64,000 nucleotides of DNA from a virus, in IMG/VR virus record IMGVR_UViG_3300029951_000013, positions 1 to 64,000 of that record, one strand, 5' to 3'. A program made the translations under genes and the position numbers. Shown here in pieces: positions 1 to 64,000 of the stretch. Numbering within the stretch: position 1 is the stretch's first letter; each line of letters starts with the position of its first letter. The notes below the pieces were generated by a model. The model was not told where the DNA came from. It was given only the letters and a program-made list of their open reading frames with translations, and made no database searches.

Positions 1-104
1 CGCGCCGTCGGGATCTGAGGTCGAAGCCGTCGTCAAGGCAGCGCGAACGCTCGCCGACCAGCGACGCAAGGCGGAGATGACCACGCAGGGATCGAGGCTG
101 GCCG

Positions 105-2453
105 ATGACCAGCGCTGACGACTTCCTCGGCCTGGGCCAGCCGCACGATGCCACCGCGCCCGGTCCGTGGTTCCCCGCTCGCCACTCCGGCGAGTGCGGC
201 ACCTGCTTCATGGAGTTCGAGGAGGGCGACACAATCCGGGCCGACGGCGAGGGCGGCTGGGAGGCGCAGGACCACGGGCACGACGAGGAGATCCGACACA
301 CCGACGCACCGCGCGTCCAGGTGCTGGAGCCGGTCCCGACCGCGCCAGGAGAACAGAACGACCGCACACCCGACCACCGACCAGAGGACGAGACCGTGAA
401 CGAGGATGCGCAGAGCGAGCTGGACCAGGACGAGGAGCGGCTGGCCGTGGCGAAGTCGGACGGGAAGGTGCAGTGCTCGCTGTGCCCGCGCCGGTTCGTG
501 CCGACCAAGAGCGGCAAGGTGCGCAGTCACAAGGCGCTGGATGCTGTCACCGGCCGATCGCTGGAGGACGTCTGCGACGGCAGCGGCGAACCGCCGCGCG
601 AAGTGCTCGCAACCGCTGCCGCAGAGGGGGAGCCCAACGCCCTCGCACAGATGGAGGCGCGCATCGCCGCCGGCCCCCAGCCGGGCCCGAACCCGCACCG
701 CGCGCCGTTGCCGACCGCGCGGACGGAGGAGGGCTGGGGCGCGCCTGTCGCGCCGCTCCCGATCGCTGATCTGGAGACCGAGGTGGATCCGGACCTCGGC
801 GTGCCGCTCGCGGCTACTGCACCACCCAGCCTGTGGCCGGACTCCGCCCCCGGCGACGACACTCCGCCGTGGGACGAGGCGCAGCAGGTGGACCCCCGCG
901 ACCCCTGGTCCACCTGGAGGAACCGGGCTCAGGCGGTGAAGACCCACGCGGAGGCCGCAGTTCTCTACCGCGAGGCCGTCACTGCCGGAACCACGGAGGC
1001 GTTCCGCACGGAACTGGCCGCACTCATGAACGAGGCACTGGAGCGGCCGGGTCCGGCCGCCGTCGAGGCCGCGACCGGCACGCCGCTGCTCGGCTACGGC
1101 ACCGGCAAGGACCCGGAGGACGACGACCTGGTGGAGCAGCTGGGCCCGTGGATCCAGGCGCAGGAGGTGCGGACCCGCGCGGAGGCGGCGGCCCTGTACG
1201 CCGAGGCCAGGGCCAACGAGGCCTCGCCCGCACAGCTGGCCGCCCTGGCCGAGGTGATGGGCAGGGCACTGGAGCGTACGGTGCCCGCTCCCCGGGCTGC
1301 CACCGTGGAGGCCGCACCCGCCGCGCTGAAGGAGCAGTCCGTGTCCACTGTCGACACCGCCGCGCAGGACTTCCTGGCCACAGCTGCCGCCGAGCAGCCC
1401 GAGCCGGCCCGGGACCGGTGGGGCCGCTACCTGCTGCTGCACCCGTGCACCGGCCAGCCGCAGGCGTGGACCCGGGCCACGACGTTCGCCAAGAGCTGCG
1501 CCGACACGTACGCCCTGAGCCAGTGGGGCGCCCGGATGACGGTGGTCGGACTGACCAAGCGGGACGACCTGCTAGCCCTGGCCCACGGCAAGGACGTCTC
1601 CAAGGACAAGAAGGCCCTGGACAGGATCGTGGAGGACGCCAAGTCGGCGGCCGGCGACAAGGTGGCCGCCAACAAGGGCACCGCGCTCCACTCCTTCACC
1701 GAGCTGGTCGACACCGGCCGCGGCACCGTGGCGGACGTCCCCGAGGCGCAGCGCGCCGACGTCTCTGCCTACCGGGCGGCGATGGAGGACGCCGGGCTGG
1801 AGGTGGTCCTGGCCGAGCGCATCACGGCGGTCACCAATTTCGACGTGGCCGGGACCTTCGACCGGGTCCTGCGGCTGACCCGGGACCTGCCCGGGATCGG
1901 CCAGGCCGGGGACTACGTCATCGGCGACCTCAAGTCCGGCCGGGACCTGTCCTACGGCTGGGGCGAGATCGCCGTCCAGCTGGCGGTCTACGGCCACGGC
2001 GTCAACGAGGCCGGAGTTTGGGACGCCGTGGCTGGGCGCTGGGAGCGACTGCACCTGACGGTTCGTGAAGATGTCGGCATCGTCATGCACCTCCCGGTCG
2101 GAAAGGCCGAGTGCACGCTGTACCGGGTCGACCTGGCCGAGGGCTGGCGGGCCAGCCGGCTGTGCGCGGACGTCCGCGAGTGGCGCAAGGCGAAGGACCT
2201 GGCCGCGCCGATCAGTGTGGCGGAGGCTGCTCCGTCCATGGCCTCGGTGACCGCGATCGCTCCGGCCCAGTCGGTGGTGCGGCAGCCGTCCTGGGAGGAG
2301 CGCTTCAGCGCGGTGCAGTCGAAGCAGCAGGCCGCCGAGCTGTACGAATCCGCTCGGAGCGACCTAGAGGTTCGCCGGACGCCCGACCGGTTGAAGGGCC
2401 TGGTGGAGCTGGCCCGGCAGCAGCTGGAGAGGCTCAGCGAAAAGGCCGGATGA
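105..2453 (+). CDS. Phage exonuclease, PD-(D/E)XK (RecE/Cas4-like), with N-terminal Cys/His motifs and helical repeats
   Basis: C-terminal TFDRV...IGDLKSG...QLAVY nuclease motifs; RDRWGRY..TRATT block; CxxC motifs near the N-terminus; next to an SSB-like gene. Confidence 0.8.
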   Translation: MTSADDFLGLGQPHDATAPGPWFPARHSGECGTCFMEFEEGDTIRADGEGGWEAQDHGHDEEIRHTDAPRVQVLEPVPTAPGEQNDRTPDHRPEDETVNEDAQSELDQDEERLAVAKSDGKVQCSLCPRRFVPTKSGKVRSHKALDAVTGRSLEDVCDGSGEPPREVLATAAAEGEPNALAQMEARIAAGPQPGPNPHRAPLPTARTEEGWGAPVAPLPIADLETEVDPDLGVPLAATAPPSLWPDSAPGDDTPPWDEAQQVDPRDPWSTWRNRAQAVKTHAEAAVLYREAVTAGTTEAFRTELAALMNEALERPGPAAVEAATGTPLLGYGTGKDPEDDDLVEQLGPWIQAQEVRTRAEAAALYAEARANEASPAQLAALAEVMGRALERTVPAPRAATVEAAPAALKEQSVSTVDTAAQDFLATAAAEQPEPARDRWGRYLLLHPCTGQPQAWTRATTFAKSCADTYALSQWGARMTVVGLTKRDDLLALAHGKDVSKDKKALDRIVEDAKSAAGDKVAANKGTALHSFTELVDTGRGTVADVPEAQRADVSAYRAAMEDAGLEVVLAERITAVTNFDVAGTFDRVLRLTRDLPGIGQAGDYVIGDLKSGRDLSYGWGEIAVQLAVYGHGVNEAGVWDAVAGRWERLHLTVREDVGIVMHLPVGKAECTLYRVDLAEGWRASRLCADVREWRKAKDLAAPISVAEAAPSMASVTAIAPAQSVVRQPSWEERFSAVQSKQQAAELYESARSDLEVRRTPDRLKGLVELARQQLERLSEKAG

Positions 2454-2484
2454 GGTTTAATTAAATCGCTAAACAGGGTATGCT
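2454..2484 (+). promoter_or_regulatory. Putative promoter (TTTAAT-17-TATGCT) overlapping operator-like GGTTTAATTAAATC
   Basis: AT-rich island; TAnnnT -10 at 2479-2484; motif shared with 3447, 6327, 14190 and 17344. Confidence 0.55.
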
Positions 2485-2578
2485 CAGACCAGATTGAAGC
2501 GGTACCGGGGACCAGCTTTCAACGCCGCTGGTCTTAAACGAACCGGCTCAATAGGACGCCCGGTACCACTGCACGACA

Positions 2579-2646
2579 GGCCGCCGCTCACGGCAGCGGG
2601 CCCGGGGAATCGGGTGCGGGGGTTCAACTCCCCTGACGGCCACGCA
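2579..2646 (+). ncRNA. tRNA-like element (acceptor stem plus T-arm, no canonical anticodon arm)
   Basis: GGCCGCC/GACGGCC stem with one mismatch; GGGGG-TTCAACT-CCCCT T-arm; ends A-CGCA. Confidence 0.5.
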
Positions 2647-2829
2647 GCACCGCACTGCCAGACGTGCGCAGGTCGAACGCGAAGCGGACGGCACTCACCT
2701 CCAGCAGTGCGATGCTCGAACCGGCAGCTGACCGGCAGACGGCCCGCCACGACGAGGGGCGTCCGGTCGATCGGCTGCCGGAGCCCGCCAACCGACAACG
2801 GAGCACCCCAGCCACCGATCAAAGGACCA

Positions 2830-3405
2830 ATGACCATGACCGAGACGTACAGCCCCAGCGCCGCCGACGCGGTCGCCGCAGCGTTCCTCACGCGCGGCAA
2901 GACCGTCAGCGCGCAGTTCCCCCGGGTCGGCCACACGGTCGAGGGCACCATCACGGACTTCCGGATGAGCCTCCAGACCGACATGAAGACCGGCGACCAG
3001 ATGTACTGGGTCGGCAAGAGCCCCACCAAGGCGTCCGAGACCCCCGACAAGAAGGGCACCGGCCTGCGGCCGGTCGAGCAGCTCCTGATCGACATGCAGT
3101 GTGTGCCGACCGGAGTCAAGTGGGAGGGCCTGGAGTACGAGGAGGTCCACATCGAGGAGGACGACGGCATGCGCACTCTGTACGTGAAGGGTGCCGTCCA
3201 GGCCGCCGTCGCCAAGGCGATCAAGGACTCCGGCGGCGCTCTGGAACGCGGTGCCTACCTCAAGGTGACCCGGGGTCCGAACGGCAAGAACGAGCGCGGC
3301 GAGCGCAAGTTCTCCTACACCGCTGAGTACACCCCGGCGGCGAAGAACCCGAAGGCGGCCGAGCAGTTCCTGTCCGCCGCCGGCGACGACAACCCGTTCG
3401 CGTAG
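2830..3405 (+). CDS. Single-stranded DNA-binding protein (actinophage type)
   Basis: AAAGGA RBS before ATG 2830; beta-rich body; acidic/aromatic tail DDNPFA; follows the exonuclease. Confidence 0.65.
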   Translation: MTMTETYSPSAADAVAAAFLTRGKTVSAQFPRVGHTVEGTITDFRMSLQTDMKTGDQMYWVGKSPTKASETPDKKGTGLRPVEQLLIDMQCVPTGVKWEGLEYEEVHIEEDDGMRTLYVKGAVQAAVAKAIKDSGGALERGAYLKVTRGPNGKNERGERKFSYTAEYTPAAKNPKAAEQFLSAAGDDNPFA

Positions 3406-3446
3406 CGGCCGGCCCTGCGGCAGCGTCCTCCTTTTCAAGGAGTCAC

Positions 3447-3477
3447 TGTTTGCATAAATCGCCCCGACCCCTACCAT
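3447..3477 (+). promoter_or_regulatory. Putative promoter (TTTGCA-17-TACCAT) overlapping operator-like TGTTTGCATAAATC
   Basis: Shares TTTRNNTAAATCGC with the sites at 2456 and 6329. Confidence 0.5.
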
Positions 3478-3642
3478 GACAACAGGCGGGAGACCGCTGG
3501 AACCGTGGACGTGACCGACCGGACTCCATTGCCGGTGGGTCCGCAGAAGCCCCGTCACGGACTCCATCCCCCGGAGTCCCGTGGCGGGGCTGTCTTATGA
3601 TGATCAGGAAAGACCACCGACCAAGTTAGGGAGTTGAACGGC

Positions 3643-4101
3643 ATGGCGACTGTTGTATGGCCTACCGGGGACCAGGCCGGTGGGCGGGGTGACTGGATCT
3701 TTGTCGATCTCAGCGGTCGGCTCACCAAAGTGGCCGGCAGGTTCCTGGGGTTCGGCACCTCGTACAAGCCGGACCACATGTACCACAAGGGCCAGGAGTA
3801 CGCCGACAAGCGGCAGCGGTGCTCGCGCTGCCGCTGGATGGAGGTCAGGCTCTTCTCCGAGACCGGTTCCGGCCGCTACCTGCTGGTCACCCGGGGGGCC
3901 TCGGCGGTCCCCGGCGAGACCGAGCGGGTTACCTGCACTCTGGTGCACGGGCCGTTCCAGGCCGTGGAGGCGGCGACCACCCGGCGCGAGGAGCCCGGCG
4001 CCGAGCCGTTCCTGATCAAGCCCGCCGCCATGGCGCTCGCGCAGGCGGCGCAGTACGACGACGCTCTCAAAGAGGCCTATGTCAACCGCGCCGTAGCGTG
4101 A
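3643..4101 (+). CDS. Hypothetical protein with CxxC
   Basis: GGGAG RBS and upstream GACCACCGACCA motif; CSRC. Confidence 0.6.
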   Translation: MATVVWPTGDQAGGRGDWIFVDLSGRLTKVAGRFLGFGTSYKPDHMYHKGQEYADKRQRCSRCRWMEVRLFSETGSGRYLLVTRGASAVPGETERVTCTLVHGPFQAVEAATTRREEPGAEPFLIKPAAMALAQAAQYDDALKEAYVNRAVA

Positions 4102-4126
4102 GACCCAGCGGATACCGGAGCACACG

Positions 4127-4843
4127 ATGACGACCACAGACGAGAGGCGGTCCCACGGGAGGCCCCGCCCCGAGGAGACCATCCAGCGCGACCAGGCGAT
4201 CCTGGACCGGCTCCGGCAGGAGGGGCCGCAGACCACGGGCCAGCTCGCTGAAGCCCTGAGCGTCAGGGAGTCCCTGGTGGACGTGGCGCTGGGGCGGCTG
4301 CACAGCGCACGGGAGGCCCACCGGCGCCGGGAGATCCACGACGGCTCGTTCCAGACCTTCTGGCACGCGGGCTGGGACGAGGACGCCCAGCCGCGCAAGC
4401 GCCCGCGCCCGCAGAGGGTCGGCCGGGACCAGGTCGTCCTGGACCGCCTCCAGGAGCACGGACCGCGCCGGGTGGACCGGCTCGCCCGCGAGCTGTCCAT
4501 GGAGGAGTCCCTGGTGGAACTCAGCCTGAAGCGGCTCAAGGCCGCGGGAAGGGCCCACTGGGTGATGGACGCGGACGACGATCCTGTCTGGACCGCCGGC
4601 AGGGAGGTCAAGCCGCGCGGCCGGCCGCGGTCCCCGGAGACCATCCGGCGCGACCGGGACGTCCTGGGCCAACTGGTCCAGGGTGGGCCGCAGACCAGGA
4701 ACCAGATCGCCGAGGCCCTGCGCACCAAGCAGTCCCTGGTGTACCTCTCCCTGGGGCGCCTGCGCGGCGACGGCGCGATCCGCAAGTGCGCTGGTGAGGG
4801 TGCTTTCACCATCTGGTCCGCAGACGGGACGTGCGACGGATGA
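4127..4843 (+). CDS. Protein of three tandem winged-HTH-like units, candidate regulator
   Basis: Three repeats of RPR..E/Q...RD..IL..L...GP.....LA..L...ESLV.L.L.RL. Confidence 0.7.
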   Translation: MTTTDERRSHGRPRPEETIQRDQAILDRLRQEGPQTTGQLAEALSVRESLVDVALGRLHSAREAHRRREIHDGSFQTFWHAGWDEDAQPRKRPRPQRVGRDQVVLDRLQEHGPRRVDRLARELSMEESLVELSLKRLKAAGRAHWVMDADDDPVWTAGREVKPRGRPRSPETIRRDRDVLGQLVQGGPQTRNQIAEALRTKQSLVYLSLGRLRGDGAIRKCAGEGAFTIWSADGTCDG

Positions 4844-5127
4844 CCGCGCCGACGCAGGCCGACTGCACGGCCCTCCTCCAGAACGGCGGCCGGAGACTGC
4901 ACACCGGCCTCTGGGAGATCGGCAGCTACGCCTATACCGAGGCGGACGCGCTGGCGCTGGCCGAGCTGTGCCTCCGGCTGGGCCAGCCGCTGTCGGCGGC
5001 GATCACCGCACGGATGTTCCTCGCCGTCGTGCGCCGCCTCGACGCGGTGGAGGCGGCGCTGCCGTCGCAGGTCCCACCGGATCACTGGGGGCCGGCACCG
5101 GACCCGTCGTGTGATCGGAGCCACTGA
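4840..5127 (+). CDS. Hypothetical protein
   Basis: Start and stop overlap both neighbouring genes. Confidence 0.5.
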   Translation: MTAPTQADCTALLQNGGRRLHTGLWEIGSYAYTEADALALAELCLRLGQPLSAAITARMFLAVVRRLDAVEAALPSQVPPDHWGPAPDPSCDRSH

Positions 5128-5774
5128 TGGGCCAGCACCGGACCAACCGCACTCCCCCTCTGACCGTGAGCGTCGCGATACCCACGATCCCCGGGCGCGA
5201 GGCGCTGCTCCGCCGGGCGGTCGCCTCGGTCCACGCCCAGGAGCGCCAGGCCGACGCCATCCTGGTCGAGCGGGACGCCGGGCGCACCGGTGCCGCGCAG
5301 GCCCGGAACCGTCTGCTGGAGCGGTGCACCACCGATGTGGTCGCGTGGCTGGACGACGACGACCTCCTGCGGCCGAACCACCTCAAGGCCTGCCTGAGGG
5401 TCCTGACCAGCAGCCCTGGGACGGACCTCGTCTATCCGAGGCCCAGAATGTCCGGCGGCCAGGACCCCACCGCGACCACCTACCGCGGCCGGTTCCCGGT
5501 CGAGCCCTGGGGCATCCGCTGGCAGCCCGAGCTGGAGCGGCACCTGCGCACCCACGGCTCCTTCATCCCCATGACGCACCTGGTGCGCACCGACGCCGTC
5601 CGCAAGGCAGGCGGCTTCCCCGAGGGCCGCACCCTGCCGACCGGCCGCTACCAGGGAGAGGACGAGCGGTACCTGATCGCGCTGCTGGACACCGGTGCCC
5701 GGTTCGGACACCTGGATGCGGTGACATGGACCTGGACGGTCAACCCGGACAGCACCGCCGGGAGGCCCGCGTGA
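5127..5774 (+). CDS. Glycosyltransferase family 2 (GT-A)
   Basis: VSVAIPTI, ARNR, WLDDDD and EDE motifs. Confidence 0.85.
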   Translation: MGQHRTNRTPPLTVSVAIPTIPGREALLRRAVASVHAQERQADAILVERDAGRTGAAQARNRLLERCTTDVVAWLDDDDLLRPNHLKACLRVLTSSPGTDLVYPRPRMSGGQDPTATTYRGRFPVEPWGIRWQPELERHLRTHGSFIPMTHLVRTDAVRKAGGFPEGRTLPTGRYQGEDERYLIALLDTGARFGHLDAVTWTWTVNPDSTAGRPA

Positions 5775-6223
5775 ATGCCGCCGTCCGGTTCGCTGCCGCA
5801 TACGCCGCTCTCACCGCCTCGCACAAATTTGCGGATCACTGGATCCAGGTCGACGCGCAGGCCACCGCCAAGGGCGACCCCGGCACAGCAGGGCGTCTTG
5901 CGTGCGCGTCCCATATCGCCACGTACACCGTGACGCAGGGTCTCGCACTGCTGGCTGCCGACAGACTGCTCGGCCTACGTCTCAGCCCGGGACGTACTGC
6001 CGCCGCGCTGGCCGTCTCAGCCGGGACGCACTATGCGGCAGACCGTCAGGCGGGACACTGGCGGGACGAGGCACCACGCGGGGTTGCCCGCCTCGCCACA
6101 GCCACCGGGCACGCGAGCTGGCTCCAACGGGACCCGAATTCCCCCTACCTGCTCGACCAGGCATGGCACGAAGGATGGATCTTCATTGCCGCTCTGGTTG
6201 CAGCAGGACGCGGGACAGGCTGA
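5771..6223 (+). CDS. DUF3307-like membrane protein
   Basis: H..ADHWIQ...K, H...Y, THY..D and DQAWH motifs; GTG overlaps the upstream stop. Confidence 0.7.
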   Translation: MNAAVRFAAAYAALTASHKFADHWIQVDAQATAKGDPGTAGRLACASHIATYTVTQGLALLAADRLLGLRLSPGRTAAALAVSAGTHYAADRQAGHWRDEAPRGVARLATATGHASWLQRDPNSPYLLDQAWHEGWIFIAALVAAGRGTG

Positions 6224-6326
6224 GACGCTGGACTGAGACACCGTGGGACAGGGCCGGGACGCGCAACGCGTCCCGGCCTTCAATGCGTCCCGGGACTCGC
6301 TGGACACGGCGTCTCAGTTGGTCTAG

Positions 6327-6340
6327 GATTTAACTAAATC
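6327..6340. promoter_or_regulatory. Palindromic operator candidate GATTTA-AC-TAAATC, upstream of a TACGAT -10
   Basis: Perfect 6-2-6 inverted repeat in an AT-rich intergenic patch. Confidence 0.6.
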
Positions 6341-6372
6341 GCTTAGTTACGATCACGGACCAGGAGGACCCC

Positions 6373-7134
6373 ATGGTCAGAGCTGCAGCACGGCTGGAGA
6401 CGCCGAGGTATCGCGCCCTGAGCCGGTCCGTCCGGCAGCGTCTCGCGCCCTACCCCGGCGGACCTGAACGGTGGATCTGGGTTCCAGTGGACCTGGACGG
6501 GCAGTGGGAGCCGCTGGCCCGGGACAGGGCCGCCGCCCCGTCCCTCTGGGAGATCGTCAGGAAGGGTGTCAGCCGGGTCACGGTAGAGATCGACGCCTGC
6601 AACCGGTACCCGGCGGAGCAGTGGGAGGTCGGGGTGATCGGCATCCGTCATCGCACTGAGACCGAGGTCTACACCGGTGCCCGCAACTACGTGCAGAGCC
6701 TCCTACTGTTCCTGGACGTCTCGCTGACACTGGGACAGCGTCCCGGCGACAGCCTGTCGGAGACGCGTCCCAGCGTCCCGTCTTCGGCCGTCCCGTTTCA
6801 GCGCGACGCTGGGACGCGTCCCGGAACGAGGTCGATCGGAGACGTCCCACGTGGGACGCACCCGCCGGTCGTCTACGTGCTGCGCAACGGGACGCGCGTC
6901 AAGATCGGGACGACCACCCACCTGCGCAACAGAGTGCACCGTCTCGCGTTGCGTCTCGATGACGTGGTGTTCGCCATGGACGGCGGCCGGGAACTGGAGC
7001 AGGCGTTGCACCAGCGTTTCGCCGCACAGCGTGTCGGGGACACCGAGTGGTTCACCGAGACGGGCGCTCTGGCAGCCTTCATCGCAACGCACAGCGGTGA
7101 GACGCACCGCGGCGAGACAGGAGTGTCCCAGTGA
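6373..7134 (+). CDS. T5orf172/GIY-YIG-domain protein
   Basis: C-terminal VVYVL..G.RVKIGTT...R...LE..LH.RF...R...EWF; AGGAGG RBS. Confidence 0.8.
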   Translation: MVRAAARLETPRYRALSRSVRQRLAPYPGGPERWIWVPVDLDGQWEPLARDRAAAPSLWEIVRKGVSRVTVEIDACNRYPAEQWEVGVIGIRHRTETEVYTGARNYVQSLLLFLDVSLTLGQRPGDSLSETRPSVPSSAVPFQRDAGTRPGTRSIGDVPRGTHPPVVYVLRNGTRVKIGTTTHLRNRVHRLALRLDDVVFAMDGGRELEQALHQRFAAQRVGDTEWFTETGALAAFIATHSGETHRGETGVSQ

Positions 7135-8069
7135 TGTGGCGTCGCAAGAACCGTCCCAGCCAGTCGGCTACCGAAACGGAAGCGAAGTCCTACCGGAAGG
7201 ACCGGTTCGTTCGGTCCGCTTCCGAAACGGAGACCGGACTGGGCTGGGTCGATCTGCTGACCGACTGGGGCCGCCCGCTGGTTGCTGCCATCGTCCTGGT
7301 CATGTGCGCCCCCGGAGAGCATTTCCTGGCTCGGCTCGCGGGTTGGAACCAGTGGCTGGCCTGGGGCATGCCCGCTGTCCTGACTGCCTACGCGGGCATC
7401 GCCGCCGTCGTAGCAGCCAAACGGCCTCGGAAGACCGAAGGCAAGGCCACCGCCGTCGCCGGCGCGGTCGTTTCCGTCCTGCTGGCTATGGCTGCCCAGC
7501 CGGTGGCGCACCTGCTGATGCTGACCGGTCCTTGGGACACTCGGCACACCGTCACGCTGGTCGTCTCGTGCATTCCGTCCCTGGTGCTGGGACACCTGCT
7601 CCACCTCGCGGCGTCCCAGAAATCGAAGCGCGCCCCGTCCCAGCGTCGCACCGCAGTCGTCCCGTCCCAGAACGGCGTCGCAGCCGCAGCGTCTCCGGGA
7701 CGCGACGCCGTCTCAGCATCCGTGTCTCGCCGAGCTGTCTCTGAGACGCCTCGGGCCGATAAGCGTCTCAGCACTGAGACGCCGCTCGCGCAGATCGAAG
7801 GTGTCCCCGAGACGCCGAGTGTTGCGGAGACGCTGTCCCACTTTCCGGCTGGGACGGGGAGCGTCTCGGAGGACGACCTCCTCACCACGGCTGAGGCGGC
7901 GCAAGCTGCGTCCCAGGCGCGCGGTGAGACGGTCAAGCCGTCCACGGTCCGCACCTGGAAGAGCCGGGGTCACCTCACCCCGGCAGTCGATGAGGACATG
8001 ACGCTCTACCGTCGCGGCGACGTTCTGGCCTACGCGACACGCAACACCGTCCCGGTCACCGGCGACTGA
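7131..8069 (+). CDS. DUF2637/Spd-like membrane protein with C-terminal excisionase/MerR-type HTH
   Basis: Four hydrophobic segments, a low-complexity linker, then LLTTAEAA...VKPSTVRTWKSRGHL..LYRRGDV. Confidence 0.7.
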   Translation: MMWRRKNRPSQSATETEAKSYRKDRFVRSASETETGLGWVDLLTDWGRPLVAAIVLVMCAPGEHFLARLAGWNQWLAWGMPAVLTAYAGIAAVVAAKRPRKTEGKATAVAGAVVSVLLAMAAQPVAHLLMLTGPWDTRHTVTLVVSCIPSLVLGHLLHLAASQKSKRAPSQRRTAVVPSQNGVAAAASPGRDAVSASVSRRAVSETPRADKRLSTETPLAQIEGVPETPSVAETLSHFPAGTGSVSEDDLLTTAEAAQAASQARGETVKPSTVRTWKSRGHLTPAVDEDMTLYRRGDVLAYATRNTVPVTGD

Positions 8070-8107
8070 GACGCACTCGACCATCTGACCAGAGAGCAGG
8101 CCGACCA

Positions 8108-8539
8108 ATGACCACGCCGTCCATGACCAAGAACGCCGCTCCGCAACAGCAGGGCAACACCGGCTCCAGCCGTCTCAACGCGCTGATCCAGGCGCTGGAG
8201 ACGGTGCAGATCGAGAACCAGTACGACCTGCACGAGTTCTGCGAGGCGCTGCGGGGCCTGGGCCACAGGCTCGCGGTGGAGACCATGATGGGCTCCCACG
8301 AGCTGGAGGCCGGGCTCAAGGAGCAGGCCAAGGCGGACGCCACTCTCGGTATCCCGGGCTTCGACTCGCGCCGGGCCATCCGGGGCACGATCCGCCAGTT
8401 CAAGTCCTGTGCGGACCACTTCGCCTCGGCGGCCGGGTGCGCCGCCGCCGGCTGGACCTCCTTCGAGAAGAACTTCGACCAGGCCCTGTCCCGCAAGCCG
8501 AAGGCCGCCAAGCGCGGCGGCTTCAAGATCGAGGGGTGA
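8108..8539 (+). CDS. TraA-like plasmid transfer protein (putative)
   Basis: Small helical ORF directly upstream of traB, as in Streptomyces plasmids. Confidence 0.45.
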   Translation: MTTPSMTKNAAPQQQGNTGSSRLNALIQALETVQIENQYDLHEFCEALRGLGHRLAVETMMGSHELEAGLKEQAKADATLGIPGFDSRRAIRGTIRQFKSCADHFASAAGCAAAGWTSFEKNFDQALSRKPKAAKRGGFKIEG

Positions 8540-8548
8540 GGTGCGGAC

Positions 8549-10576
8549 ATGACTGCCAAGATCGTCAATCACGTCGAGGAGAAGGTCCGAGAGAACAGCG
8601 CGCCGTGGCTGACCTGCGCGGCAGCCATGCCCGTCGCCTTCGTCACGCACGCCGCCTGGGGTGGGGACCCGGCCATGCAGGACGTCATCGCCGCCAGCGT
8701 GCCGGTCATGGCGGGGTGGACCTACCACACCTGGAGCCGCCGCCACGAGCACACCCGGGCACTGGCCACGATCATCGCGGCCTCCGTCACCGGTTGGACG
8801 GCGCTGGCCACCTCCATCTCCCCGTGGACCCCCGGCATGGTGGATTCCTGGTTCATCGGGGGCACCCTGCTCAGCATCATGTGGAACACCCGGCACCTGG
8901 CCCACAAGCCCGCTGCCGAGAGCGACAGGACTTCGGCGCGCGAGGATGGCCTGACCGAGGCCGTAGGCGGCTCGTTGAAGGGCAGCAAGGTCCGCAACAT
9001 CAAGACCAAGCTGGGTCGCGTCGAAGCGGACATCCAGCTCAGCCCAGGTGAGACGGTCGACGGCGTCCAGATGGACAAGGGCCGGATCGCCTCCGTCGCC
9101 AAGGTGGGGACTGAGGAGGTCTCCGTCATCGGCGAGAGGGGCCGGGCCGACCGCCTCAAACTGGTCTTCCAGGCCAACAGCACTCTGGAGCGAGTGGTGC
9201 GCTGGAAAGGCCCGTCCGCTCCGGGGAAGTCCATCGCGGACGCCCCGCTACGGATCGGCGAGCGGGCCGACGGCAGTCCGCTGGAGCTGTGGATCGTCGG
9301 CAAGGACGACGACGAGGACCCCCGATCCCTCCCGCACACCCTGGTCACAGGCATGACAGGCTCCGGCAAGACTGAGACCGTCAAGACAGCGATCATCGAC
9401 ATGCGGTCCCGCACCGACGTGGTCCCGGTGGTCGGAGACCCGGCCAAGTTCGCCCAGTCCTTCGGCGAGATCGCCGACATGCTGGGTATCGCGGCCGTCA
9501 ACAAGCAGCAGTGCGCCCAGCTGATCCGGAACCTGCCCGGAACCATCGCCTACCGCGCCGAACTGCTGGGCAACCTGGTCCGCTCGGACGGCGGGATCGG
9601 CTATCCCCAGTGGGAGCCGGAGTGCTGGACCGAACACGGCATCCCGCTGGTGTTCATCGACATCGAGGAAGCCACCGACATGGTGGGCGAGGACATGGAC
9701 GAGCCGCTGCGGAAGGCGCGTTCGGTCGGACTCCCCCTATCGGTGTCCTTGCAGGTCGCGGTGTACCGCAACCTGGCCCGGGAGACCCGCGGCCAGTTCG
9801 CCAATGCCCTCGCGCACGGCTGCAAGGAAGACCTGGACGCCAAGTTCGCCCTGTCCTCGGCCACGCGTGAGGCGGGGGCCGACCCGACCAAGTGGGGCGC
9901 CGACAGCCCGGGCTCGCTGTACGCCGAGCTGATCGGCACGCCGGTCGAGAAGTGGCCGGTGGAGGCCCGGAACTACCGCTTGACCAGGGAGGAGAAGCAG
10001 GCGGAGAAGGAAGCCAGCCGGGCGACCTGGGCCACCCTCGACCCGGGAACCGCCATGGTCCTGGGTCGGGGCATCCCAATGCCGGACGCGAAGATCACCA
10101 CCATGCTGCCGCCGGTTCCGACCGACGTACCGGCCACGGCTTACCCGGCTGGAATGGCGATGCTGCACAGCCTGGCAGGGGGCACGGCTGAGGAGCCGGA
10201 AGAGCCCGCCACCGACCTGACCAGGGTCGACACCGAAGAAGGAGACATGGACATCACCCGGAAGCTGGCCCGGCCCACCGGGGAGCCGGTCGCCCTGTGC
10301 GGCCCCTCCGAGAAGGTGCGCATGACCACCGATGCCGCCCGCGCCCTGGTCGAGCAGCGGATCGACGTGCTGGAGGCCAGCAACCGGATGGAGGTCGGCT
10401 ACGACGACCTGGCCGACCTGGCCAGTCTGACCGGGCGCCGCCCTAACTGGGTCTACGACGAACTCCACCGGCTGGTCGAGTCGGGCCGCCTCAAGGAGGG
10501 CGCGAGCGCCAAGCCGCCGTACCTGATCTGCGGCAGCGGCAAGGTGCTCCAGTTCCAGGGCCACGGGTCACGGTGA
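8549..10576 (+). CDS. traB: TraB-like FtsK/SpoIIIE conjugative DNA translocase
   Basis: N-terminal TM helices; Walker A HTLVTGMTGSGKT; Walker B FIDIEEA; KARSVG..L.VSLQ; C-terminal wHTH. Confidence 0.85.
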   Translation: MTAKIVNHVEEKVRENSAPWLTCAAAMPVAFVTHAAWGGDPAMQDVIAASVPVMAGWTYHTWSRRHEHTRALATIIAASVTGWTALATSISPWTPGMVDSWFIGGTLLSIMWNTRHLAHKPAAESDRTSAREDGLTEAVGGSLKGSKVRNIKTKLGRVEADIQLSPGETVDGVQMDKGRIASVAKVGTEEVSVIGERGRADRLKLVFQANSTLERVVRWKGPSAPGKSIADAPLRIGERADGSPLELWIVGKDDDEDPRSLPHTLVTGMTGSGKTETVKTAIIDMRSRTDVVPVVGDPAKFAQSFGEIADMLGIAAVNKQQCAQLIRNLPGTIAYRAELLGNLVRSDGGIGYPQWEPECWTEHGIPLVFIDIEEATDMVGEDMDEPLRKARSVGLPLSVSLQVAVYRNLARETRGQFANALAHGCKEDLDAKFALSSATREAGADPTKWGADSPGSLYAELIGTPVEKWPVEARNYRLTREEKQAEKEASRATWATLDPGTAMVLGRGIPMPDAKITTMLPPVPTDVPATAYPAGMAMLHSLAGGTAEEPEEPATDLTRVDTEEGDMDITRKLARPTGEPVALCGPSEKVRMTTDAARALVEQRIDVLEASNRMEVGYDDLADLASLTGRRPNWVYDELHRLVESGRLKEGASAKPPYLICGSGKVLQFQGHGSR

Positions 10577-10814
10577 GTTGACGCCCTCTCGTACACGGCT
10601 CCGGTCGTGTTCGGGAGAGTGGCAATCCGCCACATATCCGGACATTACGGCACCGGAAACTGAACCAGTCTCGTTCAGGGACAAATGATCACAGACCAGG
10701 ATCTTACGGCGTGTCCGTTCGGTACGTCCGGAGCGCCGGAAACCGCCTCTGACCTTAGACAGTCATGTGTTTCCGTTCGATGCCGTGCGCCGAAACGGAG
10801 AGGACCGAACTTCC

Positions 10815-11027
10815 ATGATCCGCTTTCTTGCCGCAGCCGTCCACGGAGCCGCCGCTCTGGCGCTCCTGCTGATAGCCGCCGCAGCGCTGACCGCCATGAG
10901 CGCGGGCTGGGGCTTCCTCGCCCTGGCGCTGTGCGTCGTCTTCGCCGACCAGCTCCTGCTCTGGCCGCTGTGGGCCGCCACCGGCCGCGACCCGGGCTGG
11001 CACCCGGTACGCGGCTGGATCCGGTGA
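10815..11027 (+). CDS. Small membrane protein (Spd-like)
   Basis: Two hydrophobic segments; GAGAGG RBS; downstream of traB. Confidence 0.55.
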   Translation: MIRFLAAAVHGAAALALLLIAAAALTAMSAGWGFLALALCVVFADQLLLWPLWAATGRDPGWHPVRGWIR

Positions 11028-11155
11028 CGCGCTGGCGGCCCGACTCCCACAAGGGCGGCCGTCGGGCCTCCAAGGCGGGGATCTTCCTCGGCCGCACGAT
11101 CCTCGTCCTGTGCTTCGTCCTGCTCCCCTTCGTCCACCACTGAAAGGAACGACCC

Positions 11156-11662
11156 GTGACCACTGACCAGAACGCCGACCGCCTCCCGGTACGCACTGCC
11201 GACCCCGGCCCGCTGGCGCAGTTCGACCGGCGCGGCTTCCCGCTCCTGCCGCTGCCGGAGCCCGACGGGGTTATGAACGGCACCGGCCCGGAGCAGCACG
11301 TCCACATCCACCACCACTACGCCTCCGAGGCTCTGACACAGCAGCCGGTCCGATCGGACGACCAAGCGGGCTGGCTGCTGCTCAACCGGATGGCGCCGTA
11401 CTTCATCGCCGCCGCCCTGGTGGTCTTCCTCGTCGGCGGCGTCATCGCGGTTCTGGCCTACGTCTTCACCTTCGTCATGGCCGTGCTGGTCGTCCTGATT
11501 CACAGCCTGGTCGCTGTCACGGTCACCGCGGTCGTCGCCCTGGGCGGGGTCGCGCTGCTGGCCGGGGTCCTGCGGCCCCTGTTCACCGGCCCGAGCATTA
11601 CCGTGCAGGGGAGCAGGAACCGGGTCGACTCGGCCCCCCTGTCCCGGAACGGAGCGAAGTGA
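11156..11662 (+). CDS. Membrane protein (Spd-like)
   Basis: AAAGGA RBS; HVHIHHHY then a long hydrophobic stretch. Confidence 0.6.
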   Translation: MTTDQNADRLPVRTADPGPLAQFDRRGFPLLPLPEPDGVMNGTGPEQHVHIHHHYASEALTQQPVRSDDQAGWLLLNRMAPYFIAAALVVFLVGGVIAVLAYVFTFVMAVLVVLIHSLVAVTVTAVVALGGVALLAGVLRPLFTGPSITVQGSRNRVDSAPLSRNGAK

Positions 11663-12369
11663 CCGGAAGAATGATCGTGGTCGTCCCCACCCGGGGGCGG
11701 CCGGACAACGCGGCCCGCCAGCAGGAAGCCCTCCGGCTGGCGGGCACGTCCGTAGCGGACACCGTCTATGTCGTGGACCACGACGACCCGGCGGTCCTGG
11801 ACTACTGCCGTCTGGGACTGCCCAAGATCGACATTCTGGACAGCGGTCCGGGCGGGACAGGCATGGTCGCGGCCCTGAACGCCACGGCGGTGCGGTACGC
11901 CGACGCCTACGAAGCCGTCGGGTTCATGGGCGACGACCACCTCCCGCGCACCGCCGGCTGGGACGTGCGGATCCTGGAGGCGTTCGCGGCCGAGGTCCCC
12001 GGAGAGTGGAGTCCGGGGGTGGCCTACGGCAACGACCTGCTCCAGGGCGCGAACCTGCCGACGGCCGCATTCCTCCCGTCCATGGTGGTCAGCGCCCTCG
12101 GCTACATGGCGCCGCCTGTGCTGAAGCACCTCTATGTCGATAATTTCTGGATGGAGTTGGGCCGACGGCTCAGCGGCCTGACCTACCTGGACGACGTCGT
12201 GATCGAGCACATGCACCCGATCGCCAACAAGGGCGCCTGGGACGCGGGGTATACCCGGGTCAACGCCTCGGCCGTCGACACCGCCGACCGGCTGGCTTGG
12301 GAGCAGTTCCGCGACAACGGCGGGATGGACGCGGCCGTGGCCCGGATCCGGGGGGTGTACGGACTGTGA
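11659..12369 (+). CDS. Glycosyltransferase family 2
   Basis: VVVPTRGRP, VVDHDD, FMGDD, YVDN and IEHMH motifs. Confidence 0.85.
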   Translation: MTGRMIVVVPTRGRPDNAARQQEALRLAGTSVADTVYVVDHDDPAVLDYCRLGLPKIDILDSGPGGTGMVAALNATAVRYADAYEAVGFMGDDHLPRTAGWDVRILEAFAAEVPGEWSPGVAYGNDLLQGANLPTAAFLPSMVVSALGYMAPPVLKHLYVDNFWMELGRRLSGLTYLDDVVIEHMHPIANKGAWDAGYTRVNASAVDTADRLAWEQFRDNGGMDAAVARIRGVYGL

Positions 12370-12962
12370 GCAGCGCGACTGTCTCCGTAGTGATCCCGAC
12401 CATCGCACCGCGCCGGGCCCTGCTGGACCGGGCGGTCGAGAGCGCGCAGCTCCAGACGCTCGGACGCGATGCCGTGGACATCATCGTGGTCGAGGACAAG
12501 CAGCACCTGGGTGCTGCGGCTACGCGGAACCGGGGGCTCAGCTTCGCTGAGACGCCGTGGACCGCCTTCCTGGACGACGACGACACCCTAGAGCCCGAGC
12601 ACCTGGAGAAGCTGCTGGCCTATGCGCAGCGCCTCGACGCCGACCTGGTGTACCCCTGGTTCCACCTGCCGAACGGCACGGACCCGTTCCCGGACCGGTT
12701 CGGGGTGCCGTTCGACGCCGCCGAGCTGGCCCGGCGGAACTACATCCCGGTCACCGTGCTGGCCAGGACCGTGGCGATCCAGGCTGTGGGCGGCTTCCGA
12801 GCGCTCAATACGTCTACGGAGCCCGGGGCCTCCCCCTGTGAGGATTGGGGCTGTTGGCAAGCCATGCTTGCGGCCGAGGCGCGGTTCGTCCACCTGCCGG
12901 AGCGCACCTGGACCTGGAACTGGCACGGCAGGAACACCAGTGGAAGGGGTGATCGGTGGTGA
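12366..12962 (+). CDS. Glycosyltransferase family 2
   Basis: VSVVIPTI, TRNRGL, FLDDDD, EDW; paralogous to 5127-5774. Confidence 0.85.
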   Translation: MSSATVSVVIPTIAPRRALLDRAVESAQLQTLGRDAVDIIVVEDKQHLGAAATRNRGLSFAETPWTAFLDDDDTLEPEHLEKLLAYAQRLDADLVYPWFHLPNGTDPFPDRFGVPFDAAELARRNYIPVTVLARTVAIQAVGGFRALNTSTEPGASPCEDWGCWQAMLAAEARFVHLPERTWTWNWHGRNTSGRGDRW

Positions 12963-13065
12963 GGACGCTTATCTTCCGCTGGTTCGTCTGCCCGCTGATC
13001 GGCCACGGCCCGGTGATCGACCCGTTCGCCTCGTCCACCTGCCGGGACTGCCTCAGGAGGTTCAG

Positions 13066-13992
13066 ATGAAGGCCCTGGTCTTGGGCGACAAGGGGTTCCT
13101 CGGCCGCCACTTCGCCGCCGAGCTGGAGCGGTGCGGCTACGACGTCGTCGGCCTGGACACCAAGCGCAGCCCGGCGCAGGACTGCCGGCCCTGGTTCAAC
13201 TCCAGTGCGGCGGCACGGGCCGGGTACTTCGACCTGGTCGTCCACGCGGCGGCGGTCGTCGGCGGCCGGGCGAAGATCGACGGTACTCCGCTGGCCACGG
13301 CGGTGAACCTGAGCATCGACGCCGAGATGTTCCGATGGGCAAGCCTCGCGCGGCCGGGCCGGGTGGTCTACTTCTCCTCTTCGGCCGCCTACCCGGTCGA
13401 CTATCAGACTGAGCACGGCCACAAGCTGCTGTACGAGCACGCGCTGAACACCAGGGACCATCCGGAGTACACCGTCGGGTACCCGGACCAGGTGTACGGC
13501 TGGACCAAGGTCGTCGGCGAAGTGCTGGCCGGGAAGCTGCGCGAGGCTGGTGTCCCGGTCACCGTGGTCCGGCCGTTCTCCGGCTACGGCACCGACCAGG
13601 ACGACGACTACCCGTTCCCGTCGTTCATCCGACGGGCGCGCGAACGGGGCCGGGCCGACGGCGGAGTGTTCCGGATCTGGGGCGACGGCGGGCAGGTGCG
13701 CGACTTCATCCACGTGGACGACATCGTGGCCCGGACGCTGGCGGTAGCCGAGGACGGCGCGGCGGAGCCGGTCAACCTGTGCACTGGGCGGGCGGTCAGC
13801 TTCAACCAGCTGGCCCTGGTCGTCTGCCAGGAGGCCGGCTGGGACGACCCGGAGTACACACACCTGCTGGACGCGCCGGTCGGAGTCCGGTACCGGGTGG
13901 GCGACCCGTCCCGGATGCGGCGGCTGACGGGCGACTCCCCGTTGATCAGTCTGGAGACTGGCATACGCCGGGCGCTGGACGCCAGCTCCTGA
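13066..13992 (+). CDS. NAD-dependent nucleotide-sugar epimerase/dehydratase
   Basis: GDKGFLG, SSSAAY, YGWTK, IWGDG.QVRDFIHVDD; AGGAGG RBS. Confidence 0.9.
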   Translation: MKALVLGDKGFLGRHFAAELERCGYDVVGLDTKRSPAQDCRPWFNSSAAARAGYFDLVVHAAAVVGGRAKIDGTPLATAVNLSIDAEMFRWASLARPGRVVYFSSSAAYPVDYQTEHGHKLLYEHALNTRDHPEYTVGYPDQVYGWTKVVGEVLAGKLREAGVPVTVVRPFSGYGTDQDDDYPFPSFIRRARERGRADGGVFRIWGDGGQVRDFIHVDDIVARTLAVAEDGAAEPVNLCTGRAVSFNQLALVVCQEAGWDDPEYTHLLDAPVGVRYRVGDPSRMRRLTGDSPLISLETGIRRALDASS

Positions 13993-14004
13993 ACGCCGCT
14001 CTAT

Positions 14005-14037
14005 CGAACCCCCGACCCCTCCTGGGCCGGGGGTTCG
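14005..14037 (+). terminator. Stem-loop terminator candidate
   Basis: CGAACCCCCG...CGGGGGTTCG just after the epimerase stop. Confidence 0.55.
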
Positions 14038-14144
14038 CGCATGCCTTGACACCGCATCGAATTCCGAGCAGGCCCGGCGGAGAATCGTCCCGATAGAGTC
14101 TCTTCGCCCGGAAGCCTAAAGAATCTTGATATATCCCTATCGTT

Positions 14145-14217
14145 GCAGCTCAGAGCGTTGCAGTTGGGTTGACGGCTTCATTGGGTCATGAGATAGTTAA
14201 ATCAAGCAAGAGAGAAC
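14145..14217 (+). promoter_or_regulatory. Strong sigma70/HrdB-type promoter, copy 1 of a 73-bp direct repeat
   Basis: TTGACG(14169)-17-GATAGT(14192); 72/73 identical to 17299-17371. Confidence 0.8.
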
Positions 14218-14246
14218 AAAACGAACACCGACCAAAGGAGAGCCCG

Positions 14247-14768
14247 ATGAGCACTTACGAGATCACTGTCAACTACACGTTCGACAGCGCTTCCAAGACC
14301 GTCGTGTACGCGACCAACGCCGAGAGCATCAACGAGGCCGAGCAGAAGATCTCCGCAGACTTCACCCGCACGCACATCGCCGGAATCGAGTTCACGACCT
14401 CCTCCCGCTTCATGCCCGAGTTCGCCGCAGTCCCCAGTACTGCCCGTCAGATCGAGTCCGGGATGCGCATCGACCTGACCGGGACCGACTCCGCCTCCCC
14501 CGCGCGTGACTCCGGGATCGACCGTCGCATCGTCCGCAGTGTGCGACAGGGACGCAAGTACACCTATCTGACTCTCGCGAACTACTCGATCGTGCGTCTG
14601 CTGCTCGACGCCCCCGTGAACACTCTGATCGAGACCCAGTTCTGCTCCGAGTGCACCGCAGAGCTTCCCGTCACCGAGATGACCCACGACGACGAGAACG
14701 ACCTGTACTTCTGCGCCGCTCCCGACAACGACCGCCCGTTCTGCGCTGACCTTCCTGCGAGCGTCTGA
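14247..14768 (+). CDS. Hypothetical early protein (SH3-like segment and C-terminal Cys cluster)
   Basis: AAAGGAG RBS; first gene after the promoter. Confidence 0.7.
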   Translation: MSTYEITVNYTFDSASKTVVYATNAESINEAEQKISADFTRTHIAGIEFTTSSRFMPEFAAVPSTARQIESGMRIDLTGTDSASPARDSGIDRRIVRSVRQGRKYTYLTLANYSIVRLLLDAPVNTLIETQFCSECTAELPVTEMTHDDENDLYFCAAPDNDRPFCADLPASV

Positions 14769-14779
14769 CCCGCACACAG

Positions 14780-15080
14780 CCCCGCGTCGTGAACCCGACG
14801 TAGCCGCGAAAGCAGCGCGAGGCACTTGATCAACAGCCAGAAAGAAAGTCGCCGGCGACAGAGAGCCGGACATCGCAGAGATAAGGCCCCCGAAAAGGCT
14901 AAGGCTGCGAGGGACGGGAGAGCCGGCGAACCCGGTAGGCGTCCATGAAGAACAGCGCGACCGGCCGACGACGTAGCGAGCGTCCGCCGAGGGAGACCAG
15001 CAACCTCCTGAACCACCGTTGCACGACCTGCGACAGACTCCCGCCCGAGGCGTATCGAGCCCGGCGGTTCCGAGTGTCGC
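14780..15080 (+). ncRNA. Putative large multi-branched structured RNA
   Basis: Many nested stems with purine-rich loops; no RBS-led ORF. Confidence 0.5.
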
Positions 15081-15089
15081 CCGCACCAA

Positions 15090-15141
15090 GCCCCTGGACA
15101 CGCCGCGAGGGTGCCCGATCGAATCGAGCCCGGGGCACGCA
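15090..15141 (+). ncRNA. Minimal tRNA-like element
   Basis: GCCCCTG/CCGGGGC stem; GCCCG-ATCGAAT-CGAGC T-arm; ends A-CGCA. Confidence 0.4.
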
Positions 15142-15170
15142 CCGACCGACCACTGACCAAGGAGCAGACC

Positions 15171-15344
15171 ATGAAGGCACGCAAGGGGTGGAAGGCGATC
15201 GACAGCACCGGGACCAGCGGGTTCGGCGACTGCCCGAAGTGGGCTGAGGTGTGCCGCAGGGGCGGCATGACCGTGGTCCCGGTCCGGATCTACGGCAAGG
15301 GCGCGTGGCCCTGCGGATCCTGCCTCTACGGCCTCGTCCACTGA
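15171..15344 (+). CDS. Small Cys-containing hypothetical protein
   Basis: Start-associated motif plus AAGGAG RBS. Confidence 0.65.
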   Translation: MKARKGWKAIDSTGTSGFGDCPKWAEVCRRGGMTVVPVRIYGKGAWPCGSCLYGLVH

Positions 15345-15348
15345 ACCG

Positions 15349-15558
15349 GTGAGCTACCCCGGCATGTTCGACGCCTCGTCCCGGACCGTGCGCGAGGTCC
15401 GGCCCGGGATGCACGTCGACCTTCCCCGCCTCGGCCGCGTCCGCATCGCTGACGTGGACCACCGGCGCAGCCGCAGTGCCTCCTACCTCACGCTGGCGAA
15501 CGGCGAGACTGTCCGTCTCGCGTCCAGCCGCCGCGTTACCGTTCTGTCCGACCACTGA
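15349..15558 (+). CDS. Small SH3-like hypothetical protein
   Basis: Shares GM..DL...YLTLAN...VRL with 14247-14768. Confidence 0.55.
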   Translation: MSYPGMFDASSRTVREVRPGMHVDLPRLGRVRIADVDHRRSRSASYLTLANGETVRLASSRRVTVLSDH

Positions 15559-15598
15559 CCCGCCCCGCCTTTGCACGTCCTCGACCAAGGAGCAGTCC

Positions 15599-15946
15599 AT
15601 GCGTATCACCCAGAGCCTCGTCCGAGAGATCGCCGACCACGCCGAGAAGTTCACCGGTGGCCGGTTCCGGATGCAGGCCATCGGCGGCGACATCGGGTAC
15701 GGCACCCGCTACATCGACGGTGTCGAACAGCTGGTCTGGCTCGGCAAGCACGGCAGTCGCGAAGCCGCCGCCTACTACATCGGCGCGATGCTCGGCTGGG
15801 CCCGGGAGACCGGGACGATGATTCCCGACGACGTCCGCCGCCTGTGCCAGTCCGTCCAGGATGAGTACCGTCGTACGCCCTCCGCTGAGCGCGAGGAGGA
15901 GCGCGGACGCGAGACCGCCGGGTACAGGGCTCAGTCCCGCCGCTGA
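15599..15946 (+). CDS. Hypothetical protein
   Basis: CGACCAAGGAG RBS. Confidence 0.7.
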   Translation: MRITQSLVREIADHAEKFTGGRFRMQAIGGDIGYGTRYIDGVEQLVWLGKHGSREAAAYYIGAMLGWARETGTMIPDDVRRLCQSVQDEYRRTPSAEREEERGRETAGYRAQSRR

Positions 15947-16068
15947 CCGATCCAGCCGCCGCTCATCGACTGACCCAGGAGAACTGACCATGGCACAGAG
16001 CGCGCTAACCCGTTGTCAGTGCCCTCTGGCACCGTGAGACCGACGACCATCCGACCGAGGAGCACAGA

Positions 16069-16401
16069 ATGATCACTACCAGTTACGGCAGCTGGAACAA
16101 CCACACCCGCTACAACACGAGCCCGGGTGCGGACATCCTCGACGTCGTCAACGGCGGCGGCAGCGAGTGGGTGGAGCGCATGCAGGCCAGCGGTGCCCTC
16201 GACGCGGTCGAGACCGAGTGGCGCGCAGCCATCCAGGCCGCGCTGCCCGAGGGCGTCACGCTGATCGGGGACGAGTTCATCGGCCCGCACTCCTCCGACC
16301 CGGCGTACACCGAGGCGATCCGGGAGAGCGACTTCAAGGAGATCATCGACGGCATCGACCTGAACGCGATCATCGAGCGCCACGACGTCGACAACGCCTG
16401 A
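16069..16401 (+). CDS. Acidic hypothetical protein
   Basis: GAGGAG RBS; typical codon bias. Confidence 0.7.
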   Translation: MITTSYGSWNNHTRYNTSPGADILDVVNGGGSEWVERMQASGALDAVETEWRAAIQAALPEGVTLIGDEFIGPHSSDPAYTEAIRESDFKEIIDGIDLNAIIERHDVDNA

Positions 16402-16490
16402 CCGGCCAGTCCCGCGCCGTGCACTACGGCGTACGCAGCGAAGCAGCGCGGGGCACGCAAGATCCGACCACCGACCGGGGAGTACCGACC

Positions 16491-16718
16491 ATGCTGAATG
16501 TCGTCCAGGACACCCACTCGTACGACCCGTCCTCGAAGCACGCTTATTTCGAGGAAGCTGGCGTCACGTTCGAAGTCCGGTTCACCGTGGGCATTGGGTA
16601 CCCCGGCTCCGTTAAGGCGCTGCACCCCTACGAGCACCTCGGGATGATCGACTGGGGCGACGAAAGCCGTGCCCGAGAACTCGCACGCACCTACCTGGCT
16701 GCTCGCTCCACGCACTGA
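16491..16718 (+). CDS. Hypothetical protein
   Basis: Start-associated motif plus GGGGAG RBS. Confidence 0.6.
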   Translation: MLNVVQDTHSYDPSSKHAYFEEAGVTFEVRFTVGIGYPGSVKALHPYEHLGMIDWGDESRARELARTYLAARSTH

Positions 16719-16755
16719 CCTGTTCGACCCGACCACCGACCAAGGAGTATCGACC

Positions 16756-17211
16756 ATGCAGACCCAGATCACCGACGACCTGCTGACCAAGTCCGTCCGG
16801 GCCATCACCCTGCGCGCGCCGTGGTCCGACTTGACCGCGCTGCGCGTCAAGGGGATTGAGAACCGAAGCTGGAGCACCAACTACCGCGGCCTGGTCCTAC
16901 TGCACTCCGGGCTCGCGGTCGACCGCCTGGCGTTCCGTGAAGCGCACGTGACCGCAGCGCTGCCCGCCGGCTACGACCCCGCGGCCAACGCCGGACGCGT
17001 CCTCTCCCTGAACCAGCTGGTCGACGTACACAAGGACACGGGCTGCTGCCGCCCGTGGGGCGAGGCCGGCGCCTACCACTTCGTCTGGGGGGAGGTCGTC
17101 CCGCTGCCCCGGCCGGTGCGCACCCGGGGCTTCCAGCAGCTGTGGATCCCCAAGGCGGACCTGCTGCTGGGCATCGTCGCCGAGACCGAGCGCGCCCGGC
17201 GCACCGCCTGA
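16756..17211 (+). CDS. ASCH-domain protein
   Basis: AITLRAPW......KGIENRSWST.YRG.VLLH and RGFQQLW motifs. Confidence 0.85.
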   Translation: MQTQITDDLLTKSVRAITLRAPWSDLTALRVKGIENRSWSTNYRGLVLLHSGLAVDRLAFREAHVTAALPAGYDPAANAGRVLSLNQLVDVHKDTGCCRPWGEAGAYHFVWGEVVPLPRPVRTRGFQQLWIPKADLLLGIVAETERARRTA

Positions 17212-17231
17212 CGCCGCATCGACGGTGCAGT

Positions 17232-17267
17232 GCCCCGAGACCGCTCCGGTGGTTTCGGGGCTTTCTT
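17232..17267 (+). terminator. Intrinsic terminator
   Basis: GCCCCGAGACC...GGTTTCGGGGC followed by TTTCTT. Confidence 0.75.
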
Positions 17268-17298
17268 GCTTAAAGAATCATGGACTTTCTGTAAAGTA

Positions 17299-17371
17299 GC
17301 AGCTCAGAGCGTTGCAGTTGGATTGACGGCTTCATTGGGTCATGAGATAGTTAAATCAAGCAAGAGAGAAC
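17299..17371 (+). promoter_or_regulatory. Strong promoter, copy 2 of the 73-bp direct repeat
   Basis: TTGACG(17323)-17-GATAGT(17346). Confidence 0.8.
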
Positions 17372-17431
17372 GAACGCAAGACCCAGAGCGAACGGGAGGC
17401 ATCCGTGAATCGGGTGCTGAACGAAGCGCCA

Positions 17432-17454
17432 CTCCTTGAGAACTGAACAGCGCG
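17432..17454 (+). promoter_or_regulatory. rrn-leader boxA-like element
   Basis: CTCCTTGAGAACTGAACAGCG resembles, from memory, the actinobacterial rRNA leader motif TTCCTTGAGAACTCAACAGCG. Confidence 0.6.
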
Positions 17455-17563
17455 TCCTTCCTCACCGAAGCGACAAAGACCGGACGTAGCGAGCCGGTCA
17501 GTCCGAAGTAGGTCCCCGGGGCGCGTGAGCCTGCACAACCGACCACCGACCAAGGAGAACCGC

Positions 17564-17773
17564 ATGCCGAAGTTCCAGTACCAGCCGGAGACCACCGCGT
17601 ACTACGCCGACCGCGTCGCCAAGGAGCTGGCCGCCGGCCGGTTCGTGGAGACCACCTTCGACCCGGAGGACGGGAAGATCACCGGTCTGGTCGGAGTCGA
17701 TCCGCACACCCCGTTCGCCGACCAGATCACCGCGAAGGCCGAGCGCCGCGCCGACACGCGCGACGCCCGCTGA
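17564..17773 (+). CDS. Hypothetical protein
   Basis: Start-associated motif plus AAGGAG RBS. Confidence 0.65.
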   Translation: MPKFQYQPETTAYYADRVAKELAAGRFVETTFDPEDGKITGLVGVDPHTPFADQITAKAERRADTRDAR

Positions 17774-17787
17774 ACCACCCGCACAAC

Positions 17788-17863
17788 GCCCCCGCCAGAG
17801 TGATGACTCCTCAGGAGAACAGCGTCGGACTCCAGCCCGTTCGAGTCGGGCCGGGGGCACGCA
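17788..17863 (+). ncRNA. tRNA-like element with no recognisable anticodon arm
   Basis: Perfect GCCCCCG/CGGGGGC acceptor stem; GCCCG-TTCGAGT-CGGGC T-arm; 72 nt to the discriminator A, then CGCA. Confidence 0.6.
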
Positions 17864-17907
17864 GTACCGCACGACCGATCAACGACCACTGACCAGAAGG
17901 ACCCGCC

Positions 17908-18255
17908 ATGCAGATGACCCCGCGCACCGCGCGCGTCCACCGCGCCGCCGCCCTGCTGCGCGCCCGCCGCTTCACCGCGAGCCTGCGCAAGGGCCGCTCG
18001 CTCGCCACCCACGTGATCGCCGCCGGGGTGACCGACCCCAAGGCCGTCTCCGCCGTCGCGGGCGGACTGCGCTCCGCTGCCCAGCGCCTGGGCGTCGCCC
18101 CGGTCCGGACCGCGCGCACCCGCCGCACTGTCAGGGGCCGCAGCCGCCTGCGCCGCGTCCAGCACTTCACCGCCGCTCAGGTCGCCCGCCTCGCCGCCTC
18201 GTACAAGCCACGCAAGCCGGAGTACGTTGCGGCTGTCATCCTGCTCACCGCCTAG
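17908..18255 (+). CDS. Basic hypothetical protein
   Basis: Start-associated motif plus AAGGA RBS. Confidence 0.65.
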   Translation: MQMTPRTARVHRAAALLRARRFTASLRKGRSLATHVIAAGVTDPKAVSAVAGGLRSAAQRLGVAPVRTARTRRTVRGRSRLRRVQHFTAAQVARLAASYKPRKPEYVAAVILLTA

Positions 18256-18348
18256 GAGCCGACCGTGACCACCACCGACCTCACCACTCTGCCCGTTTCC
18301 AGCGGCCCGACCGCCCGCCCGCGCACCGCTCACCGCCAGGAGCCCCCG

Positions 18349-18504
18349 ATGCCCACCACCGTGACCGTAACGATCTCGCTCGCAGACCTCGAAGCTCTCC
18401 TGCTCGATCTGGAAACGGCTGGCCTGCCCAGCCTGACCACCGCCGACGGAACCGACCGCACCATCAAGGCCCTCACGAACGCCTGGAAGGAAGCGGTCCG
18501 ATGA
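18349..18504 (+). CDS. Small hypothetical protein
   Basis: AGGAG RBS; coupled to the next gene. Confidence 0.5.
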   Translation: MPTTVTVTISLADLEALLLDLETAGLPSLTTADGTDRTIKALTNAWKEAVR

Positions 18505-19133
18505 CGAAGCTCACCGCGCCTCAGCAGGCTGCGATGAAGAGGCTGAGCGAGAAGGGCGTCCTGCACGCGTACAACGGCGTCAGCCGCACCACGATCAAGC
18601 GGCTGGAGACCCTCGGCCTCGTCACCGTGACGTGGTCCGTGAACACCTGGACCAACTACCGCAGCCACCGATCACACTCACAATGCGACTGGACTGCCCG
18701 CCCCACCACCGACCCACCGCCTTTGTGGAATCGCCTGGAACCCGGTCACTACGTCCGTTACGCCAGCGATGGCGTCACCGTCCAGGCCCGCATCGTCCGC
18801 GAGCCCGAGCTGCGCGCCGGCGGCCTCCTCGGCCCGGACCGCTGGACCGCCTGGATCCTCCCGAGCCACGGCGGATGGAACGCCTCCCGGCCAGGCCTGC
18901 GCACCATCAAGGACGCGCAGGCCTGGATCGAGCAGTCACTCCCCGAGGCTGAGGCTGAGATCGCAGCCAAGCGCGCTGCTGGGCAACTGATCGAGCAGAT
19001 CGTCTGCGGTGACGGCGGCGACGAGATGGGCTGCGCCGACTGCGCCGTTGCCCCCAACGACTCCTGGCCCTACGGCTCGGATGTGTGCGGCGAGTGCTGG
19101 GACCGCGCCCTGGCCGAGCTGAAGGACACCTGA
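18501..19133 (+). CDS. Hypothetical protein with wHTH-like N-terminus and C-terminal CxxC pair
   Basis: LTAPQQAAMKRL...RTTIKRLETLGLV; CADC...CGEC. Confidence 0.6.
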   Translation: MTKLTAPQQAAMKRLSEKGVLHAYNGVSRTTIKRLETLGLVTVTWSVNTWTNYRSHRSHSQCDWTARPTTDPPPLWNRLEPGHYVRYASDGVTVQARIVREPELRAGGLLGPDRWTAWILPSHGGWNASRPGLRTIKDAQAWIEQSLPEAEAEIAAKRAAGQLIEQIVCGDGGDEMGCADCAVAPNDSWPYGSDVCGECWDRALAELKDT

Positions 19134-19381
19134 TGCCCGCCAAGCGCCGCACCCCGTACCAGATGACCCACGCACCCGTCCGGGTCTCCATGAACTTCTG
19201 CACCGGCACGGAGCTGGACAGCAGCAAGCGCTTCTGTGCCACCTGCGAGCGCCCTCTCAAGCGACGCGTCCCCCACCACCCCCGCATCAACGGCGCGTTC
19301 GGGTGGACCGCGCACTACAGGGACGGCAGCACACGAGAACTCGCACCCGGGGGCGTCCCCGACCTCGCGCGCCCCGCCTGA
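19133..19381 (+). CDS. Hypothetical protein with CxxC
   Basis: TGATG coupling. Confidence 0.5.
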   Translation: MPAKRRTPYQMTHAPVRVSMNFCTGTELDSSKRFCATCERPLKRRVPHHPRINGAFGWTAHYRDGSTRELAPGGVPDLARPA

Positions 19382-19435
19382 CCGCCGCCTAGCACACCCG
19401 CCCGCCCACCCGCCGCTCACCGATCGGACTCCGCC

Positions 19436-19699
19436 GTGAACACACCTCCGACCAACCAGCAGGCCGCCGAGGTCGAGCGCGCCCGCGTCTACACCCCTGC
19501 GGGTCGCATGGCGCACCTGCTGCGGCCGCTCGACTCCCCCAACTCCACCGTCCCGTCCCTGTGCGGGCGCTGGCCGGGCGCCGGGGACTTCTGGCTCGGC
19601 ACTGGCAGCCAGCGGGAGCGCGAAGAGGCCGCCAAGCGCCCCCTGTGCACGCAGTGCGAGCAGCGCGCCATGACCCCGACCCTCATCCGAGAGATCTGA
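19436..19699 (+). CDS. Small Zn-finger-like protein
   Basis: AH..SLCG...LCTQC. Confidence 0.55.
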   Translation: MNTPPTNQQAAEVERARVYTPAGRMAHLLRPLDSPNSTVPSLCGRWPGAGDFWLGTGSQREREEAAKRPLCTQCEQRAMTPTLIREI

Positions 19700-19755
19700 C
19701 ACCGACCGCCTAGTCCGCCCGCCCGCGCACCACCCCGACCCAGGAGACCACCACT

Positions 19756-20124
19756 ATGACCAGCCTGACCGAACTCGCCCTTGCCGCCTACGAAGAGAAC
19801 ACCCGCGTCCTCGACGAGCAGGCGGCCGTCTTCGACGCGGAAGCCGACGAGGCCACGATCAAGGACGCCACCGCCTACGCCCGGCGCATCCTCTGCGCCG
19901 ACATCGCCCTGGTCTTTGACGTCATCGACCCGCTCGACCCCGACGGCGTCGCAGCCGAGGCCAACTTCCCCGGGCGTCCGGGCTTCAGTATCCGCTTCAC
20001 CGCCGCCGACGAGACGGCCCTGTACCTGATCCGGCCCTGCGCGCACTGCGGCCACGTTCGCGAAGACCGGATCCGAAGCCTTCCTGGTCTCGGCGAACTG
20101 CTCGCTGAGGGCCCGACCCGCTGA
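19756..20124 (+). CDS. Hypothetical protein
   Basis: AGGAG RBS; CAHC. Confidence 0.65.
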   Translation: MTSLTELALAAYEENTRVLDEQAAVFDAEADEATIKDATAYARRILCADIALVFDVIDPLDPDGVAAEANFPGRPGFSIRFTAADETALYLIRPCAHCGHVREDRIRSLPGLGELLAEGPTR

Positions 20125-20205
20125 CCCCAGCCCGGCTGCCCGTCCCGCACGGGCAGTCTCCCCCGCTGTCTAGCCCCCGCCGCGCCACACCCACCGGAGA
20201 CCAGC

Positions 20206-20658
20206 ATGCCGATCCACCTCCCCGCCCCAGCCCACCAGGTTGGCGGCCCCGATGGCCAGGGCTGGAACCGGATCAATCTCGGCTCCTTCGCCAGTGACGA
20301 ATGCGCGCTCAGACCGCTCGACTACAGCCACTACCGCGAGTCCCAGGACACGCGACGATCCCACTACGGCGGCTACGACTCCTGCATCAGCGGCGGCAAA
20401 TGCGAGGGCTGCCCGGTCTTTGAGCGCCACGAAACCATGCGCGCCTTCACCGACCGCGTCCTCGTCCGGATCGACCGCAACGGCACCCCATGGCTCATGG
20501 ACCACCCGGAGAAGGGCTGGTCGTCCCTCGGCCTGCGATGGACATGGGGACGCCTCGCCGTCCTGACCGGCTGGTACCCGGCCGAGAAGTACTCCGATGA
20601 GCACGGCGACGGCTTCTGGCTCGACCGCGCCGACGACAATCCCGCTCCCTCGATCTGA
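20206..20658 (+). CDS. Hypothetical protein, Cys-containing
   Basis: GGAG RBS; typical codon bias. Confidence 0.6.
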   Translation: MPIHLPAPAHQVGGPDGQGWNRINLGSFASDECALRPLDYSHYRESQDTRRSHYGGYDSCISGGKCEGCPVFERHETMRAFTDRVLVRIDRNGTPWLMDHPEKGWSSLGLRWTWGRLAVLTGWYPAEKYSDEHGDGFWLDRADDNPAPSI

Positions 20659-20673
20659 CCGGGTCCGGCCTCT

Positions 20674-20856
20674 GTGACCGCACCGATAGCCGGCCTGCCG
20701 ACGGACCCGCACCGGGCGCACCTGCTCGACATGCGGCTCCGCTGGCAGGCCGACCACCACCAGCAGAACGGCCAGCGCTGCCTGGCCCAGTCCCTGCGCT
20801 TCCGGGCCGACACCGCCTGGAAGCGCTACCTCAAGACCGGGAGGTACCCCGCATGA
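20674..20856 (+). CDS. Small hypothetical protein
   Basis: Coupled to the next ORF (ATGA). Confidence 0.4.
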   Translation: MTAPIAGLPTDPHRAHLLDMRLRWQADHHQQNGQRCLAQSLRFRADTAWKRYLKTGRYPA

Positions 20857-21050
20857 ACAAGCTGGAGACCGAAGCCACCGAGACCGGATACTCCCACGGT
20901 CACGCTCACGCCAACTACGTGACCGCGTACGGCGGCGACCCGCACACTGAGCCCGACGTCCCGTCCCGGTTCGCGTCTGTGGCGACGTACTTCACCGCTG
21001 CCTACGAGGACGGCGTCCAGGCGTACCTGGACGAGGCTTACGACGACTGA
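20853..21050 (+). CDS. Small acidic hypothetical protein
   Basis: GGAGG RBS. Confidence 0.6.
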   Translation: MNKLETEATETGYSHGHAHANYVTAYGGDPHTEPDVPSRFASVATYFTAAYEDGVQAYLDEAYDD

Positions 21051-21063
21051 GGAGAGGTTTTTC

Positions 21064-21306
21064 ATGATCGAGACATTGACCCCGATCGACCGGTCCGACA
21101 TCCGTCCCGGTGACGTGATCCAAGGTGTCGTCAAGAGCAGCATTCGCAACCGGACTGTTCGGTTGCGCGTGGACCGCGAACCCTGGGCGGTCGGACCCAA
21201 CAACACCTGTGTCACCGACGGCCGCTCCATCGAAGCTCTGATCACATCCACGCTGCACCTGGTGGACGGCGACTTCGAGACTACAAAGCTTCACGTACTG
21301 GACTGA
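21064..21306 (+). CDS. Small hypothetical protein (SH3-like start)
   Basis: GAGGAGAGG RBS; DIRPGDVI. Confidence 0.6.
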   Translation: MIETLTPIDRSDIRPGDVIQGVVKSSIRNRTVRLRVDREPWAVGPNNTCVTDGRSIEALITSTLHLVDGDFETTKLHVLD

Positions 21307-21325
21307 CCGCACGACCTGATCCACA

Positions 21326-21414
21326 GGACCGGCCCCGACGCGTGGCGGAGGGGCACCCGGAGAGACGGCACCGTACTGCACGCCGCGAGCCGGGTTCGAA
21401 TCCCGGCCGGTCCC
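21326..21414 (+). ncRNA. tRNA-like element, non-canonical D and anticodon region
   Basis: Perfect GGACCGG/CCGGTCC acceptor stem; CCGGG-TTCGAAT-CCCGG T-arm. Confidence 0.6.
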
Positions 21415-21452
21415 CTCCGCACGACCCGACCACCGACCAGAAGGAACACCTC

Positions 21453-21704
21453 ATGCTCGAACTCTCACCGGAGCAGATCGCCGTTGCCGAGCTGAACGGC
21501 TGGGACCTGGAGGAAGTCGCCCGCAACCAGGAGCGCAACCTCCGGATGTACGGACTGATGCGCAAGCACAGCAAGATGGCACTGCTGGGCATGGCCTACC
21601 GTGGCGGCCTCGCCGACTTCAACAGCCCCGCGAAGTGGACCAAGCAGGAACTGGCCGCCGTGGTGGCGGACCAGGAGTTCCGGAAGAGGGAGGTGCAGTC
21701 GTGA
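21453..21704 (+). CDS. Hypothetical protein
   Basis: Start-associated motif plus AAGGA RBS. Confidence 0.65.
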   Translation: MLELSPEQIAVAELNGWDLEEVARNQERNLRMYGLMRKHSKMALLGMAYRGGLADFNSPAKWTKQELAAVVADQEFRKREVQS

Positions 21705-22021
21705 GCGACACCGTGCGCGAGACGACCGCAGAGGTCCGCATCAACTTGGACCGCAGCGGTCCGGCCCGCAAGCTCAAGGGGCCGTCCGACGGCCAGCGCA
21801 CCGTCTACGGGCTGCGCATCCGGTACGCCCGGGGCAACCGGTCATCTGACTGGCGCAACTCAGCCGGAGAGCAGGTGGACAGGGCCGACGTCATTGCGGA
21901 GTGCCAGTACGACGCCTTCGCGGTCGTGGGCGACTTTCCGCAGTGGCTCACCGACCTGGTGGAACAGCACCGCCCCGTCGCCCTGCTCGACTCCGTGCCG
22001 AAGCTGGAAGGCCGGGGATGA
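21701..22021 (+). CDS. Hypothetical protein
   Basis: GGAGG RBS; GTGA coupling. Confidence 0.6.
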   Translation: MSDTVRETTAEVRINLDRSGPARKLKGPSDGQRTVYGLRIRYARGNRSSDWRNSAGEQVDRADVIAECQYDAFAVVGDFPQWLTDLVEQHRPVALLDSVPKLEGRG

Positions 22022-23061
22022 ACGGACGGACCGTCAACCGGAACTGCGGGGACGGGGATAACCCCGCTGACACTGTCAAGGGGATGACGGACGCCGAACT
22101 GGCTGCCGGGATCGTTGACCCCTGGATCACCACTGTGACGCACCTGGCTCTGATCCGGGAGCGGACCGCGCGAGCCGAAGGAGTGAAGATGGACCAGCCG
22201 ATCACCGACGAGGAACGCGCCTGGGCGCAGGGAGTGCTGGACGCGGGCGATGACACCAACGTCCACCTGCTGTCGTACTGCCGGTTCCTGACCAACCCGG
22301 CCCCGGGCACGACGCCGGTGCGCAACGACCGGGGCGGCATCACGGGCTACGCCGACCAGGCGGTCACTGACGAGATCGCCCGGCTGCGCGCCAAGGAGGC
22401 CGAGCACCTGGCCGCCGCTGAGGCGGTGGCCGAGCCCGAGTTGAAGGGCGGACACAACGCGGTCGCCCAGAACTACCGGCTTGCCCGCATGACCCGGGAG
22501 ACCGACGCCGCGTACGCCGCGCAGACCTTCGAGCTGGACGCGGTCGACTGGTACCGGTTGTGCCCGGAGGAACTGCGCCAGGCCTACACGGGCAAGTCCC
22601 AGGGCATGTGGCCGCACCAGCGCGCTGGGAAGGACGCCCAGGAGATCTACACCTACGAAAAGCAGCTGATGGCGCTGGTCCACAAGGATCTGTCCAAGCG
22701 GAAGCTGAAAGAGGACACCGCCGCGCGGGCCAAGACCCTGACGGACGGGGAACTGGCCGCCGAGATCACCCGGAGCGAGGAACTCGACACGATCGTGTTC
22801 CTCGCCCTGGTGAAGGAACGCGACGCCCGGACCAAGCGTGCACGTGCCGCGCGTACCCGGAGCCAGAACAAGCCCGCGTCCCCGGCCCCGTTCACCGAGG
22901 ACGAGGAGCTGTTGCTCGCCAGCACCGCCGCCCAGACCGCGAAGATGACGCTGGCCGAGCTGCGCAAGCACCGCACCGCCTTCGCGGACGGGAGCACGCG
23001 CGGCGACCAGCTCAAGTACGTGGCCGTGGTCCGTGAGCTGACCCGGAGAGGCGGGAGCTGA
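22018..23061 (+). CDS. Hypothetical protein with repeated (M/L)TD.ELAA helical motif
   Basis: ATGA coupling; MTDAELAA, LTDGELAA, MTLAEL. Confidence 0.6.
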   Translation: MNGRTVNRNCGDGDNPADTVKGMTDAELAAGIVDPWITTVTHLALIRERTARAEGVKMDQPITDEERAWAQGVLDAGDDTNVHLLSYCRFLTNPAPGTTPVRNDRGGITGYADQAVTDEIARLRAKEAEHLAAAEAVAEPELKGGHNAVAQNYRLARMTRETDAAYAAQTFELDAVDWYRLCPEELRQAYTGKSQGMWPHQRAGKDAQEIYTYEKQLMALVHKDLSKRKLKEDTAARAKTLTDGELAAEITRSEELDTIVFLALVKERDARTKRARAARTRSQNKPASPAPFTEDEELLLASTAAQTAKMTLAELRKHRTAFADGSTRGDQLKYVAVVRELTRRGGS

Positions 23062-23112
23062 TGCTGTCGAACACCGGCCGGATTGAGCGACGCGAGGCTG
23101 AGGCGGCACAGC

Positions 23113-23343
23113 ATGGCTGACACCGTGCACCCGCTGCCGCCGGGCACCCGGATCCGGCACGTCGGCCAGGAATGGGCCCGGACTGCCACCGCGACGGTCC
23201 TGGACTGGACGGGCCCCTACGCTGACGGCAGCTACGAGTACCGCGTCCGGGCCGGCGTGGATATCTCCTGCCGCACCGGCCCGCACAACCCGGAGACGCG
23301 GGAGACCCGATGGTCCTCGCTCTCCGTCCGTACCGCCACCTGA
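23113..23343 (+). CDS. Small hypothetical protein
   Basis: GAGG RBS; PLPPGTRIRH start. Confidence 0.5.
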   Translation: MADTVHPLPPGTRIRHVGQEWARTATATVLDWTGPYADGSYEYRVRAGVDISCRTGPHNPETRETRWSSLSVRTAT

Positions 23344-23364
23344 GCGCCCGCAGATACGGACGCA

Positions 23365-23440
23365 GCCCGGCCGGGGGCCGAACCCCGGCCGGGCGCTCCG
23401 GCCCCGCAGCGATGACTTTCTCACCCCTCGCTGCGGGGCC
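23365..23440 (+). other. Two adjacent strong GC hairpins
   Basis: GCCCGGCCGGGG/CCCCGGCCGGGC and GGCCCCGCAGCGA/TCGCTGCGGGGCC. Confidence 0.6.
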
Positions 23441-23480
23441 GTACCAATGAGACCACTGACCACCGACGAGGGAGTACAGC

Positions 23481-23687
23481 ATGACCGTCCTGGAGGAGTT
23501 CAACACCCATCTGCGACAGTGCCCCGGCTGCGTCGCCGTCCTCGACGGGGACGGCGAGATCGTCCCCGCCCGGCTGTGCCGGCACGCGGAGCGCATGCAG
23601 CAGACGCTGGAGTGGAGTTCGGCGCGCATCAGCGCCGCCGCTGACCGGCTGCTGACCCGGCTGACCGGGACGGAGCCGGCCCGGTGA
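23481..23687 (+). CDS. Small hypothetical protein
   Basis: Start-associated motif plus GGGAG RBS; H...CPGC. Confidence 0.55.
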   Translation: MTVLEEFNTHLRQCPGCVAVLDGDGEIVPARLCRHAERMQQTLEWSSARISAAADRLLTRLTGTEPAR

Positions 23688-24382
23688 CCGCGACCGTGCC
23701 GCGCGAGACCCTCAGCCTGGGAGCCAGAACCTTCCTGCGCACTCTGCTGGGGGCCGGGTGCGGCACGGTGGAGGGCTACTACCGCCACCGGATGCGCCTG
23801 CACGAACTGGCCTGCTCGCGCTGTGCGGCGGCTTTTGCGGAGCATCCAGGGCTGCCGCCGGTCCACCGGGACACCTGCGGCACTGAGAAGGGCTGGAGAG
23901 CGCACAGGTACCGGTCCGAACTCCCCTGCGGGCCCTGTGCACAGGCGCGGAAGGGGCACACCGTCCGGTACTGCGGCACCGAGAAGGGCTGGATGCTCCA
24001 CCGCCGGACCGGTGAGAAGCCCTGTCCGGACTGCCGTCAGGCCTTCAACGCCCGCAGGGGGACGCGCCGTGCCGGTGCACGCGCGGGACAAGAGACAAGA
24101 CGCCCGACCACTGACCAGAAAGGTTCTGCCATGAGCCAGAACACCATTCCCGTCCAGGCTGCCGGTCTGCGCAAGGGGGACGTCCTGTTCCAGCCGATCC
24201 CGACCGGGGTCCGGCCGGTGACCGTCGTGGACGTCGTGCGCACCGAGGTCTACCGCAAGGGCCTCCGGCTGCTCGGCGTGGAGATCCTCGGGGAGGAACT
24301 CGTCTCCGACGAGGGAAACCTCCGCAGCCGGGCGGTTCGGATCCTCTCCGGGGAGCGGGTGCTGTGGGACGTCCGGCGCTGA
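23684..24382 (+). CDS. Protein with three CGT..G...H....E..C..C repeats, in frame with a probable separate gene starting at 24131
   Basis: Repeats visible in the translation; internal start motif and RBS before ATG 24131. Confidence 0.6.
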   Translation: MTATVPRETLSLGARTFLRTLLGAGCGTVEGYYRHRMRLHELACSRCAAAFAEHPGLPPVHRDTCGTEKGWRAHRYRSELPCGPCAQARKGHTVRYCGTEKGWMLHRRTGEKPCPDCRQAFNARRGTRRAGARAGQETRRPTTDQKGSAMSQNTIPVQAAGLRKGDVLFQPIPTGVRPVTVVDVVRTEVYRKGLRLLGVEILGEELVSDEGNLRSRAVRILSGERVLWDVRR

Positions 24383-24690
24383 CCGCCCGGGAGCGCGAGG
24401 TGATCCAGCGCGCGGCCCTGGGAGAGACCTACCCCCAGATCGGTCGCGCGTTGGGCATCAGCGCAGGCACAGTAGGCGCGCACGCGTCCCACGCCATGGC
24501 CAAACTGGGCGCGCGCAGTATCGCGCACGCCGTCCACCTGGCTGACCTTCAAGGACTGATCAGTCCGCACGGCTGCGGGCACCCGGACACCTACTGGTGG
24601 CACCTGCGGCACGGAGAGACCACTGACGATGCCTGCAAAGCGGCACATGCCGCTCTGCGCAAGCAACAGAGGAATCACTCCGCCGCCTGA
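24364..24690 (+). CDS. LuxR-type HTH regulator with C-terminal Cys/His motif
   Basis: LTAREREVI...GETYPQIG..LGISAGTV..H.....KLGARS. Confidence 0.85.
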   Translation: MGRPALTAREREVIQRAALGETYPQIGRALGISAGTVGAHASHAMAKLGARSIAHAVHLADLQGLISPHGCGHPDTYWWHLRHGETTDDACKAAHAALRKQQRNHSAA

Positions 24691-24732
24691 CATCCTGGCG
24701 GAATCGTTCCGACGAACAGAGACGAGGAACAC

Positions 24733-25215
24733 ATGACCGAAACCACCGACCGTGCCGAACTGCGGACACAGACCTGTCCGGCGGATCGGCACGAGCCGTG
24801 GACGACCTCCTGCACCGGGATCCAGGACTGCCCCTGGTGCCAGGTGGATGAGATGGCCGCCGCTCAGGCCCGGCTCGTCAAGCTCCTGCGCGAGCGGCAG
24901 CGCTGGCAGAACGGCCGCCTGGTCGCTGAGAGCAGCCCGGAGCCCCGGGAGGTCCGCAAGGCGTTCGGCTGGCCCGCCCCGCAGCCGGCGCACATCAGCC
25001 GGGAGACGGCCAACCACGTGCTCTACCACTTCGGTTCCGGCGGATACCCGGCAGGCAGTTTCACCACCAACCTGATCCACCTCCTGGCCACGGCCCAGGG
25101 ACCGAACGCTGTGCGGCTCGCGGAGACCTTCCCGGAGCACGCCGCGGCCATGCGGCTCGCCTCGGACGTGGAAGACGGGGCCGACCAACTGCGTGCCATC
25201 GCCACCGGGGCGTGA
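24733..25215 (+). CDS. Hypothetical protein
   Basis: GAGGA RBS. Confidence 0.6.
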   Translation: MTETTDRAELRTQTCPADRHEPWTTSCTGIQDCPWCQVDEMAAAQARLVKLLRERQRWQNGRLVAESSPEPREVRKAFGWPAPQPAHISRETANHVLYHFGSGGYPAGSFTTNLIHLLATAQGPNAVRLAETFPEHAAAMRLASDVEDGADQLRAIATGA

Positions 25216-25251
25216 CAGGGCGTCAACTCGGAGGGGAAGGACCACTGACCA

Positions 25252-25455
25252 ATGACCATGACCTGCTGCCCCTACGGCAGCGCCACCGTGTACCGCAGTC
25301 CAGGCGGTGACAACGATGCCCTGCGCCTGGCCGACCGGAAGGCGGCCGAAGAGGGCGGCGGGGCGCACGTCCACATGGATGCCGCTTCGGCCATCTTCGT
25401 CGTTGTCCGGGCTCTGCCCCGGCAGGCCGTCTATCTCGCCGCTCTTCGGTGCTGA
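25252..25455 (+). CDS. Small hypothetical protein
   Basis: GGAGGGGAAGG upstream. Confidence 0.45.
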   Translation: MTMTCCPYGSATVYRSPGGDNDALRLADRKAAEEGGGAHVHMDAASAIFVVVRALPRQAVYLAALRC

Positions 25456-25673
25456 CCGTGAGGTACCGTCTGCGCGACTGGCTGCGCCTGCGCCTGCGGA
25501 GGCAGCGCACCTACCGCTGTGCCGATCCGGGCTGCCATGTGGTCGCCCGGATCGGCACCCGGGCCGACCCCGCTATCTCCCGCAGGATCATGGAGGTGGT
25601 GGCGGCCCACCGCCTGCACCCGCCGCTGACTGAAGCTATGCGGAGGATCCGGGACAACAGGGGGTCTTCGTGA
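25449..25673 (+). CDS. Small hypothetical protein
   Basis: YRC..PGC...H motif. Confidence 0.45.
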   Translation: MLTVRYRLRDWLRLRLRRQRTYRCADPGCHVVARIGTRADPAISRRIMEVVAAHRLHPPLTEAMRRIRDNRGSS

Positions 25674-25923
25674 CCTTCCCTGGACTTCTCGGCCGCAAGT
25701 CCCCGGCGTGAATCCGTCGGCCCACTACCAGTCCTGCACCGTTTCCAATTCCTCGAACATTGTTTCCACTCGTTCGAGGAATCCACCGGATGTGTCCGAC
25801 TCTGCCCGTATCCCGACTGACGAATTCATGCCAACCACTACATCTGGTGTCCGCTGACCCCATGACAACTCGCGTCGCAGGGAGCACAGTTTGTTCACAG
25901 CACCTTAAGAGAGGCCCTACCTC

Positions 25924-26175
25924 ATGGAGATCAGCAGAGAACCGTACCGCTTCAGTCCGGACCAGACCGGGGTCCTCCTCCCACCTGCGCACGACGTCCT
26001 CGGACTTCCGTACCGGGGGGCCTACCTCGCCTGGGAGGACCATCTCGCCAGCTGTCCGCCGTGCGCCCACCGATCCCTGTGGGCCGAGAACGCCTGGTGC
26101 GAACGGGGCACCGCCTTGCAGTTGCAGGCCTCCACCGCACTGGCCCGCCAGCGCACTCTTGCGCACGCGAACTGA
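25924..26175 (+). CDS. Small hypothetical protein
   Basis: GAGAGG RBS; H...CPPC...C. Confidence 0.5.
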   Translation: MEISREPYRFSPDQTGVLLPPAHDVLGLPYRGAYLAWEDHLASCPPCAHRSLWAENAWCERGTALQLQASTALARQRTLAHAN

Positions 26176-26180
26176 CCGCC

Positions 26181-26657
26181 GTGGCCCGATCACTGACGAC
26201 ACGACACGCACCCTCCGACTGGGTGCACCGGTCCCGCTGCCGGGAGCTGGACCCGAACGAGGCAGACCTCCTGTTCTTCCCTCCCCGGGAGAACGAGGCA
26301 GCGGCCCAGGACGCCCGGGAGACCGTGTGCAGCCTGTGCCCAGTCTTCGATGAGTGCCTCGCCTACGCCCTCGTCCACCGGACCACCGGGGTCTGGGCGG
26401 GTACGACGACTGACGCCAGGACACGCATGCTCAAGACCCGCACACGGGTCAAGTGCGCGGTGTGCCGGGCCCCGGACCCGGTGCCGCTGACCGACACCCG
26501 CAGGGGACGCCAAGTCGCCTGGCAGGTATGCCTGTGCTGCGGGGCGTCCTGGCAGGCCGACCGGCGCACGCTGCCTCCGATGCAGCGGACGCAGGGCAGC
26601 GGGCGGTCCCCCGCTGCTGCCCCGGCTTCTGAGCCGTCTTGGGCGGAGGCCGGGTGA
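26181..26657 (+). CDS. WhiB-family transcription factor with extra C-terminal Zn-ribbon
   Basis: W...RC...FF...VC..CPV...CL.YAL...GVWAGTT...R, then CAVC...CLCC. Confidence 0.85.
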   Translation: MARSLTTRHAPSDWVHRSRCRELDPNEADLLFFPPRENEAAAQDARETVCSLCPVFDECLAYALVHRTTGVWAGTTTDARTRMLKTRTRVKCAVCRAPDPVPLTDTRRGRQVAWQVCLCCGASWQADRRTLPPMQRTQGSGRSPAAAPASEPSWAEAG

Positions 26658-26836
26658 CGGCCGCCCGCAGTGCGGCAGAACTGGTGGCCGAGGCCGCCGA
26701 GTTACACGAACTGCTCGACCGCAAGCGCACCGAACCCGGCCGCTGCCGCTGGAGCGTCCGCCAGTTGGACGCCCTGGCCGGCCGGATCACCGAGGTGGAG
26801 CTTCAGGCACTGGTCCTGGCAGCGACTCCGGCCTGA
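26654..26836 (+). CDS. Small hypothetical protein
   Basis: GGAGG RBS; GTGA coupling. Confidence 0.45.
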   Translation: MTAARSAAELVAEAAELHELLDRKRTEPGRCRWSVRQLDALAGRITEVELQALVLAATPA

Positions 26837-27897
26837 GCCCGCTCCAGCCGCAGTGCCTCGTCCCACACCTCCGCCCACCGCCACGCCTGCTGTTCGATCC
26901 TGAGCCCGTCTACAGCTTGCCGACCCTGGTCGGACAGCTCTAGGCGGGCTCTTTCGTCTGTCCGCAGCAGGTTCAGCTTCTGGTACCAGGTCCGGGGGCG
27001 CTCGGCGAGCAGGCCCGCCCCCAGTGCGTGGATGCGCGAGTACTCGATCCGGGGCGATGCCACCCACGGCACGCCCAGCGCGGACATCTCCAGCGGCTTG
27101 AGCCAGGACTTCGCCCGGTTGAACTTCGTGTCGGCCAGCGGCGCGATGCCGATGCCGATCCGGTTGACCGCCGCCGCCCATTCGTTGATGGACGGCGGAG
27201 CCTCGCCGGTGGGGTCGGCTCCGATGCCGAAGGCCGTGCCGCAGCCGTCCGGGATGCCGGTGACGTGGAACCGGCCGCCGTCGGCCCGGACCCGGGCCAT
27301 CGCCCCTCCCATGACCTGCGGGTCGTCCGGGTGGCTGGGTAGGTACGCGGGCCAGCCGACCAGGTCCGAGTCGGTGTGGGGCTGGCCGAAGTAGTGCTCC
27401 GGCAGGTAGTTGTAGAGGACCCGGCCGCGGCCGTGCCGGGCGTAGACGTCCAGCAGCGCCGGCGTGGAGACGGTCACCAGCGTGGCGTCCCGGCAGGCGT
27501 CCGCCAGGTACGCCCAGGAGTGCCGCCTGCTGTTCCTCGACTGCGGCAGTTTGGCGTACTTCGGGTGCATCGACTCGTAGGCCGGGTTCGCCGGGTTGAT
27601 CGAGGACAGGTCGTCGTCTATGTCCACGACCACGGCGATGCCCTTGGCCCGCAGGATCGGCACCGCCTGGGCCAGCCACGGGTGGGTGACCCGCTGGAGC
27701 ACGACCACGTCCATCTCGCCGGGGTCGACCAGGACGTCCTCGACCCCGTCCCGGTCGTTGACGACCAGCCTGATGTCCCGCTCGTCGGGGGCCAGCACCC
27801 GCACGTCATGGCCCTGCCGGGCCAGCACTCCGGCGGGCCAGATGATCCGGAAGTGGCCGCAGCCGAAAGTGTCCGCGGGGTAGCAGGTGACGCGCAA
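26803..27897 (-). CDS. GT-B fold (GT4-like) glycosyltransferase
   Basis: GCGHFRI.WP, VVLQR, DIDDD, TVST..L, IGIAPLADTKFNRAKS.LK.LE..ALG.P. Confidence 0.85.
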   Translation of the reverse strand: MRVTCYPADTFGCGHFRIIWPAGVLARQGHDVRVLAPDERDIRLVVNDRDGVEDVLVDPGEMDVVVLQRVTHPWLAQAVPILRAKGIAVVVDIDDDLSSINPANPAYESMHPKYAKLPQSRNSRRHSWAYLADACRDATLVTVSTPALLDVYARHGRGRVLYNYLPEHYFGQPHTDSDLVGWPAYLPSHPDDPQVMGGAMARVRADGGRFHVTGIPDGCGTAFGIGADPTGEAPPSINEWAAAVNRIGIGIAPLADTKFNRAKSWLKPLEMSALGVPWVASPRIEYSRIHALGAGLLAERPRTWYQKLNLLRTDERARLELSDQGRQAVDGLRIEQQAWRWAEVWDEALRLERAQAGVAARTSA

Positions 27898-27946
27898 AGC
27901 CGGCTCCTTGGTCAGTGGTCGGTGAGGGGGCGTGCAGTGCCCCGGA

Positions 27947-28270
27947 TCAGTCCGGCGCGGGAGTGTACGGCGCCGGTGCCGGGGGCACGTCCGGGTACGA
28001 CGACGGGTCGTCCAGGAACGCCGTGTAGGCGGCGCTGATCTGCGCGGTGGTGATCGCCCCGCCGTCCACCAGCATCTTCACCAGGACGCAGACCATCCCC
28101 ATGATCAAATTGAGGACGATCCGGTCCTCGGTGCTCTCGACAGCGATGTCCTCGCCCAGGGCCCGCCCGACCGCGACGGCCACCGGCCGCAGGGCGTCCA
28201 CGTACTGGCGTACCGTCAGCGATCCCGTGGCGCCGGAGCTGGCCGCCGACAGGTCCACCGTCCGGCTCAC
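27947..28270 (-). CDS. Hypothetical protein (tail-distal)
   Basis: GTGA coupling to the upstream gene. Confidence 0.55.
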   Translation of the reverse strand: MSRTVDLSAASSGATGSLTVRQYVDALRPVAVAVGRALGEDIAVESTEDRIVLNLIMGMVCVLVKMLVDGGAITTAQISAAYTAFLDDPSSYPDVPPAPAPYTPAPD

Positions 28271-28791
28271 AGGGGTATCACCGTGATCCCCCGATTGGAG
28301 AAGGTGCCGGTGCCGGTGCCGGTGCGGTACACCGCTGTGAAGGTGTTGGAGCCAGGAGTCAGGGCGTTGATCAGGAAGAGGCCGCCGGCCTGCTGCTGGG
28401 AGCTGCCGACCGCCCGGGAGTCGGCACTGCTGATAGAGCTGCTGCCGGTGACCGTGAAACTCATCAGCGCCGCGTTGGCCGAACTGGAGCATGTGCAGTT
28501 GGCCAGGATGTGCACCAGGGCGTTGGCCCCGGTCACCGCGGTGACCGAGGGCCCCGAGGTAGAGCCCAGGTTCGTGTAGGAGCTGGACGTGGTGGTATCG
28601 GACGTCGTCACGATGGCGGATGTCGGGGTCCGGGCAGCCAGGGTGTTCGGCCCGGTGGCGACCAGGATCTGCCCGGTCGCGGTGACCAGCGCCGGACCGG
28701 TCTGGTTCAGGTTGTCTCTGATGTTCGCATTGAACTGGGCGGCGGTGAACACACTGCCCGCCACCGCAGTCATTGGCGAGGTCCAGGCGAT
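28267..28791 (-). CDS. Minor tail protein, probable ATC start
   Basis: (I/M)AWTSPMTAVAG.VFTAAQFN..IRDNL N-terminus; Ser/Thr-rich. Confidence 0.65.
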   Translation of the reverse strand: MAWTSPMTAVAGSVFTAAQFNANIRDNLNQTGPALVTATGQILVATGPNTLAARTPTSAIVTTSDTTTSSSYTNLGSTSGPSVTAVTGANALVHILANCTCSSSANAALMSFTVTGSSSISSADSRAVGSSQQQAGGLFLINALTPGSNTFTAVYRTGTGTGTFSNRGITVIPL

Positions 28792-28824
28792 GAGGACCGC
28801 CCCCTCTCTCTGGCTGTAGGAGGG

Positions 28825-29058
28825 CTACTTGGCCGAGCCGGTCGCCTGCGCCGGGCCCGCGTTCGCCGCAGTGCCGCGCGCCGGCTTCGCGGCGGGTGCC
28901 TTGGCGGCGTCGGGCCGATCGGCGTTGACATCGGCCTCCAGACCGACTATCCGGGCGTCCAAAGCCTCCAGCTTCGCGTCGATCCCGGCAGCGTGCTCCC
29001 CGATCAGCTTGCGGACCCGGTCGTCCACCCACTCTTCGAGCTTCCCCTGTGCGGACAT
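28825..29058 (-). CDS. Small coiled-coil protein
   Basis: AGGAGGAG RBS. Confidence 0.6.
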   Translation of the reverse strand: MSAQGKLEEWVDDRVRKLIGEHAAGIDAKLEALDARIVGLEADVNADRPDAAKAPAAKPARGTAANAGPAQATGSAK

Positions 29059-29116
29059 GCGCTCCTCCTGCGGTCGTTCCCGCCAGGATGCCACGCGGTG
29101 GGAGGCGGGCTGTCCG

Positions 29117-29482
29117 CTAGGCGACGCCGTGCTCCCGGCTCTCCGCGCGCAACTGCTCCAGAGTCTGGCCGTGCTCGATCCGGAAGCCGACCGCTCCCGC
29201 GTGGTCGGCCGGGTACCAGTTCCGGGTGGACGGGATCGGCCGCCGGCCCAGCAGTTCGACCACGGCGTCCATGAAAGGCTGCGGCGGCCATTCGATCCGG
29301 GCCGCCTGTCCGCAGTAGGAGCACAGGAACGCGGGCTTGCGCACGTCGCGGGGGTTGCCGGGCCCCGCCGGGCAGCCGGGGCGTCGCAGGCCGAACAGGT
29401 ATTCGGCGTTGGCGCAGCCCTCGCGCGGGCAGTCTGCCGTCCACTCGCCGCTGTAGAGGTAGGCGCGCGCGGTCTCCGCCAT
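29117..29482 (-). CDS. Zn-binding hypothetical protein
   Basis: W.ADCP..GC.NA...CSYC...RNWYP; TGATG coupling. Confidence 0.65.
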   Translation of the reverse strand: MAETARAYLYSGEWTADCPREGCANAEYLFGLRRPGCPAGPGNPRDVRKPAFLCSYCGQAARIEWPPQPFMDAVVELLGRRPIPSTRNWYPADHAGAVGFRIEHGQTLEQLRAESREHGVA

Positions 29483-32373
29483 CAGGTCCCCAGGAGGTTG
29501 ACGTCGAACTGGCCGTTGGTCGGCGAGTCGAACACGAACACGGTAGCGGCACTGTCACTGGACGGGGGGTCGAAGACACCCGCGTCGAAGCCCGCACCGC
29601 GCTGGTCGAAAGTGAACGGGTTGGTGCTTGCGTACGGTGCGGCCTCGCAGCCGAGGACCACGGCGTGGACCGGGGGCAGTCCGGGCTCGTTCATGCGCTG
29701 AACGGTGTGAGTGATCGTTTCTACAAAGAAGTCGCTGTTCAGGCCCAATTCGTCGTTCTCGATAGAGACCATGTCCGAGATCTGGCGGCCGACCACCTGC
29801 ATGTAGTGGACCGGGTCGCCTGAGACGACGCGCAGTTGGACGGTAGGGCGGCGCTGGGCGTAGTGCAGGAGGATGATCTCGCCGATGGCGTTGGCGTCCT
29901 CGACCCCGGCCCAGGGACACGACCCGGTGTAGTCCTGCTCGCCGTGCTCGGCCATGCTCCCGGTGTCCTGCTGGAGGACGGCCACCGTGGTCACCACGGG
30001 CACCGTGTACGCCTGGAGCTGCATCCCGGTGACGACGATGTCCCCGCCGACGGCCTGGACCATCACCGTCACTGCCGCGCCGGAGGTCTGGCTCAGTGTG
30101 ACACTCGCAGTCCCGGCACCGGTAGAGGTGACCTGGTAGTCGGTCCCGGCTACGGGGATCTGCGCCATCAGGAACGGATCGCTGGTCTGGACGGCCAGCA
30201 GCAGGGAGGTCCCGTTGCTGATGGCGTAGGTCGACGTGGTGGACCAGACCGGGGACAGGGCCTGGGCGACCGCCCGTTGGCCCACGGAGAACGGCACACT
30301 GTTGACGATCTCCAGCCAGCCGTCGTCATAGGTGAACGGCGGTGTGAACGACAGCCCGGTGGGCGCCGGGGAGGCGCAGTCGAAGGCCTCGCCCGCCTGG
30401 AAGTACCCCTGCGGGGTCTGGCACCGGGGGTTGAGCAGCCGGTGGTCGCGGTCCTGGAAGGTGAAGGTCCCGTCGGGGGCGATGAAGGCGATCGACGGCG
30501 GTCCCTCCGATGCCACCAGGTCGTTGATGGCGCTGCCCGCAGCGGACGAGGCCGTGCCGTCCAGCCACCACCAGGGCATCACGGTCGCCCCCGGGTCGAC
30601 GTTCCGGGGCCCGGTCCAGCCGACCGCGTCCAGGATGTGGTTGACCGCGTCCCCGGTCCGGATGCCGGAGTACAGCGGAGTTATGATCTTGGTGGCCTGG
30701 AACAGGCCCTCGTCGTCCAGCAGGGTGAAGGCCACTGTGCGGTTGCTCTTGTCGGCGGTGACCGTGTAACCGTTGATCTGTCCGTGGAACAGCGGGTAGG
30801 CGGTGCCGGCGAACGTGACGAACCCCGCGGTGGGCCTGGCCGAGTCCAGTGTCCCCGCCAGCGGGGAGGACGACCAGCTCGGGGAGTAGGTGCGGTGGCT
30901 GTTGTTCAGCGTGTAGCTGGCGCTGCCGAGCTGCGCCGGGGTGGTCTGCCGCTGCTGGTCCCTGCCGTAGGTGAACGTGATGCCCGGATCGAGCAGGTCA
31001 GGCAGGATGTCGTTGCCCGGCTCGATCCGCAGGCCCGTCGCGGGCAGGGTCGGGTCCAGCAGCATCAGGCCCCACACGTAGTAGGCAGCCGAGGAAGCGG
31101 GTGTGCCGCTGTGCCGGGCCCTGGCGACCCCGGAGGAGGCCCCGGCCGGAGCCGTGAAGGCCTGGACCGACCGGGTCCAGGCCCCGGTTCCGACAGGGTT
31201 GGCAGACCCGGTGCTGGTGCTGATGAATGCCCCGGTGCTGGTGTACCAGTCGATGCAGGCCTGGATGTCGGTCCAGCCCGGAGGCGAGTAGACCCAGCAG
31301 TCCGCGGCGTAGCTGTTCCCGGGGACGACGGAGCCGGCGGGCGTGGGGGCCAGGTTGACCCCTCCGGTTGCCGAGGTTCCGTTGGGGGTTACCAGAGCGC
31401 AGGGCACCGCGGGTGAGAACGGCACGGTGTGCGCGGCCGAGGTGCGCCGCATCCACTGGAGGGTGCAGTTCGAGGGGTTCCAGCCGGACAGCCCGTAGAC
31501 CGGGTACGGGTTGGTGCTCAGGACAGCGCCGATGAAGTCGAAGCCGTTCAGGGACCAGTCGGTGGCCCAGGAGTACTGCGGATAGCCCTGGGTGGTGCAG
31601 ACGGTCGACCAGGGCTGCGCGACTGCGATCACAGCGGCAGCCGGGACAGTGCCGGAGGCGGAGGCGGTCTGCGCGAAGGCGGTGGTCTCTCCGGCGGAGG
31701 ATCCGGGCACGATGCTGACGGCCAGCATGACGTCGCCCATAGACGTCCCGTTGTGGACTGCCGTGGTCTGCCGCTGGGTCTGCACTCCAGCAGAGAGGGA
31801 GCCGCTGTCCGCCAGGAAGTAGGACAGCTCGTTCGCCTGGCTGGAGTTGATGCGGACCGTGTCCGCCGGGGAGACCGAGCAGGTGGTCCCGGGCCCGTTG
31901 CGGAACCGCAGGGTGAGCACCCACTCACCGGCCTGGGAGGTGGTCAGCTGCGGATGCGCCTGCGCATCGGCCCCGCCGGCCGTGACGGTGTAGGCCCGGT
32001 AGTTGTCGATGGGGCCGCTGGCGCTGACCCCTGAGTACGCCCAGATGAACGCCGCTACCGTGGGGTCTCCCTTCGGCCAGGAGTCCTCGGCGTCCAGGTA
32101 GATGAACTGCTCTACGCCTTCGGTGCCGTCGGCGATCCGGTAGTAGACCGCCGCCATGGCGGGGGCCAGGGAGCCGCCGGAGGTGCCGGAGCGCCAGCGG
32201 CCCAGGAACGTCCAGCCGAAGGGCGGGCGCTCGTTGGCGTTGCAGTCGAACTGCAACGCCATCAGGAGCAGGTTGCCCGCGACGAAAGTCGGCGGAGTGG
32301 GTACGGACAGCGCTCCGGAGACCGGGGCGTACGCGGTGGCCACCGCGCCGATGGACTGGAAGGCGACGGCCAC
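29482..32373 (-). CDS. Large minor tail protein with carbohydrate-binding-like module
   Basis: Follows the tape measure gene; beta-rich; CBM-like central segment. Confidence 0.75.
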   Translation of the reverse strand: MAVAFQSIGAVATAYAPVSGALSVPTPPTFVAGNLLLMALQFDCNANERPPFGWTFLGRWRSGTSGGSLAPAMAAVYYRIADGTEGVEQFIYLDAEDSWPKGDPTVAAFIWAYSGVSASGPIDNYRAYTVTAGGADAQAHPQLTTSQAGEWVLTLRFRNGPGTTCSVSPADTVRINSSQANELSYFLADSGSLSAGVQTQRQTTAVHNGTSMGDVMLAVSIVPGSSAGETTAFAQTASASGTVPAAAVIAVAQPWSTVCTTQGYPQYSWATDWSLNGFDFIGAVLSTNPYPVYGLSGWNPSNCTLQWMRRTSAAHTVPFSPAVPCALVTPNGTSATGGVNLAPTPAGSVVPGNSYAADCWVYSPPGWTDIQACIDWYTSTGAFISTSTGSANPVGTGAWTRSVQAFTAPAGASSGVARARHSGTPASSAAYYVWGLMLLDPTLPATGLRIEPGNDILPDLLDPGITFTYGRDQQRQTTPAQLGSASYTLNNSHRTYSPSWSSSPLAGTLDSARPTAGFVTFAGTAYPLFHGQINGYTVTADKSNRTVAFTLLDDEGLFQATKIITPLYSGIRTGDAVNHILDAVGWTGPRNVDPGATVMPWWWLDGTASSAAGSAINDLVASEGPPSIAFIAPDGTFTFQDRDHRLLNPRCQTPQGYFQAGEAFDCASPAPTGLSFTPPFTYDDGWLEIVNSVPFSVGQRAVAQALSPVWSTTSTYAISNGTSLLLAVQTSDPFLMAQIPVAGTDYQVTSTGAGTASVTLSQTSGAAVTVMVQAVGGDIVVTGMQLQAYTVPVVTTVAVLQQDTGSMAEHGEQDYTGSCPWAGVEDANAIGEIILLHYAQRRPTVQLRVVSGDPVHYMQVVGRQISDMVSIENDELGLNSDFFVETITHTVQRMNEPGLPPVHAVVLGCEAAPYASTNPFTFDQRGAGFDAGVFDPPSSDSAATVFVFDSPTNGQFDVNLLGT

Positions 32374-32376
32374 GGG

Positions 32377-35300
32377 TCACGGCCCCGTCAGGGACCGCAG
32401 GCGGCCCTTTTGCTTGGCGGCCTGGAGTGCGCTGATCATCCAGTTCTCCAGCTCCTGCTGGCTGCCGATGGGCCCGTGGAAGTGGAAGTTGTAGGTGTCT
32501 CCGCCGCCCGCCGACTCGCCGGGGCCGACGACCCGCTCCGGCTTGCCGGTGCCGTTGTGGGCCACCGTCGTGCCGGGCATGAGCCAGCCGCCCTTGTCGT
32601 ACCAGTTGTCGGCGACCTCGTGGGACCAGGCCGCCGCCGGACTGCCGTACCGCTGGGCGATGTAGTCCTCGCCCCAGGCGACCTGGGCCTTGTAGTCTCC
32701 GAGTGCGTACGGGTGGCCGTGGCCGAGCGCCTGGGGGATTCCGTAGGCTCCTGAGCTGGCGTTCACCGCATTGGGGTTCCACCCGCTCTCCTGGTTCCAG
32801 AGCTTGATCAGCGGGCCCATCTGGTTGGACCCCCAGCCGTGGCCGGCCAGCAGGCTCTGTGCGAACTGCTGGATGGGGCCCACGGCGGTCCCGGAGAAGC
32901 CTCCGGAGTTGGTCGTCATCGCCGCGTACAGCGAGGACGCACTGGTCTGCGCGAGCTGGGAGACGGCCGACAGGACGGCTGCGCTGATCTGGGTGGCCGT
33001 GGGGCGTGCCACACGGACGTCGAAGCCGCCGACCGGGCCGCCGGCGGCGAAGGCGGGCAGTGTCCCGGCCACGGCCGCGCCGCGCATGTTCGCCACGGCT
33101 CCGTGGCCGCCCGCCGACTGCACCTCGGCAGCCGTCCACATGTGCTCTCCGTTGGAGCCCAGCATCACCACGCTGTCCGAGGTGGCCGTACCGGGGCCGC
33201 GCACGGGGCCGCCGCCGGCCAGCCCGGGCAGGCCCTTCTTGCCGGTGTTCGCCGCGGCGGCGAAGTCCACCGACGCGGTGAAGGTCTTGTTCCGGATCCC
33301 GCCCATGGAGGCGTTCACATCGTTCTTGAACGAGTTGATCGCCGCCGCCGCCGTCTTCAGCTTCCCGCCCAGGCCGGGCACCCAGCCGAAGGCGTCTGCG
33401 GCCCCCTTGACGATGACCTCGGCCACCTCCAGCCACAGGTCGATGATGAAGTTGAAGTACGGCTCCAGGACTTTCGACCACATGAACTTGGCGGCGGTCT
33501 CAATTCCTGAGAAGGTATCCTCGACTATCGAGCGGAAGGTCTGGCTGTGCTCCCAGGCCTCGTAGAAGCCGACCCCCAGGGCGACCAGTGCGATGACCAC
33601 AAGTCCGATGGGGTTGGCGTCCAGGACTACGTCCAGTGCGCCCTGCGCGATCGACAGCGCCCCGGTAGCGATAGTGGCGACTCCCTGGGCCCCTGCGAGG
33701 ACAAGCGTCTTTGCAGCAGCCAGAGCCGTTCCGTCAGCCAGGGCGGTCATCGCTCCGGCGAGGCCCTCCCAGATAGCGATCCCGATAAGGCGGACCCGGA
33801 GCACCAGCAGGCTGTCGTTGAACAGGTACGTCTTAACCGCGGCCAGGGCAGTCCCGTCGGCCACGGCGGTCACGGCCCCGGCGATGCCGTCCCACACGGC
33901 CATCGTGATCAGCCGGCCGCGCAGGACGAGCAGGCTGTCATCGAAGAGGTACGTCTTCACGGCGGCCAGAGCGGTGCCGTCGGCCAGGTTGGTGACCGCG
34001 GTGGTGATCCCGTCCCACACGGATACCGCGATCAGCCTGCCGCGCAGAACGACCATGGAGTTGCCCAGGTTGAACACCGCGGTGGAGATGCCGTCCCAGA
34101 CGGCCATGCCGATCAGCCGGCCGCGCAGGACGAGCATCGTGTTGCCCAGATTGGTGACCGCAGTGGTGATCCCGTCCCACACTGCGATGGCGATGAGCTT
34201 GCCGCGCAGCACGAACATGCTGTCGCCTACGCCGCCGACCACACCGGCGAGGTACGTCCATGCGGCAGAGACGGTCCCGCGCAGTTTCGTCGCTCCGGAG
34301 GACAGGCTGTCACTGATGATCAGCCATCGGAGGTACATCGTGTCCATCACGCCCTGGACCGCGGCTACCCCGCCCTGGATCCCGGACCAGATGAGGGCGG
34401 ACTGCTGGAACGGGAACTTGACGATGCTGACAGCCAGACTGGTGATCGCCATGATTGGCTTGATCACCGCGAGAGCGGTCAGCCGGACTTCCAGCGGGAT
34501 GAGGGCCAGTTCGACAAAGTTGTCGATTGCACCCTTGTTGGTGTCGATGAACTGCGACAGGTGCACCAGGGCCGGTCCGAGTGTGTTCGCCAGGATCCCG
34601 GCGATGCTCTCGATGGCCTGGAACCCGGTGCCTCCCAGGTAGAGCAGCACGGGGGTGGCGGCGACCGACAGGTTGGTGAATGCGGTGCCTACGTCCTGGG
34701 CTGCGGTCGCGAAGTCCAGGAGGATCTTCTGGGTCTGGGAGCCGAAGGACTTCCCCAGCTGATCCGCTATGGACGTACTGGTCAGCGGCATCCCGGACAG
34801 GCCCCCGGCCAGCGGCAGTCCGACCGGGGCCTTGGCCGAGGACAGGTCCGTGTTGGTGGGGGCCTTCGGTGCCAGGTTCGAGCTGAAGGTCCCGAACAGG
34901 GTGTTGGGGTCGACCAGGGCGGCTGCCTTCGCCTTGGTCTGCGTCAGGCTGCCGATGAAGCCGTTCAGGAACCCCTCAGCGACGTGCGTGTCCTGCTCCA
35001 GCTGACTGACCGGGATCAGGTTGCTCAGGTCCGAGGTGAAACGGGCCAGCAGGGGGAGGCCGGACTCGTTGACGAACGAGAAGAACTGGGTGGTGACCGG
35101 GATCAGCTTCTCGCCGATCGAGATGGCCGCCGACTGGACGTTGCTCTCGAAGATCTTGATCTGCGCCGACATGGTCGCCTGCTGCGCGGCCTCGGCGGCA
35201 GCCAGGTTGCCCGACGTTGACTGGATCTGCACCAGTTTCTTCTGGAGGGTCGAGTAGTTGTTGACCATCGTCAGGATGGCCGAACTCGACCGACCGCCGC

Positions 35301-36156
35301 CGAACGCCTTGCTCAGCAGGATGGCCTGCTGGGACAGCGACAGGCCCGACTTGTCCAGGGCCGTCTTCAGCAGGCCGATGGTGCCGACCAGGCCCGCCGG
35401 GGAGCGCATCTCGTTGGCCAGCTGGAGGCCCGTCAGGCCGATCGTGGCCAGCTGCTTGGACGCGACGGAGGACGGGGCCGCCAGCAGGGACAGGCTCATC
35501 TTGAGCCTGGTGGCCGCGTCGGTGGCCGGGACGCCCTCGTCCGTCATCAGCGCGAGGGACGCGCCGATCTGGGACAGGCTCACGCCGAACGTCTTGGCGG
35601 CGGGCAGGATCCCGGTGCCGATGGCGGAGACGAAATCCGTCATCTTCATGTTGCCCGCGCCGATGATGGCGTTGACAGTCCCGGCAGCCATGGCGAAGGT
35701 CTGCGCCCCGGCGATGCCCGAACGCCAGGCCCCGGCCAGTGCGTTGGTCGTGGCCTCCAGGTTGCTGCCGCCGACCGCCGCCAGGTCGGACGCCTGCTTC
35801 AGGTCGACCATCGCCTGGGTGTTGTCCAGGCCCACGGACTTGAGGTGGTACAGCGCCTCGGCGAGCTGGTCGGGCCCCTGCTGGACGTCCTTCATGCCGA
35901 GCACAGCGGTGGTCAGCGTCTTGACGTCCTTGGCGGACCCGCCTGCCTGGGTCTGGATCGTCTTCATGACGTTGTTGAAGGTGTTCGCCATCACCACGGT
36001 GGTGGCCGCCGCGGCGCCGAGCGCCAGGACACCGACGGCCGCCCCGGCGGCGACTTTGCCGAACCCGCCCAGGGACTCCTCCGCGGCGGCGGTGTCGGCC
36101 GTCATGGTGATGTACCCCATGCCGAGCAGCGTGCCGCGCCCGATGCTAAGCGCCAC
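32377..36156 (-). CDS. Tape measure protein with C-terminal lytic transglycosylase-like domain
   Basis: 1259 aa, Ala/Gly-rich, periodic Trp repeats; QESGWNPNAVN.SSGAYGIPQAL...YI..RYG. Confidence 0.92.
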   Translation of the reverse strand: MALSIGRGTLLGMGYITMTADTAAAEESLGGFGKVAAGAAVGVLALGAAAATTVVMANTFNNVMKTIQTQAGGSAKDVKTLTTAVLGMKDVQQGPDQLAEALYHLKSVGLDNTQAMVDLKQASDLAAVGGSNLEATTNALAGAWRSGIAGAQTFAMAAGTVNAIIGAGNMKMTDFVSAIGTGILPAAKTFGVSLSQIGASLALMTDEGVPATDAATRLKMSLSLLAAPSSVASKQLATIGLTGLQLANEMRSPAGLVGTIGLLKTALDKSGLSLSQQAILLSKAFGGGRSSSAILTMVNNYSTLQKKLVQIQSTSGNLAAAEAAQQATMSAQIKIFESNVQSAAISIGEKLIPVTTQFFSFVNESGLPLLARFTSDLSNLIPVSQLEQDTHVAEGFLNGFIGSLTQTKAKAAALVDPNTLFGTFSSNLAPKAPTNTDLSSAKAPVGLPLAGGLSGMPLTSTSIADQLGKSFGSQTQKILLDFATAAQDVGTAFTNLSVAATPVLLYLGGTGFQAIESIAGILANTLGPALVHLSQFIDTNKGAIDNFVELALIPLEVRLTALAVIKPIMAITSLAVSIVKFPFQQSALIWSGIQGGVAAVQGVMDTMYLRWLIISDSLSSGATKLRGTVSAAWTYLAGVVGGVGDSMFVLRGKLIAIAVWDGITTAVTNLGNTMLVLRGRLIGMAVWDGISTAVFNLGNSMVVLRGRLIAVSVWDGITTAVTNLADGTALAAVKTYLFDDSLLVLRGRLITMAVWDGIAGAVTAVADGTALAAVKTYLFNDSLLVLRVRLIGIAIWEGLAGAMTALADGTALAAAKTLVLAGAQGVATIATGALSIAQGALDVVLDANPIGLVVIALVALGVGFYEAWEHSQTFRSIVEDTFSGIETAAKFMWSKVLEPYFNFIIDLWLEVAEVIVKGAADAFGWVPGLGGKLKTAAAAINSFKNDVNASMGGIRNKTFTASVDFAAAANTGKKGLPGLAGGGPVRGPGTATSDSVVMLGSNGEHMWTAAEVQSAGGHGAVANMRGAAVAGTLPAFAAGGPVGGFDVRVARPTATQISAAVLSAVSQLAQTSASSLYAAMTTNSGGFSGTAVGPIQQFAQSLLAGHGWGSNQMGPLIKLWNQESGWNPNAVNASSGAYGIPQALGHGHPYALGDYKAQVAWGEDYIAQRYGSPAAAWSHEVADNWYDKGGWLMPGTTVAHNGTGKPERVVGPGESAGGGDTYNFHFHGPIGSQQELENWMISALQAAKQKGRLRSLTGP

Positions 36157-36529
36157 CCGGGGTCACCCCCATCGCGCTCAGGAAGCTGGACGAGGCCTCT
36201 TCCTCATCGGTCCACCAGCCGGGGGCCCGTGGATCGCGGGTACTCTCGCGCTGGTCCTGTACGCGGTCCACGCGCCAGACGTCCACCAGGAGGTCGTTGT
36301 CGAGGGCCCGCTGAGCGTCCTGCACGGTCCCTCCCTCCGCCGCCGACTGCCCTTCGTAGAGCGTGTAGTAGACGAGGTTCAGGAACTGGTCGAGGGGGAG
36401 TTCGCGGAGATCGATACCCCTCCCTGCGTACTTTCCGTCGAGAAGGTGCCAGACTCCAGGCCTGACTGCCCATCCGGCGAGTTGTCGGATGGCTGCGTAG
36501 GGCGCAGCCCGTACTCTCCAAACAGCCAC
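36146..36529 (-). CDS. Tail assembly chaperone, downstream (-1 frame) part
   Basis: Overlaps the upstream chaperone in the -1 frame and abuts the tape measure gene. Confidence 0.6.
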   Translation of the reverse strand: MAVWRVRAAPYAAIRQLAGWAVRPGVWHLLDGKYAGRGIDLRELPLDQFLNLVYYTLYEGQSAAEGGTVQDAQRALDNDLLVDVWRVDRVQDQRESTRDPRAPGWWTDEEEASSSFLSAMGVTPGGA

Positions 36530-36819
36530 ATGGCTATGTCGTTGAGCTGGCCCAGGTCGACCGGCCGGTCGTTGTCGCCCAGCCGCTCATCAAACCGGAC
36601 GTACGACTCCTTCTGGAGGCAAAGCTGCATGACCTCGCGGCACGCCTCGTATTGGGCCTCGACACCGCCCGCGCTCTGGGCGGACAGGATCGCCGTGTTG
36701 ACCTTGGTCACATAGCCGATCAGGGTCTTGGCGGCCATGCCCGGATAGGCGTGGAAGGTCTCACCCTCCAGCGTGAAGGAGATGTCATCGCGGGTCCTGC
36801 TGAAATCCTTGGTCGGCAT
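36379..36819 (-). CDS. Tail assembly chaperone
   Basis: Position; TACCGT -10 six nt before ATG suggests a leaderless transcript. Confidence 0.7.
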   Translation of the reverse strand: MPTKDFSRTRDDISFTLEGETFHAYPGMAAKTLIGYVTKVNTAILSAQSAGGVEAQYEACREVMQLCLQKESYVRFDERLGDNDRPVDLGQLNDIAMWLFGEYGLRPTQPSDNSPDGQSGLESGTFSTESTQGGVSISANSPSTSS

Positions 36820-36856
36820 GCGTTCACGGTAGAGCTGCGAATTCCATGATCGTTCC

Positions 36857-37240
36857 CTAGAGGTCGACTTCCTCCATCGCCCTGGTCAGGAACGGGTTGG
36901 CCTTGGTCCCCGGGTGGTGTACGACGGGTCCGAAGACCTGGCCGCTCGACACGTTCCTCAGCGGCCAGGAGCCCTTGCTGCGGATGATGTGCGGCCGGGT
37001 CCCCTCGTTGACGAACACCGTGGCCGGGTGGGTGCTGCGGATCACCACGGTGGTGCCGAGGATGTTGCCGGTGTAGTCCGAGCTGATGCCCTTGCGCATG
37101 CCCTCTGGGGCCAGTTCCTTGGCCCGCTTGGCGACGGCCTGGCCGCGCAGGATCATCCGGCGGCCGACGGCCCCGGTGGGGCTGCGGAGCATCCGGCGGA
37201 TGGCGATCTGGTCCATCTCGATGCGGATGTGCTCAGCCAC
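36857..37240 (-). CDS. HK97 gp10-like tail completion protein
   Basis: FVNEGTRPH.I...V.HPGTKANPFL..A. Confidence 0.8.
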   Translation of the reverse strand: MAEHIRIEMDQIAIRRMLRSPTGAVGRRMILRGQAVAKRAKELAPEGMRKGISSDYTGNILGTTVVIRSTHPATVFVNEGTRPHIIRSKGSWPLRNVSSGQVFGPVVHHPGTKANPFLTRAMEEVDL

Positions 37241-37748
37241 GGGGCATCCCCACCAGGAAGCGCAGTTCCGTGCCGACGCAGCCGCCCTCGGGCCCCATGG
37301 TGGCCTGCTGGTCGATCACGTAGTCGATGAGGTCGTTGTCGCCCTTCTCCTGGCACAGGAACGCTGCCGAGGTGGTCAGCACAGTCCAGGCGTCCCCGAG
37401 GAGAGTCTGAGCAGCCGTCGTCATGGCCTGCTCAGTGGGGTAGATCGTGGTGTTGTTCTGCGGTACCGGGGCGCAGCGGATGATCTGCACCACGTATTCC
37501 GCCACCTCCCAGGCTGGCTGGCAGCTGCCGACGACCTCGGTCTGCTGCTCGGGGAAGCGGTCGGAGAGGTAGATCCGGTCGACACTGATGGCCAGCATGC
37601 CGCAGTCGCAGGCGTCCCACGGGATCGACCCGGGCACCATGCAGGCCCTCTGGACCGCGACCGGCAGCGCCGCCTGAATCAGGGTCAGCAACGCGGTACC
37701 CAGGTCGAAGAACTTGATGGCGCCGGTCTCCGGCGCGGTGGTGGTCAC
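37233..37748 (-). CDS. Tail terminator / minor tail protein
   Basis: PG.IPWD.CDCG.L...GP.GGCVG; position. Confidence 0.6.
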   Translation of the reverse strand: MTTTAPETGAIKFFDLGTALLTLIQAALPVAVQRACMVPGSIPWDACDCGMLAISVDRIYLSDRFPEQQTEVVGSCQPAWEVAEYVVQIIRCAPVPQNNTTIYPTEQAMTTAAQTLLGDAWTVLTTSAAFLCQEKGDNDLIDYVIDQQATMGPEGGCVGTELRFLVGMPRG

Positions 37749-37975
37749 GGTGTTCCCGTGGATCCGCTGAGTACCTCGGCGGCCAGCTTGTCGATCACCG
37801 CGTTGCTCAGGCCCTTGCAGGCGGCGGGCTCGGTTCCGGTGACGCCCTGCTCCCCGGCCTTGAGTTCCTGGACCAGTGCCGCCTTGCAGGCGGACTGGCT
37901 GGGTGCCGGGCTGCTGCCGCAGGCAGCCAGCAGCGGTAGAACGGCGATGACGAGGAGCAGAGCAGCGCGCTTCAT
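37745..37975 (-). CDS. Small lipoprotein
   Basis: MKR, hydrophobic stretch, LAAC lipobox; GGAGG RBS. Confidence 0.7.
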   Translation of the reverse strand: MKRAALLLVIAVLPLLAACGSSPAPSQSACKAALVQELKAGEQGVTGTEPAACKGLSNAVIDKLAAEVLSGSTGTP

Positions 37976-38033
37976 CCGTGCCTCCGGGAGTGGGTGACGG
38001 TCCGGGAGGGCCAGTGTCGCAGCCGGGTCCATT

Positions 38034-38843
38034 TCACGTCCCGGTCCTCCGCACGCGTGGCCGGTCCACGCTGTAGACCCGGGCCCGGCTCTGGAGCATG
38101 TTCGGGTTCTCGGAGGCCAGGAACAGGTCGCACAGGTACAGCCCGGTCCGGCCTTCGTTGATGATCGAGTTGATGTCCGGGAAGGTCATCGTCACACCCT
38201 GGCGAGCGAGGTTGGTCACCGTGGTCGGCAGGTGGCAGTCCCCGTCGCCGGTGATGGCGGCGATGATCTCGCAGGCGAGCTGGCCGACCGCCAGTTGACC
38301 GCTGACCGGGACGGCCAGGCCGTAGTCGGCGGTGACCGACCAGGTGCCCGGCTGGCTGTCGGCCAGCGCCAAGTTGTTGCACCGGGGCCAGTGCCCGCCG
38401 TCGGTGCGGACCACGATCCGGTTGTTATCGAGCCGGTAGGCGGAGGAGTCCAGGACCGCCCCGTCCACCAGGATCTGGGTGATGTCGGCGACCTCGGCCG
38501 GAAGGTAGAACTCCGGGACGAAGGCACAGGAGCAGCTGTCCCCGCAGGACCCGCAGCCCATGGGGAACCAGTAGGAGAAGTCCCAGGCGGCGGTGGCCAA
38601 TGGTGCCCCGTAGGAGGCCCAGGGCACCGCGTACGCCCCGCCGTCGCCGGGGCCGCCGTCGTAGTCCTCGCGGCGGCACGGCCGCAGCGTCACCGAGCAG
38701 GTGCCGAACCGGCGCCCCGACAGCGACCACAGGATTCGTGTCGCGCTCTGCACGGCGTAGCCGGTCACAGTCGGGGAGGCCGTGGAGACGTCGCACGACC
38801 AGTACACGGGCCACGGTGAGCAGGGCCCTGCGTCCAAGGTCAT
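38034..38843 (-). CDS. Head-to-tail adaptor
   Basis: LW.LSGRRFG.C...RPC; LACE; RQGVT; TGL...D.F....NP. Confidence 0.75.
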   Translation of the reverse strand: MTLDAGPCSPWPVYWSCDVSTASPTVTGYAVQSATRILWSLSGRRFGTCSVTLRPCRREDYDGGPGDGGAYAVPWASYGAPLATAAWDFSYWFPMGCGSCGDSCSCAFVPEFYLPAEVADITQILVDGAVLDSSAYRLDNNRIVVRTDGGHWPRCNNLALADSQPGTWSVTADYGLAVPVSGQLAVGQLACEIIAAITGDGDCHLPTTVTNLARQGVTMTFPDINSIINEGRTGLYLCDLFLASENPNMLQSRARVYSVDRPRVRRTGT

Positions 38844-38859
38844 GGCCTGGCTCCTCTCA

Positions 38860-40755
38860 TCACGCCGCCATCAGGGCGAACAGGCTCTGGGTGATCCGAC
38901 GGGCCAGGTAGGCGTGCCCGGCGTCGTTCGGGTGGACGTTGTCGGTCGCGTTCACGTAGGTCGAGGCGTTCGCGGCGGTGATCCAGGGCCCGCTGGTGAA
39001 CACCTGGGCCCCGGCGGCGTTGTAGACGTTCCCGGTGATCGGGCTGACGAACGGCAGCCCGGCCGCCAGCGCCGCAGCCTGGAGGGTGCTGTCCGTGGCG
39101 GTGACCGAGGGCGCCGCGGTGCCGCTGGGCGACCAGCAGCCGAACACGGTGACCGCCGCGTTCGGGGCCGCCGCCTTCAGGTCGGTGTAGACCTGCGCGG
39201 CGGCTGCGGAGATGGCCGGCTGGCTGCCGGTGTTGTCGTTGTAGCCGCCCCAGACGATCAGCCGGTCGAAGGCGTAAGGTGCGATGTCCTGGGCTATGCG
39301 CACGTCGAAGACCGCGTACGCGCCCGGCGTGATGTAGCCGGTTCCGCCGCGCGCCTGGTCCCAGACGTCGGTGCAGCCGAGCAGCCGGGCCGCCCGCAGC
39401 AGCCAGGTGCCGCTGCCCGCACCGGTGTTGTAGGCGGAGCCGTCGGTGATGGAGTCGCCCAGGACGCCGAGACGGCCGCCGAGCGAGGCGACCTGCCAGG
39501 CGGTGCCGGTAGCGCCCAGGAACAGACCGCCGAACGGCATCGACAGGAAATCGAACCGGATCCGGCGCGGCGCGGCCGACCCGAGGTCGAACTTGAGGGT
39601 GTACCGGCTGCCCGCGGTCACCGCGCCGGTGGCCTGCATGAGGTCGGTGACCTTGCGCCCGTCGATGGACAGCCGGTACATGGTGGCGCTGCTGATGTAC
39701 TTGAACAGGATCTCGACCAGCTGCGCGTCGGTGGCGAACTCGACCGACCAGACAGCCTGGCCGGAAGCGTACGTGTTCGGGTACTTGCTCAGCGGCAGGT
39801 ACATCGTGGTGTCGGGGAACGCCGCCCCGAAGGCGAAGTCGCCGGCACCCAGGTAGGTGAAGGGCCCGGTGTTCGGCGCCATCAAGGCCTGGGCGCCGCT
39901 GATCGTACTGGTGGACCCGAGGGTGGTCGTGATGACCGGAGCGGTCCCGGCGTACAGCGAGTCAGCCGTCACCTGGTCGGGCAGGTCACGGCGGCGCCAG
40001 GCCGTCGTGCCCACGTACCGGGCGTCCGAGGTGGCCGGATAGTCCACCAGGGAGGTGAGCGACGGGCGCACCTCGCGCAGGAAGGACGTGCCGTTGCCGA
40101 CCAGCTCCATGCTGCCGTACTGGTGGGTGAGCGAAGGGTTCACCGTGCCGTCGACCGTGCCGACCACGCTGACCGCGTTGGCGGTGCTGTCCATCTTCTT
40201 GACGGTCAGCCGGATGCCCGCCGCGGGCGCGGGGAGGACGACGGCCACCGGCTGGGATGCGGCGCTGACCTCCAGCACCTGCCATGCGGACCCGGTGACG
40301 GTCGGCGTGCTGGCCGACACCACGGTGGAGACGGGGGTGCCGTCCAGGTTGGCCAGCGCCGCAGCGGGGTTGCCGACGTCGGACAGGTCGTTGGCGGCTG
40401 CGAGGTACACCGTGGGGGCAGGCACGTTGAAGGGGTCCTCCGTGTACTGGACCTGGAAGTTGATCGGCACGCTGGTGATCCGGTTGGTGCCGTTGTCGGC
40501 CCAGAAGTACGCGGTGTACCGGCCTTGGGTGGAGAACTCCCCGCCGGCCCAGGTGTATGTCACCTGGCCCTCGGGACCGCTGGTGACCTCTGCCGTGCCA
40601 CTGAAGGGCGGCCCGTCGTGCTCCTGGCAGGTGAACGCGGCGGAGTAGCCCTCGGACAGGTCGATCGGGACCCCGGTGCTGTCCAGGAAGGAATAGACCA
40701 GCGGAGGCGGCACGTCGCCCAGTGCGTAGGTGCCCAGAGCAACCGATGCTGTCAT
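38860..40755 (-). CDS. Virion-associated SGNH/GDSL esterase with N-terminal BppU-like domain
   Basis: LGDSITDG, GGTGY, GGYND and DNVHP catalytic blocks. Confidence 0.8.
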   Translation of the reverse strand: MTASVALGTYALGDVPPPLVYSFLDSTGVPIDLSEGYSAAFTCQEHDGPPFSGTAEVTSGPEGQVTYTWAGGEFSTQGRYTAYFWADNGTNRITSVPINFQVQYTEDPFNVPAPTVYLAAANDLSDVGNPAAALANLDGTPVSTVVSASTPTVTGSAWQVLEVSAASQPVAVVLPAPAAGIRLTVKKMDSTANAVSVVGTVDGTVNPSLTHQYGSMELVGNGTSFLREVRPSLTSLVDYPATSDARYVGTTAWRRRDLPDQVTADSLYAGTAPVITTTLGSTSTISGAQALMAPNTGPFTYLGAGDFAFGAAFPDTTMYLPLSKYPNTYASGQAVWSVEFATDAQLVEILFKYISSATMYRLSIDGRKVTDLMQATGAVTAGSRYTLKFDLGSAAPRRIRFDFLSMPFGGLFLGATGTAWQVASLGGRLGVLGDSITDGSAYNTGAGSGTWLLRAARLLGCTDVWDQARGGTGYITPGAYAVFDVRIAQDIAPYAFDRLIVWGGYNDNTGSQPAISAAAAQVYTDLKAAAPNAAVTVFGCWSPSGTAAPSVTATDSTLQAAALAAGLPFVSPITGNVYNAAGAQVFTSGPWITAANASTYVNATDNVHPNDAGHAYLARRITQSLFALMAA

Positions 40756-42674
40756 GGCTCGTTCCCCGCGATCGTCGTGGACGGCTCCCTGCCCGAGACG
40801 GCCGTGACGGGCTCCCGGCCCTGGACTCTGGTCCGTGCCGCTGTGACGGGCCATCTCGACAGGACGCCGAAGGCTGTGCCGGAAACCGCCGCTGCCAGGG
40901 CCGTTCCCACGATAGCCGTGCTCGAAGGCGCGCTCGTCCCGACCGCTGAACTGGTGCTCGGGAGCACGGTCACGCCGGACAGCCCCGTGAGAGCGGTGCC
41001 CTGCGCCTGCGCCGTCCCGGCCACCGCCACCGAGGCCGACCCCGCGGTGGGCAGGTACGCCGTGCCAGTGGCCGTAGCCGTGGAAGCCGTGGCGCCGGTG
41101 GACATCCCAGGGGCGTACGCCGTGCCGGTTGCTGCGGCGGGACCCGGCTGGACAGAAGTCCCCGGCGCGGGCTGCCCGGCAGCCCCGGTCACTGCCGCTG
41201 ATCCGGCCAAGGCACCCAGCGCGACCGCAGCCGGGTAGGCGGCGCCCAAGACTCCGGCTGTGCCGGCAAGGACACTCGGAGCAGCGGCACCCGGACAGGC
41301 CGTGCCGGTCACCGCTGCCGCCGTGGCGAGGGCACCCAGGGCGACCGTGCTCGAGTAGGCCGCACCGGCCGCAGTGGCGGTTCCCGCAGTTCCCGTGGCC
41401 GAGACGGAAGCTGCGGCCACCGCCGCGTAGGCCGTGCCGGTGGCCGCAGCCGTCTCCGCCGTGGCCGTGCCGGGGACGGAGGCGCTGCCGGTCGCGGGAT
41501 AGGCCGTGCCGGTGGCCGCGGCCGATCCAGCGGAGACGGCCAGGGCTGCGGCCACCGGCACGCCGGTCCCGGTTGCACCCGCGGATCCGGCAGGGACGGC
41601 CAGGGCAGGGCTCGGCTGCAAGGCGGTACCGGTGGCCGCACCGGTCCCGGCGGAGACGGTCACCGCGGTTCCCGGCGGCCAACCGGTACCGGTGCCGGCC
41701 GCCGACCCGGCGGAGACCGCCAGCCCGGCGGCCGGTGCGGAGCCTGTCCCTGTCGCAGCAGCGGACCCCGCGGAGGCCGTCAGTGCCGCAGTGGTGGCCA
41801 GGCTCACTCCGACGGCCTGGGCTACCCCCGCGAGCCCGGTGACGGGCGTCGAGGTTCCGGCGGAGACGGTGTAGGCCGTGCCTGTGGCAGGGGCAGATCC
41901 GGCGGAGACCTGCACGCCACTGTTCGGCGCCAGGCCCGTGCCGGTGGCCGCCGCAGACACGGCAGAGGCGGCCAGTCCGGTGCTCGGCGCGAGGCCGGTC
42001 CCCGTGGCAGCTGCGGATCCGGCGGAGACCGCCAGACCCAGGGGCGAGATCACGATCGCGGCCATGACGGCGTCCGCCAAGGACTGGGACGCGGTGGACG
42101 TCCAGGTGGCGCTGCCCACCGGCGCCGCGCCGCTGGTGTCGAAGACGGCGATGCTCGCGTCCGCCGAGCCGGTGTTGCCGGTGGCGGCGCGCGAGGCGGT
42201 GCCGACCGGCACGGTCCAGGTGGAGGTGATGGTGGACGCGCGGTCGGCGAAGATCTGGACGACCCAGTCACCCGTCCCGATACTGGTGACCGAGGGAGTG
42301 GTGTGCGTGGTCGAGGCCCCGGACTGCGCAACGGCCGCTGAGGCCTCGACCGGCGCGGAGGTCGAGGTCCCCGAGTAGGCGAGGCAGGCCAGGAGCAGTT
42401 TGGAGACGGGCGAGATCGTCCAGGTGTAGGAGGACGGCTCGGAGGCGGCGATCCGGTAGAACGCATCGACGGTGCAGTTCACGGCCGTGACCGGGAAGTT
42501 GGGGATGCGTGTCCAGCCGGAGGCGACGGTGACCGCCGAACCGGCGGTGTTGAGGACGGCCACCGTCAGCAGCAGGTTCCCGTTGGCGGTGCCCGACGGC
42601 ACGGCGACAGCCAGGGAGGAGGTGGTGTTGGCAACGGCGACGTCGGCGTTTACCGGGGCGATCGTCACGGCCAC
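40752..42674 (-). CDS. Ala/Thr/Gly/Ser-rich repeat structural protein (fibre or decoration)
   Basis: Globular N-terminus then many AVSAGSAAATGT-type repeats of about 20 aa. Confidence 0.7.
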   Translation of the reverse strand: MAVTIAPVNADVAVANTTSSLAVAVPSGTANGNLLLTVAVLNTAGSAVTVASGWTRIPNFPVTAVNCTVDAFYRIAASEPSSYTWTISPVSKLLLACLAYSGTSTSAPVEASAAVAQSGASTTHTTPSVTSIGTGDWVVQIFADRASTITSTWTVPVGTASRAATGNTGSADASIAVFDTSGAAPVGSATWTSTASQSLADAVMAAIVISPLGLAVSAGSAAATGTGLAPSTGLAASAVSAAATGTGLAPNSGVQVSAGSAPATGTAYTVSAGTSTPVTGLAGVAQAVGVSLATTAALTASAGSAAATGTGSAPAAGLAVSAGSAAGTGTGWPPGTAVTVSAGTGAATGTALQPSPALAVPAGSAGATGTGVPVAAALAVSAGSAAATGTAYPATGSASVPGTATAETAAATGTAYAAVAAASVSATGTAGTATAAGAAYSSTVALGALATAAAVTGTACPGAAAPSVLAGTAGVLGAAYPAAVALGALAGSAAVTGAAGQPAPGTSVQPGPAAATGTAYAPGMSTGATASTATATGTAYLPTAGSASVAVAGTAQAQGTALTGLSGVTVLPSTSSAVGTSAPSSTAIVGTALAAAVSGTAFGVLSRWPVTAARTRVQGREPVTAVSGREPSTTIAGNEP

Positions 42675-42692
42675 CTCCGATCAGGGAACGGA

Positions 42693-43184
42693 TCAGACCG
42701 TGAAGGTGAAGATCCCGGATCCGCTGAAGTTCAGGGAGAAGGTCCCTGAGGTGACGGACTGCGCCCCGCCGAAGTAGTTGAAGCAGACGCCCTGCTTGGC
42801 CACGGTGCCGCCGGTGATGGCGGAGTCGTAGACCAGGGTCCCGTAGATGTTGGCCATGGTGCAGGTGGCCGAACCAGCGATGTTCGAAGCCGAGTAGGTG
42901 ACCGTGCCCGCGCTGCCCGCCACAGCGCCGCCGCTCAGGGCGACGCCTCCGGCGACCCACTGGGTACCGTTGGCCACCTCGTTGGCGGTGACCCATTGGC
43001 CGGTGTTGTAGCCGCTCAACGCTGCGGCCACGGTCCGGTCCGGCGTGCCGGTGTTGTTGAACAGGGCGGCCTTGACCGTGTCGGCGACCAGGCCGGCGTA
43101 GCTGGTCGGCATGCTGGCGGTGTTAGCCAGCATGGGGTTGACCACCCAGGCCTGGAAGATGTTGCTGGAGGACCATCCGGACAT
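42693..43184 (-). CDS. Putative structural protein
   Basis: DTVKAALF...NEV...AGG..L...FGG.QSVT.GTF...GIF. Confidence 0.65.
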   Translation of the reverse strand: MSGWSSSNIFQAWVVNPMLANTASMPTSYAGLVADTVKAALFNNTGTPDRTVAAALSGYNTGQWVTANEVANGTQWVAGGVALSGGAVAGSAGTVTYSASNIAGSATCTMANIYGTLVYDSAITGGTVAKQGVCFNYFGGAQSVTSGTFSLNFSGSGIFTFTV

Positions 43185-43185
43185 C

Positions 43186-43494
43186 TCAGGCCACCGTCCC
43201 TTGTGCCGTCGGCACGTTCACCATCACGTCGTTGCTGCCGTCCGGCCGCTCAGTGACGACGGCCATGACCGGACGCCCCTCGCCGTCGAAATGGACCAGC
43301 TCACTGCCCACGTAGTCCTCGCGCTCCACCGCGATGACGCGGCCCAGGAAGCCGTCCAGGACCATCGGCGCGAGCAGCCCTCGCAGGCCGCCGCAGTTGT
43401 GGTAGCGGTTCGGCTTCCCGGCCGTCACCGCGGTCGTGGTGCAGTTCGGGCAGGTCCAGTGCTGCTCCGGAGGCTGGAGGATCACGGCACTCAC
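43186..43494 (-). CDS. Zn-binding hypothetical protein
   Basis: WTCPNC...H.C..LRGL.APM...EREDY. Confidence 0.6.
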   Translation of the reverse strand: MSAVILQPPEQHWTCPNCTTTAVTAGKPNRYHNCGGLRGLLAPMVLDGFLGRVIAVEREDYVGSELVHFDGEGRPVMAVVTERPDGSNDVMVNVPTAQGTVA

Positions 43495-43503
43495 TGCGGC
43501 CCC

Positions 43504-44196
43504 CTACAGGTAGAGCGGGTTGCAGGCGGGCGCGGGCGGCGCGACCGAGGTGATGCTCCAGTACCAGTGGTCGGCGGCCTGGGCGGCGAAGCCCGGCGGC
43601 AGGTAACTGGTACTGCTCTGGTTCGAGGGCTTGCCCCAGCCCACCGTGGGTGCCAGGGACACCGCCCGGGTCTCCGCCGTGATCGTCAGCGTCGACTTGT
43701 CGTTCAAGATCGTGTAGGCCCCGAGCTGGGCGGCGCCGACGTTGGGCCACGCGTTGTAGATGTACTGCTGGGCGCCGTTGATGTCGCAGGAGTACTGGCC
43801 GGCGATCCTCTGCCAGACCTCCAGGGACCAGCGGTTGGTCATCTGGCCCTCCTGCCCGGCGAAGCCGTAGCCGGTGGCACCGTTGCTGGAGGTCAGCTCG
43901 CGCATGGAGGCCATCCAGGAGGCACCGGTCTGGTTCGTCTCGCAGAAGTCCATGACCAGCTCGTAGCGCTTGAGGACCGCGTCGTCTATCTGGTTGACGC
44001 AGGGCGTGCCGTCGGCGGTGACCTCGAAGAACTCGACCCCGGCCTGGTACTGCGGGGTCATCGCCACCTGGACGAAGCCCTTGGAGGTGATCACGTTCCC
44101 GCCGGTGCCCGTGATCGGGTTGCCGCAGGTATCGAGCGCGATCATTCGGTAGACGGTGCCCTTGATCGGGACTACACAGCTAGCTGTGGCTGACAT
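43504..44196 (-). CDS. Major tail protein
   Basis: G...R...LD.CG.P...GFV.V...A.G..C; position after the capsid genes. Confidence 0.7.
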   Translation of the reverse strand: MSATASCVVPIKGTVYRMIALDTCGNPITGTGGNVITSKGFVQVAMTPQYQAGVEFFEVTADGTPCVNQIDDAVLKRYELVMDFCETNQTGASWMASMRELTSSNGATGYGFAGQEGQMTNRWSLEVWQRIAGQYSCDINGAQQYIYNAWPNVGAAQLGAYTILNDKSTLTITAETRAVSLAPTVGWGKPSNQSSTSYLPPGFAAQAADHWYWSITSVAPPAPACNPLYL

Positions 44197-44205
44197 CTTC
44201 ACCCC

Positions 44206-45111
44206 TCACGTGGGCACGCCGAGTTCTATCTGAGCCGCCAGGTGGCAGCACTCGAAACCGATTGCATACGTACGAAAAGCCTGGGCCTTGACGGTGTTCT
44301 TGGCCCGGTCGAAGGTCTCCGGCATGTGGCGGACGGTCACATCCGACCGGTAGCCGAAGACTGCGCCGGTGGCGTAGAGCCACGCGTACCCGGCGGCCGG
44401 GGCGGCTCCGGCCGGGGAGGTCCCCGGGTAGCCGCCGCCGACGACGACCTTGTTCCCGGCGGCGGTGTACAGCATCCCGTCGTCCTTGCTGATCATCACT
44501 AGCTGCCAGGCCCTCAGCGTGGACAGGGCCAGGCGCGGGACATGGATGACGCCTTGGCCGCCGTAGCAGGAAGCAAGAGCGGTCTCCAGCTGGCCCATCG
44601 CTGTGGCCGCGTCCACCCCGGTCCCGGTGACGACCGGGCTGGCGGCGGTCTGGATCAGGATCCCGTTGGCGTCGTCCAGCACGGTGTTGGAGGACAGGTG
44701 CGGCCACACGGTCGCCTGTCCCCCGGACACGCCGGTCCAGAACGCCTGCTCGACCGTGAACGGCTCCATGCGGGCCAGGTTGGTCTCCGCCAGCGCCCGG
44801 GCCCCGAGCGAGTCCAGGCCGACCGGCGAGGCGTCGAACTCCGCGTAGATCGTGAACGGCGTCGCACCTCGGACAGTCTGGGTGACGTCGCTGGCGACCA
44901 GCGGCGGAGCAGAGGGCGCCCCGCCGGTGCCGGTGACCGCTATGCAGTCGTCATAGGTGGTCGACCCGATGGGGGACGGGCAGATGTCCACCCAGGTGAT
45001 GCCGTTCTGCCAGTGCGGGTCGGTCGCGGTCCGCTGCTGGATGGTGTCCCACAGCCCGAACGGAAGCGTGGTGAAGTCCGGGCCGTCGACTATCTGCCTT
45101 GCTCCGGCCAT
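44206..45111 (-). CDS. Minor capsid / structural protein
   Basis: HWQNGI.W, PFTIYA, G.IH, YATG.V motifs; directly after the capsid gene. Confidence 0.65.
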   Translation of the reverse strand: MAGARQIVDGPDFTTLPFGLWDTIQQRTATDPHWQNGITWVDICPSPIGSTTYDDCIAVTGTGGAPSAPPLVASDVTQTVRGATPFTIYAEFDASPVGLDSLGARALAETNLARMEPFTVEQAFWTGVSGGQATVWPHLSSNTVLDDANGILIQTAASPVVTGTGVDAATAMGQLETALASCYGGQGVIHVPRLALSTLRAWQLVMISKDDGMLYTAAGNKVVVGGGYPGTSPAGAAPAAGYAWLYATGAVFGYRSDVTVRHMPETFDRAKNTVKAQAFRTYAIGFECCHLAAQIELGVPT

Positions 45112-45150
45112 GGCTCACTCCTCCCGCTCGGACTGTGGACTGACAGCGGA

Positions 45151-46953
45151 TCAGAGGTTGGGCTGGCCGCCGGTAGCGAGGCTGGCGACGCCCTGGCCGC
45201 TGACCATGAAGGTCAGCGTGTAGAGGCGGGACTCGTGGCCGACCTTGGCCACCAGGTGCGCCTCTTCTGCCCAGGCCGCGGTGAAGTCGTTCTCCGCGTT
45301 GAGGATGGAGTCCCGGATCACGCCGAGGTCCAGGCTCAGACCCGTGCCGTGCAGGAACGTCCCGGCGGCGTACATCATGAACTGCACCGTGGTCGGCCAC
45401 GCGGTCATCTGGGCTGCGGCCTGCCCGAACTGGCTGGCACCGCGCACCTGCCAGTCGCTGACGAACTGGACGGCCACGCCGCGGGTGGCGAACATGGCGA
45501 TGATCGCCGAGTCCGGGACCGACAGGGTGGAGTCGTCGCCGTAGGTGCGCCAGGTCAGGTCGGCCCGGATCGCAGCCAGCACCCACGTGGGGAGCACAAC
45601 CTCCAGGACGGCAGTGTCGCTCATGCCGAACCGGTTGCGGTAGTCGACCGCAGCCAGCTCGATGCCGTTCATGACGCCCTGGAAGGCGGGGACGGTAGCG
45701 CTGGCCGGAAGGGCTGCGGTGACGGTGGACGCGGCGGACATCAGCGAGATGAGCCTGGCGTTGATGACGTGAGCGTAGGCGTTGCGCAGCAGCCGCAGGA
45801 AGTTCTGCGCGGCCTCGGGGTACGCGCTGTCGGTCAGGTTGCCCGCGGTGAGCGTGATGCCGTAGACCTCAAGGCGCGAGTTGCTGAAGCTGGCGCAGGG
45901 TACCCGCAGGGTCGGCTTGTTGATCGAGCCGGTGACGGTGTTGATGTCGTCGGTCTCGCTCCACAGCCACGGGTCGCTCGTGTTGGCGAAGGTGGCCGCG
46001 AAACCGCCCATGCCGGTCGCCGGGTTGCTCCCGCCTGCGGTGAAGAACACGTCCTTGATGGACGGGCTGGTCGGGAATTGGATGCCGCCACGGCTGATCC
46101 CGACGGTCGGCAGGTCGATGATCCCGCTCGGCACGTCGGAGATGTTGAACAGGTCGTAGTAGATCTCGCTGGGCGCGCACCATCCGCCGCCGGCAAGGAG
46201 TGCCTGCTGCTTGTCGCCGCCGGTCAGCTCCCGGACCAGGCGGTCGATCTGCGCCGGGCCCGTGCGCTCGTCCACCGTGTGGGTGAACTGGTTCTGGATC
46301 GAGGCGACGGGGTAGCGCGCGGCGCCCTGGCCCTGGGCCGTGGTCGGGATGTTGCTGGCCCGCTGGATGAACGCGTCAGCCATCGCCTCCATCGAGACGA
46401 CCACGCCGCCGGAGGCCACGCCGCGCTTCGGAATATCCACCGAGGCAGTGATCACCTTGAGGTTCGCCTTGGCCGGGGCGACGCCCGGGTCCGGCGCGAA
46501 CTGCCTCGAGGCGCTGAGGCTGGCGGCCTGGCGGACCACGTCCGCCGGGCTGTTGCCGCCGCGTCCGCTGCCCATCGCGGCGACCAGGCCCTGGGTGACA
46601 CCGCGGGCTGCCGCAGCAGCGACGGCCTCCAGGTCGCCGGTGGTCTGCGATGCGGCTGCCGGATCGGCCGGCCCGTGGACCCGCTCGCTCAGCTTGGCCA
46701 TCGCCTGCGCGGCGGTGTCCTTGGCCGCGGTGGCCTTCAGTTCGGCACGCACGTCGCGGACGCGCAGCTCCTCGTTGATCCGGTCCAGGTCGTCGGCCAC
46801 CGAAGTGGCCTGCTGGAGGATCTCCGGGGTCAGGTCGTCCTGGCCGTGGACCCGCTCGAACGCGGCGACAGCCTGGTCCCGCAGGGCGGCCAGTTCGGCG
46901 TCACCCATGAGGGTGAGTTCGAGAGGGCAGGAAAAGACTTCGTCTCCCGACAC
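45151..46953 (-). CDS. Major capsid protein with N-terminal scaffold-like region
   Basis: AGGGWCAPSE.YYD, DLP.V...RGGI, K....VPC, AYPE; GGAGG RBS before GTG 46953. Confidence 0.88.
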   Translation of the reverse strand: MSGDEVFSCPLELTLMGDAELAALRDQAVAAFERVHGQDDLTPEILQQATSVADDLDRINEELRVRDVRAELKATAAKDTAAQAMAKLSERVHGPADPAAASQTTGDLEAVAAAAARGVTQGLVAAMGSGRGGNSPADVVRQAASLSASRQFAPDPGVAPAKANLKVITASVDIPKRGVASGGVVVSMEAMADAFIQRASNIPTTAQGQGAARYPVASIQNQFTHTVDERTGPAQIDRLVRELTGGDKQQALLAGGGWCAPSEIYYDLFNISDVPSGIIDLPTVGISRGGIQFPTSPSIKDVFFTAGGSNPATGMGGFAATFANTSDPWLWSETDDINTVTGSINKPTLRVPCASFSNSRLEVYGITLTAGNLTDSAYPEAAQNFLRLLRNAYAHVINARLISLMSAASTVTAALPASATVPAFQGVMNGIELAAVDYRNRFGMSDTAVLEVVLPTWVLAAIRADLTWRTYGDDSTLSVPDSAIIAMFATRGVAVQFVSDWQVRGASQFGQAAAQMTAWPTTVQFMMYAAGTFLHGTGLSLDLGVIRDSILNAENDFTAAWAEEAHLVAKVGHESRLYTLTFMVSGQGVASLATGGQPNL

Positions 46954-47051
46954 AACAGCCTCCAAGGCGGGCGGGGTGGCATCTGCCCGAACCGTACGCC
47001 CGACCTTGGAAATAGCAAGGAGAAGCTTTTCACTTCACCGAATCGGTGAAA

Positions 47052-47195
47052 TTAAAGCGCTGCGACCTCAGAATTGTCGGATGTCTCTTGGGGGTCCCCC
47101 GCTGCCTCCGGGCCTGCCGCCTGCTGGATCGGCGCTGGTGCCTGGACGGGCGGTGTCTGGTACGGCGGGGGCAGCTGGTTGCCGCAGTTGCACAT
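47052..47195 (-). CDS. 47-aa MCNCG protein (not in the ORF track)
   Basis: AGGAGG RBS; MCNCGNQLPPPYQ... Confidence 0.6.
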   Translation of the reverse strand: MCNCGNQLPPPYQTPPVQAPAPIQQAAGPEAAGDPQETSDNSEVAAL

Positions 47196-47204
47196 CGTGT
47201 CCTC

Positions 47205-47318
47205 CTAGACCGTGCGCTCGGTGAAGCGGAAGATCCGGGTGCCGAACTGCCACCAGGACGCCTTCCGCCGGGTGTTGCTGGCCACATCGAAGTACTCGGT
47301 GCGGTAGTAACCGATCAT
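47205..47318 (-). CDS. 37-aa hypothetical protein (not in the ORF track)
   Basis: ATGA coupling; MIGYYRTEYFDV... Confidence 0.45.
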   Translation of the reverse strand: MIGYYRTEYFDVASNTRRKASWWQFGTRIFRFTERTV

Positions 47319-50300
47319 GCGTCCGCCTTCACTCGTTTGGCCAGCATCTCCAGGACCCGGCGCATCGCCATCTGGTCCAGGTCGTGCTCGCTGGGTCCAG
47401 CCACGCCCGGCGCCACGGTGGGCTGACCTGCGGCGACCAGCGCCACCTGGGCCCCGGCGGAGACCCGGGCGCGCATACGCGGCACCGGGAACCCCGGCAC
47501 GTTGACGGCCAGCAGGCCGACCAGGCGCAGCTTGCCGCCGATGCGCCGCCAGTCGCCGGACACCTGGCCCGCCGCACGCAGTGCCGCCACCTTCCCCGCG
47601 TCCGCGTCAGCCCGGATCGAGCCGGCGACCCAGATGCCGTGGACGTCGTTGCCCACGACCACGTCGGCCACTGCCCATCCGGTGTGGTCGTAGTGCTCCT
47701 TGGCCGCCTGGGCCCCGACGTTGAGGCTGGCGTGGCCGGTGCCGACGGTGATCTGGCCGACGGAGGCGGTAGTGCCGTCGTCCAGGCCGACCTCCCCGGT
47801 CATGTAGTAGGCGTGGTAGTCCTCGCGCGGCGGCTGGACGCACTGCCCGGTCTGGCCGATGTGGCAGGTCCCCCACTGCGCGGCGTGGCCGTAGATCCGG
47901 CCGGAGTCGGACACGGTGATCGGGGTGGGCACCGACAACCCCGGGTCGGCGAACCACTCGGCGGGCGGAGTGTAGACGCCGAGGGAGGCGGTGACCGCCC
48001 CGGTCTCGTCAGGCTCCTCGACCTGGGCGGCCTCCCACTCGGCCGGGTCCATCGCGCCGCCGGCCACCACAGCGCCGGTGTCGGCGTCGGTGAGCTGGAT
48101 GTACGCGTCCTTGAACGCGGGTATGTCGCACAGGGTCGCCGCGCGGATCTGGCCGCCGTGGAAGATGACCTTCTCCGGCTGGGCGAAGAGCATGGCGAAG
48201 ATGTCCTCTTCGTCGTCGCCCTCGTTGTTCCGCTCGGGCCAGACCATCTCGATATCGGCATCGCCGATCGAGTCGGCGTCGATGCTGACTCCGCGGACGA
48301 AACGGCCCGCGATCTTGTCGCGCGCGGCCACGCCGTTCGGGTCGGAGAGGTCGAGGACGCCGGTGGCCTGGATCTGGTTGCCGACCCGCTGGATCGTGTC
48401 GATCCGGCCGACGTTGACCGCTACCGTCCTCGGCTCCCCGCCGTGGGAGTCCTGGATGTTCCAGCGCAACGGGATCGGCGGGTCCTGCCAGGTCAGCGCG
48501 TCCGGCGCGAACTCGCGGCCGTCGCCGGTGGTCACGCCCTCCACCGCGAGGACACCCGACCACGGCGCGGTCGGACCGCCGGGCGCGATGACCGGAGCAG
48601 GCTGGATCGCCGGGGCTCCGGTGGCTGCTGCGGCCTTGAGGTTGTCCGGCACCGGCTCCTTGATGGCGTTGTAGTGCGCCACCAGGTGGGACTTCGCCGC
48701 CGCGACGGCCGCCGGGCTGTGCCCGGTCAGGCTGCTAAACCGGCCTGCTGCCGCGGCCAGTCCGGCGCGGTTCAGCTCGCCGTCCGGGTCGTGGTGCGGC
48801 AGGAAGCACTCCTCCTCGGGAGTCCCGTTGCCGGGGTCGCAGGCGGCCGACGCCGTCTTGTACTGCACGGGGGTGAAGTTCGAGGGACTGCCGTCCCAGG
48901 GTGCGTCGCTGACGGTGTTGCTGGAGCCGAAGTGCGCAGCGTCGTCCGGGCACTCGGCGCAGGGCGCACCGCCGCTGTCGGACATGCCGCTGGGGGCGGT
49001 GCTCCCGTCCGGCTTGTTCTTGCTCAGCCGCTTGTCCTTGGCGGTCCCCTTGTTCGGCTTGCCGCCGAGCTCTTCCTCAACAACGGTGGTCACGGGCGTA
49101 CCCTCCTCGGCGGATGCCAGCATCCCCTGGTCCCAGACAGCGTAGATCGTGCCCCGGCAGTTACCGCCCCCTAGGCAGTCGGCATAGCCGCCGCCCGGGT
49201 AGGCGTCCTCGGCGTCGTCCAGCGAATTGAACGCCTTTCCGTCGACTGATTGACAGGGCTGACATGTCCGGTCGTCCAGAATCTCGGTGGCGTAGTAAGT
49301 GGCTGGAGGCGCGGCTTCCAGCACGGCGATGCGTCCGGCGTTCTGGGCAGCCGACATGGCCTCGCCCAGCCACTGCTTGTCGAAAGCGTCGGACAGGCCC
49401 TGTAGTGCCAACTCCACCTCGGACGCGAGCCTGATCCCGGAGAGGACGCTGAACAGGCCCATCGCGCGGTGCTTCGCGGCCTGCACCAGCCGGTTGCCCA
49501 TGGTGTCGGCGGCGATGGACGCCACCTGGCGCAGCAGGTCGAGACCGGCCAGCGCAGCGACCCGGCCCGGTTCCAGACTCCAAGGCGGGACGTGGACGCC
49601 CTGCTGCTCGGCCTCCTGCTGCTGCGCCACCCCGGCGGCCTGCGCAGTAGTGCGCATCCGGCCGTACAGGGTGTCGGCGGCCGTGTCCGTGGTGATGGAC
49701 AGCGTGGACAGGGCATCAGTGCCGCCGGCCAGGATCTGGTCCTTGATCTGGGTGCGCCAGTCGGCGGTGACCGCCTGCCAGTCCGTCAGGGCCCCGTTCA
49801 CGGCCTGCTGCCAGCTGCGCTGGTGTGCCGCGAAGTCGACGCGTGCGGCCAGCTCGGTGGCGTTCGGCAGGCGGCGGAACTCGTCCGGGCGCTTCGCCCG
49901 CTTCGGCTTAGCGGCGGCGGTGATCGCGGTGCCGGTCGCGGCCAGGCTCGCGGTCAGCGGGATGTCCGTGTCCTCGTTTCCGAAGCTGACGCGGATCCGG
50001 TCGAACGTCACCGGGCCGAGTTTCGCCTCCAGCGTGGAAGCCAGGCTCAGGTCGTCGGTGTAGGCAGCGCAGATGTGCGCCACCCACGGACTGTGCTGGT
50101 CCGGCAGCGGAACCGGATCGCCGCCGCGCTGCTGGTGGAGCATCAGCGCGTCCTGGACCGCCATGGCCGCCAGCTGGTGGAAGTCGTCCAACGGGCAGTC
50201 CGCAGCGTCGGCGTCCGGGTTGTCGCCGACGTTCCAGACCCAGGACGCGCCCGGGCTGTCGCCGTTCCAGTGTCCGATGCCGAAGACCTTGGTGGTGACT

Positions 50301-50632
50301 TGGTCCTGGTCGCCGGGGTACTGGTGCAGGGCGGCGATGATGTTCTGCTGCACTTCGGGCGGGAACGCCGAGGCGTCACCGCCGAGGAACATCAGCGTGC
50401 AGTGCAGCTCAGCCGCCACCTCGCCGCCCTTGACCGCGAGCCGCTTGGCATCGGCTGGAGTCGGCATCAGTGCGATCATGGCCCCGGAATGGGCGTCCGC
50501 GCCGGCGTCGGACGCCAGCATCCGGCGGCCGTGGGCGGACTGTACGTGGTGGCCGCGCTGATGGAGCTGCTCGACCACCGGCTGGCCGTCCCGGGTGCCG
50601 ATACGCAATCGGGACGGTGTTCCCTCAGACAT
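47315..50632 (-). CDS. Fusion of 2H phosphoesterase, MuF-like head morphogenesis domain and capsid maturation protease-like domain
   Basis: LHCTL and AHIC 2H motifs; EILDDRTC.PC..VDG...C.GG.NCRG; EG..TGDGR, GVSID, CHIG, SGDWR. Confidence 0.75.
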   Translation of the reverse strand: MSEGTPSRLRIGTRDGQPVVEQLHQRGHHVQSAHGRRMLASDAGADAHSGAMIALMPTPADAKRLAVKGGEVAAELHCTLMFLGGDASAFPPEVQQNIIAALHQYPGDQDQVTTKVFGIGHWNGDSPGASWVWNVGDNPDADAADCPLDDFHQLAAMAVQDALMLHQQRGGDPVPLPDQHSPWVAHICAAYTDDLSLASTLEAKLGPVTFDRIRVSFGNEDTDIPLTASLAATGTAITAAAKPKRAKRPDEFRRLPNATELAARVDFAAHQRSWQQAVNGALTDWQAVTADWRTQIKDQILAGGTDALSTLSITTDTAADTLYGRMRTTAQAAGVAQQQEAEQQGVHVPPWSLEPGRVAALAGLDLLRQVASIAADTMGNRLVQAAKHRAMGLFSVLSGIRLASEVELALQGLSDAFDKQWLGEAMSAAQNAGRIAVLEAAPPATYYATEILDDRTCQPCQSVDGKAFNSLDDAEDAYPGGGYADCLGGGNCRGTIYAVWDQGMLASAEEGTPVTTVVEEELGGKPNKGTAKDKRLSKNKPDGSTAPSGMSDSGGAPCAECPDDAAHFGSSNTVSDAPWDGSPSNFTPVQYKTASAACDPGNGTPEEECFLPHHDPDGELNRAGLAAAAGRFSSLTGHSPAAVAAAKSHLVAHYNAIKEPVPDNLKAAAATGAPAIQPAPVIAPGGPTAPWSGVLAVEGVTTGDGREFAPDALTWQDPPIPLRWNIQDSHGGEPRTVAVNVGRIDTIQRVGNQIQATGVLDLSDPNGVAARDKIAGRFVRGVSIDADSIGDADIEMVWPERNNEGDDEEDIFAMLFAQPEKVIFHGGQIRAATLCDIPAFKDAYIQLTDADTGAVVAGGAMDPAEWEAAQVEEPDETGAVTASLGVYTPPAEWFADPGLSVPTPITVSDSGRIYGHAAQWGTCHIGQTGQCVQPPREDYHAYYMTGEVGLDDGTTASVGQITVGTGHASLNVGAQAAKEHYDHTGWAVADVVVGNDVHGIWVAGSIRADADAGKVAALRAAGQVSGDWRRIGGKLRLVGLLAVNVPGFPVPRMRARVSAGAQVALVAAGQPTVAPGVAGPSEHDLDQMAMRRVLEMLAKRVKADA

Positions 50633-52490
50633 GAGCGCGGCCGTTCACCCGGCTGTGCGGAGTGACCAGGGTGGACTCCATGGCCGTCGTGTCCAGATAC
50701 GGCGACAGGCCGTCCAGGCGCACGCGGCCGAAGGCGTCCAGGTGGCACAGGTAGGTGCCGGGCGTTCCGGGGATCGCCGCCGGGGCGTCCTGCATCACCG
50801 CCTCGGTGAAGGGGCACGAATAGGAGTGGTCCCGGCAGACATCGGGGTGCCGCAGGTCCCAGCGTCCGTCCAGCCGGAACAGCACCGCGTGCTGGACCTT
50901 CCCCTGCCGCACCCGCCGCGCCAACTCCGGGTTGACCGCCGCCGCTTGGGTCGGCGGCCCTGCGGCGGGAGCCGGGGCAGCGGGCACCGTCGGTCCGGCG
51001 GGCGGCGTGTGCTCGTCCGGCTCGCCGGTCTGGCCGGGGGCCGGGATGACGCCCTGGATCTCCTGCGCCGCGCCCGGGCCGGAGGTGGCCGGGGTGACCA
51101 GCTCGGTGCCGGTCAGGACGTCCAGCGCACCGGGGGCCGCGCCGTGCGCGAGCCGGATCAGGGATTTGAGGCCCTGGTCCCGCAGATCCTGCGGAGTCGG
51201 TGCGTCGTCCTCGCTCATACCGATCTCGCGCCGGTACGCCTGCCCGCTCAATTCCAGCCGGTCGTAGGCGTTCTGAGCGTTGATGCTCTTGTCCGGACGG
51301 AGTGTCAGCTCGGACAGGTCGTACCAGACGACGATGCTGGGGTCGGTCACGCCAGCGGCTGCCAGCAGGGGCTGGAGGTAGCCTGTGGTCAGTGCGGCGC
51401 AGATGATCTCAGCCAGCGGAGCTATGTGGACCTTGAGTCCGGACTCCTCGACGGCCCACGCCGACCAGTGGTTACTGTCGCCCAGGCCGAGCATGACGTC
51501 CGAGGGGATGTCGAGCTGGGTGGCCACGCGGCGTATCGCCTGATCCCGCTTGTTGATCACCTGGTCGTCTATCTTGAGGGTGAAATCCAAGTGCTGGACG
51601 TCCTTGACCCACTCCGCCGGTACCCGCAGCGGGATCGGGATCACAGCGGATGCGGTTCCCGGCGTCTTGATCGCCTCGGCGGCGACCGTGATCCACTCCT
51701 CCATGAAGGGGTCTTCGGCGTCGGCGAACTCCTCGCGCGCCGGGAAGGACACCTCCTCCGGCAGGATCAGTACTCCCGCTGAGGCGAGGCGGCTCAGGTA
51801 CTGTGCCGTGATGTGCCGGTTGACCAGCTCCAGCTCCCGCATGGCGGTCAGCGCGGACCGGGCTGGGCTGGTGGCTAGGTGGTAGAAGCGGTCGTGTGGA
51901 CGCCACACCCGGATCGGGACCATGGAGTCCTCGGCCAGGGGCCGCCAGACCGTCCCCAGGTTCGGGTTGTTCTCGTCGGTGACCTCGTAGCCAGTCCGCC
52001 CGGTCACCGCGCCCACCGCGCGGACCTCGTCCACCGCGCGCACCTGCCAACGGTAGAGGCCGTTGACCTTCTCGCCGATCAGGTACCCCTCGCCGGGGAC
52101 CGAGAGCTGGACCGTGAGCCGCTTCATGATCTCGGACCGGCCGCCGATGCCGTTGCCGAGCTGCTGGATCAGGTCGGCGGCCGGTCCGGTGTCCAGGACG
52201 GTGGGCTCGTCGTTGCCGGGCTCCATCTGGCCCGCCCGGAGCCGTACCCGGGACAGCATGTTGGCCAGCCAGCTCACCCCGTAGTTGAACTCCCCCAGGG
52301 TGTCGAAGTACCCCCACACCTCGTTCTGCCAGCGGTCGGTGTGGCGCATGAACTGGGCGGAAGGCCCGGCGGCCGGGACGGCGGCGGCGGTGACCGCGGA
52401 CGGTTCGGCTGCGGCGGTCAGAGACGCGGGCTCAAGCCCGGCCTCGTCGGGCAGCATCCGCCGGTACCCGACGTTGTGGTACCAGGCCAT
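50625..52490 (-). CDS. Portal protein
   Basis: WQ.E.W..FD..GE, VWRPH.R....TSP.R, SRLA.AG.L, NHWSAW; GGAGG RBS. Confidence 0.85.
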   Translation of the reverse strand: MAWYHNVGYRRMLPDEAGLEPASLTAAAEPSAVTAAAVPAAGPSAQFMRHTDRWQNEVWGYFDTLGEFNYGVSWLANMLSRVRLRAGQMEPGNDEPTVLDTGPAADLIQQLGNGIGGRSEIMKRLTVQLSVPGEGYLIGEKVNGLYRWQVRAVDEVRAVGAVTGRTGYEVTDENNPNLGTVWRPLAEDSMVPIRVWRPHDRFYHLATSPARSALTAMRELELVNRHITAQYLSRLASAGVLILPEEVSFPAREEFADAEDPFMEEWITVAAEAIKTPGTASAVIPIPLRVPAEWVKDVQHLDFTLKIDDQVINKRDQAIRRVATQLDIPSDVMLGLGDSNHWSAWAVEESGLKVHIAPLAEIICAALTTGYLQPLLAAAGVTDPSIVVWYDLSELTLRPDKSINAQNAYDRLELSGQAYRREIGMSEDDAPTPQDLRDQGLKSLIRLAHGAAPGALDVLTGTELVTPATSGPGAAQEIQGVIPAPGQTGEPDEHTPPAGPTVPAAPAPAAGPPTQAAAVNPELARRVRQGKVQHAVLFRLDGRWDLRHPDVCRDHSYSCPFTEAVMQDAPAAIPGTPGTYLCHLDAFGRVRLDGLSPYLDTTAMESTLVTPHSRVNGRAHV

Positions 52491-52703
52491 AGCACTGTCC
52501 TCCCGCCGGTCCGGTTGGGCCCAAGGTACCGCCGGTTCCGGGGGCGATCGTCCCGGGCGCGATAGCGGCACCGCAGTCCCGGTCCGGCGCTGCGCTTGCC
52601 CGGGTACTGGGCGATCCACCAGACTCAGGGCAGTGCCCTTCCTGCACTGGCTCGGAATCGGGATGACAGGGCGGGACCACCGTGTTGGCGCACGGCCCGC
52701 CGG

Positions 52704-52737
52704 GAGCCGGCACCCCTGCAAGGGTGCCGGCTCTTTC
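52704..52737. terminator. Strong stem-loop
   Basis: GAGCCGGCACCC-6-GGGTGCCGGCTC then TTTCC. Confidence 0.55.
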
Positions 52738-52747
52738 CGTAGGCGTC

Positions 52748-52775
52748 GCTCTCGATAATCTGCCTTATCGAGAGC
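52748..52775. other. dif/loxP-like recombination site
   Basis: GCTCTCGATAA-TCTGCC-TTATCGAGAGC, perfect 11-6-11 inverted repeat 53 bp upstream of the recombinase. Confidence 0.75.
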
Positions 52776-52828
52776 CAGAATCAGCGTGTTTCTGCGATTC
52801 GATCAATCAGACCTGAGACAATCAGGTC

Positions 52829-53833
52829 ATGACACCAGGCGAACTGACCCTCTTCGGATCATCAGATCACGCGCAGGCCCTGGCAGACCGGGCTCTGTCC
52901 GACCGGACGCGCGACCGCCTGGAGCGGTCGGTGCCGGAGAACACCCGGCGAGCCTACGCCCGGCAGTGGACCCAGTTCGCGAACTGGTGCGCGGCGCAGG
53001 GCCGTACCGACCTCCCGGCCACCGGGCACACCCTGGCCGAGTACACCGGCCACCTCGCCGACCTCGACCGGGCGCCCGCGACGATCGAGCAGGCGATCGC
53101 CGCCGTCCGCACCGCGCACCGCACCGCCGGGTACCGCCAGCAGCCGGACACCTGTGACGCCCTGGCCGTCCTCAAGGTCCACAAACAGGACCGGGCGGAA
53201 GCCGGCAAGCGGAAGCGGAAGGCGCCCCCGGTCACCCTGGAGCCGCTGCGCGCCATGGTCGAAACTACCGACCCGGGCACCCTCGCCGGGAAGCGGGACC
53301 GCGCGCTGCTCGTCCTCGGCTTCGCCATGATGGCCCGCCGCTCCGAGCTGGCCGTTCTGCGCATCGCCGACATCAGGTTCACCGATGACGGGCTCACCGT
53401 CACCGTGCGGGCCAGCAAGACCGACCAGGACGCCGAAGGCGTCGAGGTCAACATCCCGGCCGGCGTTCACCCCGACACCGACCCCGTCCGGGTGGTCCGG
53501 GCGTGGCTGGCCGCCCTGGCCGGACTCGGGGTGACCGGGGGATCGCTGCTGCGCAGCGTCGACCGCTGGGGACGGCTCGGTGCGAGCATGACCGGCGAGG
53601 CCGTCAACGAGGCAGTACAGCGGCGGGCCGCTACGGCGGGTCTGGAGGACGCCGGGGCCTACAGCGCCCACGGCCTGCGGGCGGGCGGGCCCACCGAGGC
53701 CGCCCGGGCCGGGCACCCGGTCAGCTTTATCGCCGAGCACGGCCGCTGGTCCAAATCGTCGCCGGTGGTGTACGAGTACGTCCGCGCGGTAGACAAGTGG
53801 CGGGACAACCCGATGCGCGGGATCGGTCTCTGA
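52829..53833 (+). CDS. Cre-like tyrosine recombinase
   Basis: NTRRAY, RDRALL..GF...RRSEL, SKTDQ, HGLRAG, HGRW, YEY; no arm-binding N-terminal domain. Confidence 0.92.
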   Translation: MTPGELTLFGSSDHAQALADRALSDRTRDRLERSVPENTRRAYARQWTQFANWCAAQGRTDLPATGHTLAEYTGHLADLDRAPATIEQAIAAVRTAHRTAGYRQQPDTCDALAVLKVHKQDRAEAGKRKRKAPPVTLEPLRAMVETTDPGTLAGKRDRALLVLGFAMMARRSELAVLRIADIRFTDDGLTVTVRASKTDQDAEGVEVNIPAGVHPDTDPVRVVRAWLAALAGLGVTGGSLLRSVDRWGRLGASMTGEAVNEAVQRRAATAGLEDAGAYSAHGLRAGGPTEAARAGHPVSFIAEHGRWSKSSPVVYEYVRAVDKWRDNPMRGIGL

Positions 53834-53896
53834 CTGTCAGCTCCTCCTGACATCCTGAACCCGTTCTTCGAACCGCATGAAGTGGAGACAGACCTG

Positions 53897-54439
53897 ATGG
53901 ACGACGAACCGCGCGGTGCCCGTACCCACGCCATCCCATTGCCGCAGGCCCGGCAGGTCAAACGGGCGATCAACTCCCTGGACCTCGGCCTGGAGGTGCG
54001 CAGGCCGCCCGGCACGGTCCACCCGATGGGTGATCGCGGCGAAGCGGCGCAGTACCTCGGGATGCTGAAAGCCGTCGTGGCCCAGATGGAGTACGGCCTG
54101 CGGGGCGGCCCGCTCCAGAACGACGTGCAGAAGGGCTGGTTCCAGGGTTTCGACCGGGAGACGCCGCCCATCCTGGCGAACATCGCCTCGCAGGTACGGG
54201 AGTTGTCCGCGTTCGCCCGACAGGGCATCCTCCAGGTCCCGCACGCCTCGCAGCAGATGGGCGTCGCCGCTGCGGCTCTTCTGGCTGCGGCTCACGCGTT
54301 CGCCGCTGCCGCCGAGATCGCGGTGGGCCTCGACTCACCGAACTTCGATGAGAACAAGGTGGTCAGGCAATCCGAGCAGATGTACGAGGCGTTCAGTGTG
54401 CTCGCCGAGTACGTGGCCCAGAAGATGGACGGCCTCTGA
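53897..54439 (+). CDS. Hypothetical protein
   Basis: GGAG RBS; typical codon bias. Confidence 0.55.
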   Translation: MDDEPRGARTHAIPLPQARQVKRAINSLDLGLEVRRPPGTVHPMGDRGEAAQYLGMLKAVVAQMEYGLRGGPLQNDVQKGWFQGFDRETPPILANIASQVRELSAFARQGILQVPHASQQMGVAAAALLAAAHAFAAAAEIAVGLDSPNFDENKVVRQSEQMYEAFSVLAEYVAQKMDGL

Positions 54440-54445
54440 CCGGGG

Positions 54446-54733
54446 CTATTCCCGGGTGCCGACAGACTGCAACGCCGCGCGGTGCGCGTCCTGGACGTCC
54501 CGCGCGGTGAGCCTGTCGTCCGGGTGGTGCTTGCGGCAGACCGTATGGCCGCCGGCTGTGGTGTGGCGGCCGAGCCGCCAGCAGCCGTGGACCTCGCAGT
54601 TGTGCTTGCGCAGGACCATCAGCAGACCGCCGATGATGGTGATCTCGCCGAGGTCCGAGCCGATACCGGACCAGAACGAGTAGGCGTGCCCGGCGGCATT
54701 GGTGATGCCGAACCAGATCAGGAGTCCGTGCAC
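54446..54733 (-). CDS. Small membrane protein with C/H cluster
   Basis: YSFWSGIGSD, TM segment, HNC...GCWR.G.H...C.KHHP. Confidence 0.6.
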   Translation of the reverse strand: MHGLLIWFGITNAAGHAYSFWSGIGSDLGEITIIGGLLMVLRKHNCEVHGCWRLGRHTTAGGHTVCRKHHPDDRLTARDVQDAHRAALQSVGTRE

Positions 54734-54734
54734 G

Positions 54735-54992
54735 TCAGCCTCCCGGGAGGATCAGGCCGTTCATCTTGGCCACCTCGGCGCGGATCTGGTCGGCCCAGCG
54801 CAGGGCGTCGTCCTTGGCCAGCAGCACCGAGACGGTGGTGTTGGGGACGCGCACCGCCAGGGCCAGCCGCTGGCCGCCGAGGGTCGGCACCACCTCGGTC
54901 ACCAAGAAGGCGGGCACCTCGCCGACGAAGGGGTGGTCCAGGTCGCGCCAGGATCCCGGCTGGGCCCCGGTCACGAGCGGAGGAGTTGTCAT
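54735..54992 (-). CDS. Hypothetical protein
   Basis: ATGA coupling. Confidence 0.5.
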   Translation of the reverse strand: MTTPPLVTGAQPGSWRDLDHPFVGEVPAFLVTEVVPTLGGQRLALAVRVPNTTVSVLLAKDDALRWADQIRAEVAKMNGLILPGG

Positions 54993-55393
54993 CGGCCACC
55001 GTCCACGTAGAGACCGACCGGGTATCGGACATGCGTCGAGTCGTACCGCTTGTTGGCGTCGGACATCCGCTGGATCTGGAAGTCGACCGGCAGTCCGGTT
55101 CGCTGCCTGCCCAGTTCGGACAGGGCCGCGCACATCAGCGACCACATCGGATTCGTTCGAGACGGCTTGACCAGCTTCGGGAACAGCGCGTCGAACTGGG
55201 CGTCCGGCAGAATCAGCCGAAGGTCGACGTCTCGCCACGTCGTGCTAGTGGCTGACGAGCCAACGAGCATCGGGAACGAGTCGAAGGCGTCGTTGACCTC
55301 GCGACCGAACGCGTCCAGATGAAGTGACGCGGGCATTCCGACGCCGATGGGGCCGACACCTCGGCTCGGGCTGCGGCGTTCGGTACCTGTCAC
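54989..55393 (-). CDS. Minimal nucleotidyltransferase-fold protein
   Basis: LVGSS.....WRDVDLR and a later VDFQ acidic residue (GS..DxD..D). Confidence 0.7.
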   Translation of the reverse strand: MTGTERRSPSRGVGPIGVGMPASLHLDAFGREVNDAFDSFPMLVGSSATSTTWRDVDLRLILPDAQFDALFPKLVKPSRTNPMWSLMCAALSELGRQRTGLPVDFQIQRMSDANKRYDSTHVRYPVGLYVDGGR

Positions 55394-56013
55394 TTCGCCA
55401 GCACCGCCTGGAAGAGGCCGACCTGCTCGTGCCGTTCGATCTGCCAGCCCGCCCGGCGCAGCAGCGCAGCGTAGCCGTCCATGTCCCAGGCCCAGGCGTG
55501 CTCGGGGCAGTGGTTGCCGGGCCCCTCGTTCCACGGGCTGGAGCACACCAAGCGCTTCGACCCGGCACGCACCCAGCGCAGGACGTCCTCCGGGTCGGCA
55601 ACGTGCTCCAGCACCTCGGTCATGACCGAGACCTCCCCTAGAGCCGCCTCGGACCGGCCTGCACCGAAGACGTCCAGGAGTTCGGCGTCCACCCCGCGCT
55701 CCCGCCAGCCGGCTTCGTTGGACGGCTGGAAGTCGTAGCCCCAGTGCAGTTGATCCGGCATCCCTTTGAGCAGGGAGAGAAGTCCGCCGTCTCCGCATCC
55801 CAGATCGGAGACGGTGACCCAGCCGTCCTGGCCCTCAGGGCGCGAGATGTCAGCGTGCAACTCGTAGACCGCCTGCCGGACGAACCCGGCGGCCGTCTCC
55901 AGCCGTGGCCGGTGGTGGTCCTGCTCCAGGTGCGGGGCCCGCTCGCGGTCGGCGTGGAACTGGGCGGTGGAGACGTGCGGCACCTCTTCGGTGAACAGCC
56001 GGTGCTCGGTCAC
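55390..56013 (-). CDS. Class I SAM-dependent methyltransferase
   Basis: DLGCGDGG; EVLEHVADP. Confidence 0.85.
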   Translation of the reverse strand: MTEHRLFTEEVPHVSTAQFHADRERAPHLEQDHHRPRLETAAGFVRQAVYELHADISRPEGQDGWVTVSDLGCGDGGLLSLLKGMPDQLHWGYDFQPSNEAGWRERGVDAELLDVFGAGRSEAALGEVSVMTEVLEHVADPEDVLRWVRAGSKRLVCSSPWNEGPGNHCPEHAWAWDMDGYAALLRRAGWQIERHEQVGLFQAVLAK

Positions 56014-56185
56014 GCGACCCACTTCCCGATGATGGCGAGGATCTCGGCAGGGTCCACCAGATCAGCAGTCGTCCAGTTCCCGTCATCATCCGGCACCTGG
56101 TGCTCCCGGCACAGTCCGATCACCTGATTCAATGCCCCGGCCAGACCAGACTGTCCTGCTACCGCCGTGGGCCCTGCTCGCTCCG

Positions 56186-56371
56186 TCATGGCGCGGCGTC
56201 CTTCGTCTTGTCGGGCCTGCCACCAGGACAAGTCGTACCGCCTTCGGCGGTCTGGCGGTTGTGCGCCGTGATCCGGGCCTCGCGCGGCCCGAGGGTCCGC
56301 ACATCACCGCAGACTGGGCAGTAGAACCGGCGCAGGATCCCGCGCGGTCGGCGCGCGTAGGTCTGGGTCAC
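56186..56371 (-). CDS. Small Zn-ribbon protein
   Basis: CPVCG...H...CPGG. Confidence 0.5.
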   Translation of the reverse strand: MTQTYARRPRGILRRFYCPVCGDVRTLGPREARITAHNRQTAEGGTTCPGGRPDKTKDAAP

Positions 56372-56901
56372 AGCGACCGCCCGGTCTTCAGGTCGACCGG
56401 GTCCAGAACGGTCCTCAGTCGGTAGAGGTCGCCCGGCGTGGCGTAGCCCGGCCAGCGGCCGTCGGCGAAGAGGTGCCAGCCGCCGTCGGCCGCCGCGCGG
56501 TCGGCCAGCTGGGAGCAGATCATGTGGCCTGTATCGCCGATGTACTCCCGTAGCCCCGGTGCCGGGAGGTGCAGCCGGTGTGCGGCGATCGCGGCGTAGT
56601 CGAGGAACGAGTACGGCACGCCGAGGTACGCCTCTGCTGCTGCGGCCACGGCCGACCCGTACTGGACCGGGCAGTGCAGCCAGGCCACCGTGTTCGAGGC
56701 GTACTCGGCCAGGGCCGCCTTGCGCGCGCCGCTGGGTTCGGCTTCCACGATCCAGCCGTTCCCGGTGTAGACGAACGCGTGTTCGTAGTTCACAAAACCG
56801 TCACCGTCGAGCCACTGAGCAGCCCTGATGCCCAGGCCCACGCCACTCTGGATCTGAGTCAGCCCGATGTCCCCCGGACTCGGCGTGTAGAGGTCGACCA
56901 C
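56368..56901 (-). CDS. Permuted NlpC/P60 (YiiX-like) hydrolase
   Basis: PGDI, HAFVY.G.G.IVEA, G.PY, ICSQL, TPGDL. Confidence 0.8.
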   Translation of the reverse strand: MVDLYTPSPGDIGLTQIQSGVGLGIRAAQWLDGDGFVNYEHAFVYTGNGWIVEAEPSGARKAALAEYASNTVAWLHCPVQYGSAVAAAAEAYLGVPYSFLDYAAIAAHRLHLPAPGLREYIGDTGHMICSQLADRAAADGGWHLFADGRWPGYATPGDLYRLRTVLDPVDLKTGRSL

Positions 56902-56916
56902 GGTGCGCTCCCAGTC

Positions 56917-58095
56917 TCAGATGTTGTCGCCGTCGGCGACGTAGACGAACCGCAGGGACGAGGCATCGGCCCCGTCAGTCACCAGGAAGGTGGCGGCCGT
57001 CCTGTTGTTCTTCCTGGTGCAGCCCTCGTACAGAGCGAGCTGCCGGACCAGCGGTGCCGTGGCGTGGTAGGCGTGCTTTCCGGTCAGGTCGCAGTTCCGG
57101 TAGGCCACCATGCCCGGGTTGGTGTAGTCCGAGGTGACCAGGGCACTGCTGAACGGCTCGAAGCCGAGCGCGGTGTCCGAGCAGCCGTCGAAGACGACCT
57201 GGCCGTTCCACAGGGAGGTGATGACCCGGTGGGTGGCGTTGCGCAGCTCGAACCGGACGTCCCGGACGGCCAGCTTCTGGACGGAGTCGGCATGGCCCGC
57301 TACCGGGAAGTCGAAGAACTGGCTGATTCCGCCGTCGGCCCGGGTGCCCTCCAGGATGTAGCTGCCGCCCTGGCACTTCACGAAGCCGCCGCGGTCCATC
57401 CGGATGAAAGTGCCCGAATTGAACTCGATCTTGCAGTCGTTGAACCAGTAGTTGAGGAACTGGTCCTGCTGGCTGATCGCAGGCTGCATGCCGCCGTAGA
57501 GGAAGGCGATGCCGTAGTCCCCGCCGACCTGGCAGTTGTTCCAGCCGAACTCCGAGTTGAGGTTGTTGCCGTCCAGGCCGATGCCGTAGTTCCAGGTGCC
57601 GCGCCACTCGACGTTGTCGAAGCCCCAGTCCTGGGCCCCGGTGCTGGCGTAGCTGTAGAGGAACTCCGCACCGGAGGCCGCGCCCCGGAAGGAGCAGTCC
57701 CTGATCCGGACACCCATCCAGCGGTCCTGGTTGACGAACAGTGGACCGGGGCCGGTCTTGACGATCTCGCTGGTCCGCTTGCCGAGGCCGGTGATGGTCA
57801 GGCCCTCGGCCCGGCCCGGCTTGGCGACCATGATGGTGCCGGACACCGGGTAGGACGCACCGGACAGCAGGACCACGGCCGTGCACACCGGTACGCTGCC
57901 GCCCTCGTCGGAGGCGAGGGACCCCTCCAGGTCGTCCATCAGAGCGGTGAAGGCGGCGGTCCAGTCGACCGGATCCTGCCCGCCCGCCACGTAGTCCTCA
58001 GGGCGAAGCACCAGGGCCTGGCGGCCCAGCAGGGTCTGGACGGTCGACGTCAGTGCGGCGAAGTCGGCTTCGGTCGGTACGGATACGGCGCTCAT
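56917..58095 (-). CDS. Beta-helix (pectin lyase-like) protein, possible depolymerase
   Basis: Repeating F.NC/DC.F strands after a DWTAAF..L motif. Confidence 0.6.
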   Translation of the reverse strand: MSAVSVPTEADFAALTSTVQTLLGRQALVLRPEDYVAGGQDPVDWTAAFTALMDDLEGSLASDEGGSVPVCTAVVLLSGASYPVSGTIMVAKPGRAEGLTITGLGKRTSEIVKTGPGPLFVNQDRWMGVRIRDCSFRGAASGAEFLYSYASTGAQDWGFDNVEWRGTWNYGIGLDGNNLNSEFGWNNCQVGGDYGIAFLYGGMQPAISQQDQFLNYWFNDCKIEFNSGTFIRMDRGGFVKCQGGSYILEGTRADGGISQFFDFPVAGHADSVQKLAVRDVRFELRNATHRVITSLWNGQVVFDGCSDTALGFEPFSSALVTSDYTNPGMVAYRNCDLTGKHAYHATAPLVRQLALYEGCTRKNNRTAATFLVTDGADASSLRFVYVADGDNI

Positions 58096-58499
58096 GACCA
58101 AGTCCTGGAGGCGAGTAGGGCGGCGGCGGCCCACACAGCGGGGGCGACCAGCCAGGGATCGGGGATGCCGGTGGTCAGCGCGACCGCGGCGGTGAGTGCC
58201 CCGGCCAGCCACCCCGAGCAGCACCAGGGGCAGCTGACCAGTTCGGCCAGCCAGTGGGGAGACCAGTCCGCCCGGTTGACGTAGCGGTTCTCTACGCCGT
58301 CGACCGCCTGGTGGACGAACGGCTCCCCGTCTCCGGCCGTTCTCCGGAGCAGCGCCCACTCTGGTTCAGTCAGTGGCCGCCAGCCGCCTGCAAGGCGGTC
58401 GCGCACCCACAGCACCGGCGGGAAATCGTCCTTCGTGACGATCCGCGCGGCCCGGTAGGTGGTAAGCGCCATCAGGACCAGGAGGAGTGGCAGGCTCAT
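58092..58499 (-). CDS. DUF1360-like membrane protein
   Basis: YR..RIVT.D...R...ELV.CPWC.S.W. Confidence 0.75.
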   Translation of the reverse strand: MSLPLLLVLMALTTYRAARIVTKDDFPPVLWVRDRLAGGWRPLTEPEWALLRRTAGDGEPFVHQAVDGVENRYVNRADWSPHWLAELVSCPWCCSGWLAGALTAAVALTTGIPDPWLVAPAVWAAAALLASRTWS

Positions 58500-58807
58500 A
58501 CGGCTTCCCTCAGACCGGGGCACTGAGCGGCCAGTTCGCCGTCCGCCCAGGAGTGCTGCGCGTGGACCTCTTCGGCGTACCAGCGGGGACAGGGCAGCGC
58601 CAGCATGTCGCTGCTCCGGCGCTGGGAACGCATGTGCTGGTTCAGAGGCCATCCCTCGGAGTCCAGGTGCGCGCCGCGGTTCCGGTTGAAGTCGGCCAGG
58701 GCCTGCTCCGGATCGACCGCACTTCCGGCAGCGCAGGCAGGAGGCTCGGCACTACGCCCTGCGTACTTCTCCTGGATGTGGCGGAGCCCCCGCTGGAGGG
58801 CGCTCAC
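58496..58807 (-). CDS. Hypothetical protein
   Basis: Coupled to both neighbours. Confidence 0.45.
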   Translation of the reverse strand: MSALQRGLRHIQEKYAGRSAEPPACAAGSAVDPEQALADFNRNRGAHLDSEGWPLNQHMRSQRRSSDMLALPCPRWYAEEVHAQHSWADGELAAQCPGLREAV

Positions 58808-59169
58808 GCCTGGACGGCTGGTGCCGGTGCAGGCGTGCGCTTCACCAGGGTCACCGGGGTGACGTGGCCTCGGGAGATCAGCATCAGGAGCGCGAGGACG
58901 AGGCCGTTGACGGCCCCGACGACCCCTGGGCTGATGGAGAAGTGGAAGGTGGCCAGCAGGTCGACGGCGGCCACGACCAGGCCGGTGAAGGCGGTAGGTG
59001 CCAGCGGCCGGGTGAGGACGGCGGCCACGACGGCGAAGACAGCGGTGATGATCGCGGTGATGGCCCCGGCCTGGTCGGTCGTCAGACCGACGTTCAGGGT
59101 CACCACCACGGAGAGCACGGCGGATATGAAGGTGGTGATCAGGACAGGCTCGTTGCCCAGCGGCTTCAT
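58804..59169 (-). CDS. Holin-like multi-TM protein
   Basis: EPVLI start, four TM segments, R..VTP end; AAGGA RBS. Confidence 0.6.
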   Translation of the reverse strand: MKPLGNEPVLITTFISAVLSVVVTLNVGLTTDQAGAITAIITAVFAVVAAVLTRPLAPTAFTGLVVAAVDLLATFHFSISPGVVGAVNGLVLALLMLISRGHVTPVTLVKRTPAPAPAVQA

Positions 59170-59226
59170 CGGGATCCTTCTCTCGGTTGGCAGCAGTATG
59201 ACCCGAGTGTTTTCAAGATCTGTCCG

Positions 59227-61599
59227 CTAGCCGATGGCCCGGGAGGCAGCCTTGCTGCCGAGGCCGGACCGGCCGGTACCCCTGGAAGTGGTGTGCACCA
59301 GTTTCTGCCCCCAGGCGTTCCAGACGCTGTTGTGCACCAGGATCCCGTTGGCGAAGAACTCCGGAACTTCCTCCACCGTCAGGTCATAGACCGGCCGCCT
59401 TCCTACGGGCTCGGAGATGCGCTCCACAGGAGTTGGAGCAAGTCGCGGGCACGGGCCGGTACTTGCTCTGCATGAACCCGGCGCCGCAGACGGGGCATTC
59501 AGCAGGCACCCTGTACCGGTCAGCCCGGTCGGACATACGCCGGTTGCAGGCTCGGGAGCAGTGCCGCGACTCTCCGGCATGCCGGGTCGAGTAGGTCTTT
59601 CCGCAAGCCTCGCAGGCCGAAGTGCGGGCCTCCCGGTTCGCGTAGCTGGCAGTAGCCTGCTGGGAATGCCAGGTCCGGCCTTCGTCACTCCGGTGCCAGT
59701 CCACGGCGAGGCCCCGGATAGCGTCCAGGTGGGCCAGCCACTCGGCGCTTCCCCGGTCGAAGTCTCCGGGATGTATCCGGGAATGCTCAAGGCGGGTGAC
59801 GCACTGGAGGTTGGACGGGTCGTTGTTGAGAGGATCGAAGTCGACGTGATGGATGACGCAGCCGCGAGGTACACCGCTCGCTCCGTGAGCCGCCTTCCAC
59901 ACCTCGGTATGGAGTTGACCGACGCCCCGAAGCCGTTTCCCGTCGGCGTAAGCGGTGTAGTAGACCCGGGCCGACCTGTGTCCAGATGCCGGATTCCGGC
60001 TGTAGGTGATGCCGTTGAAGACCACGGACTCCTTCTCGGATGCCATGCCCCCAGTCTATCGCCCCAGACTATGGCGTCCAGTCTTACGAACCCTTTGCCG
60101 AGCACCCAGACCCGATGGTTGGCCGTCCCGGTAAGGGGGCCCGCAGGGGTGTCCACGCGGATGACCTCCTCGCTGGAGGACGTCATCCAGGAGCGCAGAA
60201 CGCGCCGCCAGCCCTGTCGCGTCATTACCTGGTCGTCCGTAGTCACCGCTTCGATCGGGACCGGCCCCCGGCGGGTGGTGACCAGGGTCCCCGCTACAAG
60301 GCAGGCGTCCAAGTGGTCCGGAGACCAGTCGAGTTCGGGGTACCAGGTGGTCATCTGATCTTCCAAAACTTCGAAGACGCCGGCATGCCTCCAATACCCC
60401 TGTGAGGTCAGAGCGCTGACAGGCTGCGCCCGGATCGCCTTGCCCCGGGTGGCCGTCACGATCCGGATGGGGATGTTCACCCCCATGGCCTCGGCGGCCG
60501 TCCGGAGAGTCGAGACGCACATGGCCCCGCCGTAGTTGGTCTCCACGAAGATCTCGTCCGCGTTCCAGTCCACGGCCGCACTGACCGCCTTCCGGCCCCA
60601 CCCGTCCGGAGACAGGTGGCAGCTCCGGTCGTCCAGGACGAAGCCCTGGTGGCGGGCCCTGGACGGAGGGAGCGTCAGACCTTCCTCAACGGGCATCACC
60701 GGAGGCAGTAGCAACCTCTTCGACTTGCCTACCACGATGATCCCCTGCTCCCCGGCTCCACCTGACGGGTCTACTCCGATCGAGATGCGGCCGAGATCCG
60801 GGACCGACCCTGCGTCGATGCGGGCGGCATCAATCGTGGACCGCTTCCACAGGGCGTTCTCGTCCTCGTCAATCACCAGGCCCAGGAGTTCCTGCCGACC
60901 GAGTTGCGTCCCGCCGTACGCGTCCTCCAGTGCTTCCCTGATCGACAGCGGCAAGTGCGGGTTGTCGTACATGGACGCCCGCGTAACGACGGTGTCCCGG
61001 ATGCCGTTCGCTGCCAGTTTCCGGATCAGGTCCCGGGGCTTGGGTGTGGTGGACCCGACCCAGTGCGGGTGCGGCCCGGCGCGCAAGCCGAACCTCATGT
61101 GGTCCCAGGCGTCCGCCAGGTACCGCCAGGCAGCTAGCTCCTCAGCCCAAACAGAGCACCGGTTCCCGCCAGAGCGGAGGCGCTCCACGTCATCGGCACT
61201 GTTGGCGCCGAACAGCTTGGCCTCGGAACCGTTCGGCCAGATCACGGTGAGCCCGCCGGGCCGCTGCACCATCCGGGCCGTCGGGTCGTGGGCGCGTATT
61301 CCGGACGGCCCTGCGAAGCAGGATGTGGCGGCATCGCCCAAGGTCGGCGCGATGATGCCGACCCAGTGCGGGACGGGGCCGGGCAGGCATGCGGGGCCCT
61401 TGACGTGCTCCACGATGTGGTTGGCGCAGACGTCCGTCTTCCCGGCACCGCGTCCGGCGAGCAGCAGCCAGCCGTACCAGTCCCCCGGCGGGGTCACCTG
61501 GTGCGGCAGCGGGGTCCAACGCGGCGAGCGCAGCTCGGCGACCCGCTGGGCCAGCAGGTCGGCCGCCTTGCGGGCGACTATCTCAGCGTCACCGGGCAT
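59227..61599 (-). CDS. terL: Terminase large subunit containing an intein
   Basis: AGRGAGKT Walker A, WAEE Walker B, TTPKP, GVDPS, ETNYGG; spliced product restores SPDHLDA|SVW. Confidence 0.92.
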   Translation of the reverse strand: MPGDAEIVARKAADLLAQRVAELRSPRWTPLPHQVTPPGDWYGWLLLAGRGAGKTDVCANHIVEHVKGPACLPGPVPHWVGIIAPTLGDAATSCFAGPSGIRAHDPTARMVQRPGGLTVIWPNGSEAKLFGANSADDVERLRSGGNRCSVWAEELAAWRYLADAWDHMRFGLRAGPHPHWVGSTTPKPRDLIRKLAANGIRDTVVTRASMYDNPHLPLSIREALEDAYGGTQLGRQELLGLVIDEDENALWKRSTIDAARIDAGSVPDLGRISIGVDPSGGAGEQGIIVVGKSKRLLLPPVMPVEEGLTLPPSRARHQGFVLDDRSCHLSPDGWGRKAVSAAVDWNADEIFVETNYGGAMCVSTLRTAAEAMGVNIPIRIVTATRGKAIRAQPVSALTSQGYWRHAGVFEVLEDQMTTWYPELDWSPDHLDACLVAGTLVTTRRGPVPIEAVTTDDQVMTRQGWRRVLRSWMTSSSEEVIRVDTPAGPLTGTANHRVWVLGKGFVRLDAIVWGDRLGAWHPRRSPWSSTASPTAGIRHLDTGRPGSTTPLTPTGNGFGASVNSIPRCGRRLTERAVYLAAASSITSTSILSTTTRPTSSASPALSIPGYIPETSTGEAPSGWPTWTLSGASPWTGTGVTKAGPGIPSRLLPATRTGRPALRPARLAERPTRPGMPESRGTAPEPATGVCPTGLTGTGCLLNAPSAAPGSCRASTGPCPRLAPTPVERISEPVGRRPVYDLTVEEVPEFFANGILVHNSVWNAWGQKLVHTTSRGTGRSGLGSKAASRAIG
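59329..60303 (-). mobile_element. Intein (325 aa) in TerL
   Basis: N-terminal CLVAGTLV, block B T.NH, C-terminal VYDLTVE...FFANGILVHN followed by Ser. Confidence 0.9.
59384..60046 (-). CDS. HNH endonuclease with Zn fingers, nested out of frame in the intein
   Basis: LH..VW...G...IHHVD.DPLNN.P.NLQ.V...EH..IH; four CxxC/CxxxC motifs. Confidence 0.85.
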   Translation of the reverse strand: MASEKESVVFNGITYSRNPASGHRSARVYYTAYADGKRLRGVGQLHTEVWKAAHGASGVPRGCVIHHVDFDPLNNDPSNLQCVTRLEHSRIHPGDFDRGSAEWLAHLDAIRGLAVDWHRSDEGRTWHSQQATASYANREARTSACEACGKTYSTRHAGESRHCSRACNRRMSDRADRYRVPAECPVCGAGFMQSKYRPVPATCSNSCGAHLRARRKAAGL

Positions 61600-61619
61600 G
61601 GGCCCATGATGCCCGTGGA

Positions 61620-62087
61620 TCAGGCCTCGGCCTTCCGGCGGCGCTTCCGCTCGTGCCGGTGCCTGCCCTTCTCGGCCGCACTGATCTTCCGACGGGTGGC
61701 CGCTGACAGGTGGTGGTGGCTCTTGCTGCGCCGGGACTCCCGGGCCCGGCGCTTGCCCTTCTCTGCCAGACTGATCTTCCGGCGGGTGGCCGCAGACTCC
61801 CGGTGACCCCTGTGCGGGTGCCGCTTGCCTAGGCGCTCCGCCCGCTCCTTCGCCCGGGTCGCCAAGGACTGCTTGTGCCCCTTGTGCGGGTGCTTTCTGC
61901 CGAGGCGCTCGGCCCGCTCCTTGGCCCGGGTGGCCGCCGAGGCCTTGTGGCCGCGGTGCGGGTGGTGCCTGCCGCGCTCGGCCGCACTGATCTTCCGGCG
62001 GGTGGCCGCAGACTCCGGCCGCCTGGCACGCCGGGCGCGGTGCGGGCCATCAGGCAGGGTCCCCGGTATCGGATATGACCTCGCCAT
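61620..62087 (-). CDS. Very basic protein of NUMOD3-like repeats (start uncertain)
   Basis: Five repeats of S.ATR.K followed by ISAAE.G or ERAERLG. Confidence 0.6.
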   Translation of the reverse strand: MARSYPIPGTLPDGPHRARRARRPESAATRRKISAAERGRHHPHRGHKASAATRAKERAERLGRKHPHKGHKQSLATRAKERAERLGKRHPHRGHRESAATRRKISLAEKGKRRARESRRSKSHHHLSAATRRKISAAEKGRHRHERKRRRKAEA

Positions 62088-62643
62088 CGATCGCTGACAG
62101 CTTCGCCTGGGCAGCCTCCAGGGCGACCATCCGCTGCCTGGGGTCCAGGTTGATGGCACCGAGCCCGGCCAGGATCGCCTCCACCACGACGGTGGCCTCC
62201 AGGTCGGTGCGCTGCTCGAAAGCTATGGTCAGCGACGGAGAGGCGTCCAGGCCGTGGCGTTTGGAGTACCGCTCGCTGATCCGGCCGAGCCGGTCGATCG
62301 CCGCCATGTTGGGGCCGAAGTCACGGACCGGGTTTCCGTCGCGGTCCGTGACGACCTTTCCGCCCTGGATGAGCGGATGGCGGCCGGCGAGGATGGCGTA
62401 CAGGGTGCGCCGCATACCGTCGTCGCGCTCGTCCTCGATCTGGCGCAGCATCTCGACACTCTCGGCGAGTTCGGCGCGGTGCTGCGCCAGGGCCCGGGAT
62501 ATGTCCATGTACGCGGCGGCTTTGTCACCGTGGTAGTGCTCCGCCATCTGGTCGGCGATCTGCTGGTAGGTGAAGCCGCTGCGCTTCAGCTCGATGGCCT
62601 TGGTCCGCCGTGCCGCCAGGTGCGCCTGGTCTCCGGTGCCCAT
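62050..62643 (-). CDS. Terminase small subunit (HTH)
   Basis: AIELKRSGFTYQQIAD...AIDRL..I.ER.SK..GLD; AGGAGG RBS; TACACT -10 upstream. Confidence 0.75.
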   Translation of the reverse strand: MGTGDQAHLAARRTKAIELKRSGFTYQQIADQMAEHYHGDKAAAYMDISRALAQHRAELAESVEMLRQIEDERDDGMRRTLYAILAGRHPLIQGGKVVTDRDGNPVRDFGPNMAAIDRLGRISERYSKRHGLDASPSLTIAFEQRTDLEATVVVEAILAGLGAINLDPRQRMVALEAAQAKLSAIDGEVISDTGDPA

Positions 62644-62706
62644 GGGGAACCTCCTGGTCGGGGTCGCCCTTAGTGTAGGAGCGACCGCGCGGACGGAAGG
62701 ACGCTG

Positions 62707-63675
62707 ATGGGGATCTACGGTGCCGACTGGGCCGACTACCAGTCCGCCAGGCCCTCGACCGCCGGACTGGCCTACGGCTTCACGAAGGTCAGTGAGGGCC
62801 TGGGCTACGTCAACCCGGAATGGGCCTCGCAGTACCGCACCGCCGTAGCGGCGGGACTCGTGCCGGGGAAGTACCACTATCCCCACATGGCCAACGCGGC
62901 CTCGGCCGAAGTCGACTACTTCCTGGCGCACGCCGACGTGCGGCCCGGTGACCTACTGGCTCTGGACTGGGAGGGCAACGGCCCCGGCGAGGCCAACGCC
63001 GGGCTGCCGGACTCACAGCTGGCCGCCTTCAAGGACGACTGGCTGGCCGAAGCCAAGGCCCGCTGCCCGGAGAACCCGGTGGGCCTGTACTGCGACAAGT
63101 CCTTCTGGCTGGACATCGATACGACGTCCTACTGCCAGGACTTCCTGTGGATCGCCACCGCCGGCGTGGCCGCCGGCGAGCCCGGCATCCAGTACCCCTG
63201 GCTGTTCCACCAGTACGGCACCGCCGCCGGAGCGGACGCCGACTACTGCCACCTGCCGTCCGCCGCGGCCCTGCGCGCCTGGGCCGCCACCTTCCAAGGA
63301 GTACCCCCCGTGGCCCAGACCCTGACCCCTGAAGACCTGACCGCCCTCCAGAACCTGATCATGTCCGGGCCCGTCCGGGACAACCAGGCGTTCGCCGACC
63401 TCTACTGGCTCAACAGGGCCCTGGACCCGTCCATCACTTTGTCGGCCGCTGCCGAGGCGACCGGCGTGGGCCAGCAGGTCGTGGCGATCCGCAAGGTGCT
63501 GGCCGGCCAGCAGGCCGCGCAGACTGCCGCGCTGGCCAGGGTCGAGACGGCGCTGGCCGCCCTCCAGGCTGCCGTGGGCGCGGGGGGCACCCTGACCGAG
63601 GCCCAGGCCACCGCTGCGGCGCAGGCCGGGGCCACCGCTGCTCTCGGCATCCTGGGAAAGGACCTGAGCGCCTGA
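62707..63675 (+). CDS. GH25 muramidase endolysin
   Basis: G.D.A.YQ, K.SEG..Y.NP, G.YHY, LDWE, LWIA, W.FHQY. Confidence 0.9.
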   Translation: MGIYGADWADYQSARPSTAGLAYGFTKVSEGLGYVNPEWASQYRTAVAAGLVPGKYHYPHMANAASAEVDYFLAHADVRPGDLLALDWEGNGPGEANAGLPDSQLAAFKDDWLAEAKARCPENPVGLYCDKSFWLDIDTTSYCQDFLWIATAGVAAGEPGIQYPWLFHQYGTAAGADADYCHLPSAAALRAWAATFQGVPPVAQTLTPEDLTALQNLIMSGPVRDNQAFADLYWLNRALDPSITLSAAAEATGVGQQVVAIRKVLAGQQAAQTAALARVETALAALQAAVGAGGTLTEAQATAAAQAGATAALGILGKDLSA

Positions 63676-63682
63676 GTCCGGA

Positions 63683-63728
63683 CAGCAAGGAGCCCTGCCT
63701 CATCCCAACCAGGCAGGGCTCCTTGCTG
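63683..63728. terminator. Hairpin between convergent genes, probable bidirectional terminator
   Basis: CAGCAAGGAGCCCTGCCT...AGGCAGGGCTCCTTGCTG, perfect 18-bp stem. Confidence 0.75.
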
Positions 63729-63754
63729 ACTGTGTTCCTCGACCAGGGCCGAGC

Positions 63755-63979
63755 CTACTCCTGGAGGAAGCCCGCATGCACGACAAACGAGTTCTTCGCC
63801 TCCCACAGGCTGCGCAGCCCGGCGGTCAGCTCGGGGCCGTCCGGCAGCAGGTCGACCATCTGCTGCGCCAGGTCGTGGCACGGCTTGCTGACCGCCTGGA
63901 GGTGCGGCGGAAGGTGGTCGTAGGCGAACATGCGGCTGAAGTGCTTCGTTCCGGCGTGCCGGTCGGGTGCGATGTCCAT
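63755..63979 (-). CDS. Small helical-hairpin protein, possibly Acb2/Tad1-related
   Basis: FAYDHLP.HLQ.VSKP...LA......PDGPE...GLR.L.EAK. Confidence 0.55.
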   Translation of the reverse strand: MDIAPDRHAGTKHFSRMFAYDHLPPHLQAVSKPCHDLAQQMVDLLPDGPELTAGLRSLWEAKNSFVVHAGFLQE

Positions 63980-64000
63980 CAGGACAGACCCGCCTTGGAT

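Follow-up and report, generated by a model that had tools for sequence, protein, structure and literature searches.

The locus raises the question of what is encoded in the long gap between the first two genes of an early phage operon: a small protein, one large structured RNA, as the original prediction had it, or a series of smaller elements. The phage is represented by an 88,895-bp IMG/VR virus record of about 69% GC, the first 64 kb of which (64,000 nt) make up the window that we analysed, and an identical sequence is present in 24 listed peat-metagenome runs. Its host is presumably a high-GC actinobacterium. The minus strand between 29 and 62 kb carries the genes for the tape-measure protein, the portal protein and a large terminase with an intein, and from 14 kb on the plus strand carries many small genes. 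The early region considered here is composed as follows.

14169-14197, plus strand: early promoter P1, sigma-70-type, TTGACG-17-GATAGT with TG, within a 116-nt repeat common to P2 (85% identity)
14247-14768, plus strand: gene 1, 173 aa, orphan without homologue or family (GC3 0.86; +1.03 bits/codon)
14769-15170, plus strand: apparently untranslated intercistronic spacer, 402 nt (no GC3 phase; ORFs at -0.02 to -0.44 bits/codon; no Rfam match)
15145-15170, plus strand: gene-start cassette CCGACCACUGACC-AAGGAG-N6 before the ATG of gene 2; the same cassette precedes many genes on both strands
15171-15344, plus strand: gene 2, 57 aa, Cys-rich (GC3 0.93; nine relatives at E<=0.001)
17232-17261, plus strand: intrinsic terminator at the end of the first early operon (13-bp stem and T-tract)
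17323-17351, plus strand: early promoter P2, hexamers identical to those of P1, within the 116-nt repeat common to P1 (85% identity)

The strong terminator at 17232-17261 separates the P1 operon from the P2 operon, and the first early operon would run from P1 through gene 1, the 402-nt spacer and genes 2 to 7 to this terminator.

While GC3 is 0.85-0.97 in the flanking genes, no comparable phase is apparent across 14770-15150. A codon log-odds score, which was trained on 15 confident genes of this phage, gave +0.56 to +1.23 bits/codon for the neighbouring genes, whereas all ORFs and long frames of the gap, on both strands, range from -0.02 to -0.44. This includes the two frames that might be taken for genes.

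14826-14948, plus strand: 40-aa Arg/Lys-rich ORF with a TTG start, not supported as a gene (-0.27 bits/codon)
14945-15247, plus strand: 100-aa ORF, rejected as a gene (-0.29 bits/codon; no homologue or family; overlaps gene 2 out of frame)

That the gap conceals a small protein gene in one of these frames could be argued from the fact that both are open, from GC3 values of up to 0.75-0.82 in the frame of the 100-aa ORF, and from the strongly basic 40-aa product, which may resemble short RNA-binding peptides, themselves strongly basic; moreover, another likely small gene (21065-21307) also scores poorly (codon score -0.83). However, both ORFs score negatively where the neighbouring genes score positively, the TTG start of the 40-aa ORF lies merely 3 nt past a GAGG, and its product matches 0 Pfam families and 0 PDB chains at E<=10, while the 100-aa ORF, besides its out-of-frame overlap with gene 2, has no relative in an index of 5.8 billion proteins and belongs to no Pfam or PHROG family. 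Protein-coding readings of both ORFs were rejected on these grounds, and we regard a concealed small gene as highly improbable. The original prediction had described positions 14780-15080 as non-coding and had named a translated and conserved ORF 14945-15247 as the observation that would speak against it; given the negative codon score of this ORF and its lack of homologues and families, this part of the prediction stands. We conclude that the gap 14769-15170 is, as far as the sequence can tell, a non-coding and untranslated part of the first early mRNA.

The original prediction had further proposed that 14780-15080 folds into a single multi-branched RNA of about 300 nt, possibly a ribozyme or a put-like antiterminator, whose 3' end could be set by processing at a tRNA-like element. 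A partition-function fold taken over 14740-15200 gave only local helices among the most probable ones of the spacer, including those of the following elements.

14784-14801, plus strand: local hairpin GCGUCG/CGACGU (14784-14789 / 14796-14801, mean P 0.86), corresponding to the CGTCG/CGACG stem of the original prediction
14849-14929, plus strand: local domain closed by UCGCCGGC/GCCGGCGA (14849-14856 / 14922-14929, P 0.82), holding the hairpin 14873-14910
14991-15009, plus strand: local hairpin GGGAG/CUCCU (14991-14995 / 15005-15009, P 0.71)

The stems that had been pointed out are present in their places and most of them are supported by the fold. TCGCAG/CTGCGA pairs 14873-14878 with 14905-14910 (P 0.98) and has a GGCC/GGCU cap (P 0.97), GACG/CGTC pairs round its loop (14967-14970 / 14981-14984, P 0.86) with an outer CGGC/GCCG helix (P 0.90), and the inner part of the last domain consists of CCGCC/GGCGG (P 0.70) and GGC/GCC (P 0.95). 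The GC-GAAA-GC element is ambiguous, a CGCG/CGCG pairing competing at P 0.50, and the GCGAC of the last domain pairs in context with GUUGCA (P 0.78). The proposed GTCGC...GCGAC closure and the GGACG/CGTCC arm, however, are missing among the helices with P>0.3, and UCGCCGGC/GCCGGCGA forms instead. For the domain 14849-14929 no paralogue or homologue was found.

Compared with dinucleotide shuffles, the whole gap has a z of +0.39, with 65 of 100 shuffles being as stable (minus strand z +0.62), and the stretch 14780-15080 has a z of -1.03, which is equalled by 30 of 200 shuffles. Two sub-windows, both picked after the stems had been seen, do beat their shuffles (14846-14963, z -2.27, 2/200; 15029-15083, z -2.71, 3/200), and 14964-15030 has a z of +0.92. 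At gathering score nothing in the 64-kb window matched Rfam 15, and at E<=10 the gap gave 0 matches, whether it was searched as part of 14100-17950 or on 14760-15180 alone (421 nt), so that the proposed ribozyme or described RNA family finds no counterpart there. RNase P-like and tRNA-like readings, which were suggested by known motifs, were likewise rejected, with 0 Rfam matches at E<=10 on the 421 nt and 0 ARAGORN hits. The element at which processing had been proposed lies outside the stretch 14780-15080.

15111-15138, plus strand: GUGCCC/GGGCAC hairpin, a 'tRNA top-half-like' module, also present at 17835-17863 and 21379-21424

By eye, a T-arm-like hairpin containing one C.A mismatch can be made out in this module, which has the appearance of a T-arm on an acceptor-like stem and recurs in the genome. 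Together with the non-coding nature of the region and the two sub-windows that beat their shuffles, this is what favours one multi-branched ncRNA, either a ribozyme or a protein-free put-like element, that is released by processing at the tRNA-like module. Against it, ARAGORN found 0 tRNA genes in the 64-kb window and the Rfam tRNA model gave 0 matches at E<=10, so that neither recognises a tRNA-type 3' processing signal; in addition, the stretch shows no excess stability, the closing helices that would make the junctions are missing from the ensemble at P>0.3, and Rfam remains empty even at the permissive threshold. We consider a single ncRNA of this kind very unlikely. The modelled helices suggest instead that the spacer consists of a series of local hairpins that fold independently, a view to which we assign about even chances as part of the best explanation.

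The composition of the spacer is unusual over most of its length.

14771-15000, plus strand: A-rich, T-poor, purine-rich tract (30% A, 6-7% T, 65-66% purine)

This tract, which corresponds to the "A-rich joiners" of the original prediction, has an AT skew of 0.58-0.67, compared to a genome mean of 0.02 (sd 0.18), and is the second most skewed place genome-wide; such an extreme composition argues for some constraint. The 3' third of the spacer (15021-15170) is collinear with 21309-21452, the two sharing GCACGACCTG, CACGCCGCGAG, the T-loop-like hairpin and a CCGACCACYGACC-SD cassette. From this collinearity we infer that the gap is built from modules, some of which are common to other early intergenic spaces.

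What the spacer does contain is a small hairpin that recurs in the leader of the second early operon. As pointed out in the original prediction, ACGTAGCGAGC recurs near 17485, and indeed this 11-mer is found exactly at 14971 and at 17484, both times inside a predicted hairpin. The recurrence alone is weak, a 12-mer being common to 153 of 5000 random pairs of 402/206-nt windows. A third copy, which has diverged, emerged when the second leader was aligned to the gap, and the family consists of the following members.

14962-14989, plus strand: hpA, apical loop C[GUAGCGA]G, bulged A (32.4 bits with covariance model R1)
15041-15067, plus strand: hpB, apical loop C[GUAUCGA]G, in the last domain of the original prediction (15031-15081; R1 33.5 bits)
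17476-17501, plus strand: hpC, in the leader of the second early operon, 23 nt after a boxA-like element (R1 34.3 bits)

A search of both strands of the 88,895-bp genome gave exactly three occurrences of the motif CGTA[GT]CGAG (14972, 15051 and 17485), all of them on the plus strand within early untranslated RNA. Each copy caps a predicted 9-10-bp hairpin (-12.9 to -14.5 kcal/mol) as its apical loop, C[GUAKCGA]G. The 7-nt loop GUAKCGA, closed by C-G, and a bulged A on the 5' side are shared by all members, whereas the stems differ in sequence. In the three-row alignment 19 of 21 cells pair, compared to 21-39% in slid controls, and both partners change in 3 of the 7 pairs; 41 of 500 alignment shuffles reach the observed values, which makes this a weak control with three rows. 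The covariance model R1 was built from the three hairpins and matches them by construction (32-34 bits), the next best hit genome-wide having 19.7 bits. When both untranslated regions were shuffled 300 times with their dinucleotides preserved, hairpins with like apical loops formed families of at most one member in 291 cases, two in 9 and never three, for a family that was defined after being seen and is known from three copies in a single genome. Over 40 nt, the flanks of the hairpins are 53-65% alike (random pairs: 56% +/- 6), and with flanks at random likeness the hairpins are islands and not the product of a recent segmental duplication or a by-product of the promoter duplication.

The three hairpins thus form a family with a conserved loop that is restricted to early untranslated RNA. 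To judge from the alignment and the folds, what the spacer and the second leader have in common is a real element at the RNA level that extends to a third copy, and the repeated small hairpin, which has no described relative, is likewise real. As a stretch of 52 nt with a further hairpin in it separates hpA from hpB, and only one copy is present in leader 2, the arrangement is unlike a compact two-stem element, which is a further point against one put-like ncRNA.

The region as a whole is confined to this phage in the collections searched: its DNA has no homologue in phages, plasmids, IMG/VR, JGI metagenomes or GTDB genomes, and four peat runs (Logan contigs) have 0 differing letters over the gap. 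None of the 24 listed peat-metagenome runs with this sequence is an RNA run. No homologue of gene 1 was found, IMG/VR included, a protein atlas provided no lead (best score 0.82), and the promoter pattern, searched in IMG/VR, retrieved no relative of the region. Gene 4 has relatives, and in the two metagenome loci that carry it (L007, L008) the upstream DNA is unrelated. Gene 2 has nine small relatives, and of the six loci obtained that carry it, L009-L013 among them, none shares the upstream region. The gap in front of the gene 2 relative measures about 80-93 nt in L010 and L013 (crude gene calls); in L011 a called plus-strand gene (2673-2900) ends about 100 nt upstream, leaving no 400-nt untranslated gap, and in L009 no plus-strand gene was called upstream. 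As to other proteins of the phage, relatives of the portal protein (45-51%) are all on short contigs, and the phrog_3193 protein has one relative (30%). R1 detected no member at E<0.05 in 48 related or boxA-bearing loci.

The lack of conservation outside this genome, together with the short gaps in L010 and L013, the missing 400-nt gap in L011, the lack of excess folding energy overall and the fact that P1 and P2 are themselves duplicates, is what one would point to if the spacer had no specific function, its stems arising by chance at 63-68% GC and the hairpins being what is left of an ancient duplication or of a small selfish repeat. What this explanation has to face is that the loop is retained while stems and flanks differ, that all three copies are on the transcribed strand in early untranslated RNA, that such a family appeared in none of the 300 shuffles, and that few places in the genome are as extreme in composition as the tract. 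We consider it unlikely that the spacer is functionless.

A loop that is kept on varied stems argues for the recognition of a single-stranded hairpin loop, as a double-stranded DNA operator would keep the arms, and from the same pattern a protein that reads the loop on early transcripts would be expected. Our preferred reading, which we hold to be roughly as probable as all others together, is that the spacer is a chain of local hairpins in the early mRNA with the GUAKCGA loop as a putative recognition site on early RNA. The loop would be read on nascent or mature early RNA by a phage or host protein, which would control either elongation, the hairpin being a boxB-like antitermination site, or the processing or stability of the early message. 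Family searches identified no RNA-binding protein among the neighbouring genes.

Alternatively, the hairpins could act by their stems, as tail-less intrinsic terminators or attenuators, or as RNase III-type elements of processing or stability. Several stable local hairpins are indeed located within the long untranslated gap, and tail-less terminators were reportedly described for the early region of phiC31 by Ingham in 1995. Furthermore, clusters of hairpins have been proposed as transcription terminators in a passage of PMC8355165. However, mycobacterial RNA polymerase needs a U-tract according to the relevant part of PMC3993855, and no T-tract follows any plus-strand hairpin in the gap, which contains no intrinsic terminator on this strand. 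Moreover, the conservation of the loop, and not of the stems, would be left unexplained. An action through the stems seems rather improbable to us. The two terminator-like sites of the gap are both on the minus strand (14899-14886 and 14869-14852), with a total of 4 found versus 2.1 +/- 1.5 expected. An antisense RNA ended by these minus-strand hairpins was rejected, as the number of sites does not exceed chance and the minus strand showed neither a promoter nor a gene that would need terminating.

If the GUAKCGA loop is a recognition site, as we prefer, the most specific clue to its role comes from the neighbourhood of hpC.

17435-17454, plus strand: rrn-type boxA-like element, CTTGAGAACTGAACAGCGCG, sole copy in the genome

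hpC lies 23 nt downstream of this element. Three Streptomyces genomes contain the boxA core in copies that are spaced by about 2 kb within a contig, the upstream copy preceding the 16S gene and the downstream copy lying in the 16S-23S spacer just before the 23S gene; the core is also found in the early leader of Streptomyces prophages (loci L011 and L012). The boxA 17-mer occurs in 35 IMG/VR contigs, 28 of which have a GC content of at least 0.54, and most copies are leader-like with hairpins following. On one IMG/VR contig (L051), which has no protein homology to this phage, the same boxA core is followed about 40 nt downstream by a 5-bp hairpin with a 12-nt loop containing ACGUAGCGA. This single case among 37 boxA-bearing loci scanned (the 35 from IMG/VR plus L011 and L012) is suggestive only: the 9-mer has 9 occurrences in the 633 kb scanned on both strands, from which we calculate that chance would place about 0.07 of them within 133 nt downstream of a boxA. 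A second boxA contig with the 11-mer (L044) was discarded because its motif lies inside a coding gene. No convincing boxA was found upstream of hpA and hpB: look-alikes in the spacer at about 14823-14838 and 14943-14959 need a 4-nt gap and substitutions, and were rejected, matches of such quality occurring about 18 times in the genome.

With hpC next to a host-type boxA, the most specific proposal for the hairpins is a boxB-like function in processive antitermination, which we regard as doubtful. Spelled out further, hpA, hpB and hpC would be boxB-type sites of a lambda-N-like antitermination in an actinobacterial phage, with a complete nut site in leader 2, a nutR-like arrangement in the spacer and an orphan early protein as the antiterminator; in this full form the proposal is, in our estimate, improbable. 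In lambdoid phages the antiterminator is an N-type protein with an arginine-rich RNA-binding motif. Candidates here would be the product of gene 1, that of the first gene of the P2 operon (17564-17773, 69 aa) or even that of the 40-aa Arg/Lys-rich ORF just upstream of hpA, for none of which any family match was obtained, and orphans could escape such a search. Downstream of the spacer there is one canonical terminator, that at 17232-17261, and from 17.3 to 29.7 kb no other plus-strand intrinsic terminator with a strong stem was found, the only other listed plus-strand site (26936-26950) having a 5-bp stem. With a single canonical terminator downstream, the need for antitermination is not evident. 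If the proposal were true, the boxA-then-hairpin layout of L051 would mark a wider, undescribed class of actinophage nut sites.

A large multi-branched RNA is not needed to explain the sequence. Little seems to be published on how the timing of early genes is controlled after initiation in high-GC actinophages, and in the full-text collection searched, which largely leaves out subscription journals, we found no report of nut-like sites or of boxA use in actinophages. A hairpin with a conserved loop in both early transcripts, in one of them beside a host-type boxA, provides a small and testable handle on early timing.

Among known systems, early operons of the T7 type contain intercistronic RNase III hairpins, which work through their stems. 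Like these, and like the tail-less terminators of phiC31, the elements described here are stable hairpins between early cistrons; they differ in that here the loop is conserved and the stems vary. The put element of HK022 is a compact pair of adjacent stem-loops that is located directly after the early promoter, once per early operon. The original prediction had drawn this comparison, and with put the hairpins would share the nature of a cis-acting RNA in early transcripts; in contrast, the like hairpins of the spacer are 52 nt apart and 700 nt away from P1, about 760 nt from the start of its transcript, and leader 2 has a single one.

The antitermination leader of rrn operons consists of boxB, boxA and boxC, as outlined in a section of PMC10250234. 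The boxA-like element of leader 2 has the motif that precedes 16S and 23S in the three Streptomyces genomes, whereas the spacer 14769-15170 has no such boxA, and R1 did not find the hairpin family in these genomes (best E 0.25).

In lambda, nutR is located after the first gene of its operon, and so are hpA and hpB here. The lambdoid nut site combines boxA with a boxB hairpin that is bound by N, according to passages of PMC2800207 and PMC2724277. The hairpins of this phage differ from it in their 7-nt loop GUAKCGA with a bulged A below, which is unrelated in sequence, in the presence of two copies in one spacer, in the lack of a boxA adjoining hpA or hpB, in that no N-like protein was found here, and in the host, presumably a high-GC actinobacterium. 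What they have in common with the lambdoid nut sites is that both early operons carry, on the transcribed strand, a short hairpin whose loop is conserved, and that one copy, hpC, closely follows a boxA of the host-type rrn motif.

Many genes on both strands have a C-rich motif, CCGACCAC(C/T)GACC, immediately 5' of their Shine-Dalgarno sequence. With up to one mismatch allowed, the 88.9-kb genome contains about 30 copies, among them the following in the window:

15145-15164, ahead of gene 2 of the first early operon
16463-16484
16728-16747
17538-17557
17881-17900
21426-21445
24104-24117
27903-27923, minus strand

The motif could enhance translation, serve as a processing site or be a signal specific to the phage. 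Shortly 5' of the cassette that it forms with the Shine-Dalgarno sequence, three intergenic hairpins have the common 3'-side end CGGGGCACGCA, located as follows:

15131-15141
16449-16459
17854-17863

Positions 14810-14825 and 16441-16456 are alike at 15 of 16 positions, and the 3' third of the untranslated spacer between genes 1 and 2 (15021-15170) is collinear with 21309-21452, the gap ahead of the gene starting at 21453. Besides the cassette, the two latter stretches share one 10-mer, one 11-mer and a T-loop-like hairpin. The T arm of the copy at 21389-21405 looks canonical, but ARAGORN reported no tRNA there.

On the minus strand, the same spacer contains two terminator-like hairpins with T-rich tails (14886-14899 and 14852-14869). 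The number of such hairpins is within chance expectation, and neither a minus-strand gene nor a minus-strand promoter was found near them.

The ends of the record are nearly identical (window 241-400 versus genome 88238-88400), which suggests either a terminal repeat or a circular or permuted genome whose assembly overlaps itself. The same end stretches show the highest excess of A over T in the genome. Two further stretches were noted:

59227-61599, minus strand, large terminase
21065-21307, likely gene (80 aa) whose Shine-Dalgarno sequence is good

Because the terminase matches both Hint and intein-splicing domains, we conclude that it holds an intein. The small gene is atypical in composition, its codon score of -0.83 bits/codon is strongly negative, and it may represent a recent acquisition or else no gene at all. 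Across the early region (13900-18000), contigs from four peat runs, each of a different sample, showed 0 differing letters over the compared pieces, which suggests that the samples share one clonal population.

The second early leader carries an rrn-type boxA core, which has counterparts outside this phage:

17435-17454, TTGAGAACT-S-AACAGCG, second early leader
2444-2462, Streptomyces prophages L011/L012, boxA core of the early leader
about 5702-5723, minus strand, hairpin GGUCC[UGACGUAGCGAU]GGACC after boxA in IMG/VR contig L051

The L051 hairpin lies 58-79 nt downstream of the boxA start and includes within its loop the 9-mer shared by hpA (14962-14989) and hpC (17476-17501), hairpins of the spacer and the second early leader, respectively; L051 has no protein in common with the present phage. 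In total, 35 IMG/VR contigs (L030-L064) carry the core, usually with a hairpin downstream of it. The same core also precedes both 16S and 23S in Streptomyces genomes. The use of a host-type boxA may be widespread among actinophages.
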